The notes beneath the pieces are model-generated. The model was not told where the DNA came from. It did not search any database and worked only from the letters and a program-made list of their open reading frames with translations. Shown piece by piece: positions 1 to 64,000 of a DNA stretch of 64,000 bases. The position numbers were made by a program, and so were the translations under genes. Source of the DNA: Spizellomyces punctatus DAOM BR117 (taxonomy: Eukaryota). The stretch lies in assembly GCA_000182565.2 (NCBI GenBank), contig KQ257453.1. The stretch is one strand, 5' to 3'. Each line of letters starts with the position of its first letter. Position 1 is the stretch's first letter.

Positions 1-3000
1 CAGATGGGAAGTGGTCGGATAAAGGAACTGGAGTTGTGGAATGTGTATATGTGGAGGTTAGTTTGCAACCAGATCTCACATACCAGGTCCTTGAAGGAAA
101 AACGGCCGTGCCTTGACTAACTGGCGCTCTCTTTCCTTCAGCCTAAGGAAGCGATGTGTTTGGTGGTCCGCTCGGATCGAGACAATACTGTGCTGATGAA
201 TTCGACCATTCGCAATGGTGTAAATTATGTTCGTCAACAAGGTAAATAATACAATACTCTTCGCAGTCCCCGTTCACCACACAAACATTTTGATTGACTC
301 GGGAATAGATACCCTCATTGTCTGGACGGAGCCAAATGGCCAGGACCTAGCACTTAGTTTTCAAGCGGCGGCAGGGTGTACAAATCTCTGGTATTTGCGT
401 CCATTGAGCGTATTCGCCCGGATGCCACAATAGTGACACCTTTGTGCAGGGACGAACTAGATCGAATCAAAGAGCGGCAGGCTGCTGATAAACACGGTAT
501 GTCGTAAAATGCACATTCGAGATATAATATGTTCTTGCTCTCTCGATGCTCATGCGAAGGGCGGTGCAGATATCGATCAGCTACCGAATACCCATGAGCA
601 TGACGGTTAGTGCTGGAGAGGTACTATGCGTGATTATCCTCTGGATGCTGATTATGTCGGAACAAATGTGTAGAAGAGGCAACCACAGAAGATTATCAAG
701 GACCACGCGAGTTGGATCTGCCAGATCCCGAACTAGCCAATCTCAAATACTTGGAAGAGCTGGTATTTCGAGCAGCCAGGAGTGTGTTTGGAAGAGATCT
801 TCTTTTGCAAGCTGTAGAGCGAACGGTGGGCGCATTGCGTTGGAGGATTATTATTTAAAGGTTTCCGTGTATTGATGACCAAATTACAGAATTTTATTCG
901 AAAACTGCTCCCGGTGTTTGAGACAAGTGAAGATTTAGAAGATATGGAGAGCCTGTACGCGCTGTCGAGTATATTACGGTCATTAAGTATGGGCCGCTAC
1001 TTACTTGCCCTCAATGGTTGTCGCTTTTGTCTAAAGTATCATTCAGTATTTTTAAATGAGGGAACCATTTTTGAGTTGATTCTCAGTGATGAACTCTTCA
1101 CGAGCGTGCTTGGAATACTAGAATGTGAGCATTCATCACATGTCGCAATTCATTACGAGACCTCATATGAAGTGATTTAAACAATAGACGATCGGGAGTT
1201 TCCAAACATGAAAGCGGAACACCGTGAACACTTTGCAAAACACGCCCAATTCAAACAGGTGAGCCTTAGCGACGCGATGCGTTTCGTGAACTTTGCTGAC
1301 CGTAGCTTACCAGATTGTACCGATACGAAACTCTGAGATACGCGCCAAAATAAATCAAACATATCGGGTCCAATACCTGAAGGACGTTGCGCTTGCCCGT
1401 TTATTAGACGATGGCACTTTTTCCGCCCTATTGTCGATGACCTTTTTCAATCAAACTGAGATAATCCAGTATATCAGGCAGGATCCGACGTTTTTGAAAG
1501 ATGTCTTCGGACTTTTGATGGCGCCGGAGACCCCGCAAGAGAAAAAAGGGGATGCAATCATGTTTCTGCATGAGCTTTGTTCGATTACAAAGAATTTGCA
1601 ATCCATGAACCGAGGATTGTTTTTTCGGTAAGAATTGATATACACGTTATCCGGAAAAGACATATCTCATTTCCTGCAGACATTGTGACCCAGATGCATT
1701 TTATCGGACTTTGATCAATCACGGGCTCTTCAATGTTCTGAGCACCACGTTCTCCAATGAGGATGTTCGTGTTAGGACGGCCATGACAGCGATAACAGCA
1801 CATCTTCTAGAGCACGATGCAAATATTGTCCGAACCATGACTCAAGCACAAGTCAAGGCTGCGGACGGTCCCCCTTTCATAGAAATGCTGATCGATCGGC
1901 TACTAGAGGAGTCGGATGCGGGTCTACGATCACAATACGCAGAGATGATTCGCATTTTACTGGATACCGCACCATTAGATACGTCTGAGGTAGGTGGTCG
2001 AAGGACGAGGCTGCATCCACCCTGGCTGCTGACCAATGTACTCTTATCAAGGGCATTGTTCCGCACCTCCCGTCTTCGGAACATGCCGTAGATAACTTTT
2101 TACAGCTTTTCTACGACAACTGGGTGGCAAAGCTCGTGAAACCTGTCCTGCAGCTTAATACCGAAGGGCACATGAAGGCAAGACCTGGTGCGTATGATGT
2201 CATCGTGGGTTTTTTGACCATCAGACAATTTACAGTCTCATGTGGCAGACGGCCTGGAAATCTTTGAGCTTGATCCTGACCAAGCGGCCGTGTGCAATCA
2301 TATTTGCGAATTGCTTTGCTTCATGATTAAGCAGCATCCTGTGCGTTGCCCGTACCTCTTTACCACGACCGACATTGCATCCAAAGTTGCACTGCTACTT
2401 CGATCAAAGGAGACATATTTACGTCTTTGTGAGTTGCCTGTCGATACTCTTAGGTCTTGCGTGGTTTCTAATTGTCTTGTCCAAAAGCTGCCCTTCGAGT
2501 TTTTCGAGTATGCATCGGAATGAAAGACGTGTTTTGGCATCGACTGCTGATCAAAAAGGACATTTTCAAAAATGTTCTTACAGCGTTCTTCGAAACAAAG
2601 TCAAAATATAATTTGCTCAACTCGGCATGTTTAGAGCTATTTGAATTTATTCGAAAAGTAAGAATACTCACGCCAGAGTCGATGCCAGATACCTAGCGCT
2701 GACCACTGCATCCTAGGAAAACCTGAAACCCCTTGTTGCGCATGTGGTCACAAACTACAGGAAGCAGATTGAGGAAGTGGACTATGTGGATACTTTCAAG
2801 GCCTTGATCCTGAGATATGAACAAAACATTGAGCCGCAGCCCAATGGCGGGGAGAGTTCAGAAGAGTACGTCAAGAATCATTTTTCTCTTTTTCAAGCCA
2901 AGCGCGTACTCAACATAATTTACGTTACAGGCCGACTCACGACAAGCAAAAAGCGCGCGATGGCTGGAATCGGACGGACGATGCAGAGGAAGCGTACTTC

Positions 3001-3639
3001 AATACGTCAGATGAAGATGAGGACGGAAACAGCTCTGGCACAGTCGTGAACGGAAATTCCACTCGGGACAAGAAAACGTCAAGCAGTAAGCTTTCGCCGC
3101 GCCGTGGGAATATTGAATTTGTGCGCGCTTCGCCAGATCTATTACCACCACGACCATTGGTTGACTATCCTGATGACGACGACGATGATGTGATCGGGGC
3201 ATTGGCAACTAAGGGCAAGACGGGTAGTCCTACTGCTTCGTCGAAACTCTCATCAAAGGTGTCTCCAGTGGTGTCGGCCCCAGTAAAGATTAATTTTACA
3301 CTTGGAGGACCAAGAAGAGAAAAGAGGACGCGGGACGATGAAGAAATGGCAAAAGGGCAAGCAACTAAGAAGGAAAAAGTTGCAGACGTAATTGTTGAAA
3401 CAACGGCAGATGCAAATGAGTCAGCAACTGCTGGCAGGGAAGAAAAGAAGAGTAATGGCAAGCCGGGTGCATTGAAGGAAAATGCAGGAGCGGAAAAGAC
3501 CCTTGCGTTGGTGCATGAAAGAGGTGACCCAGAAACTAAAGTGGAGTCTGAAGCAGGGCTGTCCAACGGCGAGGGCACCGCGACACCACCCACCGTGAAC
3601 TCCACAGGGCGAAATGCTACTAGCAAAGAAAAGGGGTGA
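1..3639 (+). CDS. PSY2: Protein phosphatase 4 regulatory subunit 3 (PP4R3/Psy2/SMK-1), multi-exon, 5'-truncated by the window edge
   Basis: EVH1-like start (DGKWSDKGTG; QQ/DTLIVWTEPNGQDLALSFQAAAGC). SMK-1 core motifs KINQTYRVQYLKDVALARLLDDGTFS and KYNLLNSACLELFEFIRK. C-terminal LVDYPDDDD motif. Canonical introns; stop TGA at 3637-3639. Confidence 0.93.
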
Positions 3640-4179
3640 CGACACAAATGCATTATCCGCGCCACTTTACGGGCTTTTCTTTACGAGAAGGATGTATTCG
3701 CAATCGCGCTGTTGATCGAGTAACCGAGAGATGCGATGGGAGTCTAAGCATATATTTCACAGGGAAGTAGGGTTGCGGAGGAACGGTCAATGGTCCCGCT
3801 AGGGGAATAGGTGCTTGTAGATGTAACTGTAATTATCATGTCGTTTTGCCGGAATCGTGTGACCGCGCCGTTTTAACTTAAAAACGAGGGATGACACTCC
3901 AGTCGGGGAAACAATAATAGGATGATGTAGTATCAGAAATGTATTTCTTTTGAAGGCAATCTACAGGCACCAGCACTTTTTGCACGGAAATATAATCTGT
4001 GGCTGTTTTATGTCGACTGACTAGCCGAGCGTAGGTACAGTGCGACAGTATTATGAGTTCCAGCTTCTCGCCCAGTGTCGACGCTGTTCCGTATAATTGT
4101 ACGTCGCAATTGTGTAAAGTGGACGCAGAACCGTCCATGGAGCGGTTTGTTCAACACTTTCTAGGATGTTTCAGACCCA

Positions 4180-4780
4180 AGTGCGACGAGTTGCTGCGCA
4201 TCGCTCCCAGCTTGCGCAGTACTCACATGTCGACCGCTTTTCAAAGAACGCTTGCGCAGCCGACACGCCACGCATGACAGTTTTCAGCGTGTCTCGCTGT
4301 AGAAGGTCGCTGCGCTTCGTTCATGCCCTGCATTGGGCTCAAACATTGGCCGCTCTTCCAAGGGCTCTTTGCGCGGCCAACCCGACAATTTCTATCATCG
4401 ATTTTCTATCATATCTCGGACTTACCTTTGGGCGACAAATCGCTCCACTTCATTCACACCTAGCTGTTTCACACATTGGCCGCTCTTTCGAGGGCTCTTT
4501 GCGTGGCCGATCTAAATTGAAAAATAGTTTCTATCGTACATCGGACTTACCGTTTGGGCGACGACTTGCTCCACTTCATTCACACCCAGCGTAGCGCTGA
4601 AACATTGGCCACTCTTTCAGGGCCTGTTTGCGCAGCTGCCGATCTAACATGGAAAATAGTTTCTATCGTATATCGGACTTACCGTTCGGGCGACGACTTT
4701 CTCCACTTCATTCACACCCAGTATAGCTCACACATTGACGCCGCTCTTTCCAGAGTTCTTTGCGCAGCAGACACGGACAA
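4180..4780 (+). repeat. Tandem array of ~130-bp diverged units (about 4.5 copies)
   Basis: Unit starts (ACATTGGCCRCTCTTTC) at ~4342, ~4472, ~4601 and ~4731, with a degenerate copy at ~4224. Shared blocks are TTTGCGCAGC, TTTCTATCGTA, TCGGACTTACC, GGGCGAC and CTCCACTTCATTCACACC. Confidence 0.9.
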
Positions 4781-5596
4781 CAGTCTCAAGCATTACTATG
4801 TACATTGAAGGAATTGCTGCGCTTGGTCCACACTTGATACGTCAACGCTGTCACCTCTACCTATATATCGCACTTTGTTTAGCTGGTGCCTTGTACTTTG
4901 TCACGCTCACCTCTATTTTTTCGACATCCGCATGTTGCATGTTGGCCATGTGCTTGTCTGTCATCTGTCCCTTGCTTTCGCGCACATCCCATCACCAGTA
5001 GGATTTGTATTCCGTGTGCAGTACGAACAATCTCTATATCTTCTTGATAAAAGCAGAGCAGATTGTGGAGGCCGAGAGAAAGAGAGAAGAGATGAAAAGA
5101 CGGGGGACGGCCAGTAGTGCGTCATTTAAATAGACGAGGTCTGGCGCGTCCACGTAATCACGATAACGCGTGCGCCAGGAGTTGTGGGCCCTGAAGCCCC
5201 TTGAAGCATGCGAGTGCTGGCAGGAGGTTGCGTCACAGGAGGTGGAGGTCGTGCACCATGACCGGCCATGGCCACATTGATCAGATGGTGGACAGTTGGA
5301 GATGCAAGTGGGGACGTGCCCACCGCATCAGTGTGATTATGCGAGTCTATGTGTACATGTCTTAGCGCATGAACAATTTACCAAGAGCATGCTGATACGG
5401 CTGAGGCAAAGGTGTATTTCCATGAAAACCTGTTATTAGTGTTGTGATACGTACCTTTTAATGTCAACAACGAAGTCACTGCAATCATAGCTATAAGAAA
5501 GGCGGTCATCCACAGGGCCGAAATATCCCGTGGTAGTGATATTTTTTGGACTGGATCTGGAATCTGGATCGATTGCGACGTCAATAAAACGGATTT

Positions 5597-5719
5597 ACGC
5601 TGAGTGTGAAAGAAGCGGAGCAATTCGTCACCCGAGAGGTAGGTCCGAGGTACGATGCAAGCTATTTTACATGTTAGATCGGCTGCGCAAACAACCCTTG
5701 AAAGAGTGGCCAATGTGTG
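5597..5719 (-). repeat. Single inverted copy of the ~130-bp unit
   Basis: Reverse complement reads CACATTGGCCACTCTTTCAAGGGTTGTTTGCGCAGCCGATCTAACATGTAAAATAG...CTCCGCTTCTTTCACACTCAGCGT, collinear with the unit at 4601. Confidence 0.88.
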
Positions 5720-6131
5720 GGCCTGATGCCGGACACAATCAAGTTGGCTTGAGGGCGAAATGAAGTCCTCAATCTTTACGGGCTTGAATAACAGTGGAGC
5801 GTGGACATGCGAGAGGAATGCTCGAGAATTGAAAGTGCTGATCACACCTGATTGTAAACACGGGCGATGCGTTACAGTGAACACTGTCCAAAACCAGGCC
5901 CCGAACTCATACTACGATATCATATACCATTGATGTTGATCATAGCGTCTTGTAATTACTTTGGTTGAAATATGCAAACCAATCCTGCTGTCAATTTAAG
6001 TCCTTTATACCAAAGCTATCACGAGCCTTTAGTTGCATAGTACATCTATAATTCGTCCAGCGTGTTCTGGTGTAAATTTACACACTTCATCGAAACCCAT
6101 TTGCGCCCCGGAGATCCATCATTTGAAGCAG

Positions 6132-8176
6132 ATGGAGCTAGCGACTGGGAATACAACCAAAAGCACCTTTTCAATCACCAGCGATAATACAAACCTAGCT
6201 CGCTAGCATAACCTCAGAAAGTCAGCTCCACCAGATGAACCAACTTTTGGAAAGGTGAGCGATCAGATTTTATATCATTAGAAACGGCAAACGAATGCAG
6301 AAAGAGGGCCATTATGGGTAAGATCAAATGTGATGCTCATCGAGTGCCAATAAGCACCCGACCTCATAAGAGATGGTTTACAGAATTAGAGCCTACGTAT
6401 AATGACAGATCCCCGAGATCTTATACAATCTTTCTACTCTAGCACGTCTTGATGCCATTGGAAGCTTACAGGACACAACCCTGGGGCAGATCTCGTCGTC
6501 GTCGGCGGTAGTCAGTGCAAAGTATGAGCTTGCCCGCCATCACGTCAGCAAACTCTACGAACGCGATGCGCGTTGATCGACCCAGCGTACTGTTTACCAC
6601 TGCACCTTCACAAAATGATCTCTTCTGCCCCACTTCACAGCAATCCCCACACCGATAGTTCATATTTTAATGTCTCAGCTGCATGCAAAAACCTCTTGTT
6701 CATTCTCAACACATGGGATCCAGACCGAAAAGCAGATGCTACCCGCGCGGCGGACGGACTTTTTAGAGCTATGCAATCCTTGGAATTTCTGGAGCCAAGC
6801 TCAGAAGGCTGCCAGCTGAAGGAAACTGAAATAGATCTGAAACATACGATTGATGCGCTTTTGAGTGGGAAAGACGCATATGCGGCTAAAGCTGCGAGGA
6901 TTACTGTCAAATTGTTGAATGATCTGGCGAAACAAACCAATAACGAACACCATAGAAGATGGAGGACACCAACAGCATCTTGTAGTCAAATTGGTGGGAA
7001 TATCATTGCAAAAAGATATTCTACAGGTATGGGGTTTCAGGCAACTGAGCTGGATGGACGTTAAGACGGGACTGATGCTCTTGATTCTCGGCAGAAACTT
7101 TTGAACAGCACACTGGTCAGATGGATATCAGCAACGCCATATCGGTCCTTTCCAGGGACATTAACGAGCTCCGGAGACTAATCGTTCATACAAATCAGAA
7201 GCATCCAGAGACAGTGAACGCCGCTGTTTGTTTGCGAAAAGAGTGTAGCTCGCAACCTCCAGATGCATCAACTCCAAACGTCCGAACAACTGTTTCACCA
7301 AACGCTTTGCAAGGACAGTTAACGGAGCTTCAGGAACTAAGACGATCTATCGCCGTTCTCAAACAATTATTCAAGGAAACCCAACACCGCACAACACAAA
7401 CAATCACACATATTAGCGCCCAGGTTCGCCTCATGCAAAACCGTCAAACATCCACCCTGAATCCCGCACGAACAGCATTGCTATTAGAGAAGGAAAAGAT
7501 GGCTCGTGAATCTACGGCCATTAATAGCCGGCTGGATCAGCTCAAGCAAATTGTGGAAACATTGAGAGTGGACGTGACTCGACGGATGAGGCCCAGCCAA
7601 AGCCGACTACGGGCAGCCTGGAAGGAGGCCCTTGCTATACAAGAGAGCGTAAATAAATTCACAGAGTACATAGGGCAAGTCCGGCCCACATGGAAGAAAA
7701 CATGGGAAGACGAACTCCAAGGAATTGTACGGGAACAAGCGTTTTTGAAAGCACAGGAAGGACTCGCTATGAATATGGAAGAGAGCCATTCGGATCTACT
7801 CGATATGCTGCAAACGGTGGCGCGGTTTTTAGAGCTCTCAGATTCTACCGGACCGTCGGCGCCCGATCCATACAATGTTCCGCTTGATGTTATGAGCGCA
7901 GATGAAGTTCAAGAAGTAGGCCTCTCGCAAGTGCTCGAGCAAATACGACTTGCAGCTAGTGACGATGATAGTGAGCGACGCCTACAGGCCTTGGAGAATC
8001 TACAAAAGATAAAGTTATGGGAAAAGAACGCAGAGAAGGCAGAGGGAAACGACTTTGAGGACGAGTTGGTGCAGATGGTGCGTACAGGAGCCTTGAAGAA
8101 GACTGGTGGAGTGGAAGAGGTGGAAAGGATCAGAGCACAAAAGGATGCTGCAAATATACGAGCAAATTTCCGATAA
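6132..8176 (+). CDS. BUD6: Bud6/Aip3 actin-interacting formin cofactor, multi-exon (start approximate)
   Basis: AIP3-domain motifs VETLRVDVTRR, PTWKKTWEDELQGIVREQAFL and FEDELVQMVRTGALKKTGGVEEVERIR. N-terminal ACKNLLFILNTW resembles the Bud6 N-terminal domain. Confidence 0.85.
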
Positions 8177-8224
8177 CAAGAACCAGTGCGCTATTCAGTT
8201 GTTCTATTTAGCGCGAGCGACGTC

Positions 8225-8848
8225 TCATCCCTCTTCGTCGTCGAATGATAAAAGCTTTTTATTCTTGATCTTTTTGGTGTTTGCTAATGCTGCCTTCTTT
8301 TTCTCATCAACTTTTCGGCGTTTCTCTGCCGATGCTGACGTTGAACTCTTCTTCTTTGGTTTTCTGAACTTTACTTTCCCATCGGTTCCAGTGTCTTCTG
8401 CCTCTTCTTCACTTGGTTCACTCTGATCCTCTTCCCCATCAGCCGCCCGTTTACGAGATTCTTCGTCTGGCGTATCTGCAGTGTGGCTATGAGCTCACTG
8501 TTTATTACATATCCCGCTTCTCAATTGCCACCAACCTTTTCCAAGATACCGCTTCACCTCAAAGTCCGTTATCCCCTTCTCCACCACTACCTGTGGTTTC
8601 TCATCGTCCTTCTCAGGCGCATCAGGTCCGCTATCTTCGTCATTATCAGCACTAAAATCGGGTATATCTCGTCTAGATCGTTGTGTCCCGCTGGTTGCAG
8701 CTTGAAGTTGTCGTAGAAAATTTGGTGTCTCTGCTTGGAAGGATAGACCTTGTCTTGTAGAGAAGCTTATTAGGCAAGCACCACTCTGTCCTTATGAGAA
8801 CGAGAAACGAAATAACCTTGCGTTGTAATTGAGCTTTTTGTCGGACAT
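8225..8848 (-). CDS. DUF4604 (KIAA1143-like) small protein, spliced
   Basis: Spliced translation MSDKKLNYNAR-QGLSFQAETPNFLRQL...EKDDEKPQVVV...KKIKNKKLLSFDDEEG*. The P.FL, EKPQVVV and LLSFDDEE motifs are typical of the family. Confidence 0.75.
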
Positions 8849-9049
8849 GACTGCAATTTGGTGAGAAATGCAGAAGCAAGAGACCGTAGGCCTTTATGTA
8901 CGCGTCTGCAAAGTGATGCACAAGGCGAACCCAGCATCGAATACGATTTTCCTCTCGACGACACAAACTGGGCTACTGCAAAAAGAATGGAACTTTGGCT
9001 GTTATTTGATATCTAGTGTTCAGTGCAGAGTTGAGCCTGCAGGACTTGA

Positions 9050-9790
9050 AGTGCCCATCGCACTATGGCGTGTTTTTTGGAATTGGCCTTAACGAAATCA
9101 CAATTGCCTTCAATAAAACGTCCTGGGCCGTATGCAGACGGAGTTGTGGATTGCAATCAGTGAATAATATGTGGATTGAGGATAAGAAATACTATAGCGA
9201 CCATGCTCCTGAGTGCGAAGAACACTTTGAAATTGTCGAAATATCTCATTATCTGACGCCAACAGCCCCTCACAACTTTCAAAGACGAGTAAAATGATGC
9301 TAGGAAGGATTTAAACATGGATGCCTCTGTAATAATCTTGCCTATCGTTGGTGGTAGCACTGTGGAAAGGATTTCTACGTCGTATAAGTAATGTCTATCA
9401 GATCTGGCATGCTCAGACACAGACCCCGATAATATGGAAGGAATAACTTCGATGCTGGGCGGATATTTAATAATGGAATGATAAAATCATGCAGAACCCT
9501 TTCTGTGGATGAACTGGAACATTGGAGGTCTCATCAAAGTAAGATATGAGGCGATTGGAGGTAAAGGTAAATAGGTTTGTCAAAAGTTCCGAGACCTCAA
9601 GTCGTTCCGCAAAAATATGTCCGCAGAGACGACGATTAATGCACTGCGGACAGAAGGTTCACCAGTGGCACCTCAGATACCAGGGTTTGTCAAAAATGTT
9701 CACCTGCTTATCCCAGTGGAGGACGATAGACAGGGAGATGTAAACAAAGCAGCTTGCTCTCGCAGAGGACAAATTTCTCTGAGAGTCCTT
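9050..9790 (-). pseudogene. Possible degraded Apc4 (APC/C subunit 4)-like remnant
   Basis: Fragments ESKLLCLHLP, LIVVSAD and ILSTVLPP...FKSFL...SSLKVVRGCWRQIMRYFD follow the order and spacing I recall for Apc4 (ESNLLLPKLP; LLYSFLP...SLTCMCEAWEEILMQMD). They are broken by stops and frameshifts. Confidence 0.4.
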
Positions 9791-10203
9791 GCTAATCAGG
9801 TTTCTCCCTCAATGCGAGGAGACCCCGCTTGCGAACACCTATTTTGTAGACTGTACTGTAAGATTTCGAGATTCAGAACATAGAGATGGAACTTACATCT
9901 AAGGCTACTGGAACCCTTGTAGAGCCTTATGAAAAATCCTTTTTGCTGTGCGTTGTCGTCAGTGTGGCTCCATATGGATCACTGGCATCCGTAAGAGGTA
10001 ATGAATCACCCGCTGCAAAGCACGTATTGATTGATAAAATGATTCTTAGCTGCCACGACAGTAGGCGATTTTTCCTCGCTGCAACATGTCTCGATCAATG
10101 ATGTAAAGAAAGCATGGCATTCTTTTCTAACTAGCTAGGCTTTGTAAATAGGGGGAACATGCGTACGTCTATCACTTAATGCCTATCATACTACTAAAGG
10201 AAA

Positions 10204-11297
10204 CTACATCCACTGCCCTTGCATGCCTGTGTGCAGTAACCCCCGTCCTTCCTCCGACATTGCAAATACCGATGACTGACGGCTACCGCCCGCTCCGTCC
10301 ATAGGATTATCATCATCCTCGCTATTCTTTGCTTTTTCACCCAATTCCACATCGTCTGGCTCTTCCAAATGCAGAGGCACCTCTTCACCTTCATCGACAA
10401 TATGGGCTTCCCTCAATACACGTCGTACCAAAAGTGTGAGATAGATGAAGACCCCAGCGGCAATTACGAGACCTATACTGAGGGCAAACACACGAGCGGG
10501 AGTCAGTTTGTTTGTTTCGGCGAGATCTCGGACTGTTGAGCCGATATAGACGTGGAGGATGATTTTAATTAAAGCTAAGCTGGTAGCTTGGGTGTAGCGG
10601 GTAAAGGTGACAGAGGTCGTGGCGAATAAGACAGACATGACGTTGAATGGATACGGTGCGAGGCGGATCACAGTGGTTAGCTGACAGACCAATGCAGATT
10701 AGAAATGACGACGTTTCTGTGCGAACCATTGCCTGACCATATACCTTAAGGCCCCCACTCTCTACAGCCTCTTCAATGGCCTTAAACTTTGGAAAAGAAC
10801 TCAAAATCTTGGATCTATAATAATTCCCCATCCACCACCTTGCTCCTACGAAACAGCATATCCCCCCAGTCCAGGCACCAATATAGGCCGGAACGAATCC
10901 TAGAGGGAACCCATAAATAAATCCACACATGTAGAGAAGAGTGCCGTAGCCCACTAGCGGTGGGAAGCAGGTGAGAAAGAGTAAAAGGATCATTAAAAGC
11001 ATTCCCCTACAGTGATGAAAAACAGTGCGTAAGCCAGTCCGCTAAGGATATCGTTCACGGTACGCACAACAGCTACCACAAAATCGACACATACCCAAAT
11101 CCCATCCCATGTATCAGGGCCGCAAAGCTGGTCAAGAATGCAATTATTTGTTCATGGAACAGGAGGAATATCACTAGCCCAAGCAATGACATTCCGCTGA
11201 GTATCCATATTGGGAGCCACTGGCGAGTGAACAAGAATCGAATGCTTGGGATGCGTGACAAGAGGGATCGAGGAGATGTATGGTGGTAATCTGACAT
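10204..11297 (-). CDS. TVP38: Tvp38/TMEM64-like VTT (SNARE-associated Golgi) membrane protein, 3 exons
   Basis: Motifs FPPLVGYG..LYMCGFIYGFPLGF...GAWTGGICCFVGAR, IRLAPYPFNVMSVLFA and KIILHVYIGS; acidic C-terminal tail. Confidence 0.88.
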
Positions 11298-11672
11298 TTT
11301 ACTTTACGTTTAGGGGTTGGACGGGATTTGCTTTGCGGATTAGGTGTCGAGATGAGCAAAATATATCGGATTGGCGATTAGGTTTAAGCGTGTTAAAAAA
11401 GAGAGGCAAATCAGAAATGCGTCCTGTCCTCAACCGTCGGTTGATGGAACCATCTGCCAGCCATACAGCTCCAGCATCTGGTAAAAGTCCTTGCTGTCCT
11501 CGTCGTCGTCGTCGTCGTTGTTGGTTGTTTTCCAAATTGCTATTGAAAATGCGCAGAGAACTGCAAAAGCCAAACTAATGACGAGGGTCGATTAGCGGGT
11601 CATGCCAAGCCACACGAGTGTTCCAACTGTCAGATCGTCGCCGTATTTGTTTATCCTATCTTTTTGTTTTTC

Positions 11673-12599
11673 ATGGAGGACTCGAATCAATCACTCCAAG
11701 AAGAGGAATGCTTGGCGCTATCTTCCATCTACGGCCGGGATTTTCACCAAGACCCTCATCTCCCGGACTCTGCTGATATCACCTTGCATCTCGCGCCGGG
11801 GCCCGTTATCCTACGATGTCATTTTCCGACGACCTATCCTTCAGATGAACCACCTTATTATGAGCTTGTAGCAGAGTGGCATAACCGGGCAGGAGTTGCA
11901 CATGGGATATCAGAGTCAGTACGGAAAAAGGTGGACGAGAGGTTGCTGGATCTATTTGTTCCTGGGCAGGTTGTCGTGTTTGAATGGATTGCAAGTTTGC
12001 AGGAAATATTGGAAGAAGCGTACGGGAGGGAAGACGAACGTGAACCTGATGAGCCACAATCACCACCAGCATCCATACAAACCACTCCTCTAGTTCATAA
12101 ACCCCCTTCTCCAATCTCAGAGCCCAGCGAAGACGGAGACACAACCTTCCCAATGACGCTCCCACCAGACTGTCCTCCCATAACTCACTCGGTGAATCCC
12201 GTAATCGATCGGAAAAGCATATTTATTGCTCATGTAGCGCCCATTGTGTCCCCAGCAGATGCAGCAACAGTGGTGCAGGCGCTTTTGAGCAACAAACGCA
12301 TCATGCGCGCGACACACAACATTTCTGCATACCGGATTGTAGAGAACAATGGTGTCGTACGACAGGACTGCGATGATGATGGGGAGACGGCTGCCGGTGG
12401 CAGATTATTGCACATGTTACAATTGGCGGATGTGCGAGGGGCGGTCGTTGTTGTGTCGAGGTGGTATGGTGGGATCCAGCTAGGGCCGGCGCGATTTAAG
12501 CATATTAATAATGTTGCAAGGACGCTGTTGGAGCATTGTGGGTTCATCCAATCTGGAAGTGACATGCGTGGAAAAGGCAAGAGCGGGAAAAAACGATGA
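11673..12599 (+). CDS. YIH1: IMPACT/Yih1 (RWD + UPF0029 domain) Gcn2 regulator, intronless
   Basis: RWD motifs QEEECLALSSIYG and FPTTYPSDEPP. UPF0029 motifs DRKSIFIAH, ATHNISAYRI, DCDDDGETAAGGRLL and VVVVSRWYGGIQLGPARFKHI. Confidence 0.95.
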   Translation: MEDSNQSLQEEECLALSSIYGRDFHQDPHLPDSADITLHLAPGPVILRCHFPTTYPSDEPPYYELVAEWHNRAGVAHGISESVRKKVDERLLDLFVPGQVVVFEWIASLQEILEEAYGREDEREPDEPQSPPASIQTTPLVHKPPSPISEPSEDGDTTFPMTLPPDCPPITHSVNPVIDRKSIFIAHVAPIVSPADAATVVQALLSNKRIMRATHNISAYRIVENNGVVRQDCDDDGETAAGGRLLHMLQLADVRGAVVVVSRWYGGIQLGPARFKHINNVARTLLEHCGFIQSGSDMRGKGKSGKKR

Positions 12600-12764
12600 A
12601 TCCAGCATGTGCTGGTTGGAGTTCTCTAGCATCTGTACATAGACCAGGTCTCTTTGGAAGATCGTAGTATAATAGTATCCTATTATTCAACATACCCTAC
12701 AACTACATTCCTTTCAAGTACAATCTATTATACTTTTTTCATGAGGGTCGTATCTACATTAATA

Positions 12765-15700
12765 TCACGTTCGCTTCATGCGTCCCCACAAGACCAGGTA
12801 CGCAATCGCCCGTACCAAAACGGTCAAAACCGCGACCATAGTCATATTAAAAGCCCAATCGCTATTCGCACTCTCGAAATCCAACAATCTCAACGCATCC
12901 TCACCAGTCCGGTACAAACAGATCCCATCACGGACATCAGCATCTGAGCAATAAAACTCGAGCCCGTCAAACTCTTGGCTGGCTGTAATGCGGGATACAT
13001 ATCTTGTCAAAAAGGCATAGTTGATACCAGCGAGGAAGGCTGGCATTTTAACGGAAAGGAACCCAGACATCATGACTTGAAGGGAGATAACCGTCGACAT
13101 GATTTGCACAGAGAATCCGACACTGTTCACCATTGCACAAAAAGCAATCCCGATACTTTCGCCAGTATTTATCTGACAGTGATCGAGGTGTTAGTGATAT
13201 AGTGTAAGAACAGTTTTAACGACGCTCAACTTACGAAGCAAAAGACAACGTAGAAAAAGACAAGAAAGTTTGAAAGGGACGCCTGAAGTCCAATCACATA
13301 GATCGTAAACACAGAATATATCAACGCACTTGCAATTTCTGCCCCAATGAAAACAAGAGTAAGATTTCACGCCTTCTACGGGCAATTATAAGAGCACTTA
13401 CCAAATGGCAACTCATTGGTCAAGTAACTGAAAAAGAAGGAGGCAACGCTGTACACATTATCCCTGTACTCGAATTTCATCAGGTTGAGTTCTTGTGGGA
13501 AGACGGCGATGCAGTTGAGCATTCCGACAAAAATGAGGGAACCCTGCTGTTGCTGTAATAAGACGAATTAGAATCTCGTACAATACTGATGGTTCAAAAA
13601 CGGCCAACATACCAAAAGACCCATCCGTGCTTGAACAGAAGGCTGATTCTTACTCAACCGTGCAAAATATCTGTAAAGATCAAGACAACGTTAGTATCCT
13701 ACCGTAATTTACTCAATGTGCAAGCACTCACAAGGTGAAAATAATGCCCAAGGCAACTACTTGCATAATCCTCGCCGCTGCCAAGTTCACCTGACGTCTC
13801 ATATTCACAATACTCCTCCTAATCAAAACCCCTAATGACGTCCCAAGCGGCGCACGCTGTCGATATTGCAAACCCGCAAAGTCCACAGAAGTCAATACAG
13901 CGTCCTCGCTCTTTTGAACTTTTGCCTTTCCATCCGTCGTCCACCGTACAACCAACTCATCAACTCTCTTCCGACTGCGTTCTTCAGCCTCCGCGTTACG
14001 CAAGTCTACTGAAGACAGATCCAGGGCAAAATCGGCTGGGTTGGTCAGCGGCGGTATAACGTGGTTCAAAGATGCTAGGTAAGGGATCATAGAACGAGCT
14101 GGACCCGAATAAATGGGTCGGCCGCCTCGGGCGAGGAGAAGGATTTGATCAAATAGTTTGACAATGTCAGAGCGAGGTTGGTGAATTGAGACAATAATCG
14201 TTCGGCCGCCGGTACTGGCCATTTCTTTCAGTTGGGTCATGAGGTTGTGTGACGTATAGGCGTCCAAACCACTTGTAGGTTCTAAAACACACAGTTTTAG
14301 ATACCAAATCACCAGATGATAGAATCAACATCCGACTCACCGTCAATAACCAAAACGGCCGGGTTGGTCAACATCTGAATCCCAATACTCAATCGTCGCT
14401 TCTCACCGCCAGAAAGACCCTACACAGCACACTATCACGATCCTGCATGTATCGACCACAAAAAAGAATGTCTCAGCCTACCTTGACGACGCCCTCTCCT
14501 CCCACAACCCTGTCCGCGCAATCTTTCAATCCTAGCTCAAAAAGAACCTTCTCCGCTCGCTCAATCTTCTCCCCAACACTCATTTCCCTCGGCAATCTCA
14601 ACAGCGCCGCATACCGTAAAGTTTCGCGTGCTGTGAGAGCAGGCAAGAGGTGGTTGTCGTCCTGGACGACCAGCGAGCAAATGGACGCAATTTGGGCTGA
14701 AGAGTCAAGTTCAACGCCCTTGTATAATATACGCCCCGTTTGGGTCGTTTGGGTCAGCGGGCCGGTGTGGAGGGGTCGACCCATGAGGAGATTTAGGAGG
14801 GTAGATTTTCCGGCCCCGGATGCTCCCAAGATGACAGATAGTTGTCCAGATGGGAATTCCGCCGTGATATTTTGGAGGATAGGAGTAACCGTTGCCGTCG
14901 TCTCCTTTGCCGGATAGGCCTTTTTGGAAATGTACAGCGAGACATCATCCAGTCGAATATCAATTCTCGGAACGCTGGCCTCCCCCCGCTGCATCTCTTC
15001 ATCAATCGCGAGAGTTCGGTCCTTCTTATCCCCATTCTTCCGCATAATCGCCGAAGCATGTCGAACACCAGAATGGGGCTTAAGTCTCAACACCAAACCA
15101 GTGAGGAACATCAGAATGGCATAATTGACGATCAACGCAACAATAGGGGTGGTATAATCGTTGGACTTGAAACCCAAGCTCTTTAAGATGCTTTCGCCCT
15201 GGCAGCGCGGGTCCTGCCCGTTAGTGCCGAGTTCGGGGCATGCGTACTCATTGTTCGTAAACTCATTGGTGGCTAGTAGGCGGTAGCCGTAAGTGATGTA
15301 TGAGATTTCCTGCAGTTGTGGATTAACAAAGAGCAAAATCGGGTGTGAAAACATGAGGTTATTCGCAATAATACCTTGAACCATCGCAGGTAGACGGGAA
15401 TTTGATCGACCTGGATAAACACGTAAAGCAATTAGCTCAAAAAAAACCGGAGAAAATGGCAAAGACCAGCCATTTACGAACCTGAATGAAAAACCCAGAG
15501 GACGTCGACAAGAAGGTGAAAAACGAGTTTCCAATCAAAGAGGCTGTGGCAAAATCTCTCGCCCATGAGATGCAAAAGTACGCCCATCCGATCCTATCAC
15601 CACGTATCCATTAGCATCCAAGCAACCTAAAGCACAACACGTTTGCAGGCAAACTCACGTTACAAACTGCATCAATACGTTTCCGCCAGCGAAAACTCCC

Positions 15701-17632
15701 AAATGCCACATTTCATCTGTCCGCAACCCAGACATAAAGTACAGAATGACGGAAAAGAGGCAAGCCAAGACCACATAGAGGAAGAAGTTGGCGACCAACC
15801 AGCCGAGGAGGTATGGAATCACGCCGTACATTTTGTCCAGTCGCTCGCGGTCAAATACCTTCATTCTAAGACAGAACGTAAGCATCACTGCGGGAGGTCC
15901 GAAAGAAAGATCCTGGAATGCTTACTCCATGGAAAGTTTGTAGATCATGAACATGAGGCCAAGGTAATTTTGTACGGAGGCTGTAATGTACAACATCGAT
16001 TTACGACCAAGAATCCCACTCTGAAAGTCCAAAATCGAGAGTTGGTCTGTCATGCGCACTAGATATCCGTTGGTAGAGCAAAACTAACCTGGGTCTCATC
16101 CAACTTGTAAAAAACATAGCCAACAGCCGTAGCCAAAGTCAAAACTTCCAGGACTGATCCCCAAAGCGTAAGTCGGTCCTGTAACAAATTTCTAAAAGTT
16201 CTCTCGGCAAGAATTTGGGTTTGTCCCAAAAAGGACGCTCCAATCTGCTTGTTCGGCATAAAGGCACAGGGTTCCTTTGTCTTCTCTTCCACAGATGGAA
16301 GTAAAATCTCCATCTCAATGCCCTCCCCGGTGCGTCCAGTCTTCCATGCTTCAACAAGAGTCTTGACTCTCTCCTTTCCTTCCTCTTCTGCCTTTTCATC
16401 CCGATTATCCACACTCGTGACATCAATCAAAAAGTCAGCCGGGTTAACTTGATCGGGAATATCGTAGCCCAGCTTGGCAAAATAGTCCAAAACAGTTGCG
16501 CGTGCGCCGGAATAGACAAGATCACCCCGGCTGAGAAGAACGATGGAGTCAAAGAGGTCAAAGATATCGGATCGGGGTTGATGGATCGAGACACATATCG
16601 TTCGGCCTTTTCGACAGAGGGAGACGAGGGTTTCAATCAAGCTGTGGGACGTGAACGCATCCAGACCTGTGGAAGGGTGTCAGTATGCTGTGGTAGAATG
16701 GTAGAATGATGCGCCTACATAGCCCACACTTACCAGTGGTAGGCTCATCCATAAAGATGATACTGGGGTTAAGCAGGAGTTGGACACCCACCCTACGCAT
16801 ATCACAAAATAAATCGTCTGAGATGATCAGAGCCCCTCGTAAAATCTCGACCCATTACAACGTACGATACACGTCTCTTTTCGCCTCCGGATATCCCTTT
16901 CCGCCACTCATCGCCAACAATGGTATCCGCACATTCTTTCAGTCCCAATTCCAAAATAACGTCCTCGACCAGTTTATATTTCTGACTTCGCGGCATGTCA
17001 TTGGGGAGTCGCAGACGGGCGGCATAGCGGAGGGTTTCGCGGACTAGCACAATGCTGTCAGAGATGCGCTCGGTGTGACCAATAGTGTGTGCACTAAATA
17101 CCGGTTAAATAGGGCAACAGCTGATCACTCTGTTGGACGTATGCAACACGACCGGTAGCAATATAGGTCTTGGCTGGACGGTTGTTGATCAGGATTTGGC
17201 CGGTAGTTTGGACATTGGTGACGCGACCTAGTTTTTTTCAATGTGAGCGTGTAGATTGTCGCAGCAAGTGATTTTGGATTTTTTTACCTGCCATAGCATT
17301 CAACAGTGTAGTCTACAAACATATCATGGTCAGTCAAAGCTGTAAAAAAGACATCTCAATAGTGTATCCGATCATCACCTTTCCACTCCCACTCCCGCCC
17401 TGTTTAAATAACCAAGAACCATTACTATCACCCGCAAGTCAAAAATCCCGGCAGAAACAAAAGTAAAGCATACCATAATGGCCAGCAACTTGCCACTTGG
17501 AACGTGCAGACCCACATTCCTCAGCACCTCTGTCCCTGTAACGCGCCTTGCACCCTGCCATCCACCCCCAACCGACACATACAAGTCGCGAACGCTAATA
17601 TCCGCCGGCTCGACGTGGTCAAAGTTGTCCAT
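12765..17632 (-). CDS. Full-size ABCG transporter (NBD-TMD)x2, YOL075C-like, multi-exon (start approximate)
   Basis: Two NBDs with Walker A GGSGSGK and GASGAGKS, signatures ISGGEKRR and [15 protein letters not shown] and SIHQPRSDI. Each NBD is followed by an ABC2 membrane region. Confidence 0.93.
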
Positions 17633-18074
17633 AAAGTGCAAAAGAAAAGCAACTCAAGGACTAACTGTTCAAAACCACCAAGACGACGAAAAGACCAACT
17701 TAATTCATTCGGAAGGACGGAAACTTTGGAATGAAATTTAACCTCGGAATGGAATTTAACAAAAACTTGTTCATATCCCCATTTCAACACTTTTTGTGCC
17801 AGCTTTGCGTCCAGCCGGCCGATCGGAAATTTCACACTTTTGAGGCTTAGTCTGGTGACTTGCTTACGTACGCATCGAACCTTGACCAAGTGACGTCAAA
17901 GGCGTTTTATGTTTTGGTTATTTTTGTGGATGTTTTTTGTGTGCTTTTGGAGGGGAGGAGGGGCCAATGGCCCAAAGATGAGCGATACTTTTATTGTGTC
18001 GTTGTTCTGCTTTGCGCTGTTGCAGACTGTATTTGGCTGCTGTCACGAGACGTTAACGGACGTTGAACACAGAC

Positions 18075-19496
18075 ATGCTCGTTCTGAGCATTTTAGGGGC
18101 CTTCATCGTGCTGCTCATCTTTCATGATTTTCTGTGGACAACCTTTTCGGTTTCTTCGTATGTCTTTTCTTTGTGTCTCTTTTTGCATGGTCTCCTGTTG
18201 ATAGTCTCGTTTCTATTCTACAGGAATGGTTTCATCACGCGATGGACTACGCGAGGTTCGTTACTATTCGTTATGCGATCAAAATATGCAAGTCAATTTG
18301 TGAACTCGGTTTTTCAGGCATCGGAAGGTTTGCATCCTTGCTTTACGAAACCTTTCCATGGACACGCAATCATTTTCACGCTTTTGCCGAAATCACAATC
18401 GGTGAGACTTGTTTGTTCTTTATCTCCCAAATCATTTCTAACAATATTCCCCGCTACAGGTGTCATCCTCATGATTTGGTATATCGGAACCTGGGCTGGT
18501 TGGTCCCTCATCTTTAGCAACGTACCAATCATACAAGCCAGCAAGCAATCGGACGTCACCCACGTTGGGGAAAACATCACGCCAGCGGATGTGATATACT
18601 ATACTGGCACAGCTTTTTTCACTCTTGGATTGGGTGATTATGTTGTTGACTCTGGAGCAACGTTTTGGAGGATTATGAGCAATGTATGTGCGGCCGAGGG
18701 GATTTTGCTGGGTATTATTACCGTCACATGTTTGTATTCTGTGCAGTACCTGAACATCGTTTTGAGCTGTGGAACTAAAAACAACTTTACATAGACCTAC
18801 TGGCCGCAGTAGACGCCGCCACAGCGACATGCACATTTGCCAACATACTCGTCTGCATGGGCGGATCGCCGACGCATATCTTGATCAATGCATGGAATCC
18901 GAAGACGAAATCGTTTGGATCATTGGAAAGCGCGTTGATTGATGCATCGGATGATTTAGGAATTGAAAGGCAGAATTACATTTTATGTATGGCAGAATGT
19001 TTTTTTTTTTGCTTTTGGATTTCATAAAGTATAAAGCTAACAAAATATTGTTCAAAATTATACAGATCCAGTTCTCTTTACGTATTCGTTTTCCACTGGG
19101 AAACCCGCCTACGACAGCTCACCTCCCCGCATCGCTGCCCTTGATGACTTGCTGACCATCCTCCTGCACGCCATCGACCCTGCTTACACTCCCTCACGGT
19201 ACATTCTCCAAACGACGCGAATGGCATTAACAGCGTATTTGGACATACTCTCCGCTGCGCGCATCGACTCTGCAGAGACCGCACCCCCACCCCCGGATTT
19301 GACATTGCTACGTGAAAAAGGTTTACCAGTGATTGTCAATGATGATATGTGGAAGAGAATATGTGAAAGAGAGAACATTCGGAAGCGACGGTGTTTTTTG
19401 CTGGGTTTGATGGTCCGGTGTGGCCACGATTGGGACGATGTTGTAAGCATTACGTGGCCGGAGAAGAGCGAGCCGGGGATGTGGTGGGAGGAGTAG
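18075..19496 (+). CDS. Prokaryote-type 2TM potassium-channel-family (Ion_trans_2) protein, 5 introns
   Basis: Spliced protein has N-terminal TM/DFLWTTF, IWYIGTWAGWSLIFS, pore helix and filter DVIYYTGTAFFTLGLGDYV, and inner helix WRIMSNVCAAEGILLGIITVTYLL. Cytosolic tail contains YPVL, ALDDLLTIL, PPPPDLTLLREKGLP and RRCFLLGLM. Confidence 0.85.
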
Positions 19497-19644
19497 GATG
19501 TTTGACTAGCGTTTGTACATAGACCTGTTTGATATATTATTTACAAGTACTGACGAAAAAAAAAAATGATCGCAGAGACTATGTAGCCCATTGCCACAAC
19601 CAAAAAAGAGCATATATACAAATGACCACACAGAGCTCCACAAC

Positions 19645-22634
19645 TTACACTGCTCCCCCAGCAACTACCTCCAACCACGGCCCCAGAGCCTTCAACCAGG
19701 GTCCCATCAGTTCTGGGACAACCTCCAACCCCAATGGATCCTTCCACTCTGTCTTTTGCCTATACACGACGCCAAAGCCCGAGGCGGCAGCTACAATGCC
19801 CGGCTCCACAGTGGGAGGCTCCATCATAAAGGTCCCGTCAGAGGAATCGCCAGATTCATCATCGACCATGAGGGCTCGGAGTTGGCTTTCCACATCCTCT
19901 TCGGTTGTGGGCGGTGTGGGAGTCTCGGATGGTGCGTCGGAAGGATCAACGAGAGATTCAAAGCTGGTGATGCTGCGTGCCTTGTGGAGGGGTTTGGGTA
20001 CTTGGAGTGTATTCCGATCGTCTGCAACACTGTCTGCAACACCGTCTGCAACACCAGTGAGACCATCCACCCAAACTGGCCCATGCTCTTCGGCCCAAAT
20101 ATCCTGCAACGCCAACCCAACATCAGACACCTGTAATTCCTCGTCCAAAACATCTCCCTTGGCCACACCCAAGACTCTAGACAGAACCCTTTGGCGGACC
20201 TTTTCATTTCGTTCCTTCTTCCTTGCCCGCAGCTTTTCCAAGTCCCTCATTAAAGCCTCTCGATCAATCGACGGGTTTTGGACGACGGATGCCAAGTCCA
20301 CCACTGGGCCATATCCACGGAAAAATTTGGCAACGTCATCGGCCCAGGATGCGATCTCTGCTAATGAATGGATACGGCCAGGCTGCGCAGAGAGTGTTGA
20401 ACGGACATGCTTAAAAATTCGATGCTCATGGCGTGAGAGAAGGGTGATGAACGGGCGAAGGGGTGGCGCATTTGCATTGCGTGGTGCAGTCGGCCCTGTT
20501 TGCAACTTTTGTGAGCAGAGGCATGATCCGAGCATTTCATGGCCTAGATATACCTTTCGCCTGCTCAATCTCAGCAATCCGCAACAAATCTTCAATGAAC
20601 TTTGCCCCGTCTCGTATGCAGCTCCCCGGATCAGCCGCCTAAAGATGCCGTTGAGCGCTCTTGTTTTTAAAAGCCCACTCGAACGAATTTTAGAACCAAC
20701 CTTGTACGCTTCAGTGAGTGGCTTATAACTGATTGCCAGAATATCTTTGGCGAGGTGAACCACCACGTCCTGCAAAGTAGTAAATGAGCATCTATACACG
20801 AGTTGAAAAGAACAATGGATATCGGACGGACCTCCTGGACGAGATTTCTAAACTGATGTAGACGCCTCATCCTCCAGTAATATCCCAACAGTCTCTCTAC
20901 AGCCTGTCTCTCCGGGCTTGCCGCATCTGGTTGGTACCCCAATATCTGTGCAGGAAGGTCTGCCGAAATATCTGGGGAAAATTATCAATCGAAAGGTTAC
21001 ACCGTGAATGACATTTGAAATTACCTAGCTCATAACCACCCAATGGTGCGCGGTTGACCACTTCCTTGGCACTGATGGATATATCTGGACCTGTAAAACG
21101 CTCAACATATTGAATCTCTTTCAATGTCGCTCGGATTTCATCATCAATGATTCCTGTAATCATGCTTGAGACCCAACATTGTATCAGCGGGGCTGTAAAC
21201 TAATGGTCACACAAGAACGTTGCTCACCTCTGCAATAAGCACTTGGTTCCAAATGGTCGCGCAAGGAGGAGATTTCCAATTGCTTTCACAACCATGACAG
21301 GATTGGTGCTCTTTAGTAATGCTGCCCAGCTCCTATACGGGGCACGGGAATGGAAGGCTTTGAGGCGACGCAAGTGTTCTGGAGCGCGATCGTGCGTTAT
21401 GAACGTGCGGTAGAACGAGGCTGCGGCACTATTCAAGTACATCACGCAAGCATTAGGTATTTTATGATCATGCCTTCCTCAGTACTCTGCATGATACTCA
21501 CCACATTTTCCACCATTCAACAACCATTCTATAATGTGCTGGCAACTCGGAAATCTCCTCGGCTTTACCAATCACCGCAAAAACCTTTGCCAAACCTCCT
21601 GGTTCCAACACCTCGTCCCGGAACATGTCTAAAGCTTTTCGGATTTCATCCGCCTTCTTGGAAGCTTCCTGATCATCGCTATTTGAGTGGACGATGGGCT
21701 CAGACTGGTTCAGAAAATCGCGGAGTGTTGATGTCGGCTGTGATGATAGACTCCAGAGATACGTGGTGAGAGACGTGATCGCGTAGCTCAAGGATGTGCC
21801 TTTGGGTGTGCCAGATACTGTAGGCAAGGCCGGGATGCGGAGGTTCGCCCGGCGAATGAGCTGTAGGATTTTCATAATGTGTTACTGCATATCCTAATGA
21901 GAAAAATATGGAAGATAACTCGCGAACTTGCCTCTTTATGAAGCGATTTAAAAGCACCATAGTCTCGACGCGCGATCGCCGTCCGACCGTTCATGATAGA
22001 TCGCACTGTATACTCCTACGAAATGTATAGACATTTTAGCCGGACTCTAAGCTGTGTACCATTTCCCCATTGCAAATTAGTGGAGACGTACCACAGTCTC
22101 TGAGGACCGCCATAAACCTTTCTTGACAGTCACTTTTGTCTCGACAATCTCCACTTCTTGAAAAACAAACTGCTTTTGCTCCGGGACTTGCACTCCATTA
22201 CCCACTCTTGTCCCTTCTTTAAGCTCATATTCTTCTGTTGTTGTCCTAACAGATTTGCCCAGCATTGCAGCGATAGCATCCACAGCCTTGTTCGCCAGCA
22301 AATCCCTCTTTGCTATATGAGATGCAGTACCACCCGAATCCACCCCGCGGAACAATCCCAAAAACCTTCCGCAAACCCTCCAAAACTCTTTTGGTCCGTT
22401 ATCTGCTGCTTGGAGAGGGGGAAAGGGGAGTAGAAGGCGTGAAAAGAGAGGAGAGAGGAGAGGGAAAGTTGCGTCAGGTGTTTCGGGAGAGGGAGGAGGA
22501 ACAAGAGCGCCTATAGATTCCGGTGTATCCAGCAGCGCTGATATTTCTTTTCGGAGTTGTCTTGCAATTAAAGCCTTTTTGAGCAAATGCACATCTTCTC
22601 CTGTCAATGGTGCGTTTGTGGGTGACGTGTTCAT
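19645..22634 (-). CDS. PX-domain protein of the YPR097W/Lec1 family (PX-associated + DUF3818), multi-exon
   Basis: N-terminal VHLLKKALIARQL..EI, PX-like segment RRANLRIPALP, LKAFHSRAPY, LLARPFGTKCLLQR and FITLLSRHE...FKHV. Confidence 0.8.
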
Positions 22635-23576
22635 GGTTTTCTCTCTCCAGTAAGAGTAATGGAGAAGCGCGGGGGTGTTAAAATAGACGAGGAGCCCCTG
22701 TTTGTGAGCAGGGGAGATGGAGGAAGAAGGGAAACCTGGGCGAGCAAAAGAGCTCACTGGCAGAAAGTTGCCCAGCAAGTCCCCAGCAGGGTTTGAAAGT
22801 TGCTGTGGCAATTTGAGATGATGACATCAGCGATTCTAAAATGGAATCCTTCCAATCCTGCATTTTGTTGGAATATGAGATGCTTTTTTATTGTGTACAT
22901 TGGGGCATGCCACATCAAAGGATTCAATTGAGATGAACGTAAGTGTGCAATGCCATAACAACCATTGGAACGATATGCGTGAGTATGGCACATACAAGTA
23001 CATGGGGGAACGAGTGCCGGAGGATAATAGACTAGCATCCAAAATACGATCGGCGAGCGACCTTTCTTGCTGTAGATGAGTAACATCTTTTGTCGAAACA
23101 AACTAATCGCACATTCCAGCAGTAAACGTTTGGTTTATCGCTCAAGTTCAATCCATTCTTTTCAAGCTGTCCATTATGAAATTGGCATGCACATCAGATC
23201 TCTCGATCTGACAAGGAACCCATCTCATCCAGACTGTGCTTGACTGGCATGTAAAAAGCAATGCATATAGTAGAATTTGTTTTTGCTGCCACCCGTGGTA
23301 GCAGCGGCGACAATCCCCAAGTAAATCCCAAAGCAAATCCCCTAAATAAAGGAAAGCTACTATCCATGGCACCGCTGCATTCACTCCATGATGCGTTTGA
23401 CCCCAGAATGAATCGTTTTTAAATTTAGTTTTTGTAAAAAGGAGGAAATCGTCACTAAATGAGTGGCATAAAACGAATATAAATAGAACACTTTTCGTAG
23501 CCGCTAACCATGTATATGTGACTTTTAAAGCGACTGCACCAAAAAGGGCTTGCCGCAAACTGCCCAATTCTTTTCA

Positions 23577-23948
23577 GAACTATGGACTTTGAGACCAAAA
23601 TTGTCCTCACACTCATTGGAGCTAGTGTGAGCCTCACTTCACTGGTTGCTATATCTCCACAAGGAGTATTACCCATAACCTCGTTAAAATACTGATCATT
23701 GTCCATCATATAGGCTTTTGCTGGACTGGCATCAATCTATACAGTGGGCGTTTGGCAGGCAGTGGTTCAAAAGGATGGAAAGAAGAGCGTTGGAAACAAA
23801 GGTGAGTGATGCTACAAAAGATGCTACTGTTACTTTTATGTTAAGTATGCACATGGATGCATCTGTAGGAACGGACAAGAAACTGGTTGGATTGGAGGGG
23901 ACAAGAGTCGTCTTGGAAGCGAAAATCATTAGTGCAAAGCAGACCTGA
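23577..23948 (+). CDS. Possible small spliced single-TM protein (5' end unresolved)
   Basis: Two canonical GTGAG...AG introns join MDFETKIVLTLIGAS-AFAGLASIYTVGVWQAVVQKDGKKSVGNK-GTDKKLV...AKQT* in frame, giving one hydrophobic stretch. No family recognised. Confidence 0.3.
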
Positions 23949-24768
23949 TGAAGATGAGCAAAAAGAAGCAACTCTGGTATAAAACACATTATTCCTCACC
24001 TTTTTTTCCAAAAGATGCTCGATTTTAAAAAATTCCTAAATATCCATTTGTCCATATCGCAAATATCTGAATTTGAACAAATATTGGCTGTGCAGTATAA
24101 TAGGTACCCTCCAAAAAAAGCCTCGCAACTCTCTTGAAAAGTGGATCTTACAAGTACTGCGTTATAACAAGCATTTGGTGATGAGTGCATTATGTGTCGA
24201 TGAGGGTGATGCTGCGACTGCTGCAACTGAGATAGGAATATATGGAGCACAGAACTTTCCTGCGCACTGAACGAGAGCGCTTGAGTTCACAAGTACTTTA
24301 CGCATCGCTACCAACCTTGTGGGCTTACCAGCCTTGCAATCTTCCAACCAGCTCGGTTTCCAGCAATGTTCACCTCAAATTGCCAGCCCTTGATAGCAAG
24401 TTGATGAAAGCTTTCTTTTCAAAGCAACTGACTATTATTGCAGTGCGATGGATACCCTTTTGCATAACATACAGTAATCTCGTCATCTATCATACATCCT
24501 TCATTTTTCATGTGGATGTTTTGTTGATAGACAACGAGTTCAAAAAGTCAATGTGAGGGAATTGGGAAAAAAGTCAACAGCATTGACTCTATTCGTGTAT
24601 AATGCCAGGTTAGAACGTCCGATCAGCTCCGTAGGCAGTTGAAAGGTACAAGCCGAGTTGAAAAAGGAGGAACAAAAAATGGCCCCTTGTGGTGTCTATA
24701 AAAGTTCACCAGAATATCTACTACGTTCGCAAATCAGCAAGTAAAAGTAATAACCTCAACAGCATGAG

Positions 24769-27403
24769 CTATACAGACGCATCACGCATGGCACCATACA
24801 AAGCCGACACAACCAATCCCACATCCAGCGTCCGAGACGCAATCCTCGAAACTCGCCCCTCTCCAAAACTCGTTCTCCCCAGCCCGTCCCCAGTTTCCTC
24901 CTCTACGACTACCCCAACGCCTCCATCCGTCTCTACGCGGAGCGTCAGCCGATATTGATGAGGCGGTCGTGGATGCGCAAATGTAAACACGAGTTGTTCT
25001 GGTGGTGTCCAATCCTCGAGTTGCAGAGACACCATGTCCTCTTGAACAGCCTGCAACCCAAGCATGTGCGTATAAGCGTTGAAGCAACTTCGGACGAGTG
25101 CATTAAACGTCAATTGACGGCGCAAGAGCTGAAGAACGGGTAAGAGCTGGGAAGGGTGGGAGAATGGGATCTTGCAGAGGACCATGGCAGGTGTGCTCAT
25201 GTTGCTGGAGAGGGTATATGACTGAGTGATGGGATGGGGATTGTCCCGCGTTTTGCAGCTGGTGGATCGAAAGACAGTCGCGTTGCCTAGTGTGCCTGGC
25301 GTTATAGTGGAATCTCGTACCTGTCAGGCAGAGCGCCCATCAAAACACGGCAACTTCGGCAGGTAAAAGCAAAAACACGCATGACTTACCAAAAGCTCCA
25401 GCATAGTCCCATACCGAAGCCCACCATCCACAGACTCTTCATTCAATTCATTACCAAAGTCCTCTACACTAACAATCCCAACCACCCGCCCAATGTCTCG
25501 CGCAACAGTCGTGGCTGCTGCGATCGGAGGAGTCAGGCGTAGGAAATATGTGATGGCAGCCGTCTCGTTCGACGTTGGCAACGGATTGTAAAATGTTAGC
25601 GGTGTTATATTTCGCCAGGATGCACCTTGTATAAGATTATAATACCTATCACCAGCCTTATGTTTAGTAACCAACAAATGAGACGTGGTCACTGGGAGGA
25701 CGCATACTTACTCTTGCTCATTCGGTGGCAGCTGCAAATCTGCCCGATTACCCGGAACCAAATATTGGTTTTTAAATTTTGGTAGGAAGCGTGTCAGCGG
25801 GTAAGATTCCATATCAATAAATGCTCTACAGACTCCAATGACTGGGAACATTTTTCGTAGTCGAGTTGGGGTGATTTCTAAATAAAAAGGTGTAAGAAAG
25901 ATCAGTAATAATCTCCCAACAATGTGCTCGCTTCTCTACAAAAATGCATACCTCCACTCCAATCAATCTCCAACCTCGCCGTAGGGGTGGCCCAATACAC
26001 GACAGATGGACCAATCCTTTCGCAATGCATGAATGGAAGCCCATGACCTTCAAACATCACACTTTCGAAATCATTGCCACTGTTTGCTCTAATGACGAAA
26101 AGAGTCATATTGGTTAAAAATTATTTCAGCCGTGGAGTGTGCTACAGTAACATGATAACGTACAATTCAATTTGATGAATTGATAAAAGATCATTTTCGA
26201 TGCATTTAATTTGATGGAACCCGGCATTTGCATCCAGGAAGGCCAATGAAGCAATAGATTTTTTGAATGACTCAAAATCGCCTTTGCTAGAGAGGACAGT
26301 GTCAAGATTCTTTAATGGTTTTAGATCTGTGAGACTTTTATGCACATACCTCAACATCTCCGTCAAGAGTTCATCGGCCTCTTTAATGAATGCGGGGCTC
26401 AGTTACATGTTCCCAGTACGCGCTCTTTTGCACTACACATTGAACCCACCAATTCATGTTGCTGGTGTTGAGGATGTGTATCTGATGCATATGACAACTT
26501 GATCTTTGTGACAACTCCTGGAGGGCTAATAACGATCTGAATAAAAGAATAACCGATATTTCAAACACGATCCATATGCGCTAACACGGTCGAAAGAGAT
26601 GCTCATGCTCACATCAACCACAAAGATCGTTCCACAGATGGTTACTGTAACCACTGATGTGTCTTCAAAATGCGCGGATAAGTAAAGCTGCAATCTAAGA
26701 AACCCGATAGCTCCAACGTGAGTTCCACACACAGCCATCCGCCCGCGCCCGACTAGACCGCATGACACTTACCCCATGTCCGCTATGAGTTGCTCCAGTT
26801 TTTTCGCCACTGCATCGACTCCCATTTTTTCGGGCGTAGCCAACTCGTCTTTGGCAATGAATAGGCATTCTGTCAGAGCAGTTTTCAGTGGCGTAATGGA
26901 CGATTGCAAGATCGAGCGATCCTATGTCGCAGAGAAGATGTGCATGTTTGTGTCCAAAGTCGTCTGTAACAGGTAGCCCACCAATACGAACCTTTAACAA
27001 CTCTAGAAACTCTTCCACGTCTCCGTCTCCCACGTCTCCCAGAGTTCCATCAAGGGTTCCAGTGAGAGTTTCATCCCTATACCGTAACAGTGCTGCCTGC
27101 ATTTGTTCATGTATCGCTAGCAATGCTACTTGTCGGTCGTGCGTATTTATTGCCAGCGGGTGTATAACTGTTTGGTTTTTGTTGTTTCAAAAAAAAAGAA
27201 ACGAAAAAGAGTTGGCATTGTGCCAAGAGCTGTGTCAATGTTCAGCCAAAAAGCATACAGTTTGCTGCACCGTGAGTCTGATCTCCGCTGGGTTTCAGAG
27301 AAACGTTTAGCTCTTGGAGTAGCAGCTTTAGATCGCTTTGCAAGTCTGTGAGGCTGCTGCCTATAGTTCGGGAGGGTTGAAAGGGGCGTGGGTTCATGGC
27401 CAT
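24769..27403 (-). CDS. MED1: Mediator subunit Med1 (fungal type), multi-exon
   Basis: Motifs TVTICGTIFVVD, FESFKKSIASLAFLD, GHGLPFMHCERIGPSVVYW and KIPFSHPSQLLPVLQLLRRQLTFNALVRSCF. First exon MAMNPRPF... splices in frame. Confidence 0.85.
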
Positions 27404-28082
27404 TATGATGTTTGATAGTCAACTGAAGGGTGGCTGTGAGCTGGGATGATGAGGGAGTGGAGCAGAACGCTCGTGCCACTTACCTCTGTTGAGCAAAAGC
27501 TGACGACGCTTGACTAGCAAGATGGCATCTAGATCTGTAAGCTGATCGCAAACCACCTTTGGAGCCCTGGGTGAGAAGGGCCCATCTGCTAAATCACGTG
27601 CCATGTTGGCGTCCCTTGCAAAACGAGATGGACATTGGAAGGACATTGGAAGCCTTGCGAGATCTTGTCAAAAGGTGTTGAATGTCCTCTTGTTGGAGTG
27701 TATGGCCATGACACACAAACACAAAACACACACAAGACAAATGTTTTTTTTTTTTTTGCTAGCATGTCCACCCAGAAATCTCGCCAGTATAACTATTGCT
27801 TCCTTGCTTCTTTGCTTGCTTGCTTGCTTTGCTTGATGACACTCTTTTCATCTTGCCATCTCTTCTTGCGTCCTCTTCATTGTTGCTGGTTGTGCATCCG
27901 TCGTGCTTTTTCTGTGTGTTCAAGTCTATGGCCGTTTACCTAATGGACAAAAACACATCACGAACCCACGAAAGGGCCCGACGCGTCAGTTAGCGGCAAG
28001 GCGTTCAAATTGCGGTGTTCAAAGACTTTATAAAAGCTTCTTTGCTTGGCTGGCTGGCTTACTTTACGCATAGCAAAACGTC

Positions 28083-29008
28083 ATGTCTGAAGTACCGATT
28101 TACGGACTCGACAAGGAATTGGGTATGCTCCAAAAGAACAAAATGCAATTGATATACCATGGGGGCTCATTCCAACATTGGATTGATATAGCTGCAAAGG
28201 CCGCGGCAAAGTACGATCCTGCGCGAGAGGCTGAAGCACGGGCTTGGGTGGAAGAGGTGACCGGCGAGAAATGTCAAGGGGAAACGTTGCAAGATGGGCT
28301 GAGGGATGGCGTACTGCTTTGCAAGTGAGTTTGCCCGTTTTTGAACAAAATTCACGCAAAAAACACTTTTTAAACAATGAAATTAGACTGATCAACGTCC
28401 TGCTGCCCGACAAGCCGCTCAAATTCACTACATCGCGCATGCCGTTCAAGCAAATGGAAAACATTAACCACTTTCTTGGCGCTTTGACAACCTACTTTCA
28501 AGTTCCCGCCTCGGATCAGTTTCAAACGATCGACGTATGTAATGTAGTTTATCTTTTTTGTTTTTCATTGGGATTTTATTCGCCTAATCCATCCGATTTC
28601 CCCGTTTGCTACGTCTAGCTCTATGAGAACAAGAACCCCAATCAAGTAGTCGATACATTGTTTGCTCTGTCACGCCACGCACATAAACTCGGATACCTGC
28701 CTAATGGGCCGACTTTGGGACCGAAGCTTGCCGAGAAACGCGAACTGTCCTTTTCAGACGAGCAGTTGGCCCAAGGGAAGAGCATAATCGGCTTACAGAT
28801 GGGGTTTGCAGGAGGCGCCAGTCAGAGTGGTATGGGCGCGTATGGTGGGAGAAGACAGGTTGTGGACCCGTCAGTTGGCACTGGGGATGTTGCCGGGACA
28901 AGTCAGCAGATGGGGTTTAGTGGGGGTGCGAACGCAAGTGGTATTGTCTATGGTGGGAGACGAGAGATTGGCGGCGCAGATCCAGGGAGACGGCCTGTAG
29001 ACCAATGA
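28083..29008 (+). CDS. Calponin/transgelin-family actin-binding protein (CH domain + 2 calponin repeats), 4 exons
   Basis: MSEVPIYGLDKEL-AAKAAAKYDP; LRDGVLLCK; MPFKQMENINHFL; FQTIDLYE. Repeats IIGLQMGFAGGASQSGM..YGGRRQV and SQQMGFSGGANASGIVYGGRREI. TATAAAA at ~28029. Confidence 0.93.
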
Positions 29009-30625
29009 CAACCATGGCGGAACCATGGTTGTGTGTAATGGGGGCCTTTGTTTTGGATGGATGACAAGTATCGGTTGACGGGATGTAGCGCAGAAGTAAT
29101 GTGGTTCACCAGATACAAAACACTCTAGATACACAAAGACATCTCTGAGACAATGGGGGGAAAACCATCAAACATGTTGGGGGCCCTCTGGCCTTGTGCT
29201 CGAAACCCAGTAAACCAGTCGCAGCACACGGCTTTGTTGATAAAGTGTTGGTGAAGGTCTCACAAGTTGACTAATGGCTGTCGTTATGTATACTCTAGTT
29301 TTTGCATGCACGTTTTTATTCTACAAAACTATCGGTTGTGTATGTGTGTGTGCAGATTGGACAAGTGCAGATTGGCTGATCCCCAACCAGTAGAGATGAA
29401 CCTTGTCAATCTTTACCGTTGCTTGCCGCAAATCATCCCTGCAATCATGCCTCTTGGCGTTTGCCAAATCCATCTCCTACATATCCAAATCTCTCCGTAT
29501 ATAAAAAAAAAAAAGCGATATGAAAATCAAAAATAAAAAAGCACACTTGTCAATAAACGTGGCGTGCCCAAAAACTCAAAACGCGCAGAGTTCCTTGTTT
29601 GTTTCATTTTGTTTTGAAGTAGGCCTTTTGGCAACACTTTCTTGCTTGCACACGGTTCTTGACACTTTGTTTTTTTCAAGTGTTTGGAGTTGCATGGAGT
29701 TTGTGTGTTTGTCGTTCAAAGTTCCCTATCGTTCGTAACTGCTACATACTGGCCGGGGGACGTTTAGCGTTTTGGTTTTTACTCCATTCTCCGTTTGTCT
29801 ACAGACGTAGAGTTTGAAAGTGGGTCGACAAAAGAAAAAAGATCGAAACGTTCGATAAAAAAGTCCGCCATCCTTCTCGCTCCAACTTGGTTGTTTCGTC
29901 CTTTTGTTCAAAAGGTCCTGAAGGAAGAAACAAGTTTGTTTAAAAAGTAGCTACCACCCTTGTCGCTCCGTTTCTTGTTCGAAAGATACAAGCGGCTGTT
30001 CTTGTTTTGCTCCTCCCCTCGGCCACGAAGTTATGCGTACGAACTTCAAGTGTTGATATTTCTCAGCATTCTTGTTCAGGTATATATCTGTTGGGTATCC
30101 GAGTTCCCTTGCATTCTCTCCTTGGAGCAAAAAGGTGAGAAAGAAGGAACAAACATAAAGGGCCACAAACACACACAAGAGGACTTGTTGGTTAGAGAAC
30201 TTGAAGGTGGACTTTTGGGCTTTCGCCATTTTGCAATCGTCGTTTGGGTTCAACTACGGAAACCTTTTTGTTTAAACCATGTTCAACTTGCTTGTTGTTC
30301 TTGTTGCTTTGGGCGCTTGCGTGAACTGCTAGTGTTGCTATTATTGTCTGGGGGTGCCAAGACACACATATAGGTTCGCGCTTGCCATTTCCCACAGCAT
30401 GCACAACTGACATGGCAATCTCTTTTGGACTTTAGAGCTTCCACCTTTTCGCAAAGACAAACTTTCGGCTGGCTGCTGCTTATTCAAAAGGACTCGTACA
30501 CTACTTTATATATTTCCCGCTGCGGGACAACCCCCAACAAAAAAAAAACGAAACGAGCGAACTTGCCAAGAATTGGGCGCAACTTGCAACCAAAACACAC
30601 ACACTCTGAAAAACACCCGAGCAGT

Positions 30626-33287
30626 ATGGAGCCGTCCTTGGATGAATTGTTTCTGTCTGCGACAGCAGCAGTGACAGCACCTTTGCTCGATCCATCCAGT
30701 TTTCAGACGCACCACCACGACATTGATACACATATGCTCGACTTTGACATGTCTTTTTTTGAAGACTTTAACACCCACCAACAACTACTACACGACGAAC
30801 AACCACCACACACTCCTCAAGGACACGAACAACAACAACAACATCAGCAGCAGCAGCAGCAACACGAGCAAGAGCAGCAACAGACGGCAGGTCCCGTCAA
30901 TGTTACTGTTACCGATATGTCCAGCATGCACAGTCCGACAGTACATGCTTTCGTTTCAAACGGAGCGCAGCTGGTCTCCTCTTCCTCCTCCTCAATACCC
31001 AACGATTCCATGATGATATCCTCCCCCACAGAACCCACAATGTCTCTCAATCCTCCGTCTGGAACATCTCTTCCCTCTACTACATCCCCTTGGGGAAGTT
31101 TACCATCAGAGCCCAAGGTCATGCGCCTGTCGCGACATCGCCGAGTTGCTTCCATTGGCTCTCCGTCTGGGAATGATAAGCCTCATCATCTTCGATCGCC
31201 TTCGTTCCAAGTGCTCTCGCCAGGAGGATCCTTATCGGGAGGTGAACAGACTATGGATCAGCTTAAAAAGAATGTCTTCCGTCCTTCCCATAGGAGGGGC
31301 ATGTCCGTTGGGGGCCACTCGCTAAACACGGGTCAGATGGCCGCCCATCCATCTGTGTCGGCACTCAAAAGCCCGCCCTTGCAGCGACAAAACTCTAACC
31401 CGTTAAGCAGTCCCAAATCCCCTTCATCACCCTCACCCACATCGCCTTGGTTGCAACAGCAACAACATCAATCTCCGACCTCGACTCATATCCGGACTCC
31501 ACCTCGTGCGTCCCTACCGGACATTAGTGACCCGCCTCAGCCGACCGTCCAGGCTAGCCGAACTCACAACATGGGACATCGGAGAGGCTATTCCATTGGA
31601 ACATTCGCTCCTGAGCCGGCATCGCACCTTCCTCACTCACCTGTCAATGATCCTGCCCTTGTTGCGATTGGGTTCAGCATGGCTGCTCGCCGCCAGCACT
31701 CTACGGATTCCATTCCGTCGTCAGCGACAAATGCCGCGGTGCACGCCAGGCAGCTGGCATTGGGGCATCGACGAGGTAGTTCCTTAGGACATGGCTTAGC
31801 GTCGCCTGGCGCCCAAATGCTTTCGTCCCCGCAACTGGATCCGCACATGCACTTGGGATCTGGATCAATGCAAGGTATGTTGCATGAGTAAGTTTTGGTG
31901 GCACTATCTGCTTATACTGACGACGTCCCAATGTCTTTTCAGTCCTACACTCTCCAACCGCATCGTCCGTTCAGTGGTCGGCGCCATCTTCCCCTGGCCC
32001 CGCTTTCCAGCAACAGAACCATAGTCGTAGGGAGTCACACTCCTCTCAAGCTAGTTTCCTGCACTCCCCAAGCCTGACGTCCACGTCAGACGTTGATCCT
32101 CAAGTGCTAGAGACATTTGTGAACATGCAACTCCACGCCGATGCAGAGTTTCCTAGCGCGGGCAGCAGTGATTTGCACGGGTTAGGAACTGGGAGTTCCG
32201 AGATGACAGCGCAAATACAGCAACGGGAGCTCTCCATCTTGACCGATTTGCAGGGAGGCATGTATCCGTTTGGCATGGAGGAGCTTGGAATGGATATGGA
32301 CGAGCTGGGAATGGGCATGGCGAGCGAGGACCACTCCAACCCTCCTACTACTACGACTTCTGGGTCCGATGATTTTCTCCACACACCACTCGGTCTTCCC
32401 GATGCTGCCGCCTTGGCTGCTGAAGCGCTACTCGGTGCATCCAACAAGGACGCCATGATGGTCTCCACCCCCAAGAGTCAACCTCCCGGTCTGAGTCCCA
32501 CTAAAGAGGAGCCAAAGGAAGAGGATGAAGAAGACGGGAGTGGAAATTCTTGCGCGGAGGATGAAGAGGATGCAGAAGAGACCTCAGCTGCTATCGAGCA
32601 AGTAGAACACCGGTGCCGATGGACAAACTGTGACGAGCTGTTTGACACCGTTGAGGAACTTGTTAGCCATATTTCTGACCTGCACATTGGGGTACGTGCC
32701 GTCCATCCCTTTTTTAGTCAACGACCGATATCTAACTCTTCTCATTAGTCTGGAAAGGCTACCTACAAGTGTGAATGGGCAAACTGCACGCGCAACCAAA
32801 GACCCTTCACAAAGCGTCACAAGATCCACAATCATCTCCGTATACATACGGGTGAACGACCGTTTGAATGCCCTGTACCAGATTGTGGCAAAAAGTTTTC
32901 TCGACAAGATGGACTTAATACGCATATTCGGGTACGTTGTGAGATTATTTTTCGTGAGCCAAGAGTCGAAAAGTGACTCAACCTCGACCATTTTTACAGA
33001 CTCACTCCAATATAAAACCTTACGTCTGCGGCTTTTTCGGCTGTGGAAAAGCCTACTATCACTCCCGCTCTCTACGAAAACACGAAAAATCCCACCTCCA
33101 TCCCGTTCTCCTCCCTATGAACCTCCTCCCAATGTTTAACCAGCATCCCCAACAACAACCCATGGTTCAACATGGGAAAATGATGGTTGTTGATAATGGA
33201 TTTTATATGAGCCATCCTGCTGGGTACGATCAGATCCCGATTGTACCGAGTCAGAATTGGGAGACGGATGGCAGATATTTGCAATAA
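30626..33287 (+). CDS. C2H2 zinc-finger transcription factor with tandem CWCH2 fingers (Gli/Zic/Zap1/PacC-like), 4 exons
   Basis: Four fingers: [46 protein letters not shown] and CGFFGC..HEKSH. Long S/P/Q-rich N-terminus with an acidic patch. Confidence 0.92.
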
Positions 33288-33904
33288 TTTCGGATTTTTT
33301 TTGAGACATGTTTTCAACAAGACAAAAAAACGGAATGGATTTGAATTTAAAAAGAAGAACCAAGTTGCATATATCATTTGAACAATTTGGATTAATAGTT
33401 TTTTTGTTTTTTAAAAATGTTAACAGTTGGTGGACCACGGAGTTTGTTATTGTTTTTCTTTGTATACACCTTTTTTTATTTTTATATTTTGTTAGTGTTC
33501 GTCAAACATACACATGCAGGCATTTTAATTAGTTTGTTGCATGTTTTGTTCTTGTGGGAGGGGAACATGTTCATACCAAAATACAATCGAGTATATGAAA
33601 ATTACATGGTGGAATATTTGGTTTGCGATACACTAGCATTTTCATGTTATTTGAATCCGCTTGAACATTTGGGAAAAGTCCTCGTAACGAGCGGTAATTG
33701 ACGCATGGAGAGAACATGTCATGAAATAATGCTCGTGTGTTTTGCACGCATGGCAAGGCTATCTTCAAACATTGAGAGGCTCTGGTAAAACAGGATAGCA
33801 CAGCGAAAATGGCTTGTCCTTCAACACATTGTCCATGGCATACAAGCCCAATCTTCTGCCCCAAAGTCTTTAGGGGAAAAAAAGATTCGGATGACGTTCA
33901 TACA

Positions 33905-33976
33905 AGGTCCCACCGAGAATCGAACTCGGGTCGCAGGATTCAGAGTCCTGAGTGCTAACCGCTACACCATGGAACC
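33905..33976 (-). tRNA. tRNA-Gln (anticodon CTG), intronless
   Basis: Reverse complement GGTTCCATGGTGTAGCGGTTAGCACTCAGGACTCTGAATCCTGCGACCCGAGTTCGATTCTCGGTGGGACCT is 72 nt and folds as a cloverleaf. A and B boxes are present; the anticodon stem is CAGGA/TCCTG. Confidence 0.97.
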
Positions 33977-34282
33977 GACAACTTGTAATAGGCCATTGGA
34001 TATTTCTGTCGAATACACAATGTACTGCATTACAAGTTTGCTGGCGAGTCTGATATCGTTTGCGAGCTCAAAAGTCGATAAAAACTAGTTGGTACACAAA
34101 AGCCTTGCAATATATTGTTCAAGATTATGAAAAAATATAAAAGTATCTACTCGAATGCAACATTGATCAATGTCCTTTTCAAAAATAATCCCTTTCCACG
34201 GTGCTAAACCTTCTATGCTCTTGCAAAATAAAAAATTGAAAACACCTCAGCCCACCCCGCCCCTGTTTGTCCCTGCTTTGCA

Positions 34283-34816
34283 TTATCGTCTTTGTTTGCG
34301 CACTTGCTTTGTAATACTTTTCATCAACTTGCTTTTGAATCCTGCGGGACGTGGAGTGTTTGCTGATGATGGGATATTGCGATCCACAGGTAGAGGGCCT
34401 GATTGTCCATTCGAGGTTTTTCGACTCCATTTGTAATGTCGTTGTTGTTTTGCAATGTATGTGCCAATCAATCTTTCCAGATCTGGGTGATCTCGGTTGG
34501 GACAGGCGATTCGCTGGTTGCCTTCCAGATGCATGAGAACCTCACCCTAAATAACAAGTTAGTAATCATATGAGAGAAAAGTTACAGTAGGGCTGTGTAG
34601 GTAGCAGATACTTACGATTCGAGTAAATTTCCTTTGACATAGTGGACAGTCAAATAAATCGGCAGCGTCGTGGTTTTCATGTGTGGCTTGATGCCTGTCT
34701 CGGCCTTGTTTGCTGGTGAAGAGTCCATGGCATTTTTCACATTCGTATCGAAACTCTTCAAAGGCTCTGGCGTGGGGGGTCTTGGGTGATTTGGAGGTTG
34801 CTGTAGTGTTTTCCAT
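34283..34816 (-). CDS. Small two-finger C2H2-type zinc-finger protein with basic tail, 2 exons
   Basis: YECEKCHGLFTSKQGRDRHQATH, then FDCPLCQRKFTRI-GEVLMHLEGNQRIAC, where the second finger ends atypically. A GTAAGT...TAG intron joins the exons in frame. Confidence 0.75.
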
Positions 34817-35163
34817 TCTGGGACTCTGTGTTTATCTGCGGGGTTTGAAATAGGGATGGGACGGGAAATGTCGAGTAAAGAAAGAAAAGATTGTGCTACT
34901 CTGCGCAGCGCTACTAAAAGCGTTCCGTTGCTGTAACGCCGATCGCGGCTGTCCTTTTATGCTTCATGCCTTGTGGCGATCTATTCGTCATGAGCTGTCA
35001 AAAGGCCCGTCAAACTTCCCCGCCAGGATGACAAGCTATCCACGTGACGACTGCGCGCTTTAAAAATCGCGTCAGGGCGCTTGGTGTCAACTTTCCCACG
35101 TCCCCCCCTTCATCGAGTTGAGGCAGCTGCGCAAAAGGCCAAAAGGCGTGCTACAACGAAAAC

Positions 35164-38100
35164 ATGCTCGCTCATCAAGCCAATGTTGCGCTTGTAGAAC
35201 GTGGTAACGGGGATTCACGTTCCCACCTCTCCTCGTTCTACAACAGTAGTGCTACTCTTGGAGGAGTTTCCAAAGGCCGTATAGACCAAGAGGCACTTTA
35301 CGATAGACAGGTACGTGCACCCCTTTTGAGTGGGTTGGAACACAACCATACAAGTTGGCTGTGCAGCACGGTGAGTGTGGATATGATATGCCCTTCTTCC
35401 GGTCTCGGCGTCGTCAACCGCTTGTTGGACCACGTTGGACCACTCTGGCACTAGCGTGCTAGAGGAAGCAGGTGTATCTTGTATCCCATTCAATCCGTTG
35501 AGCGTTGACGCATTTTGATACCGTGTTTAACGCGAGCAATTGCGGCGGATCAAATGAGACGTTTATAGAGCATATTACTGCTCTACTGTCAGCGTATCAT
35601 GAAGCACGGCGATGGATGACACGAAGCCGGGTCATCGCAGACGATGAATCAAGCTCAAGTGTGTAGCCGTTCAAGCAAAACCTCCCTGTCGGATACTTTA
35701 TACGCTTGTCTGTTCCCACATGGTCACGATATTCCGTGTCTGCGGTAACCTTGTCCCAGTTTTTACATTACTGTAACATGCTGTGTGTCTTGTAGATTCA
35801 AGACGGCTCAAAAGAGAAGACAGTCAGATTTGCGGCTGTCAGTCAAGACTTTATTTCAATTGGTACGGGTTTTGATCATCTTGGCGACCATCTCTTCAGC
35901 GATAACCAATGTAGTATCGTTGGTAGATTGTTCGGATAGCGATAGAGCCCGTGATCGTTTCCGGGAACAAACAGGGGATTACTATAGACCCTCAAATTCC
36001 GTAGCGGAAAGAAAAAGTTTAACTGAAAAAGATTACCAGAAGAAGATAGCGAAACAGCGCAAAAAAGCGGTAAAAAGATTGATCAAACAGCACAAGTTGC
36101 AACAATTGATCGCGGCAGGGCCCGGTGTTACAACGGTAGGTGGTGCTCGAATAGCTGCATTTTCTCCGATAGACTCTTAAATCTTAGTCCAGCGGTCGAT
36201 GGCGAGGAGACAACAGACAAATGAAGATTCTACGTTGGTGGATGCGACAATGGTATGCTTCAATCACCGTTTTCGGTATCTGGTGTGTCTGATTTATACT
36301 GGGCTCCACAGCAATCCTCCCTCAGAGGGTCACCGCCACAAACCGAGAGAGAGATGAGAGAATTCGCCAAAATCAAATACATAGCATGGGGGGAAGAGCG
36401 GAAAATCGAACATTGGGCAAGGGTGGAAAAGCAGCTGGAAATCATTAGAAAGGATGGGAGAGACATAAGAGTTGTGAATAACTCTCTTGTTGAGGTCGTG
36501 AATGGAGTCAATACGGAACTTGGGCGTTCGGAGCAGAAAAGATTGAAAAGAGATTTGAGGTCGCGAAATGAAGTGGAAGCTCTCAGATTGGCTGGGAGGG
36601 ATGTTCGATTTGAGGATGGCAAAGTTGTGGAGACTGTAAATGGCGCCAGGGTGATGCTTAGATGGAAAAGAGGACGTCTTGTGAATCCGCAGGAAGCTGA
36701 ACTGCTAACCCGGCAGAAAGCACTGAGAAGGAAAGAGAGACAAATGGCTAGGGAACACCGAAAGGGCGATGTGTGGGTATCACCAGCACATTCTACCCGA
36801 ACAGCGAAGCGAAAGTCGGGGCGGAAACTCTTCGAGGACGGTTATTATGAACCGGATGGTGGGGAAGTCACAGAATTGAGGAAGCAAGGCCGGTGCCAAG
36901 TGGCTAATCGAAAAGATTACTCTACCTTGGTGAGAAATGTGTGGTATTATGTTCATTGGCTTCGTTCGTCGATCTGATATTTATGGCTTTTGTAGGGGAA
37001 CTACCTGTCAGGTGCCCCGGAAATAGAAGTGTATACAGATGGATCTCTTCGTGCTCGAGGAGGGGCTTGCGCTATCGGCTGCTTCTTCCCGAACAAAGAG
37101 CGATGGTGTGTAAAAAGAAGTTACGTTTGGAAAGGGTGGCCTGCTCAATTTCTGCTTTTTAGTCACATCTCTCGGGTCGTCCCTGGTAGCACTTCAAATG
37201 ATGCTGAGGTGCAGGTGCGTGCGTTGTGCAATGCCCTTCTCTGGCTTTGCAGCGAATCCTCATGTTTTGCTCTTACATTTATCAGGCATGTATAGCTGCC
37301 TTGCGTGCTATTGGGGATGGTGTTAATGCCATTATCCACGTCGACTGCCTGAGTGTTATTACGGGTGAGGCGCTCCTTGGCCAATCTTCTACTATCAAGC
37401 ATGTATTCTTATTACTGTAACATCTCAGCTATGCAATATGCAGCATCTGGCAAGCCTGCCGAAGGCAAGTACACGTCTGAATTGGCGGAGGTAAGATAAC
37501 TATCCATCCAATGCACTCAAATATGATTTGACAATGTCCCCTATTATTACAGCTTGTGTTGACTCGCAGTGGTGGTACACGCTGGAAGTGGGTGAAAGCA
37601 CATGTTGGAAATCGCGGAAATATGGAAGCCGACAAACTCGCTGGCATGGCCGCTATCATGTGGAGCATGAGAGGACAAAATGAATTTCACCGGGATGTCC
37701 GAATAGCTGATTTCATGAAATATGAAGAAGGAAAGCGGCCTCAAATTGCACCAGCTTATGAAGTTTCAAGAGCACCGGATACTCGCACGGGGATTGCAAT
37801 GAGTAGCACCACTGAACTGACTGTGGGCGCTGTGATCGACAATGAGATGAAGGCATCGACGACAGGTGAGGACGCCAAGTCCACCATGGTGAATGTCGAA
37901 GTATCAGCCATGGAGAATATCGAAGTATCGGCGATGGATATAGTCGTGGACAATGGCAACGCCACAGGAAACGCAGAGCAAGACTCAAGTGGATCTGATA
38001 TGGACTTGGATTCCGATCTTTCCTCGAGCGATAGCTCAGATGAGGACTCGGAGGAGGACCATGCTGCGCACACGATGTTTGTGGAAAATGAAGATGGTTC

Positions 38101-38224
38101 ATTTGAGGAAGTACTTGTTGACTCTGAGGGAAGGCCACTGGGTACTCGTTCCGCCCAGGCTGATCGGGAGACAACTCCCTTTACTCCTATGGAGGTCATT
38201 GATCTGGTCTCGGACGATGAGTGA
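35164..38224 (+). CDS. Multi-exon protein with RNase H1-type domain, basic N-terminal region and acidic C-terminal tail (5' exons uncertain)
   Basis: Spliced domain IEVYTDGS...AIGCFF...STSNDAEVQACIAAL...IIHVDCLSVI...WKWVKAHVGNRGNMEADKLA. All four catalytic carboxylates (D, E, D, D) and the His are present, across short exons at ~36995-37650. Confidence 0.8.
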
Positions 38225-38884
38225 TGTTTGGTCGTTGGTCATTTGCAAACGATCGACGTGTAATTATTATCTCGGATATGTGACGGTTTCTTGTGAATGT
38301 TGTGCGATTTGTGCTTTGGTCAGTAGTTGTGTATGCTTTGTTAGTGTGATCAGAGCGACCACTTTGGTTGTTTTGAATTGATGTAGGATTAATATCAGTC
38401 GACGGAGGAAAGTTTCTACGATGTATCTTGTTAAATAAAGAAAGTTTCGCTGAACGTGATGTCGTTGGTTTTTCGGGTGTGGGAAATGACTCGGAACCGC
38501 GTCGGCTTGCAACTCGCCTTTTAGCTTTTGAGCTTCCACCGTCCTGTCTTACGAGCCAGCTATCCACCTTCTACTGTTCGCATAATCGCATTCTTTTGCT
38601 TTCAAAGAGTCTTTCTGCAAAACGCTGCATCCTCTTTGTCACCTGCATCCCGCAGCTCTGAAATCCCACTCAAATACAATCAACAACAAGAAAACGCAAC
38701 TCGCACAACATGACCCGGCCACACTTCTTTCAGCGAGTCGTCTCCTTTGCTACTGGTGGTCTTTTTCACGTAGGGCATTCCAATCTGATATATATCCCTC
38801 CACTTGTGTGCTGCATTAATCCTCTAATTCCCATCCGTTTTCTCTTTCGCATAGCGCAAAGTGAACAGCTTCCAAGCAACCCCG

Positions 38885-40682
38885 ATGTCAACCACCAATC
38901 CTTTCCGCACAAACGACCAAGACCAAACACCAGCACCGGGAAACCGAACCATCGTCCTTGAATCCGAGGCAGAACAGCCACAAGTTTTCCATGATGAGGA
39001 AAAGGTCGTTATTAATTTTATGCCACCTGTTAGGGAGGTTGTTGAGCATCCAAGCTCTCAAGATCAGAAAATGTCTACATCTTGGGATCATGATGATTCC
39101 GATGAAACAATCGAGGTTAGCAAGGCTGCAAGTGCAGGCCAGAAAGTGACTACACCTTGGGAGGACTGTGATTCCGAGGAAGCAGTCGACGGCAGCCGTA
39201 TACATATGGTCAACGAGACGGTAACATCAAAAGATGAGTTAAATGAAAAGGACGTTGTCGAGGACATTGTCGAGGGGGAAACGCTTGACCTAGCCAAATT
39301 GTCTCCCATTCTTGAATCTCACGATACCGATTTGCATGCGCTGAACAGCGTGCCAGAGACTGATGTAGATTGGGATAAATCTTTACAGAATGGAGTGCCA
39401 GAGACAGATGTTGATTGGGATAAATCTGTACAGAATGTCGCACCTGATATCGATGGTGATCGTAAACAAGAGGATCATGTTATTTCTGCTATTTGGGAAG
39501 GTGATAGCGGCAAGAAGGGTGATGATCAACCTGTCGAGGTCAATGGTAGGTTGGATGAAGAGGACAGGTCCAAGTCTCCATCTCTATCCTGCCCTTCCAA
39601 ACCGGCACCAGCAGAGAACAATGAGCCTACAACATCCGCCGAGTTCGAGTCTCTTCATTGCCAATTTACGAACCTATCTCTTGATACGTCTAAAGAAGAC
39701 AAACAACAAGACTCTGCCGATGTCCTGCCGCCGTCACGCGAGGTCAAAGGGCCAGATGCCAAGGTATCAGCCGATCTGTACGGTGACTGGAACGTGGATG
39801 TCAAGAGTGAGGTGTCGAGTAGAGACCTTCCTCACCCCGGGTATCATGATACCGTCGATCAATCCTCGGTCGATCCTTGGCTTCGAGATTCAGAATCCCC
39901 GACACCCATCATCCGACGTCCATTCGCACCAAAGCCACATCCGCTGAACTCAGAATCTCCACCGGCCTGTCCAAACACCAACGTCCTCCACCTCCCCCGT
40001 ATTCCGATCACTGTCACCGAGCTAGACCTTTACCTCCTCTTTCGTCCCTACGGCAAAATTGAGAACATGCTCGTATACCCGCTAGTATGGGATCTGGATT
40101 CAGCGGAGCCCACGGAACCCCACCATCACGCCTACGTTCAATTTACAGACAATGAAACGGCTTTTGCAGCTTATACGCTTCTTGAAAACAAGATTTCTTT
40201 CAAAACTGGGGAAACGCTTGCGATCGAGTATGCGGCTGCTATACCTACGCCTATGCTGCCTCCGCGATCCAAAAAGGCCAGCAAGGAGAGAGTATGGAGG
40301 ATGTTCAAGTATAGGGGTTGGGATGATCTTTTGAGGAGGGATATCAAGGTATGTGCAAAGCATGTTTTGGTAACGTTGAGATGTCTAATGAACTTTCTTT
40401 TTACTGTGTGCAAGGGATGGTAAGGGCAATCTATGGCAAGTGAGCTCGGTCTTGCGCTGGAGAGGACAGACACTGTATTGCTTTGGCTTCTTAGCTAACG
40501 TGCCAAAGCATTTGGACTGTTTGCTTGATTTTGCAATTGAATTGAATGTTGCATTTAAACATTTGGAAATTGATGATGTATACCGATATGAGTTGGCTTG
40601 TTTGACCGCTTTCAAATATATGCATATGGAGGCTGCATGGACACCTATTTACAGCTCACTTTTAATCACCTTGCGGTGGTAG
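38885..40682 (+). CDS. RRM-domain protein with long acidic low-complexity N-terminus (3' exon structure uncertain)
   Basis: Long open exon of ~490 codons. RNP2-like VLHLPRIP, VTELDLYLLFRPYGKI, RNP1-like HAYVQFTD and LAIEYA. Confidence 0.75.
39350..39450 (+). repeat. 45-bp coding tandem duplication (VPETDVDWDKSxQN), 2 copies plus a degenerate third
   Basis: GTGCCAGAGACTGATGTAGATTGGGATAAATCTTTACAGAAT followed by GTGCCAGAGACAGATGTTGATTGGGATAAATCTGTACAGAAT. Confidence 0.9.
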
Positions 40683-41135
40683 TAGATTATCATGTCATCT
40701 GGGGAAAGCCAGAGACGACGCCAAATTCCGTATGTCCAGCAGGCTGAGAGGCCCTAAAGAAAAAGGAAAGCTTAGAATACATATGCATTATATGTAGATA
40801 AAATATTTGAACACACGGTAGGGCTGAAAGCAGCGAGTCCTAAAAAGGGGAAAGCACACAATCCAAAAATCGCAGTGATACCAGTGATGGTCGCACTGGC
40901 AAACGTGAAAGCAGTGCAAAGAGCATCGTCGATAGTCATGGTGAAATGGCTTGCTGTATGCAGGGTATCCACAGGTCCTCGCTGTTTTTATATAAGATCC
41001 TGCGGATAGTTCGCCAGCATGTTTTTGGATGTGCCGCTAGAGAGGAGAACGGCAGTGGTTTATTTATAACAAATTGGTATTAAAAGTAACTAACGGCAGA
41101 ATTAGCCATGACTTTTGCTTATGTACATGATGGGC

Positions 41136-42405
41136 TCATTTCTTTTCCAACAGCTCTTTTACTAGACGCTCACTAATATCCCATAGGTCTGTTTGGAGTT
41201 TCTCATCGGCCGTGTAGCCCGTCATTGGTTTCTCCTTTGCAGTCGGCCACTAGAATCAGGCAATGCAGCCATGTCAGCAAGGGTCATTTTAGATCAATAA
41301 GGTACTCGCACTTACAAAGTATTTGCCCCGAATGTTTTGGGTCTCCACCTCCTCGCTTGTCGCCAAATATAACTGCGTCAACGCCCCTTTGTCCGCTGTA
41401 TTCCCCATCACAGTTCCTAGTCCAAATTGAATGACTTTCTCAGTGTAGCCTCCGGCGTACCAGCTTCGGTTGGTAATGTTCGTGGCAATGACGCCGGGGT
41501 GGCAACTGTTGGCATAGATTTGCGAGTCGGGACCGAGCTAGGTGGAGCATCGATATGTTATGCTATGTATCGAGTGCAAAGAACAGGAGGCACACTCACC
41601 CTTTTGGTCAATTCCTTGACAAAGAGGAGATTCGCAAGCTTGGAGAGCCCATACGCTCGGACATTGTCATATTTTTCTTTTGATACATGGATATCCTGTT
41701 CCCAATCCGGTTTTGACCATACTAGGTCAATCCCGCGGGATGAAATGGTGACAACGCGGGCGGGTCCAGACGTTTTAACGATTGGGAGGAGGAGTTCAGT
41801 AAGGTAGAAGCTGACAAGTGTTTTTGTGTGAGTTGCGGGACATTCAAGGTGCAAATGAGCATGATGGCAGCATACTGTGACAGATGGTTGATGTAAAATT
41901 GGCCTTCGATTCCGCTTATAGAGTTGTAGGGCGTATAAGCGATTCCAGCGTTGAGGAGGAGAATGTGGATAGGAAGGGATTTTTGCTTGTACCATTCCGC
42001 AAATGCTCGGACCTGTTTTTTTTTGTCGTGCAAACAGGTCAATTGCGAGCAGTGGGTGGAAAGTCTTGCAGGAAGATACTTACAGACTGGAGATCCCCAT
42101 TGTCCATCACACCAAATTCCACCTTGGAGCTGTTGGAAGCCTCGATAATCTTTTGAACCGCTTCTTTGCCTCTGCTCTCTGATCGAGCGGTGATGATGAC
42201 ATGTGCGCCCTTTTGAGCCATAGCGATGGCAGAAGCCATACTATGCATCTGTTTTAGTTTTAAATATACATATTTGGTGTGTGTGTGCAAGTCCGCAAGC
42301 TTACCCCAGCCCAGCTGTTCCTCCTGTAATGATGGCGACCTTACCATCGAGGTTTGGAATATCGTCCGTAGAAAACGTTTTGCCATAAAGCCAGCCAAAG
42401 ACCAT
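41136..42405 (-). CDS. Short-chain dehydrogenase/reductase (retinol dehydrogenase/WWOX-like), multi-exon
   Basis: DIPNLDGKVAIITGGTAGLG, LLLNAGI, FYINHLS, catalytic AYGLSKLANLLF, ANSCHPGVIAT, GALTQLYLATS and DEKLQTDLWDISE. Confidence 0.93.
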
Positions 42406-43259
42406 GATTGTTATTCCTATATATGAGATGTTTGTAGAAAAAGAAGCGGAATCCAAACAAGATGCTGCAATGGTTTTATATGCAAAAACACTTGGGGATG
42501 AAAAAGATAAACGTCCGTTCGGAGCCCCGATGAGTTTGGTCGGTCCGATATTGCAGCCCTTTTGAAATCGAAATTTACGAAATTTTTTGGGCCAACAGTT
42601 TTGTTTAACGGAATTGGGTAGATTGCTATCGGGTTTCGCTTGCTTGCAAACGACTTGCTACCGCGGTACTCGAACGGCGACGACGACCGGCCGACGACGA
42701 CGACGACGACGACGAGTGCGAGTTAGTTACAGTGATCTTTTTGCAGATGGAACACTTGGACAACTCCACCAAAAATCAACGCTCCAAGAAGGCTCGTCAA
42801 TATGACAAATACCGTCGAACCTTGTCAACGACACAGAATCACACGTTTTTCCAAACAAGGGCCCTTTTGCTGTTAAAAGCATATGATGTTTGCTGGTCAC
42901 TTTTTTTTTCTTCTTCTTGAACCCTAACCACGCGCGTCATTTTGGACTTGGATTGTGTTGAAAGCAACAAGTTCGTTTGGTTACCCTCACCCTTGAGGCT
43001 TGAAGGAGAATGCGGGACAAACCTGACTTTACACAGCATACTGCTCTGTGCATTTACAACTTGCCGCCCCAAGGGGCTTTGAGGGATCGTGCTCAACGTT
43101 GACAAATGGTTGAGCTGATGTACTAGTACAAGTTGCTATTGATGGGGAAGTCGCTGGTGGTGGGTCAATAAATTGGCAAGGAAGAGCAAAGCTCCCCACC
43201 AGGTTGCAGAGTGAATTGGAGTAAAAAGATAAACCATCCAAATCCATTGCCCGCAAAAC

Positions 43260-44977
43260 ATGAAAATGTGGACATTCTCTTTCTTGCTGGGCATCCTGGC
43301 TTGCGCTTTGGCGCATCCCGTAAAGCGGGCTAGCCAGCCCATTTCCACCCCTCTAGGCACCATCATTGGAAGCACATGTGCCAATCACACCAACGTCCAT
43401 CAATACCTGGGTATTCCCTATGCTCAGGCCCCCATCGGTGATAACCGATTCGCCTCTCCCAAGGCATACCAGTCAGCATACCCATCCAGAGAATGGAATG
43501 CGAATAGGTATCGGTCAGCCTGCCCTCAGTTGAATTCCCCACTGGGCAACGTGACGGAGGAGGACTGTCTTTATTTGAATGTCTGGGTGCCTGATCGTCC
43601 CCGTCAACATGACTTGCCTGTGCGAGTGTATATTCATGGCGGTGGATGGTACTTTGGTGCCTCTAGTGACGCCCTCTTTGACGGCTGTTCTGCTACTGCT
43701 GTATCGGATGCCATCCTTGTGACATTCAATTACCGTCTCGGTGTCTTTGGATTCTTGGCTCTTCCCTCTCAAGCCAACAGCGATCATGGAGTGGGCAACT
43801 GGGCCGTTCAGGACCAGCAATTAGCTTTAAAGTGGGTTCATGATAATATTCATCAATTCGGGGGTGACAACAGCCGAATCGAAATATTTGGCGAAAGTGC
43901 CGGTGGGTCGGCTGTGTCCCTCCATTTGATTGCAAAGGGCTCCGAAGGACTATTTTCGACGGCAATAGTGGAAAGCGGGGCGGCCTCTGAATTGCCTCCC
44001 ATCAACGTTGCCTATCGGTCGACCTGGGCTGTCGCACAAGCAGTCGGTTGCACCACGGAGACGACCGTCTCGCAGACGTCTGGAGAACAAGAGCGGGTCT
44101 TGTCTTGTCTACGCAGCACAGCCGCGCTTGGTCTCCTCTCCAATGGCCCGCAACTTGCCGTCATCAGCTACTCGAACCTGACCGCCCTCAAATGGGGCCC
44201 CTCGATTGACGGCCACATCCTCCGCCGTCAGATTCCAGACGCCCTTGCAGCCGGCGAAATCAACCGCGGAGCTGACAATACCCCCATTATGCTCGTGGCG
44301 GGAACAAATTCTGAGGAAGGCATTATCTTGCTCCCCCAAGGTCTCAATGCGACACAATCCCAACTGGACCAACTGATCGATGAACTTGCACCCAACCGAG
44401 GTGAATACGCAGCATACCGCTCAGTCCTCACTACCCAATACAGTGTGGATAGATTCAATGGTAGCTACTTCATCGCTGGATCCACTCTTATTACGGACTT
44501 TCTGTTCCTCTGCCCAACTTACCGGTTCCTAAAAGCCTTTACGAGACACAACAAGGCGTACTCGTATCTATTTACGAGGAGTATTAGATGTCCCGCTGTG
44601 ACAGGAGGAGTTGATTTGGGCGTTGTTGGGGCGGGACATGGGATGGAGTTACCGTATGTATTTCAGAATCTGGCTTTATGTGGGTTGGAGAATGGGGAGG
44701 ATAAGGAGTTGGCGGATATGATGCTTCGTGCTTGGTGAGTTTTATTGGATTTACGCTTGAGCTGCTTATCATGAGCGTGTAACCTGCTCCGCTCATTTCT
44801 AGGACAAGCTTTGCAGCAACCAAGACCCCAGGAATAGATAACTGGGACCAATGGACTGTTGAAGACCCTCAGATAGCAGTGCTCAATATCCCGTTCAGAA
44901 CGGTCAAGCACGATGTCTCTGAGAAATGCAAAGTGTTTGAAGAGTTGGTGGGTGTAGCTGTTAGGGAAAGCTTTTAA
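43260..44977 (+). CDS. Secreted type-B carboxylesterase/lipase, 2 exons
   Basis: Signal peptide MKMWTFSFLLGILACALA; EDCLYLNVW; oxyanion HGGG; nucleophile GESAG; NSEEG; GHGMELPYVF. Confidence 0.94.
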
Positions 44978-45252
44978 AGCGGATGGTGGGAGATAGGGAG
45001 GACATTATCTGAACTGGCCTTGTATTGTTTATTTCTTTATCATGCCGCCAAATTCGGCGATCTTTTTATTTTCAAATGCTGTTCGTCCACCTTTTACCAC
45101 AATGAAAGAATATTTGCTACCATTCCATTTGCTGCAATGCTTCTGGCAAAGGAAAGTTGGTCGATCGTGACCCTTAGCATTACCTAATCCCGCATAAGCC
45201 CCAACACGTCCGTCAGGAACGCGTTCGGACATGCCAACTTCCCCGACAGATC

Positions 45253-48200
45253 ATGACCCAAGAAGACGACGACGCTCACCAACTCCCCTCAGATTGGTTC
45301 TCCGCATTTACAAACCATAATGTAACACCTACATCGCCAGATACACCCACCAAATACCCCTACCAACTCGATTTTCTAAAAGTCGAAGGTCTTCCTACAC
45401 CGCGTGGATCGCTGCACGGGGATCTTGAACTTCGTGTCTCCTTTTTTGATTTTGCGCAAGGCGCATTTTTTGGGAGGACTTGGGGTGGGGGTCCTTGTGA
45501 CCTGAGTGGGAAGAGGTGAGCTTGAATCTGGTGTGCATTTTGGTTTTAGATTGTATTTTTGAACTTTTGGGGTGTAGTGGGGGAGGTGAGGATGGATCGG
45601 ATACCGAAGACGCTGTGGTTCATTCCCAAATCGGACATTGGGTGACGATTCATTTCAAAAATCAGGTATGTGGCTAAATATCATTTACAATGGGATGAAT
45701 GCTGAACCGACTGTTTAGTGCGTTTATTTTCATACACCCATCACAAGTCCGGATGTTGTCGTTGTAGTTGAGTTTGTATTTCAGGGTTGGTTGATTTGCG
45801 CAATTTTCGCTTTTTATGCATATGTTGAATTTCCATGTGAAGGAACCGATGAAAGGGAAGAAAGTATCGGAGGGGGATGGACCTTTTTTCATTGTTTCGA
45901 TCCCGAACGAGGTGGATTGAGTCTTTCCGAAGTATGGGATGTGGCCGACGACACTTCTGAGACTGATGACACGCACATGTATGCACTCCAATTCTATTCC
46001 TCATATTCAACACAGTCTAATAATGTGACAGTATTCCTATCTACACTGGCACGCCGCGCATTCTCCCTTTTCTTTCATCGGTCGACACTCCACCTACCCT
46101 CCCCGGTGCAGCACTCACTTTTGCGTTCACTCCCCGTTCTGATTTGAGGGGCGTTGCGCATCTTTGGAAGGAGAATGTGTTTGTGGGGGAGGGGGATCGG
46201 GTGCCGGGAGTCAAGATGAGGGAAGGGAGAGTGAGAGGTGTAAGAATGAATACCGGATTTGTTTCCGAGGTGAGGTATTTCCTGTGTCCTTTTGGACGAT
46301 GACTGAGGTTAGACGCTGACGTCTATGATAATGTCCTTAGATTCGAGTTTATTTCCACCCTACCCTTCATCAATACGATGCTGAGCTCCTCCATGCCCTG
46401 ACGCACATGCCGACCCTCCACCCACACCTCCACCCAACTCACAAACCCACCATCCTCGAACGCCGCCTTCACATTGGCTTCCATAATACTCATACCTTCC
46501 TCAATCCGACCACTGCGCCGCTCGAAACACCAGACAATGATACTGGGCTTGAACTCGTTTATACGGGTACGTTGGGTCTCCAGTACTTACATGACCCACG
46601 TGTGGCATTGGTAGTAGGTGTCGAGTACAAGGTGTTTGTACCAACCGTCAAAGAGCCACCTGGATTCTTGGAGCGGGTGTTATTGGGACGAAGGGAGGTG
46701 CATGGTATGCGAGGGGTTGAGAAGGTGGTGATGGTGGGATGGATGGCGTGGGTTCCTTCTCGACATGTAGGTCTTTTCCTCTTCTCGCGCAAGTTTCATT
46801 TTACGAGTTGTGTGTGCGCTGATGCAGGTGGTTTAGAGTGGTGAACAGGCTCGTATGATTCCACTTCACACAAAGTCGGGTCCGAATCCATTTGGGCGAC
46901 CCATGTACAAGGCTCAAGGACAGACGCCGTTGTTGGTTTCCTTTGTGTTTCACGAGAAGGAAAAAAGGAGGGATAAAGGTATGATTGACAGGTACGGTTC
47001 TTTTTCTCCCTCGAGGGATTTTGATTTTGGTTGAATAGGCGAGACTCTGCAGACGACGACGCATCCACATGTCGTTCCACCCCCCGAGACCAAACCCACA
47101 CCTCACCTGGTCGACGCTGTTACATCTCCCCTTGCCCTCAGCGACGCCGACCCCGACGCAGATATTCCGGCTCCACCCCCACGTTCCCGCACCCGCACGC
47201 CCGCTCCCGCTCCGTCTCGTCCCCCCTCCACTCACCAGCCCCTCACCCGCCTCGAACGTGCTCGCATCCACGAAGCTGGATTCCCACCTACACTCGACGA
47301 TCAAGGCCGAAAAGCCGCCATAGTGTCGTTGGACGAGCGGGTGGATTTGGATGCTGAAAATCAGGATTTACGTGGTTGTGAAATTGGGCTCTCGTTTTTG
47401 GGTGTCATGTTTTACGATGAGTTGGGTATGTTTCTGTTCCTCATTTGTTCCTTGAATGTAGATGCCTTACTCTTTCTTCTGGGATAGACACGCCTACGCC
47501 GCATACATTGCGACTTACCTATCAGTTCTACACATTTGCCCCGCACACCACACCTCCCCTCCGAATCTACACGGGACCGCTGCCCGCCGCTAAACACCAG
47601 CGAAGCGCGTCCGCCAAAAGCCAACAGGCGGAGGAAACCATGTGGCCGGGGATATTCTGGGCGGGTGGTGAAGACGGGACATGTACGTTCAATCGTCCGT
47701 TAGATTAATTTTTTTGTCTCCTTGTGTTGATAGGTTGTATTTGGTATAGATGCCCACCCACCCGGTCATACAACCATCTATCCCATCCATCCTACCACGG
47801 ACCCCGCTCTTCCGATCGGTACCTACACACCGACCACCAGCCCCGTTGCACTCTACATGTCGACCACCTCTCTTGATATTGACCTCTGGGATGCATCCAC
47901 ACTTTTGCACGTCGGTCGAACCCGAGTGCCTCTCCAACATGCGCTACGACGGGGACGCAGTGGAGTATATGCAGATTTGGAGGTGGATGTTGTTAACGCG
48001 GGGGTTGCGAAGGGGACTGTTGTTGGGAGGTTATATGTTCGAGTTACGAATGTTGTGAGAGGAGCGAGTGCGGTAGAGGCGCTTGTAAAAGATGTCAGAA
48101 ACCCGTACGGCGTAGAGAAAATGTGTTTAGTGGATTGGATATTGAGACGGAGTCGGGAGCATGTGGTGCAGGTTCCTTTCAAAGTAAGTCAATGAGACAA

Positions 48201-50097
48201 GATGCGGATGCAGTTAACGTTGTGAAAAACAGTTCATTGACAATCATGTATAGTTATCGGATATCGACGCTGAGCTCTCTGCTCTCCTTCGTGCGACGCA
48301 TCAAGAGCGCTTACACCTAACCGCATCTCGTCGGGACAAGGAACTCAACATGGTTCACGAACAGCAACGTAAGATGGATCGTGTCAAACGTGTCAAGATG
48401 GGGTCTGAGGATGGATTCAAGGTACGCTTTCAAGCACGCTAATATCATGCATGATGGCNNNNNNNNNNNNNNNNNNNNNNNNNNNNNNNNNNNNNNNNNN
48501 NNNNNNNNNNNNNNNNNNNNNNNNNNNNNNNNNNNNNNNNNNNNNNNNNNNNNNNNNNNNNNNNNNNNNNNNNNNNNNNNNNNNNNNNNNNNNNNNNNNN
48601 NNNNNNNNNNNNNNNNNNNNNNNNNNNNNNNNNNNNNNNNNNNNNNNNNNNNNNNNNNNNNNNNNNNNNNNNNNNNNNNNNNNNNNNNNNNNNNNNNNNN
48701 NNNNNNNNNNNNNNNNNNNNNNNNNNNNNNNNNNNNNNNNNNNNNNNNNNNGCGGTATCAGAGGGATTCAGAGTTGCCCGGGAGGAGGAATGGTCGTTTT
48801 TGAGAGGGGTTTATGGATTGCGGGGTGGCTCTGTGATGGGGGGCGACAAAGTGTTTTTGGAAAAAGGGGAGGAAGTGACGCTTCCGGTTATTTATCAGTC
48901 ATTTGATGCGGGATGGGAGGATGCGTCCGTGGATGATACGTACTTTTGGGCATCACCACCCTGCTCATCCACCCATCAGCCATCTCTGGTCATCACGAGT
49001 GACGGGCGCACTGTATCGAAATTGGCACTCCATGCGCAGCTTGTACCTTATAAAGTCTCCAACCATGTTCGGTTGTTTGTACCGGAGAAGGAGCAGCTGG
49101 TGCATTCCATGCGGGTGGAGGTCGGACGACATGTCAAGTTCGTGGAGGGACGGAAGGTGTATGTGAGGTGTGCGGTTGCGGAAGTGGTTTGTAGTGTTGA
49201 TGAAGAAAAGGTATGTATTGTGTGATTGTTTACAAAGGACCGTAACATTTAACCATATGTGTTGGTAGAACACCAATGCTTATAACCTAACATTCAAATA
49301 CCGGCCTCCACCTGCCCCGCATACCACATCCCTCCATTTCCTCTTTTACAGCGACCCCTACCATACCCTCCTTTTTGACATCCACCGCGTCACAGTCCAC
49401 AGTCTTCACCGCCTCGACCTGAGTTGCACTCTCGGGCAAACGGACTCCGCCGCGGTGGTACTAAGAGGGGGGCCCATGGCGAGGCGAGTTCATTGTGCGG
49501 TTGGTGGAGGGGATGTGGCAGTTGGGGTTGAGAGGGTTGTGGTGCCAGCTGGGGGATTATGTGAGGTGCCGCTGATTGTTAGACCGAAAAGAGTGGATGT
49601 GGGGAATGTGGTCTTGAATGTTGTTGGTGAGTGGCAATTGGTTGTTCGTTTTATTAAATATGATATCTCATTGTTCCGTTTCAACCAAGACACGGATACC
49701 CATGCACTCGTCTCATCTTGGCTCCTCATCCCGCACATCAAATACCCACCCATTACTAAATCGTTTGACATTACGGTACCCAAGGGTACATCGCTCAACA
49801 AGGTATCTCCCATGTGCACGTTCCCAGCAATAAATAAAAACCATACTAACGCACCCTATGCAGCGAATAAGCTACACGAATCCATACCCAACTCCCAAAA
49901 CCTTCCACCTCCACACCCCAACACCCCACCTCCTTACTTTCAAATCCCCCCATCTGATCCTACCCGCGGAAGGAACAGAGTACATTGGGCTCCGCCTCCT
50001 TGCCACCGACGCGCACTCTGGAGACGTATTGGTGCTTTTGAATGACGAGGAGGACAGGATCGAGGAGTGTTTGAGGTTGAGGGTTGTGTATGTGTGA
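45253..50097 (+). CDS. NPHP4: Nephrocystin-4 (ciliary transition zone), multi-exon, interrupted by an assembly gap
   Basis: VSFFDFAQGAFFGRTW, VVVELVF, LERRLHIGFHN, IDLWDASTLLHVG...L..ALRRGR, SYTNPY and the C-terminal LLNDEEDRIEECLRLRVVYV*. Confidence 0.88.
48459..48751. other. Assembly gap (293 N)
   Basis: Run of n within NPHP4. Confidence 1.
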
Positions 50098-53056
50098 TAG
50101 CGGAGCTGAGGAGGAGGTGCTGTGGCGGTGTGAGTGTGCGTCAGTCAAGGGAACACTTTAGGGAACGTACCATGGATAGGTCCATAGAGTCGCCCGGATC
50201 AAACGATCGTCTTCTATGCGGTTTATACTGTTTTGGGACGGGCGTGATAACCGAGTGGGGTATACTCACTCTAAAACACAAATGGTCAATAGAGTCTCAC
50301 TACCATATATCACACAGCTCATTAACATACTTGACCGGCGGTTCATCCTCTAACATGGATTCCACTCCTTCAGCTTCCAGAAAGGGGTAAGGAAAAGGTT
50401 CAGGAAAGAGACGATCATTGATCTTGAATACGCCCGTGTCTGTCCATGAGGTGAGTCTTTACTACGTCTTTAGATACTGGAGAAGGAACCTTACAATAAT
50501 AACGCGGATCGGGTGGAGATGGAGCATCAGGTGGTGGCTCTTGTTTTCGGATGCTTGGAGTAGGTTCTGGCCTGTTTATTGTTTCGATTAAAAAATTGAA
50601 AATAGATCACTGTTCAAAAAGTGGAAAGTAAAACATACGCAGAGTCCCCGAAAAATAGACTAGGATAACAACTTCGATACTGTTGCAATTCATCAAAAAA
50701 CTCATCGGTTTGGGAAAGCACTTGCAAGACCTTGGATCCAAAAAGTTATTATCACCAAATAAGGGTTTTCCAAAATGCGTTCAGAGTAGATACATCTTGT
50801 TTCCTCTGCTCCACTTTAGCTTTTACGCGGGCGAGAGGGGACGTGGACTTGTAACGGATCGGCGACGAACGTGACGGTGGATGCGGCTTGGACGGCCGAC
50901 TCTTGAGCTGACGAATCTTTGTACGAGAAGGGGCTCTAGAGGAAGTTGCCGTCTAAACCATAAAGAAGAATGAGCACACCGGTCTTTGGGTTGTTGGGTT
51001 GCCCAGTCTATCCCCACCGTTATGGGTACGTCCAGCTCATCCTCCCACCCCACGTCCCGTTTCGCGTCCTGGAGGGTGCGGACCAGTCGACGGGTTTCAG
51101 AACGTAGGTGGCGGATACGAGATAGGTCTGCGTCGGTGGTCATAACGTCCAGAGCGATGGAGTTCAAAATGGGGTTCTTTCGCCGTGGGCAGACGCGCGT
51201 GGCTTGGACGGCTGTGAAGTAAGCAAGTCCGAAATCCCAAAAATCTCCTCCATTGGATCATGACGGATCGTAACAGTGCAGGAAGCGCAAGGAGTACCTC
51301 CTCCCCCGGCCCACTCCGTTGCTGATTGGAGCTTTGCTGGTTCCTTCAGTGGTATGTCAAGTGACAAGTATGATGGAAGCCCAAGTCCTGCAAGGCGGAG
51401 GGCTGCGGCTCATTTGATACCATGGAAGGACAGAACCCGACAAGTGGTGCAGAAGACAGATAATCTGACTTTGTCGGGATAGTTTATGGAGTGCCGCGCT
51501 CGGTCTTTGTGTTGCAATGCACCAAGTCTAATCTTCACATTTGTTTGGAACTGCACATCATCACCTTCTGTGGTGTGTCACACAGTCTTGCGCTGCGCAT
51601 CGCTATACCGTGTGTCTGCCCCAGCAAACAAGAACACCGGTCTACCGGTCGCTTTTTATCTCCGTACCGAATGTCATCCTTGAGGAAAGTTGGAACATGT
51701 GGGTATATGAGTTGTCTAGCCATACGGAGTTTGACTTGGAAGAATCGATTTTCTGGGCCAGGGTTTGCTACAATGTCGGGTCATCAGTCTCTAGAAGTGA
51801 TGACACTCGACTCCTCCATATAGATACACTTTTGAGCATCATGTCGCGACCATGTTATGGGATGATTTGCTACGATAAGGAGTCTGCGCATAGTATGTCA
51901 ACTCGCAAGCAAAAGCTAAACGAAAACTCCCCATGCAAAGTCCTGTTTAGATCGGCACTGTAAACTAGTACACCAGTACTCTTTTGAAGCTTACTTTCAT
52001 CTTCATTACAACAAGCATATCCACTCCTCCGGTTTGGAGGGAATCGTTTGAGCCCAATATGTATTTAACCCAGTTTTCATTTCGTATCTGAAGTCAGTGG
52101 TATGCATCAACGCTTTGGAAAAAAAAATAAACCAAAACGCTTTAGCGTGGAACGGCTTGACTTTGAACGCAATCCGAAGGTAGTAGCGATCAGTTGATGG
52201 AAAGGGTAATTTAGATAGTTGGGACTGGGTGCAAGCAAATAGAATGATCTGATAAATGTGACGTATGGACAAAAACATGCGTCGAAAACTCTCCAACCAA
52301 TCAGCCAGCATTCATCATACTATCTCCCCAGTGGAATTCTTTTGCTATTTAACGTGGAATGCATGTGGTGTGTGAGTGATAAATGTCAATCCATCTTACC
52401 CAAAGAAGGTGCGTTGCCTCTGTCATCCTGTCTTCACCCAGGAGACAGTACTATGCAATGAGTGAGATTTAAACCCAGCATTGGCTCGTCCCAAGTCCCC
52501 GTTCGTATTTCGAGTGATTAAAATGACTTTTCTTCCAAATGCACTTTTGTCTTTAATTGTATGGAAACTTGCATTCTTCACTGTTTTCTTCCCATCAGCG
52601 GGATCTGAACTCAACGCACCTCTTGCAAAAGGACTTTCAACTTGACCTTCTTCCAGTGTGGCTTGGCTGATCGGATTTGATGTGTCAGCAAGTCCGGCGT
52701 GATGCCACCCGGGTATAAAACCTGATCTTGACGATTAGTTACGGTGCCTTAGTCGGTTAGGGATGCTCGTGGGTGGGGATGTGGAGAGAGAGTGAAACTC
52801 TGCATACCAACGAACGAGACGCATTGAGGTCTACAGAATATCCAAAATGGAGGATATATTCCAAAGGCAAACTACGTTATGTGATCAGGGAGGGGGTGGG
52901 ATGGGGAAACTGATGGGCTGGACAAACAACAAACCTGCTGTACAATGTATCAGAGAATATCCCATTATCTGCGAGGAGTTCATCTGATATGGACTCTTTC
53001 TTGTATCCATGGGATATGGGCGCCGCAGTAGAGGATGCCAAAACCCAACTGCGCAT
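49940..53056 (-). CDS. Hypothetical multi-exon protein (start uncertain; ends at 50141 if the last intron is unspliced, 49940 if spliced)
   Basis: In-frame spliced 3' exons VKAKVEQRKQD-VLQVLSQTDEFFDELQQYR...-PEPTPSIRKQEPPP...-TGVFKINDRLFPEPFPYPFLE...-VSIPHSVITP with canonical introns. No family recognised. Confidence 0.55.
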
Positions 53057-53328
53057 AGCACGCAAAACGGTCAACAAATCAGGATGATTGATCCTGTCGC
53101 CATGATTTATGCACTTTCAGATGTGCAGCCCACACTTTCTCATACAAATTCCACAGAATAACTTTGGATGCAACGATGCCAGATTATTACGAAACAATAT
53201 AGAAAGGCTACAAGCGAATGATAAAATCAATGCATCATATTTCATATTCAATAAAATAAAAATAATAAGTAATTTATATACACCTAAAATCCGCTCCTGC
53301 AAACGGTTACGCATCTCCTACGTTGAAA

Positions 53329-54831
53329 TCAGACGTTGTGGATGCCACACATGCCCCGCTTCCCACATTGGCAATTCCGATTCAGCATAACCTCCAACTG
53401 CTCTGTAATCCGTTCGACTTCAGACCTTACGAGTGGTGTCATGGACTTTACGTCCCTTGCCGCAGAGAGTTGATTCACACATTTGGGAGAAAGTGTTACA
53501 AAGAGCTCGCGGGGGGCAGCGAGAAGGAGGATGGTCGCGAGTGCCAGTGACCCATCCGTGTGTGAGTGAGAAGCAAGATGGGATGATTCTACAGCCCGTT
53601 TCACAAGGGTGAACATGGGATGCGCCACAGTTTCAGTGAGAAGTCGTTGGATTTGCACAGCGTGGGTGGTGGCGAGTTCGTCGGATGGACCGGCAAGGTC
53701 AATACCGGGGTGTTGGAGGGAAATGAGGAAGCCATTGTCCGCGGGAAGGGAAGAGAGAATGTGTTGGATAATATCAGAGGGTTCGAGGTGCTCCATTAGC
53801 GAAAACGATTGAGGAAGATCGTGACAGAAGAGTCGATTTAATCGCGGCCAATCAATATTTTGATGGAGCTTCAAAAGAGATATTGGTTGACTTTCCCCTT
53901 TGGTGAGGATAAAATAGCCGCGAGGTAATCCTGTTTCTTTGTCAATCGGTTGCATGGCCTCATACAAGAGGTTGGCGTCGCAAAAATAAGAAGGGTATTT
54001 GAAGCGAGCCGTATCGAGGACAAGAGCTTGGTTCTTTTCTGGATGGTAGGCGCCAATCGGACTGAAATGGCCATCCCCGGTTTGCGAGAGCGTTGCCCGA
54101 GAAAACGACACGACCATGTGCGTGTCTTCAGAGGCCGTGACTGTTCGTAAATCATTCAAAAATTCTTCACGAGAGACTTGGTCGGCCCGTTTTGCAACTA
54201 CCCGCAACCCATTGCATCGAGCCAAACATGCCAATTCCCGAAACGTCATGCCTTTCTGACGGATTTGAGTCAAGGGAGCACAGCATTCCAGCATGTCGTC
54301 TGAATACCATCTCCAGACACCTTTCCATCGTTTTCCGGGGTCAACGGCGAGGGCATTCAAGACCATGGCAAGGGAGCCGAGGCCGCAAAAGGCAGGTTCA
54401 GATTGCATGACAAAGTTTCCCGAAAGTGAAAAGTAGATTTCCGCCTGTCCGGCCTGCACGCATTCTTTAAAGAGTGCTCTTCCGGCAGGAGAAGTGAAGG
54501 AATGGAGATGCGGTGGGAGTTCTCTTCGGTAAAAGGTTGTCGATTGTTCCTTTTCGTGCTGTTCTTCACCTTGTTGTTGTTGTTGTTGTTGCTGTTCTTG
54601 ACGAGGGAGCGGTGGAGGTATAAAAGGTTGTGGATGAGGATAGGGAATATTATGAGCAAAACCAGCGGAAGCATGGCATGGGTGAACAGCGAGAGAAGCG
54701 TTCAGCGGGAGAGTAGTCGAGTGGTTTCGACAAGAGCAAGAGTGCCGTTGTGCAATTGACAGTGCCCGACGTGGACGACGACAGGAAGTTAGTGCAGCTG
54801 TCCTTGGCAGGTTGATGAGCGACGTCCACAT
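53329..54831 (-). CDS. PCS1: Phytochelatin synthase (glutathione gamma-glutamylcysteinyltransferase), intronless
   Basis: TFYRRELP, QSEPAFCGLGSLAMVLNAL (catalytic Cys), WKGVWRWY, LECC, QTGDGHFSPIG (His) and LDTARFKYP (Asp). Cys-rich C-terminus CQCGKRGMC. Confidence 0.96.
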   Translation of the reverse strand: MWTSLINLPRTAALTSCRRPRRALSIAQRHSCSCRNHSTTLPLNASLAVHPCHASAGFAHNIPYPHPQPFIPPPLPRQEQQQQQQQQGEEQHEKEQSTTFYRRELPPHLHSFTSPAGRALFKECVQAGQAEIYFSLSGNFVMQSEPAFCGLGSLAMVLNALAVDPGKRWKGVWRWYSDDMLECCAPLTQIRQKGMTFRELACLARCNGLRVVAKRADQVSREEFLNDLRTVTASEDTHMVVSFSRATLSQTGDGHFSPIGAYHPEKNQALVLDTARFKYPSYFCDANLLYEAMQPIDKETGLPRGYFILTKGESQPISLLKLHQNIDWPRLNRLFCHDLPQSFSLMEHLEPSDIIQHILSSLPADNGFLISLQHPGIDLAGPSDELATTHAVQIQRLLTETVAHPMFTLVKRAVESSHLASHSHTDGSLALATILLLAAPRELFVTLSPKCVNQLSAARDVKSMTPLVRSEVERITEQLEVMLNRNCQCGKRGMCGIHNV

Positions 54832-55148
54832 GTTTGCAGTCCTACGAACAAGTTGCGGGCAAGACATATTTCGCTTGTCCTTTAAATAATCCCACACAAT
54901 CCTTCCCAAATCCTCCGCAAACCGCAACAAAACGACGAGACGACAAGAAATTCCGACTGCTGGCCTTCTTCCGATGCGCTTTGTCATGACTGTCATATCA
55001 CCATATATGGACATTTATTGTGACTGTGCCATGCAGTACTCCATTGATAAACATGATTGGCTGCAAGTTCCTTTGGTCGGAAACGCCTTCCGAACCCTCC
55101 GAAAGCCCTCCAATAGGAACAAGAGATCAAATCTGATTGGAGATATGG

Positions 55149-55194
55149 TCACGTGTAGGGCAGCCATCAAATATCACGTGACACTCTTCACGTG
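55149..55194. promoter_or_regulatory. Cluster of three TCACGTG E-boxes upstream of the PCS gene, with nearby CCAAT boxes
   Basis: TCACGTG at 55149, 55174 and 55188; CCAAT/ATTGG at ~55056, ~55110, ~55136 and ~55212. Confidence 0.6.
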
Positions 55195-55556
55195 AGCGAG
55201 TGTGATCTTCCCCAATGCATTGGGTTGTTTGTTGCTGGATAACGAAGGGGAAGATCTGCAAAGGATCAGGATTGCAAATGATAAGGGACTCACACAGCAT
55301 TGAAAGTTTGGCACACACAGCGTTGATGTTCGCACACACACACATATAAGCATTTTGGGTAGATGAAAATGCTACTCAATTTCGCTGGAAACACACACAA
55401 TTTATTGTTCCACTCGTAACCAACACCATCGCATATACAATCTCCATGACAGGAACACTTTCCCAAATCATTCTACTAGGAATTGCATACTCCTGCTTAT
55501 TCTCTCATCCCTAGTCCCCATCATCATTCGTCAGCCATCTTTGCACATGCGCTCCA

Positions 55557-56493
55557 TTAATACCCATCATCGTAATCTCGCTTCGCATCATAGTCTCGCT
55601 TGACCCGCCGTTTGGAATGTCGACTTCCACTCCGAGATCGCGACCGTCTCCGATCCCGAGACCGCGATCGATCCCTGCGTCGTTCCTTTTTCATCATATA
55701 CAGAGATTTTTCTTGTGCAGCAAATAGTTCCTTTTCGAGTGGGCGCGACACGAGTTTGAGGTGCATGAAATTGCAAAAGCCTCCGCGTGTGCACTCTGCA
55801 TTTTCATACTGTCGACAACAGGCTTGCGTAGAGAAAGAATAAAGTAAGAAAAGAGTAAAGAAAAGAGTAAAAGATATTCGAATTGCAAGTTAACCGCCGG
55901 CCTACCTTCCCCAAAATCAGTAACAGGAGACAACTCGGCGTAAAGCGGACGTCCAGCGTAAAATCGATTATTGAGCTCCTCCACAGCCTTCCCTGCATCT
56001 TCCTCATATTTGTATCTTACATACACGTCTACAAGAGAATCAGAGTTAGCAATCATGACACTTGAATGTGTTGGCCGAGTACGTTCTGCAATCGCATCTC
56101 AATACTTACTTCCAACAAGATGATCCCCGACATTATCACAAACATTCATCTCCTCAATCTCCCCATACTTTGCCAACTCTACAAATACATCCTCAAAAAA
56201 CGCATCAAAATGCTCCTGCAGATCCGGCTCTGTCAAAGCACAATTTGCCTCGTGCGCAGGATTCTGATACACGTTCGATAATAGAACCGTTTGGGAAAAG
56301 GTGGGTTTGACGTGCTTGCGGGAACACCGGTCACCATGCCGGCAGGCCCCAATTTTGAAATAAAAGGAGCAGTTGACCTTGTCCTTTTCAGTGCCGTAGA
56401 TCGAGGCAAGGTGATCTGATGAACGATGCGTTTAGTACGCGGTCCATGGAATACATACATACTCTGCTGTCCAGCATATCACTTACCAGCCAT
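55557..56493 (-). CDS. U2AF1: Splicing factor U2AF small subunit (U2AF35), 4 exons
   Basis: [83 protein letters not shown] and an RS tail. Confidence 0.97.
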
Positions 56494-58269
56494 GATGAAA
56501 AGACTACTGATGTGAACGTTGGTGTGTACGTCGTCGTCTGCACGCTTCAGTGCCCAACATCCAGAGGTTTGTTGTGATGGCAACACATGGTCACGTGATG
56601 CATTCGAAATCCTCGTCCGATCGAACGACTGCGCACCTTTAGCAATCAAAGATATTGGAAATCAGCTGCCCGCAGTCTGCGATATTGGAATAAAGATTGT
56701 GTTGATGCATGCGTGGATTAAAAGGCACACGCACATGGAGCGATGCGGACAGGTGGCAATCAAGATAATAGCTGCAGCCATTGATTTTGTTGATATGTGT
56801 GTAGGATGAAAGGCGTATTTTTCAATCCAATGCGCATGAATTGCTGTTATTTCCGTCAAGGAAGAAATCAGAAATCCGCCTAACATGCCGTCTTCGTATA
56901 AGCAATACTTTGCGAGCCAGCATATATCCATTCCTTTGTTTAGTGTTCTCTGACTGTGCAGTCTTATGACGATTAGAAAGATGCAAACGCAATCTTGTCT
57001 TCATAAAGTGTATGTTGTTTAATTCGGATGGGCATGCCAGATTGGGGAGGTAACTTTGTATGATGGCCCTCGCATCTGCACAAAAAGTTCAATGACTGCT
57101 GGGATGCAGAAACCATTCACCGTCGTCCTCATCCCGTGCCGTTCATTCCCTAGCCTGGCCATACGTCCCACTCATATCGCCTTCAGGTTGCCTTCAGCGA
57201 TATGCTATCAACGATGCCTGAATCTATCACTTGTGACCTGCCAGGAATTCTTAATCACTTACCTGCAACGATCGTTCCAACAGCCACATCCTTTGACAAC
57301 AGCCTTGACAAAACACCTTTCAATCACATTCCAAGCAAAGGTTAAGAGGTTGAAAGTTTAAGAGGACTCTAGAGGTAATGTTCCATTGCTATTCTGAGAC
57401 TGAATCCCAAACATTGGAGAGTACTTGTGCCAACCAGACCGACTGTCGGGACCATTCAACGCTTGCAAATATATCTGAGAGTGGAGGTTTCCCACTCATA
57501 ATAATGCGCACCAACCCAACTCTTTCTTGCCACACTTTGAGGTTTCCGATTCCATAGTCGCGATCATGAGCCGTTATACTCGACTGTGACGATCGATGGC
57601 CGTGCCCATGTAACCGTGTTTTCTTCAAAGATGGCCTTTCCGATTGTAATCATCACACTTTGGCAACCCAGTGGACAGGCATGCGGAACCAATACTCACG
57701 CAAGATTTTTCTAAAGAAATCATGCACTCCTTGAGACGCTGGGATCGCGACCCAAATTCCAAATGGCTCTTCTTGGAACGATTCCTTGCTCACGCTCTAT
57801 GTGGACTTGTCTTACAAGGAGCGTAACCTTACCACCGACCAAAATGCTACCAGTCTTGCAAAGGACCACAAACCCACAAGGTCTTGCGACGTATGGCACC
57901 ATAATCATCTGCAAAGTTTAATCAAGGGAACACAGATGGTCTACAAAGAAAAACAATAACCATCACCACCAAAAACCCACCAAAACAAGCTACAAATGGA
58001 GTCAGCGCCTGCGCTTGAAACGAAAACCGAGTCCAGCGCCTTGAGACCAGATGGGCTTAGTCCCGCGTCAATTGTCATGGCTGTGCCAGACTGTGCCGCC
58101 AAGTGCAGGCAGTGCAAGGTCCGGTTTCACCGCCTGGTTGGAGTTACTGTTTCCACTTTCCGATGACCCAACCACGTCGTTGGGTAAGGAAGAGGTTCAA
58201 AACCGGTAAGGACGAGCAAGATTTCCCCAGATTTCATGCAATGAGTACGTCCTATTGATTATTCCAGTT

Positions 58270-59623
58270 ATGCGATTTAGCATCTTTTGGCCTTTGGCTG
58301 GGCTTAGTGGGCTGTTATATAACGGTGCAAATAGTTTACCGGTATCTCCTTCTGAGTGTTCATCGTCGTGCGTGGGGGGAGTGCATTGCCCAGAAGGGGT
58401 AAGTGATGTCGTTCGGTTTCCTTTGCATGCACGGCACTGATTGTCCCAAAAAGGTTCTACCACCATGTCATGGGGATTCCTCTCCTATCCTACCATATCA
58501 GGGAGCGGGCCTAGGCTGTACAGAACGCATTCGTTCATCGTCCGCAAACTGCCGCCGCTCGCAATCTGCAGCCGCAGTGAAATATCATGACGGCCAATCC
58601 AGAGGCTCGCAAAGCCCCGAAGATCCGAACGATGATAATGACGGGCGACCGACCATCGCACCCAATACAGAGAATAGTTCTATGCCGGGGATACCGGACC
58701 AAGATTCCGATTCGGGGCCAAATACGACAATATTGGGAGTTGTAGGGGGATCCCTTGCCGCCATCAGCGGTATTGGTATCGTCGTTGGAATCCGAATGGC
58801 CAAACGCAGGCGAACCGCCTCGAGTGCCACCTCCCCTGCAGAAGATTCCTCCACAAAACCCCCTTCCCCAATCTCAAATAACCCACCCCATCAAAGTAAC
58901 TCCCCCGATCACCTCCGAGAATCCGTACCAAGCATCGCTCTCGACATTGACGACCTAAGCGAACTCGTAGCAAACATCTCACGACCGACCACGACGCGGC
59001 CAGAATTCTCGTATTTGGCTGCTACACTTGTCCCTGCGCCGCCGTTTCCCACCGCTGCATACGGGAACAATAAAACGCTGAAGACCGAGCCTAAAAATTG
59101 GATTAGCAAATCGCTTGACAAGAGACAATTCCCCTCTTTACATCGGACGTTGAGTGTCAAATCCTCATCTGACAGCCTGAACCGTCCCTCCCACACCGCC
59201 ACTGCGTCCAATTCTCTTAAACGCGCCGACACGATCCCCCCTCTACCCAGTGTCCGCCCGATCATCACATCGCGCCCCAATACTCTCAACCGCCAAACCC
59301 CCAATGTCAATCCCAATCCACCAACATCTCTTACTCCTGCTCCATCCGAGCGCAACCGCCAACCCCCGAATGTCAAGCCTAACCCATCAACATCTCTCTC
59401 TCCTGCTCAATCCAAGGGTCCATCCGCCGACGTCCCCGAAAGCAGAGCCGTGACTCGCACGACTTCTACCAAAACACCACAGACTCTCATTCCCAAACTC
59501 GCGCGCTCCAATACCATCCCTGCACACAAATCCCCGCCAACTGGCTCAGCCCACTCGCTAGGAGCATTGAGTGAGATTTCCGAATCCGAAAATTTCTTCT
59601 CATACATCTCTCGGGAACGTTGA
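58270..59623 (+). CDS. Type I single-pass membrane protein with short Cys-rich ectodomain and long S/P/T-rich cytosolic tail, 2 exons
   Basis: Signal-like MRFSIFWPLAGLSGLLYNGANS; six Cys in about 50 residues; TM ILGVVGGSLAAISGIGIVVGI followed by RMAKRRR. The GTAAGT...AAG intron keeps frame. Confidence 0.65.
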
Positions 59624-60135
59624 GCAGTGAATGCTGGACATTTCCCCCTGTAGTATAAATATTTTAGGTTTCTTTGTACATTCTGTGCATAAAAGTGTCT
59701 TGTATGTTTATATAAATTGCTTTTGGTGTGTGGAGTATGGTGTCGTAACTCTTTGTTTATCCTTGGATATTGGCTTCTTTTTTGTTTGTGGTTTGTTAAT
59801 GTTGATATGGCCGTGGCTGACATTGTTGTTCCAACGCAGAAGGTTGCCTCTTTTGTGATGACGACAAGCTACAAGTTACCAGGGATTTGACATGATGCAG
59901 TGGGGCCATTTGCTTCCTCCCTCACGATATAAATACCGATAATGGCGCTAAAAAAGAATGTCCAAATGCTTGATAGTTTATTTGTTTATTTGTCGCCCAG
60001 CAAAACAAACGGCCGATTGCTTACCTCATCCTGTCACATGAGCTTAGCCCAATAAACCCCGCCCAACTTCCTCCTTCCTTCCCCCCTTTTCCTTTGGTGT
60101 CCATTTCTCAACTTGCGAGGTCAACTGAACCAACG

Positions 60136-60758
60136 ATGCCCAACACGGACATTGACCTTCCCCCGTGCATCTACTCCTCCACCAAGCCCTACAATGGCTT
60201 CACGACGCTTCTGCATCGGTTTGGCCGGTACGAGCGCATCCGGTCCATGTCATCGCTAGCTCCACGGACGGTGGAACCCGTGTCTTTTGCAGAGCCTTCA
60301 CAAAAGAGCTTGGAGAGGAATGCGGCTATGGAAGCGTTTTCAATGCAGATGGCTAGACCTGAGATGGAGGATCAGGTTTGTGATTGTCTTGTGTTTCCTT
60401 TGGTGATGTTATGCGTAAAAGCTCATTGTTTGGAATAGCGGGTTGCGTTGACGCCCAAACAGGAAATTAAACTCGAACTGGCGAGACTCAAGGCTGCTGT
60501 TGAGAAATTGAAGAGTGGGGAAATACAGCAAGTTCAGGTATGTATTTCGCTCTTGTTTCGTTGAGTTTTTGTCGGCTTTATTTATTGACGTTTCCTTTAT
60601 AGGATACTCAACAACCACAACCACAACCGCAATCCCAACAAGAACAATCACAACAGCTACCAACTCTTCCCCCCAAACCCCCAAAACCAACTCCCCTCCC
60701 CCGCCTTAACCAAAAACCCTCCATGGCAAACCTGTTCAACTTTAAAAAGGACCGATAG
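60136..60758 (+). CDS. Small hypothetical protein with short coiled coil and Q/P-rich tail, 3 exons
   Basis: MPNTDIDLPP...EMEDQ-EIKLELARLKAAVEKLKSGEIQQVQ-DTQQPQPQ...PTLPPKPPKP...FKKDR* joined by two phase-0 GT-AG introns. Confidence 0.7.
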
Positions 60759-60947
60759 AGCGCGTTACTTTATATTATTGCTAATGTAGTTTGTCTGCTA
60801 TTTACTTTTGCGTAATGATGAGTTGTGTTGTATAATGTGCAATAATGAGCCTAGATTGGAGTGGAAGGGAAAATGTAAAATAGTTTATCATAATTTCAAG
60901 TATGTGTAGGAGGTCTCGATAATTTGTTTTTCAACCGCTTCTCATGT

Positions 60948-62405
60948 TTACTTTATTATTTTATCCAAAAACCTTGTTCGCTGGTCTTCTAGGGCCTTTT
61001 CCACGTCCCCTGCGACGGCGGACAAAAGCATTGTGACTGTCTCAGATGCAATCTGTTTGATGGCGTCGGCGGAGAGAACTTCGAATGGGTTTTCCGCTAA
61101 AAACGAAGGCAACCACATCCATCATCAGCATGAACGCTACGCACACGTTAGAGTGTTTAGACATTACCAGCTTTCCGTTCCTCCTCCCTCAATCTCTCCT
61201 CCTCAACCCGTCTCCTCTCCTCTTCCTCCTTCCTAATCGCCTCTTCCTTCTCCCACACATGGAGCGGAACAGCTTCAGCGAGTGGAGGGGGCCATAATAC
61301 TGCTACGGGTGCGTCGTCAGCATCTTGTACGAGGTCGAGTTGTGATTTCTTGACAAGAAGGTCGGGTTGAGATTTCTTTAGTTGCACGGTGGATTGAGAT
61401 CTCTTGGCTGAGACCTGAACGGCGCATGGAGGCTCATCAAGGTGGAGAAGGAGCTCCGTATCTTGCTTTTCTTGTTCGGTGGTTAAAACGTGGCAAAAGA
61501 GGCGGTAATGCTGGAAAAAACTGACAGAATAGGAGCTTACTATAAATGCAAAATGCTACGCAAGAAAGCATCGTACCTGGAAACCCCATAATCGACAATC
61601 TTTACAACAGACTCTGGTCGAAATACATCCCATCCACTCTTTTCTTCCCCGCCCGCACCCGCATGTGACATGAGAAGATCCCCAAACTGATGTAAAGCCG
61701 TCTCAAGAGGCCATGCCTTTTCTGTAGAGAAAATAAGGGTTTATATTCGATTCTCATGAATGAGATCCGCATCCATACCGAGAGATTGATCCAATAGTGT
61801 CTTCATGATGGCGCAAAAGGCACCGATTTCGGCCTCAGAGAAGTGTGCATCTCGGGCAAATCTATAAAATATATGAAAAGGAGTAGAAAAATAGCATAAT
61901 TCAGCGGAACCCACAGAAAGTTCCCAACGCAAAAGTTGACCACGATGGCGTTCAAGAGCTCTTCCTTGTATGATGTGTCCATGCCGAGGATTTTGGCAAA
62001 TCGGCTTGTGAATAACGTCAGTACCCTATACCAAACATTAGAAACCTCTGAAGATCTTACCTGACAATATCGTCAGGAGTTTGGTAGGCTTTGAGCTCTG
62101 CGACATCCTCCTGCGTCAGAAGCGTCCATGTGAGGGGAACCGAAGTCGGAGTCGCATCCTAAAGGAACATTATAAACACTTTCGCTTCAAACCAGCAAAA
62201 CGTATCCCGCACCTACCTCCTTTTTGACTTCCTCCCCGAGACCAATCCCACCTCCACCTGGTGTCCCGCCCTTCTTATGCTTTCCAGCAGACTTTGTTCG
62301 ACTGCTGCTCGGTCGAGTCGTCGATCTGCGATCGGCACCGGCGCTGGTAGGTGGTGTTCGGCCTGTGGTGCGCTGCGAGGGCGATGATGCGGTTGTGGCA
62401 GACAT
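60948..62405 (-). CDS. Flagellar central-pair C1a-32/CLAMP-domain protein (CFAP119/CCDC189-like), multi-exon
   Basis: FARDAHFSEAEIGAFCAIM, F...SVVKIVDY...SFFQHYRLFCHVL, WPPPLAEA and a C-terminal charged coiled coil. Confidence 0.75.
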
Positions 62406-62547
62406 CAAGGAGTATCCAGTCCAAGATCGACCCCGTCTGGGTGGATTAGGCGATGTATTACGTAAGCGCCAGATCCAGATGATCGACAATGCGAGAACAC
62501 TTTCCTGGATTTTGGCTACTTATGTATACAGTAGATTAACGACAGTG

Positions 62548-64000
62548 ATGGACGATTCATCCTACAGAGATCCCAAAGTTGGTGGGATGGTCTCAACCGC
62601 GAGCCGTCGGATGAGCCTTGTCGGTGTGATGGCCAATACGCGAGCGAGACGGATAAGCTCCATGGGTACTCAACTGGATCCTGCTGCCATGGCTGCTGTT
62701 GTCGAGGCGCATAGAGAAAAAAAAATTGACAGTGAAAATGCGTCGGATGATGATATGGATGAGGCGGGTGTGTTGCCTGGGGGCGTTGGAGGTAGGACGC
62801 ATTAGTGGAGCTGTGTGGGCGAAGTGTGCTTTCTGAGCAACATGTATCATTATTTAGCAGCATCTAAACGACCTGGCCGCTACGATGCACTTACCGTTCT
62901 CCAAAAGGTAACCTCAGACGGCCGAACTGACCGTCCCCGTCGCAGCAGTGACCTCGTAGGGCGCTGGGACACTACCCGTTCCCGTGCCGGTTCCATCGCC
63001 GTTCGCTCACTTGCCCCCGATGATACCTCTGATCCCATCACCACTCGAAAAACACCTACATCTCTCTGGAGCGGAGACGAAACAGCCGATCTCCACCAAT
63101 CCCATACACACCAACATGAGCAACTCACTGTTGATTCTTCTATTGACGACATCCGGGAGTACGGCGCATCTGTGCTTCACCCCGGAAAAGTCCTCGGCGT
63201 TCTTCCTGATGAGTACGACCGAGACGTTTACACCGAGTTTGATGAACTGTGTAACGAGATGCTGACGGTGCTGGGTGAATTTGAGACGGCGCTGGAGGAA
63301 ATGACGATTTGGAAGGACGATTTTTTGAGACAGACTGTGCCTTCCAATATCAAACTACAGCTGACCTTACTGTTTGCAAGATTGTTTCGCAGGTATGTTG
63401 TTATTTTCCTAAATATGTTGTTGAATGAGGGATCTGAAGAACGTAGATCACGTCAGTAAGTCAGAGCTCCATGAACCGGTGTTTGAGTTGGTCAAGCAAG
63501 TACGAGTCTACTCTCGACCATGGCTGGACAAGCGATATGCTCTGGTTGAATTGGAAAAAGACTACCAAAGGTGACATGACATTTACCGTTGACAAGCTGG
63601 CATGGGTCGGATCGACTCAAACCTGTTGGGCGTTTAGACAATGCCACATTATCAATGTCGCAATTCGCAAAATGGAGCAAATGCAATTACAGGTACGATC
63701 TCCAACGTCAATATTAGCTACAGTCGTTGAGCATCATACTGATTGAATGGCAGGTGGAACGCATCCGGAGCGAAAAGCGGGTGGCATTGTGGGAGAGAGT
63801 TACAAAGCGGCTGATGGTTTGTTTATGCGACTATGATTTGGATCGTAGAATCCTTGCCTAACGAAAGCAATACAGGACCTTTTTCCAGATTACGGAGAGC
63901 AATTTGTCACTGTGGAAGTGTAAGAGTCCTGGTCGGAAATGTCTCAGTCGCACCCTTATTCATGTTTATCACTAGTCCGGAAGAATCCGCTACTGAACCT
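62548..64000 (+). CDS. Hypothetical helical/coiled-coil protein, multi-exon, runs off the window end
   Basis: In-frame spliced exons MDDSSYRDPK...-ASKRPGRY...KLQLTLLFARLFR-SKSELHEPVFELVKQVRVYSRPW...-QCHIINVAIRKMEQMQLQ-VERIRSEKRVALWERVTKRLM. Confidence 0.75.

Follow-up and report, generated by a model that had tools for sequence, protein, structure and literature searches.

Kir channels carry a beta-rich cytoplasmic domain and have no additional N-terminal membrane helix (TM0), and RCK domains, which gate two-helix (2TM) channels such as MthK and GsuK, are Rossmann-like. Fungal potassium channels are described in the account of PMC3410928 as TOK-type, together with Kv homologues in Cryptococcus, and TOK is given there two pore domains per subunit, with 9-10 predicted membrane segments in its Table 1. 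Here we describe a gene of the chytrid Spizellomyces punctatus DAOM BR117 that encodes a channel of another design, in a window consisting of a whole 64,000-nt stretch of contig KQ257453.1. Literature searches yielded no description of this channel family in fungi or in bacteria, and no experimental account of its bacterial members was found.

Spliced in silico, the gene occupies positions 18075-19496 on the plus strand and comprises six exons separated by five GT-AG introns, running from an ATG at 18075 to the stop codon TAG at 19494-19496, with a coding sequence of 1092 nt that translates into 363 residues with zero internal stops. Exon 1 (18075-18157) carries the start codon and the first membrane helix, TM0, including the family motif H-D-F-L-W-T-T at 18123-18143. 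The short exon 2 (18224-18255, 32 nt) encodes a loop and the beginning of an amphipathic helix, which continues through exon 3 (18318-18401) to the start of TM1, and exon 4 (18460-18729) encodes TM1, the turret, the pore helix, the filter T-L-G-L-G-D (18621-18638) and the inner helix TM2. The cytoplasmic extension of TM2 and the first third of a C-terminal helical domain, with the motif GGSPTHILINAW, are found on exon 5 (18795-18986), and the remainder of that domain, with AALDDLLTIL, PPPPDL and KRRCFLLGL, on exon 6 (19066-19496) together with the stop codon. All of these exons, and the introns between them, lie on the plus strand; the introns measure 66, 62, 58, 65 and 79 nt, and their GC content is 0.24-0.38.

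The initial annotation had proposed that the five introns restore the reading frame, and had named their splicing as a point on which its reading depends. Introns 1 (18158-18223), 2 (18256-18317) and 3 (18402-18459) are absent from a single RNA-library contig of run X2, which joins junctions 18157>18224, 18255>18318 and 18401>18460; the second of these was listed as 18253>18316 (cut +2), and intron 3 had a cut of +1. Intron 5 (18987-19065), which interrupts the YPVL motif, is absent from a contig of run X1 that joins 18986>19066. Intron 4 (18730-18794, donor GTTTGT) was placed solely by alignment to the orthologues P0001 and P0002 and has no RNA-contig coverage of its splicing. Contigs of run X5, for which the kind of library is not on record, retain introns 1, 3 and 4. 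RNA read depth is 3'-biased across 19303-19546, and in run X11 three raw RNA reads have a loose A run behind 19566, which marks the probable poly(A) site at the end of a 3' UTR (19497-19566, plus strand). The resulting gene model matches an annotated 360-aa protein of Spizellomyces 'palustris' at 321/360 identical positions and a protein of Phlyctochytrium arcticum at 208/358. This is an expressed, functional nuclear gene with one open frame, in which four of the five introns (1, 2, 3 and 5) are spliced in RNA and intron 4 is assigned by alignment.

The flanking genes encode eukaryotic domains (RWD+UPF0029, ABCG-type ABC2_membrane_7, PXB and Mediator Med1), as had been argued when the neighbours were first judged to be fungal and contamination unlikely. 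The composition of the coding sequence (GC 0.493, GC3 0.552) falls within the ranges of those neighbours (GC 0.48-0.54, GC3 0.45-0.56), a tblastn search found only one copy of the channel gene in the window, and orthologues in other fungal assemblies sit on scaffolds between 95 and 973 kb long. That the locus might be bacterial contamination or a dead pseudogene has a sole point in its favor, the bacterial affinity of the protein family described below. Set against the intact frame across five GT-AG introns, the four introns removed in RNA, the reads that terminate in poly(A), the eukaryotic flanks and the long fungal scaffolds of the orthologues, this explanation is exceedingly improbable.

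The spliced protein contains every motif that had been listed for it from the sequence: HDFLWTT, TLGLGD, GGSPTHILINAW, YPVL, AALDDLLTIL, AYLDIL, PPPPDLTLLREKGLP and KRRCFLLGL. From the N-terminus it consists of a membrane helix, an amphipathic helix and a 2TM pore with TLGLGD, and it ends in an all-helical C-terminal domain of about 180-200 residues. Structure and complex predictions were run on an orthologue and a clade relative rather than on the window's own spliced protein; the 89%-identical orthologue was modelled by AlphaFold2 with a pLDDT of 91.7 and a pTM of 0.88, TM0 being a helix at residues 2-24. Two TM0 residues are strongly kept in the aligned family, D18 in 138/141 members and T22 in 130/141. 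The sole Pfam family found was Ion_trans_2 (PF07885), at 22.4 bits (E 1.1e-4) for exon 4 of the window, just below the gathering cutoff of 22.5, while relatives scored 21.6 (orthologue P0001), 24.3 (P0003), 35.7 (P0004) and 29.0 bits (an ORF on metagenome contig L081). The protein has one filter and one Ion_trans_2 stretch, which agrees with its earlier assignment as a single-pore channel of this type, albeit at that marginal score. NCBIfam contained no family for these proteins, the single match being a 17-bit partial one on P0004.

Sequence searches of solved structures returned no channel at E<=1, and their single match, a beta-glucuronidase (E 0.56), was discounted as noise. A Foldseek search of the PDB with the whole orthologue model gave nothing at E<=0.001. 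In local comparison, the pore of the model aligns with NaK (Foldseek probability 0.97-0.98, TMt 0.63-0.65, rmsd 2.6-2.9, 98 columns), model residues 24-159 align with KirBac3.1 (Z 8.1, rmsd 3.5, 100 aligned), and the pore also superposes on Kir6.2 (Z 8.0) and GsuK (Z 7.3). The fold predicted for TM1, the pore helix, the filter and TM2 is that of a tetrameric cation channel pore.

The K+-channel signature T-x-G-[YF]-G-D is not matched by the filter, in which T, both G and D are kept and the aromatic position is occupied by Leu. Across 141 family members this position holds N (35), L (33), V (21), T (15), M (12) or I (12) and is never mainly aromatic. The missing aromatic weakens membership among strictly K+-selective channels, not K+ conduction, and the channel is probably K+-conducting. 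Given this non-aromatic filter and NaK as the best local fold match, K+ selectivity is uncertain, and a NaK/CNG-type cation channel, either non-selective or with some other selectivity, has to be weighed. The family-wide tolerance of N, L, V, T, M or I at the aromatic position, the likeness to NaK and the marginal Ion_trans_2 score all lean toward such a channel; the remaining signature residues lean the other way, with T in 133, the first G in 139, the second G in 136 and the following D in 122 of the 141 members, as do the database names of bacterial members as potassium channels, given by homology only. In addition, a G-L-G filter is present in some K+-selective two-pore-domain channels. 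We consider the NaK/CNG-type assignment possible but doubtful, and retain a probably K+-conducting channel as the preferred reading.

In order to place this protein among its relatives, a profile of the two orthologues was searched; it matched 988 representative clusters at E<=1e-3, of which 153 also passed E<=1e-30, with E values down to 3e-48 outside Spizellomycetales. Nearly all of these align from end to end, in proteins of 330-360 aa and from about position 2 to about 350 of the 363; the matches examined were the best 150 of the 988 clusters, most of them unnamed. By blastp, the spliced protein is 28-33% identical to bacterial members across 340-360 residues and 33% identical to its fungal paralogue. 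In a collection of species genomes, 292/323 pattern matches encode relatives, and the best 80 of these 292 are all bacterial, from Cyanobacteriota (46), Acidobacteriota (13), Planctomycetota (10), Actinomycetota (4), Rhodothermota (3), Bacteroidota (2), Deinococcota (1) and Verrucomicrobiota (1). Outside fungi, every family member that was named or traced to a genome is bacterial, from at least nine phyla, and the names given at source are 'potassium channel family protein' or 'ion channel'; for one atlas cluster the commonest phylum is Methanobacteriota. The distribution is patchy, with the family in 12/301 Cyanobacteriota genomes and 33/301 Actinomycetota genomes (the unpublished G393 among the 33). 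The near-invariant residues D18, T22, G30, T121, G123, G125, R169, Y221-P222, R329 and W343 are all present in the window protein when aligned with P0001. Judged by its sequence, the window protein is a member of an unnamed bacterial channel family with three membrane helices and a helical C-terminal domain. The initial annotation had matched this architecture, C-terminal domain included, to a family in bacteria and haloarchaea; the end-to-end alignment and the bacterial source of the traced non-fungal members bear out the bacterial part, and the atlas cluster with Methanobacteriota is the one hint of haloarchaeal membership.

Haloarchaeal-style composition (D+E above 16%, K below 1.5%) was seen in 0/194 collected sequences, and none of 309 pattern matches on viral contigs encodes a relative. 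Around the bacterial genes, 43 loci with 83 flanking ORFs revealed no common partner. DUF421/YetF lies downstream of the family gene in 5/43 loci, and Peptidase_MA_2 adjoins it in 7/13 Acidobacteriota loci, an arrangement that resembles lineage synteny.

In the trees, the window protein falls within a clade of 10 rows with support of 100/98, whose contents include two Spizellomycetales paralogues, one protein of Paraphysoderma (Blastocladiomycota) and four unlabelled sequences. The two Spizellomycetales groups A and B join at 98/88, and the Paraphysoderma protein joins the four unlabelled rows at 99/92 (99 and 100 in further trees). Among the matches listed, the only named eukaryotic ones are from Spizellomyces 'palustris', Phlyctochytrium arcticum and Paraphysoderma sedebokerense. 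A161, F225 and N226 are common to the clade and rare outside it. The gene is not limited to one fungus, as it has two paralogues in Spizellomycetales and a blastoclad relative. One of the four unlabelled members is an intronless ORF on L081, a 3.4-kb metagenome contig of 34% GC, where it starts 27 bp after a phosphatidylserine decarboxylase ORF; for the same contig, Rfam reports a tRNA bearing a 69-nt insert, but ARAGORN reports none with its intron option on or off. If the four unlabelled members are bacterial, the fungal rows do not form a clean clade.

The strong support for a clade spanning Spizellomycetales and Paraphysoderma implies that any transfer took place long ago and that the gene was then passed on vertically and duplicated. 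The nearest bacterial group is of Planococcaceae type, at a support of 35/38, and no bacterial donor was resolved in the unrooted trees. Because the trees are unrooted and their backbone is weak, the direction and donor of a transfer, like its age, are inferred. With these points taken together, we judge it probable that the locus goes back to an old transfer, from a bacterium to a fungus, of a tetrameric channel that probably conducts K+ and has an uncharacterised cytoplasmic ring, and that this is now a functional nuclear chytrid gene. The earlier idea of a domesticated bacterial channel in a zoosporic fungus gains support from the spliced introns, the bacterial family and the eukaryotic context. 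Under this reading the family would have arisen in bacteria, a single copy would have entered an early zoosporic-fungal lineage and acquired introns and the base composition of its host, and a duplication would have preceded the split of Spizellomyces and Phlyctochytrium.

As an alternative without transfer from bacteria, the gene could be an old eukaryotic one that predates the fungal radiation, descended vertically and disappeared from most lineages, with the bacterial family as the sister group or even the recipient. In its favor are the single clade of eukaryote-type rows in two fungal phyla, with a duplication, the five introns and the host-like composition, and the lack of a resolved donor in unrooted trees is compatible with it. 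However, only 10 of the best 150 of the 988 clusters fall in the fungal clade and the other traced or named members are bacterial, from the many phyla given above; the window protein is about as close to bacterial members as to the fungal paralogue; and the clade stem (0.305) is no longer than many branches within bacteria, with 14/69 internal branches as long or longer. We regard vertical origin as quite improbable.

Several entries into zoosporic fungi, or later moves among fungi or other eukaryotes, could replace a single acquisition in the chytrid-blastoclad ancestor. The named hosts are few and distant, being confined to Spizellomycetales and Paraphysoderma, and the Paraphysoderma protein groups with the four unlabelled sequences, one of them on the AT-rich, compact L081 contig. 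On the other hand, chytrid rows on one side and the blastoclad row with its relatives on the other form the topology that vertical descent predicts, and the derived residues are common to the clade. Multiple entry is unlikely, and a single old transfer into zoosporic fungi remains the preferred reading.

Neither exon 5 nor exon 6 matches a Pfam family, and none was found for the C-terminal domain in the window pieces or in the relatives. With the C-terminal domain alone, Foldseek returned nothing from the PDB at E<=0.001, and the best VIA-align match was the small subunit of a laccase-like protein (Z 8.2, rmsd 4.0, 128 aligned). This match and others to helical repeats (Z about 7) are within noise for helical proteins and were rejected. 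The C-terminal domain is without a convincing structural relative and has no known counterpart.

The initial annotation had suggested modelling the tetramer, and this was carried out for the C-terminal domain with four copies of orthologue residues 150-360. Three runs gave ring scores of 0.74, 0.71 and 0.74, the best of three controls scoring 0.00, with contacts agreeing at >=75% and partner pLDDT of >=75. In calibration, the mark for this score was reached by 20/30 proteins solved as same-chain pairs and 1/23 solved as single chains, and for eukaryotes by 17/29 pairs and 0/30 single chains, with 1/7 among pairs without an older solved relative; the ring run used four copies and a custom alignment, and the calibration differed in both. 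The C-terminal domains are predicted to form a four-membered ring. In such an assembly, four subunits would make the pore and the four cytoplasmic domains a head-to-tail ring below it, and movement of the ring, triggered by some signal, could reach the inner gate by way of the unbroken TM2 helix. As a tentative extension that we hold to be less than even in probability, the all-helical domain may be a new channel-gating ring, unrelated to RCK, Kir-type and cyclic-nucleotide-binding modules, which senses some ligand or state; a stem zoosporic fungus would then have taken up one bacterial gene of this type, and flagellated lineages alone would have retained it, as two copies, for membrane potential or osmotic control in the wall-less zoospore. 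The high-confidence model of the C-terminal domain and the predicted ring make the family tractable for studies of structure and gating.

A single-pore channel of bacterial type, long kept in zoosporic fungi, would add an extra class of channel to those of early-diverging fungi. The locus offers a clean case of an ion channel whose source was probably bacterial and whose domestication is complete, with introns, a host-like composition and a duplication. It also points to a large, unstudied family of bacterial channels that numbers about a thousand clusters at 50% identity.

Compared with known systems, the chytrid protein shares with the TOK1 outward rectifier its occurrence in fungi and pore loops of K+ type. 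It differs in having one pore loop and three membrane helices, as had been recognised when it was first set apart from the two-pore TOK channels. KirBac and Kir channels are alike in their interfacial helix before TM1, 2TM pore and cytoplasmic domain beneath; the chytrid-type C-terminal domain differs in being all-helical, and no Kir Pfam family was matched at E<=1 by the window pieces or at E<=0.01 by the relatives. NaK, the non-selective cation channel of Bacillus cereus, provides the best local match to the pore fold and also has a non-aromatic residue between the filter glycines, but with about 100 residues (chain 104) it amounts to the 2TM pore alone, lacking TM0 and a large C-terminal domain. 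The RCK-gated channels MthK and GsuK likewise combine a 2TM pore with a ring of cytoplasmic C-terminal domains, a ring that is only predicted for the chytrid-type protein, which differs, as do its relatives, in having no TrkA/RCK (TrkA_N/TrkA_C) Pfam match and an all-helical domain.

The closest likeness in whole architecture is to the bacterial proteins of about 330-360 aa, which occur for example in Calothrix, Coleofasciculus, Planomicrobium soli, Flavobacterium, Phycisphaerales and Thermoanaerobaculia. Common to them are TM0 with D..(W)TT, a G-P-L-T loop and a 2TM pore with T-L-G-x-G-D, followed in the C-terminal domain by NAW, YP(V)L, ALDE.LT, PP.P.L..LR..G(I)P and RR.LL. The fungal clade is distinguished from these bacterial members by A161 and by F-N/T in place of H-Y after YPVL, and the window gene by its five introns.

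The channel gene comprises six exons on the plus strand, at 18075-18157, 18224-18255, 18318-18401, 18460-18729, 18795-18986 and 19066-19496. Joined by script, these amount to 1092 nt and encode 363 residues with zero internal stops; every motif listed in the initial annotation was found in the spliced protein. All five introns (66, 62, 58, 65 and 79 nt) begin with GT and end with AG, and their GC (0.24-0.38) lies below that of the exons. The position of intron 4, which is not derivable from the window sequence alone, was set by two annotated proteins retrieved with the read-through frame of the gene as query: from Spizellomyces 'palustris', P0001, a hypothetical protein of 360 aa that is identical to the window protein at 321/360 positions, and from Phlyctochytrium arcticum, P0002, also 360 aa long and identical at 208/358 positions.

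RNA evidence for splicing came from two sequencing runs. One RNA-library contig of run X2 shows the junctions 18157>18224, 18255>18318 and 18401>18460 and otherwise no differences, and one RNA contig of run X1 shows 18986>19066. Given these junctions for introns 1, 2, 3 and 5, splicing is shown for four of the five introns; none of the RNA contigs examined spans intron 4, for which the evidence is the alignment to orthologues. Introns 1, 3 and 4 are retained in contigs of X5, a run of unrecorded kind. In run X11, raw RNA reads concentrate on the final exon, three of them carrying a loose A-run behind 19566. Runs X1 and X2 are RNA libraries labelled root metagenome, and as their spliced channel contigs over 18051-19491 carry 0-1 differences, a near-identical organism was transcriptionally active in those samples.

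Long frames flanking the gene encode, by Pfam, RWD with UPF0029, pieces of an ABCG-type ABC transporter, PXB and Mediator Med1, and the GC (0.493) and GC3 (0.552) of the channel coding sequence fall within the ranges of neighbouring genes. The six-exon model, its GT-AG introns, the splicing of four of them and these eukaryotic domains confirm the earlier observation of an intron-bearing channel gene among fungal neighbours. The several long frames with ABC_tran and ABC2_membrane_7 domains upstream, at 13728-16679 (-), look like exons of a single gene for an ABCG-type transporter. Converging on the channel gene is a 400-codon open frame at 19645-20847 (-) without a Pfam family; minus-direction RNA reads (region 19486-20847) extend to about 19486, past the channel A-run behind 19566, and the 3' ends of both transcripts seem to share some tens of bases.

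Searching 1.84 billion representatives with a profile built from P0001 and P0002 gave 988 matches at E<=1e-3, of which 626 reach E<=1e-10 and 153 reach E<=1e-30; almost all are 330-360 aa long and align end to end. After splicing, the window protein shares 28-33% identity with family members across about 340-360 residues. When a single genome for each prokaryotic species was scanned with a pattern, 292 of 323 matches encoded relatives, and the best 80 of these 292 are all bacterial, from eight phyla. Bacillota (Planomicrobium, Planococcus), Chloroflexota (Anaerolineales) and others are added by database members named 'potassium channel family protein' or 'ion channel', and a language-model atlas likewise points to bacterial clusters and to one cluster rich in Methanobacteriota. 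The family is patchy, occurring at E<=1e-20 in 12/301 sampled Cyanobacteriota genomes and 33/301 Actinomycetota genomes, one of the latter (G393) unpublished. No gene consistently adjoins the channel gene at 43 bacterial loci. A DUF421/YetF membrane protein lies downstream on the same strand at five of the 43 (L010, L015, L020, L025 and L053; four cyanobacterial, one Salinibacteraceae). The copy in a Nocardioides-labelled MAG (L078, G002:C6:1752-2756) has one in-frame TGA within the match, which may reflect gene disruption or a sequencing error. Our literature search found no description of this channel family in fungi or bacteria; channels described for pathogenic fungi include TOK-type channels and, in Cryptococcus, Kv-type channels (PMC3410928).

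Further fungal members are P0003, a second Spizellomyces 'palustris' protein and the best non-orthologous match, with its own Phlyctochytrium orthologue, P0152, and P0004 from the blastoclad Paraphysoderma sedebokerense; scaffolds carrying fungal members measure 95 kb to 973 kb. Together with the window protein, P0001, P0002 and four unlabelled proteins (P0022, P0069, P0089 and P0130), they form a ten-row clade recovered by FastTree on 200 rows (SH-like 100), by a quick IQ-TREE run on 76 rows (SH-aLRT 99) and by a careful IQ-TREE run on 71 rows, after removal of one long-branch row and four near-duplicates (ultrafast bootstrap 100, SH-aLRT 98). In the careful tree, the window protein, P0001 and P0002 form one Spizellomycetales paralogue group that pairs with the other, P0003 and P0152 (support 98/88), and the Paraphysoderma row pairs with the four unlabelled rows (99/92). 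Three alignment positions are common to the clade and rare elsewhere in the family. The clade stem measures 0.305, with 14/69 internal branches equal or longer, and the nearest bacterial group in the unrooted tree has support of just 35/38.

These results support, with caveats, the horizontal transfer put forward in the initial annotation. On unrooted trees that point to no particular donor, and on the best 150 of the 988 matches, we infer, as the simplest account, an old transfer. A bacterial family gene would have entered an early zoosporic-fungal lineage and been domesticated there, would have duplicated before the Spizellomyces-Phlyctochytrium split, and would survive in a few present-day lineages. 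A possible but less economical account is vertical inheritance from a more ancient eukaryotic ancestor followed by many losses, since the family spans at least nine bacterial phyla versus three named fungal species.

The unlabelled clade member P0130 is an intronless ORF on a metagenome contig (L081; 3375 bp, 34% GC), beginning 27 bp past a phosphatidylserine decarboxylase ORF on the same strand (region 995-3075). Neither ORF has an intron, and fungal loci are seldom so compact. Nearby, in the region 3156-3357, a tRNA called by Rfam (37.3 bits) carries a 69-nt insert in place of 11 model positions; ARAGORN called no tRNA. The sequence immediately before it matches the nematode sRNA family RF01656 (39.8 bits, cutoff 38), with the central part of that model missing.

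Ion_trans_2 is the sole Pfam family of the window protein, exon 4 scoring 22.4 bits versus a cutoff of 22.5, with no Pfam match in exons 5 and 6; relatives again match Ion_trans_2 only, some above the cutoff, and NCBIfam gave nothing useful for the channel protein. The structure predicted by AlphaFold2 for the orthologue P0001 from a 141-row alignment (pLDDT 91.7, pTM 0.88) places an N-terminal helix, TM0, at residues 2-24 (mean hydropathy 2.07), an amphipathic helix at 31-50 (0.02), TM1 at 59-87, the pore helix at 108-121, TM2 with a long extension at 134-178 and an all-helical C-terminal domain at 182-347. Within TM0, D18 is conserved in 138/141 members and T22 in 130/141. The filter across the 141 members reads T-L-G-x-G-D, x being N (35), L (33), V (21), T (15), M (12) or I (12).

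The C-terminal domain, modelled alone from the intronless relative on L081 (pLDDT 95.7), gave zero Foldseek matches at E<=0.001. Its best VIA match (Z 8.2) was followed by generic helical repeats, at noise level for helical proteins. For four copies of P0001 residues 150-360, head-to-tail binding was predicted with scores of 0.74, 0.71 and 0.74, the best of three controls scoring 0.00, in a job that differs from the calibration in its four copies and custom alignment. In that calibration the score mark was reached by 20/30 proteins solved as same-chain pairs versus 1/23 solved as single chains, and on eukaryotes by 17/29 pairs, 1/7 without an older solved relative and 0/30 single chains. Contacts agree by at least 75% between runs, with partner pLDDT of at least 75, and the surface 201-220 plus 260-277 meets a different surface, 166-206 plus 236, as in a closed ring. 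As the domain sits on the TM2 extension and is predicted to form a ring, we hypothesise that it may have a gating role.

In function, a tetrameric cation channel is very likely; K+ selectivity is plausible, although the filter's lack of an aromatic residue makes it less than certain. The protein joins a K+-channel-superfamily pore to an additional N-terminal helix and to a helical, predicted ring-forming domain that matches no known family, in a fungal host. The pore of the P0001 model superposes on NaK (prob 0.97-0.98, TMt 0.63-0.65) and on KirBac3.1, Kir6.2, GIRK2 and GsuK (Z 7.3-8.1).
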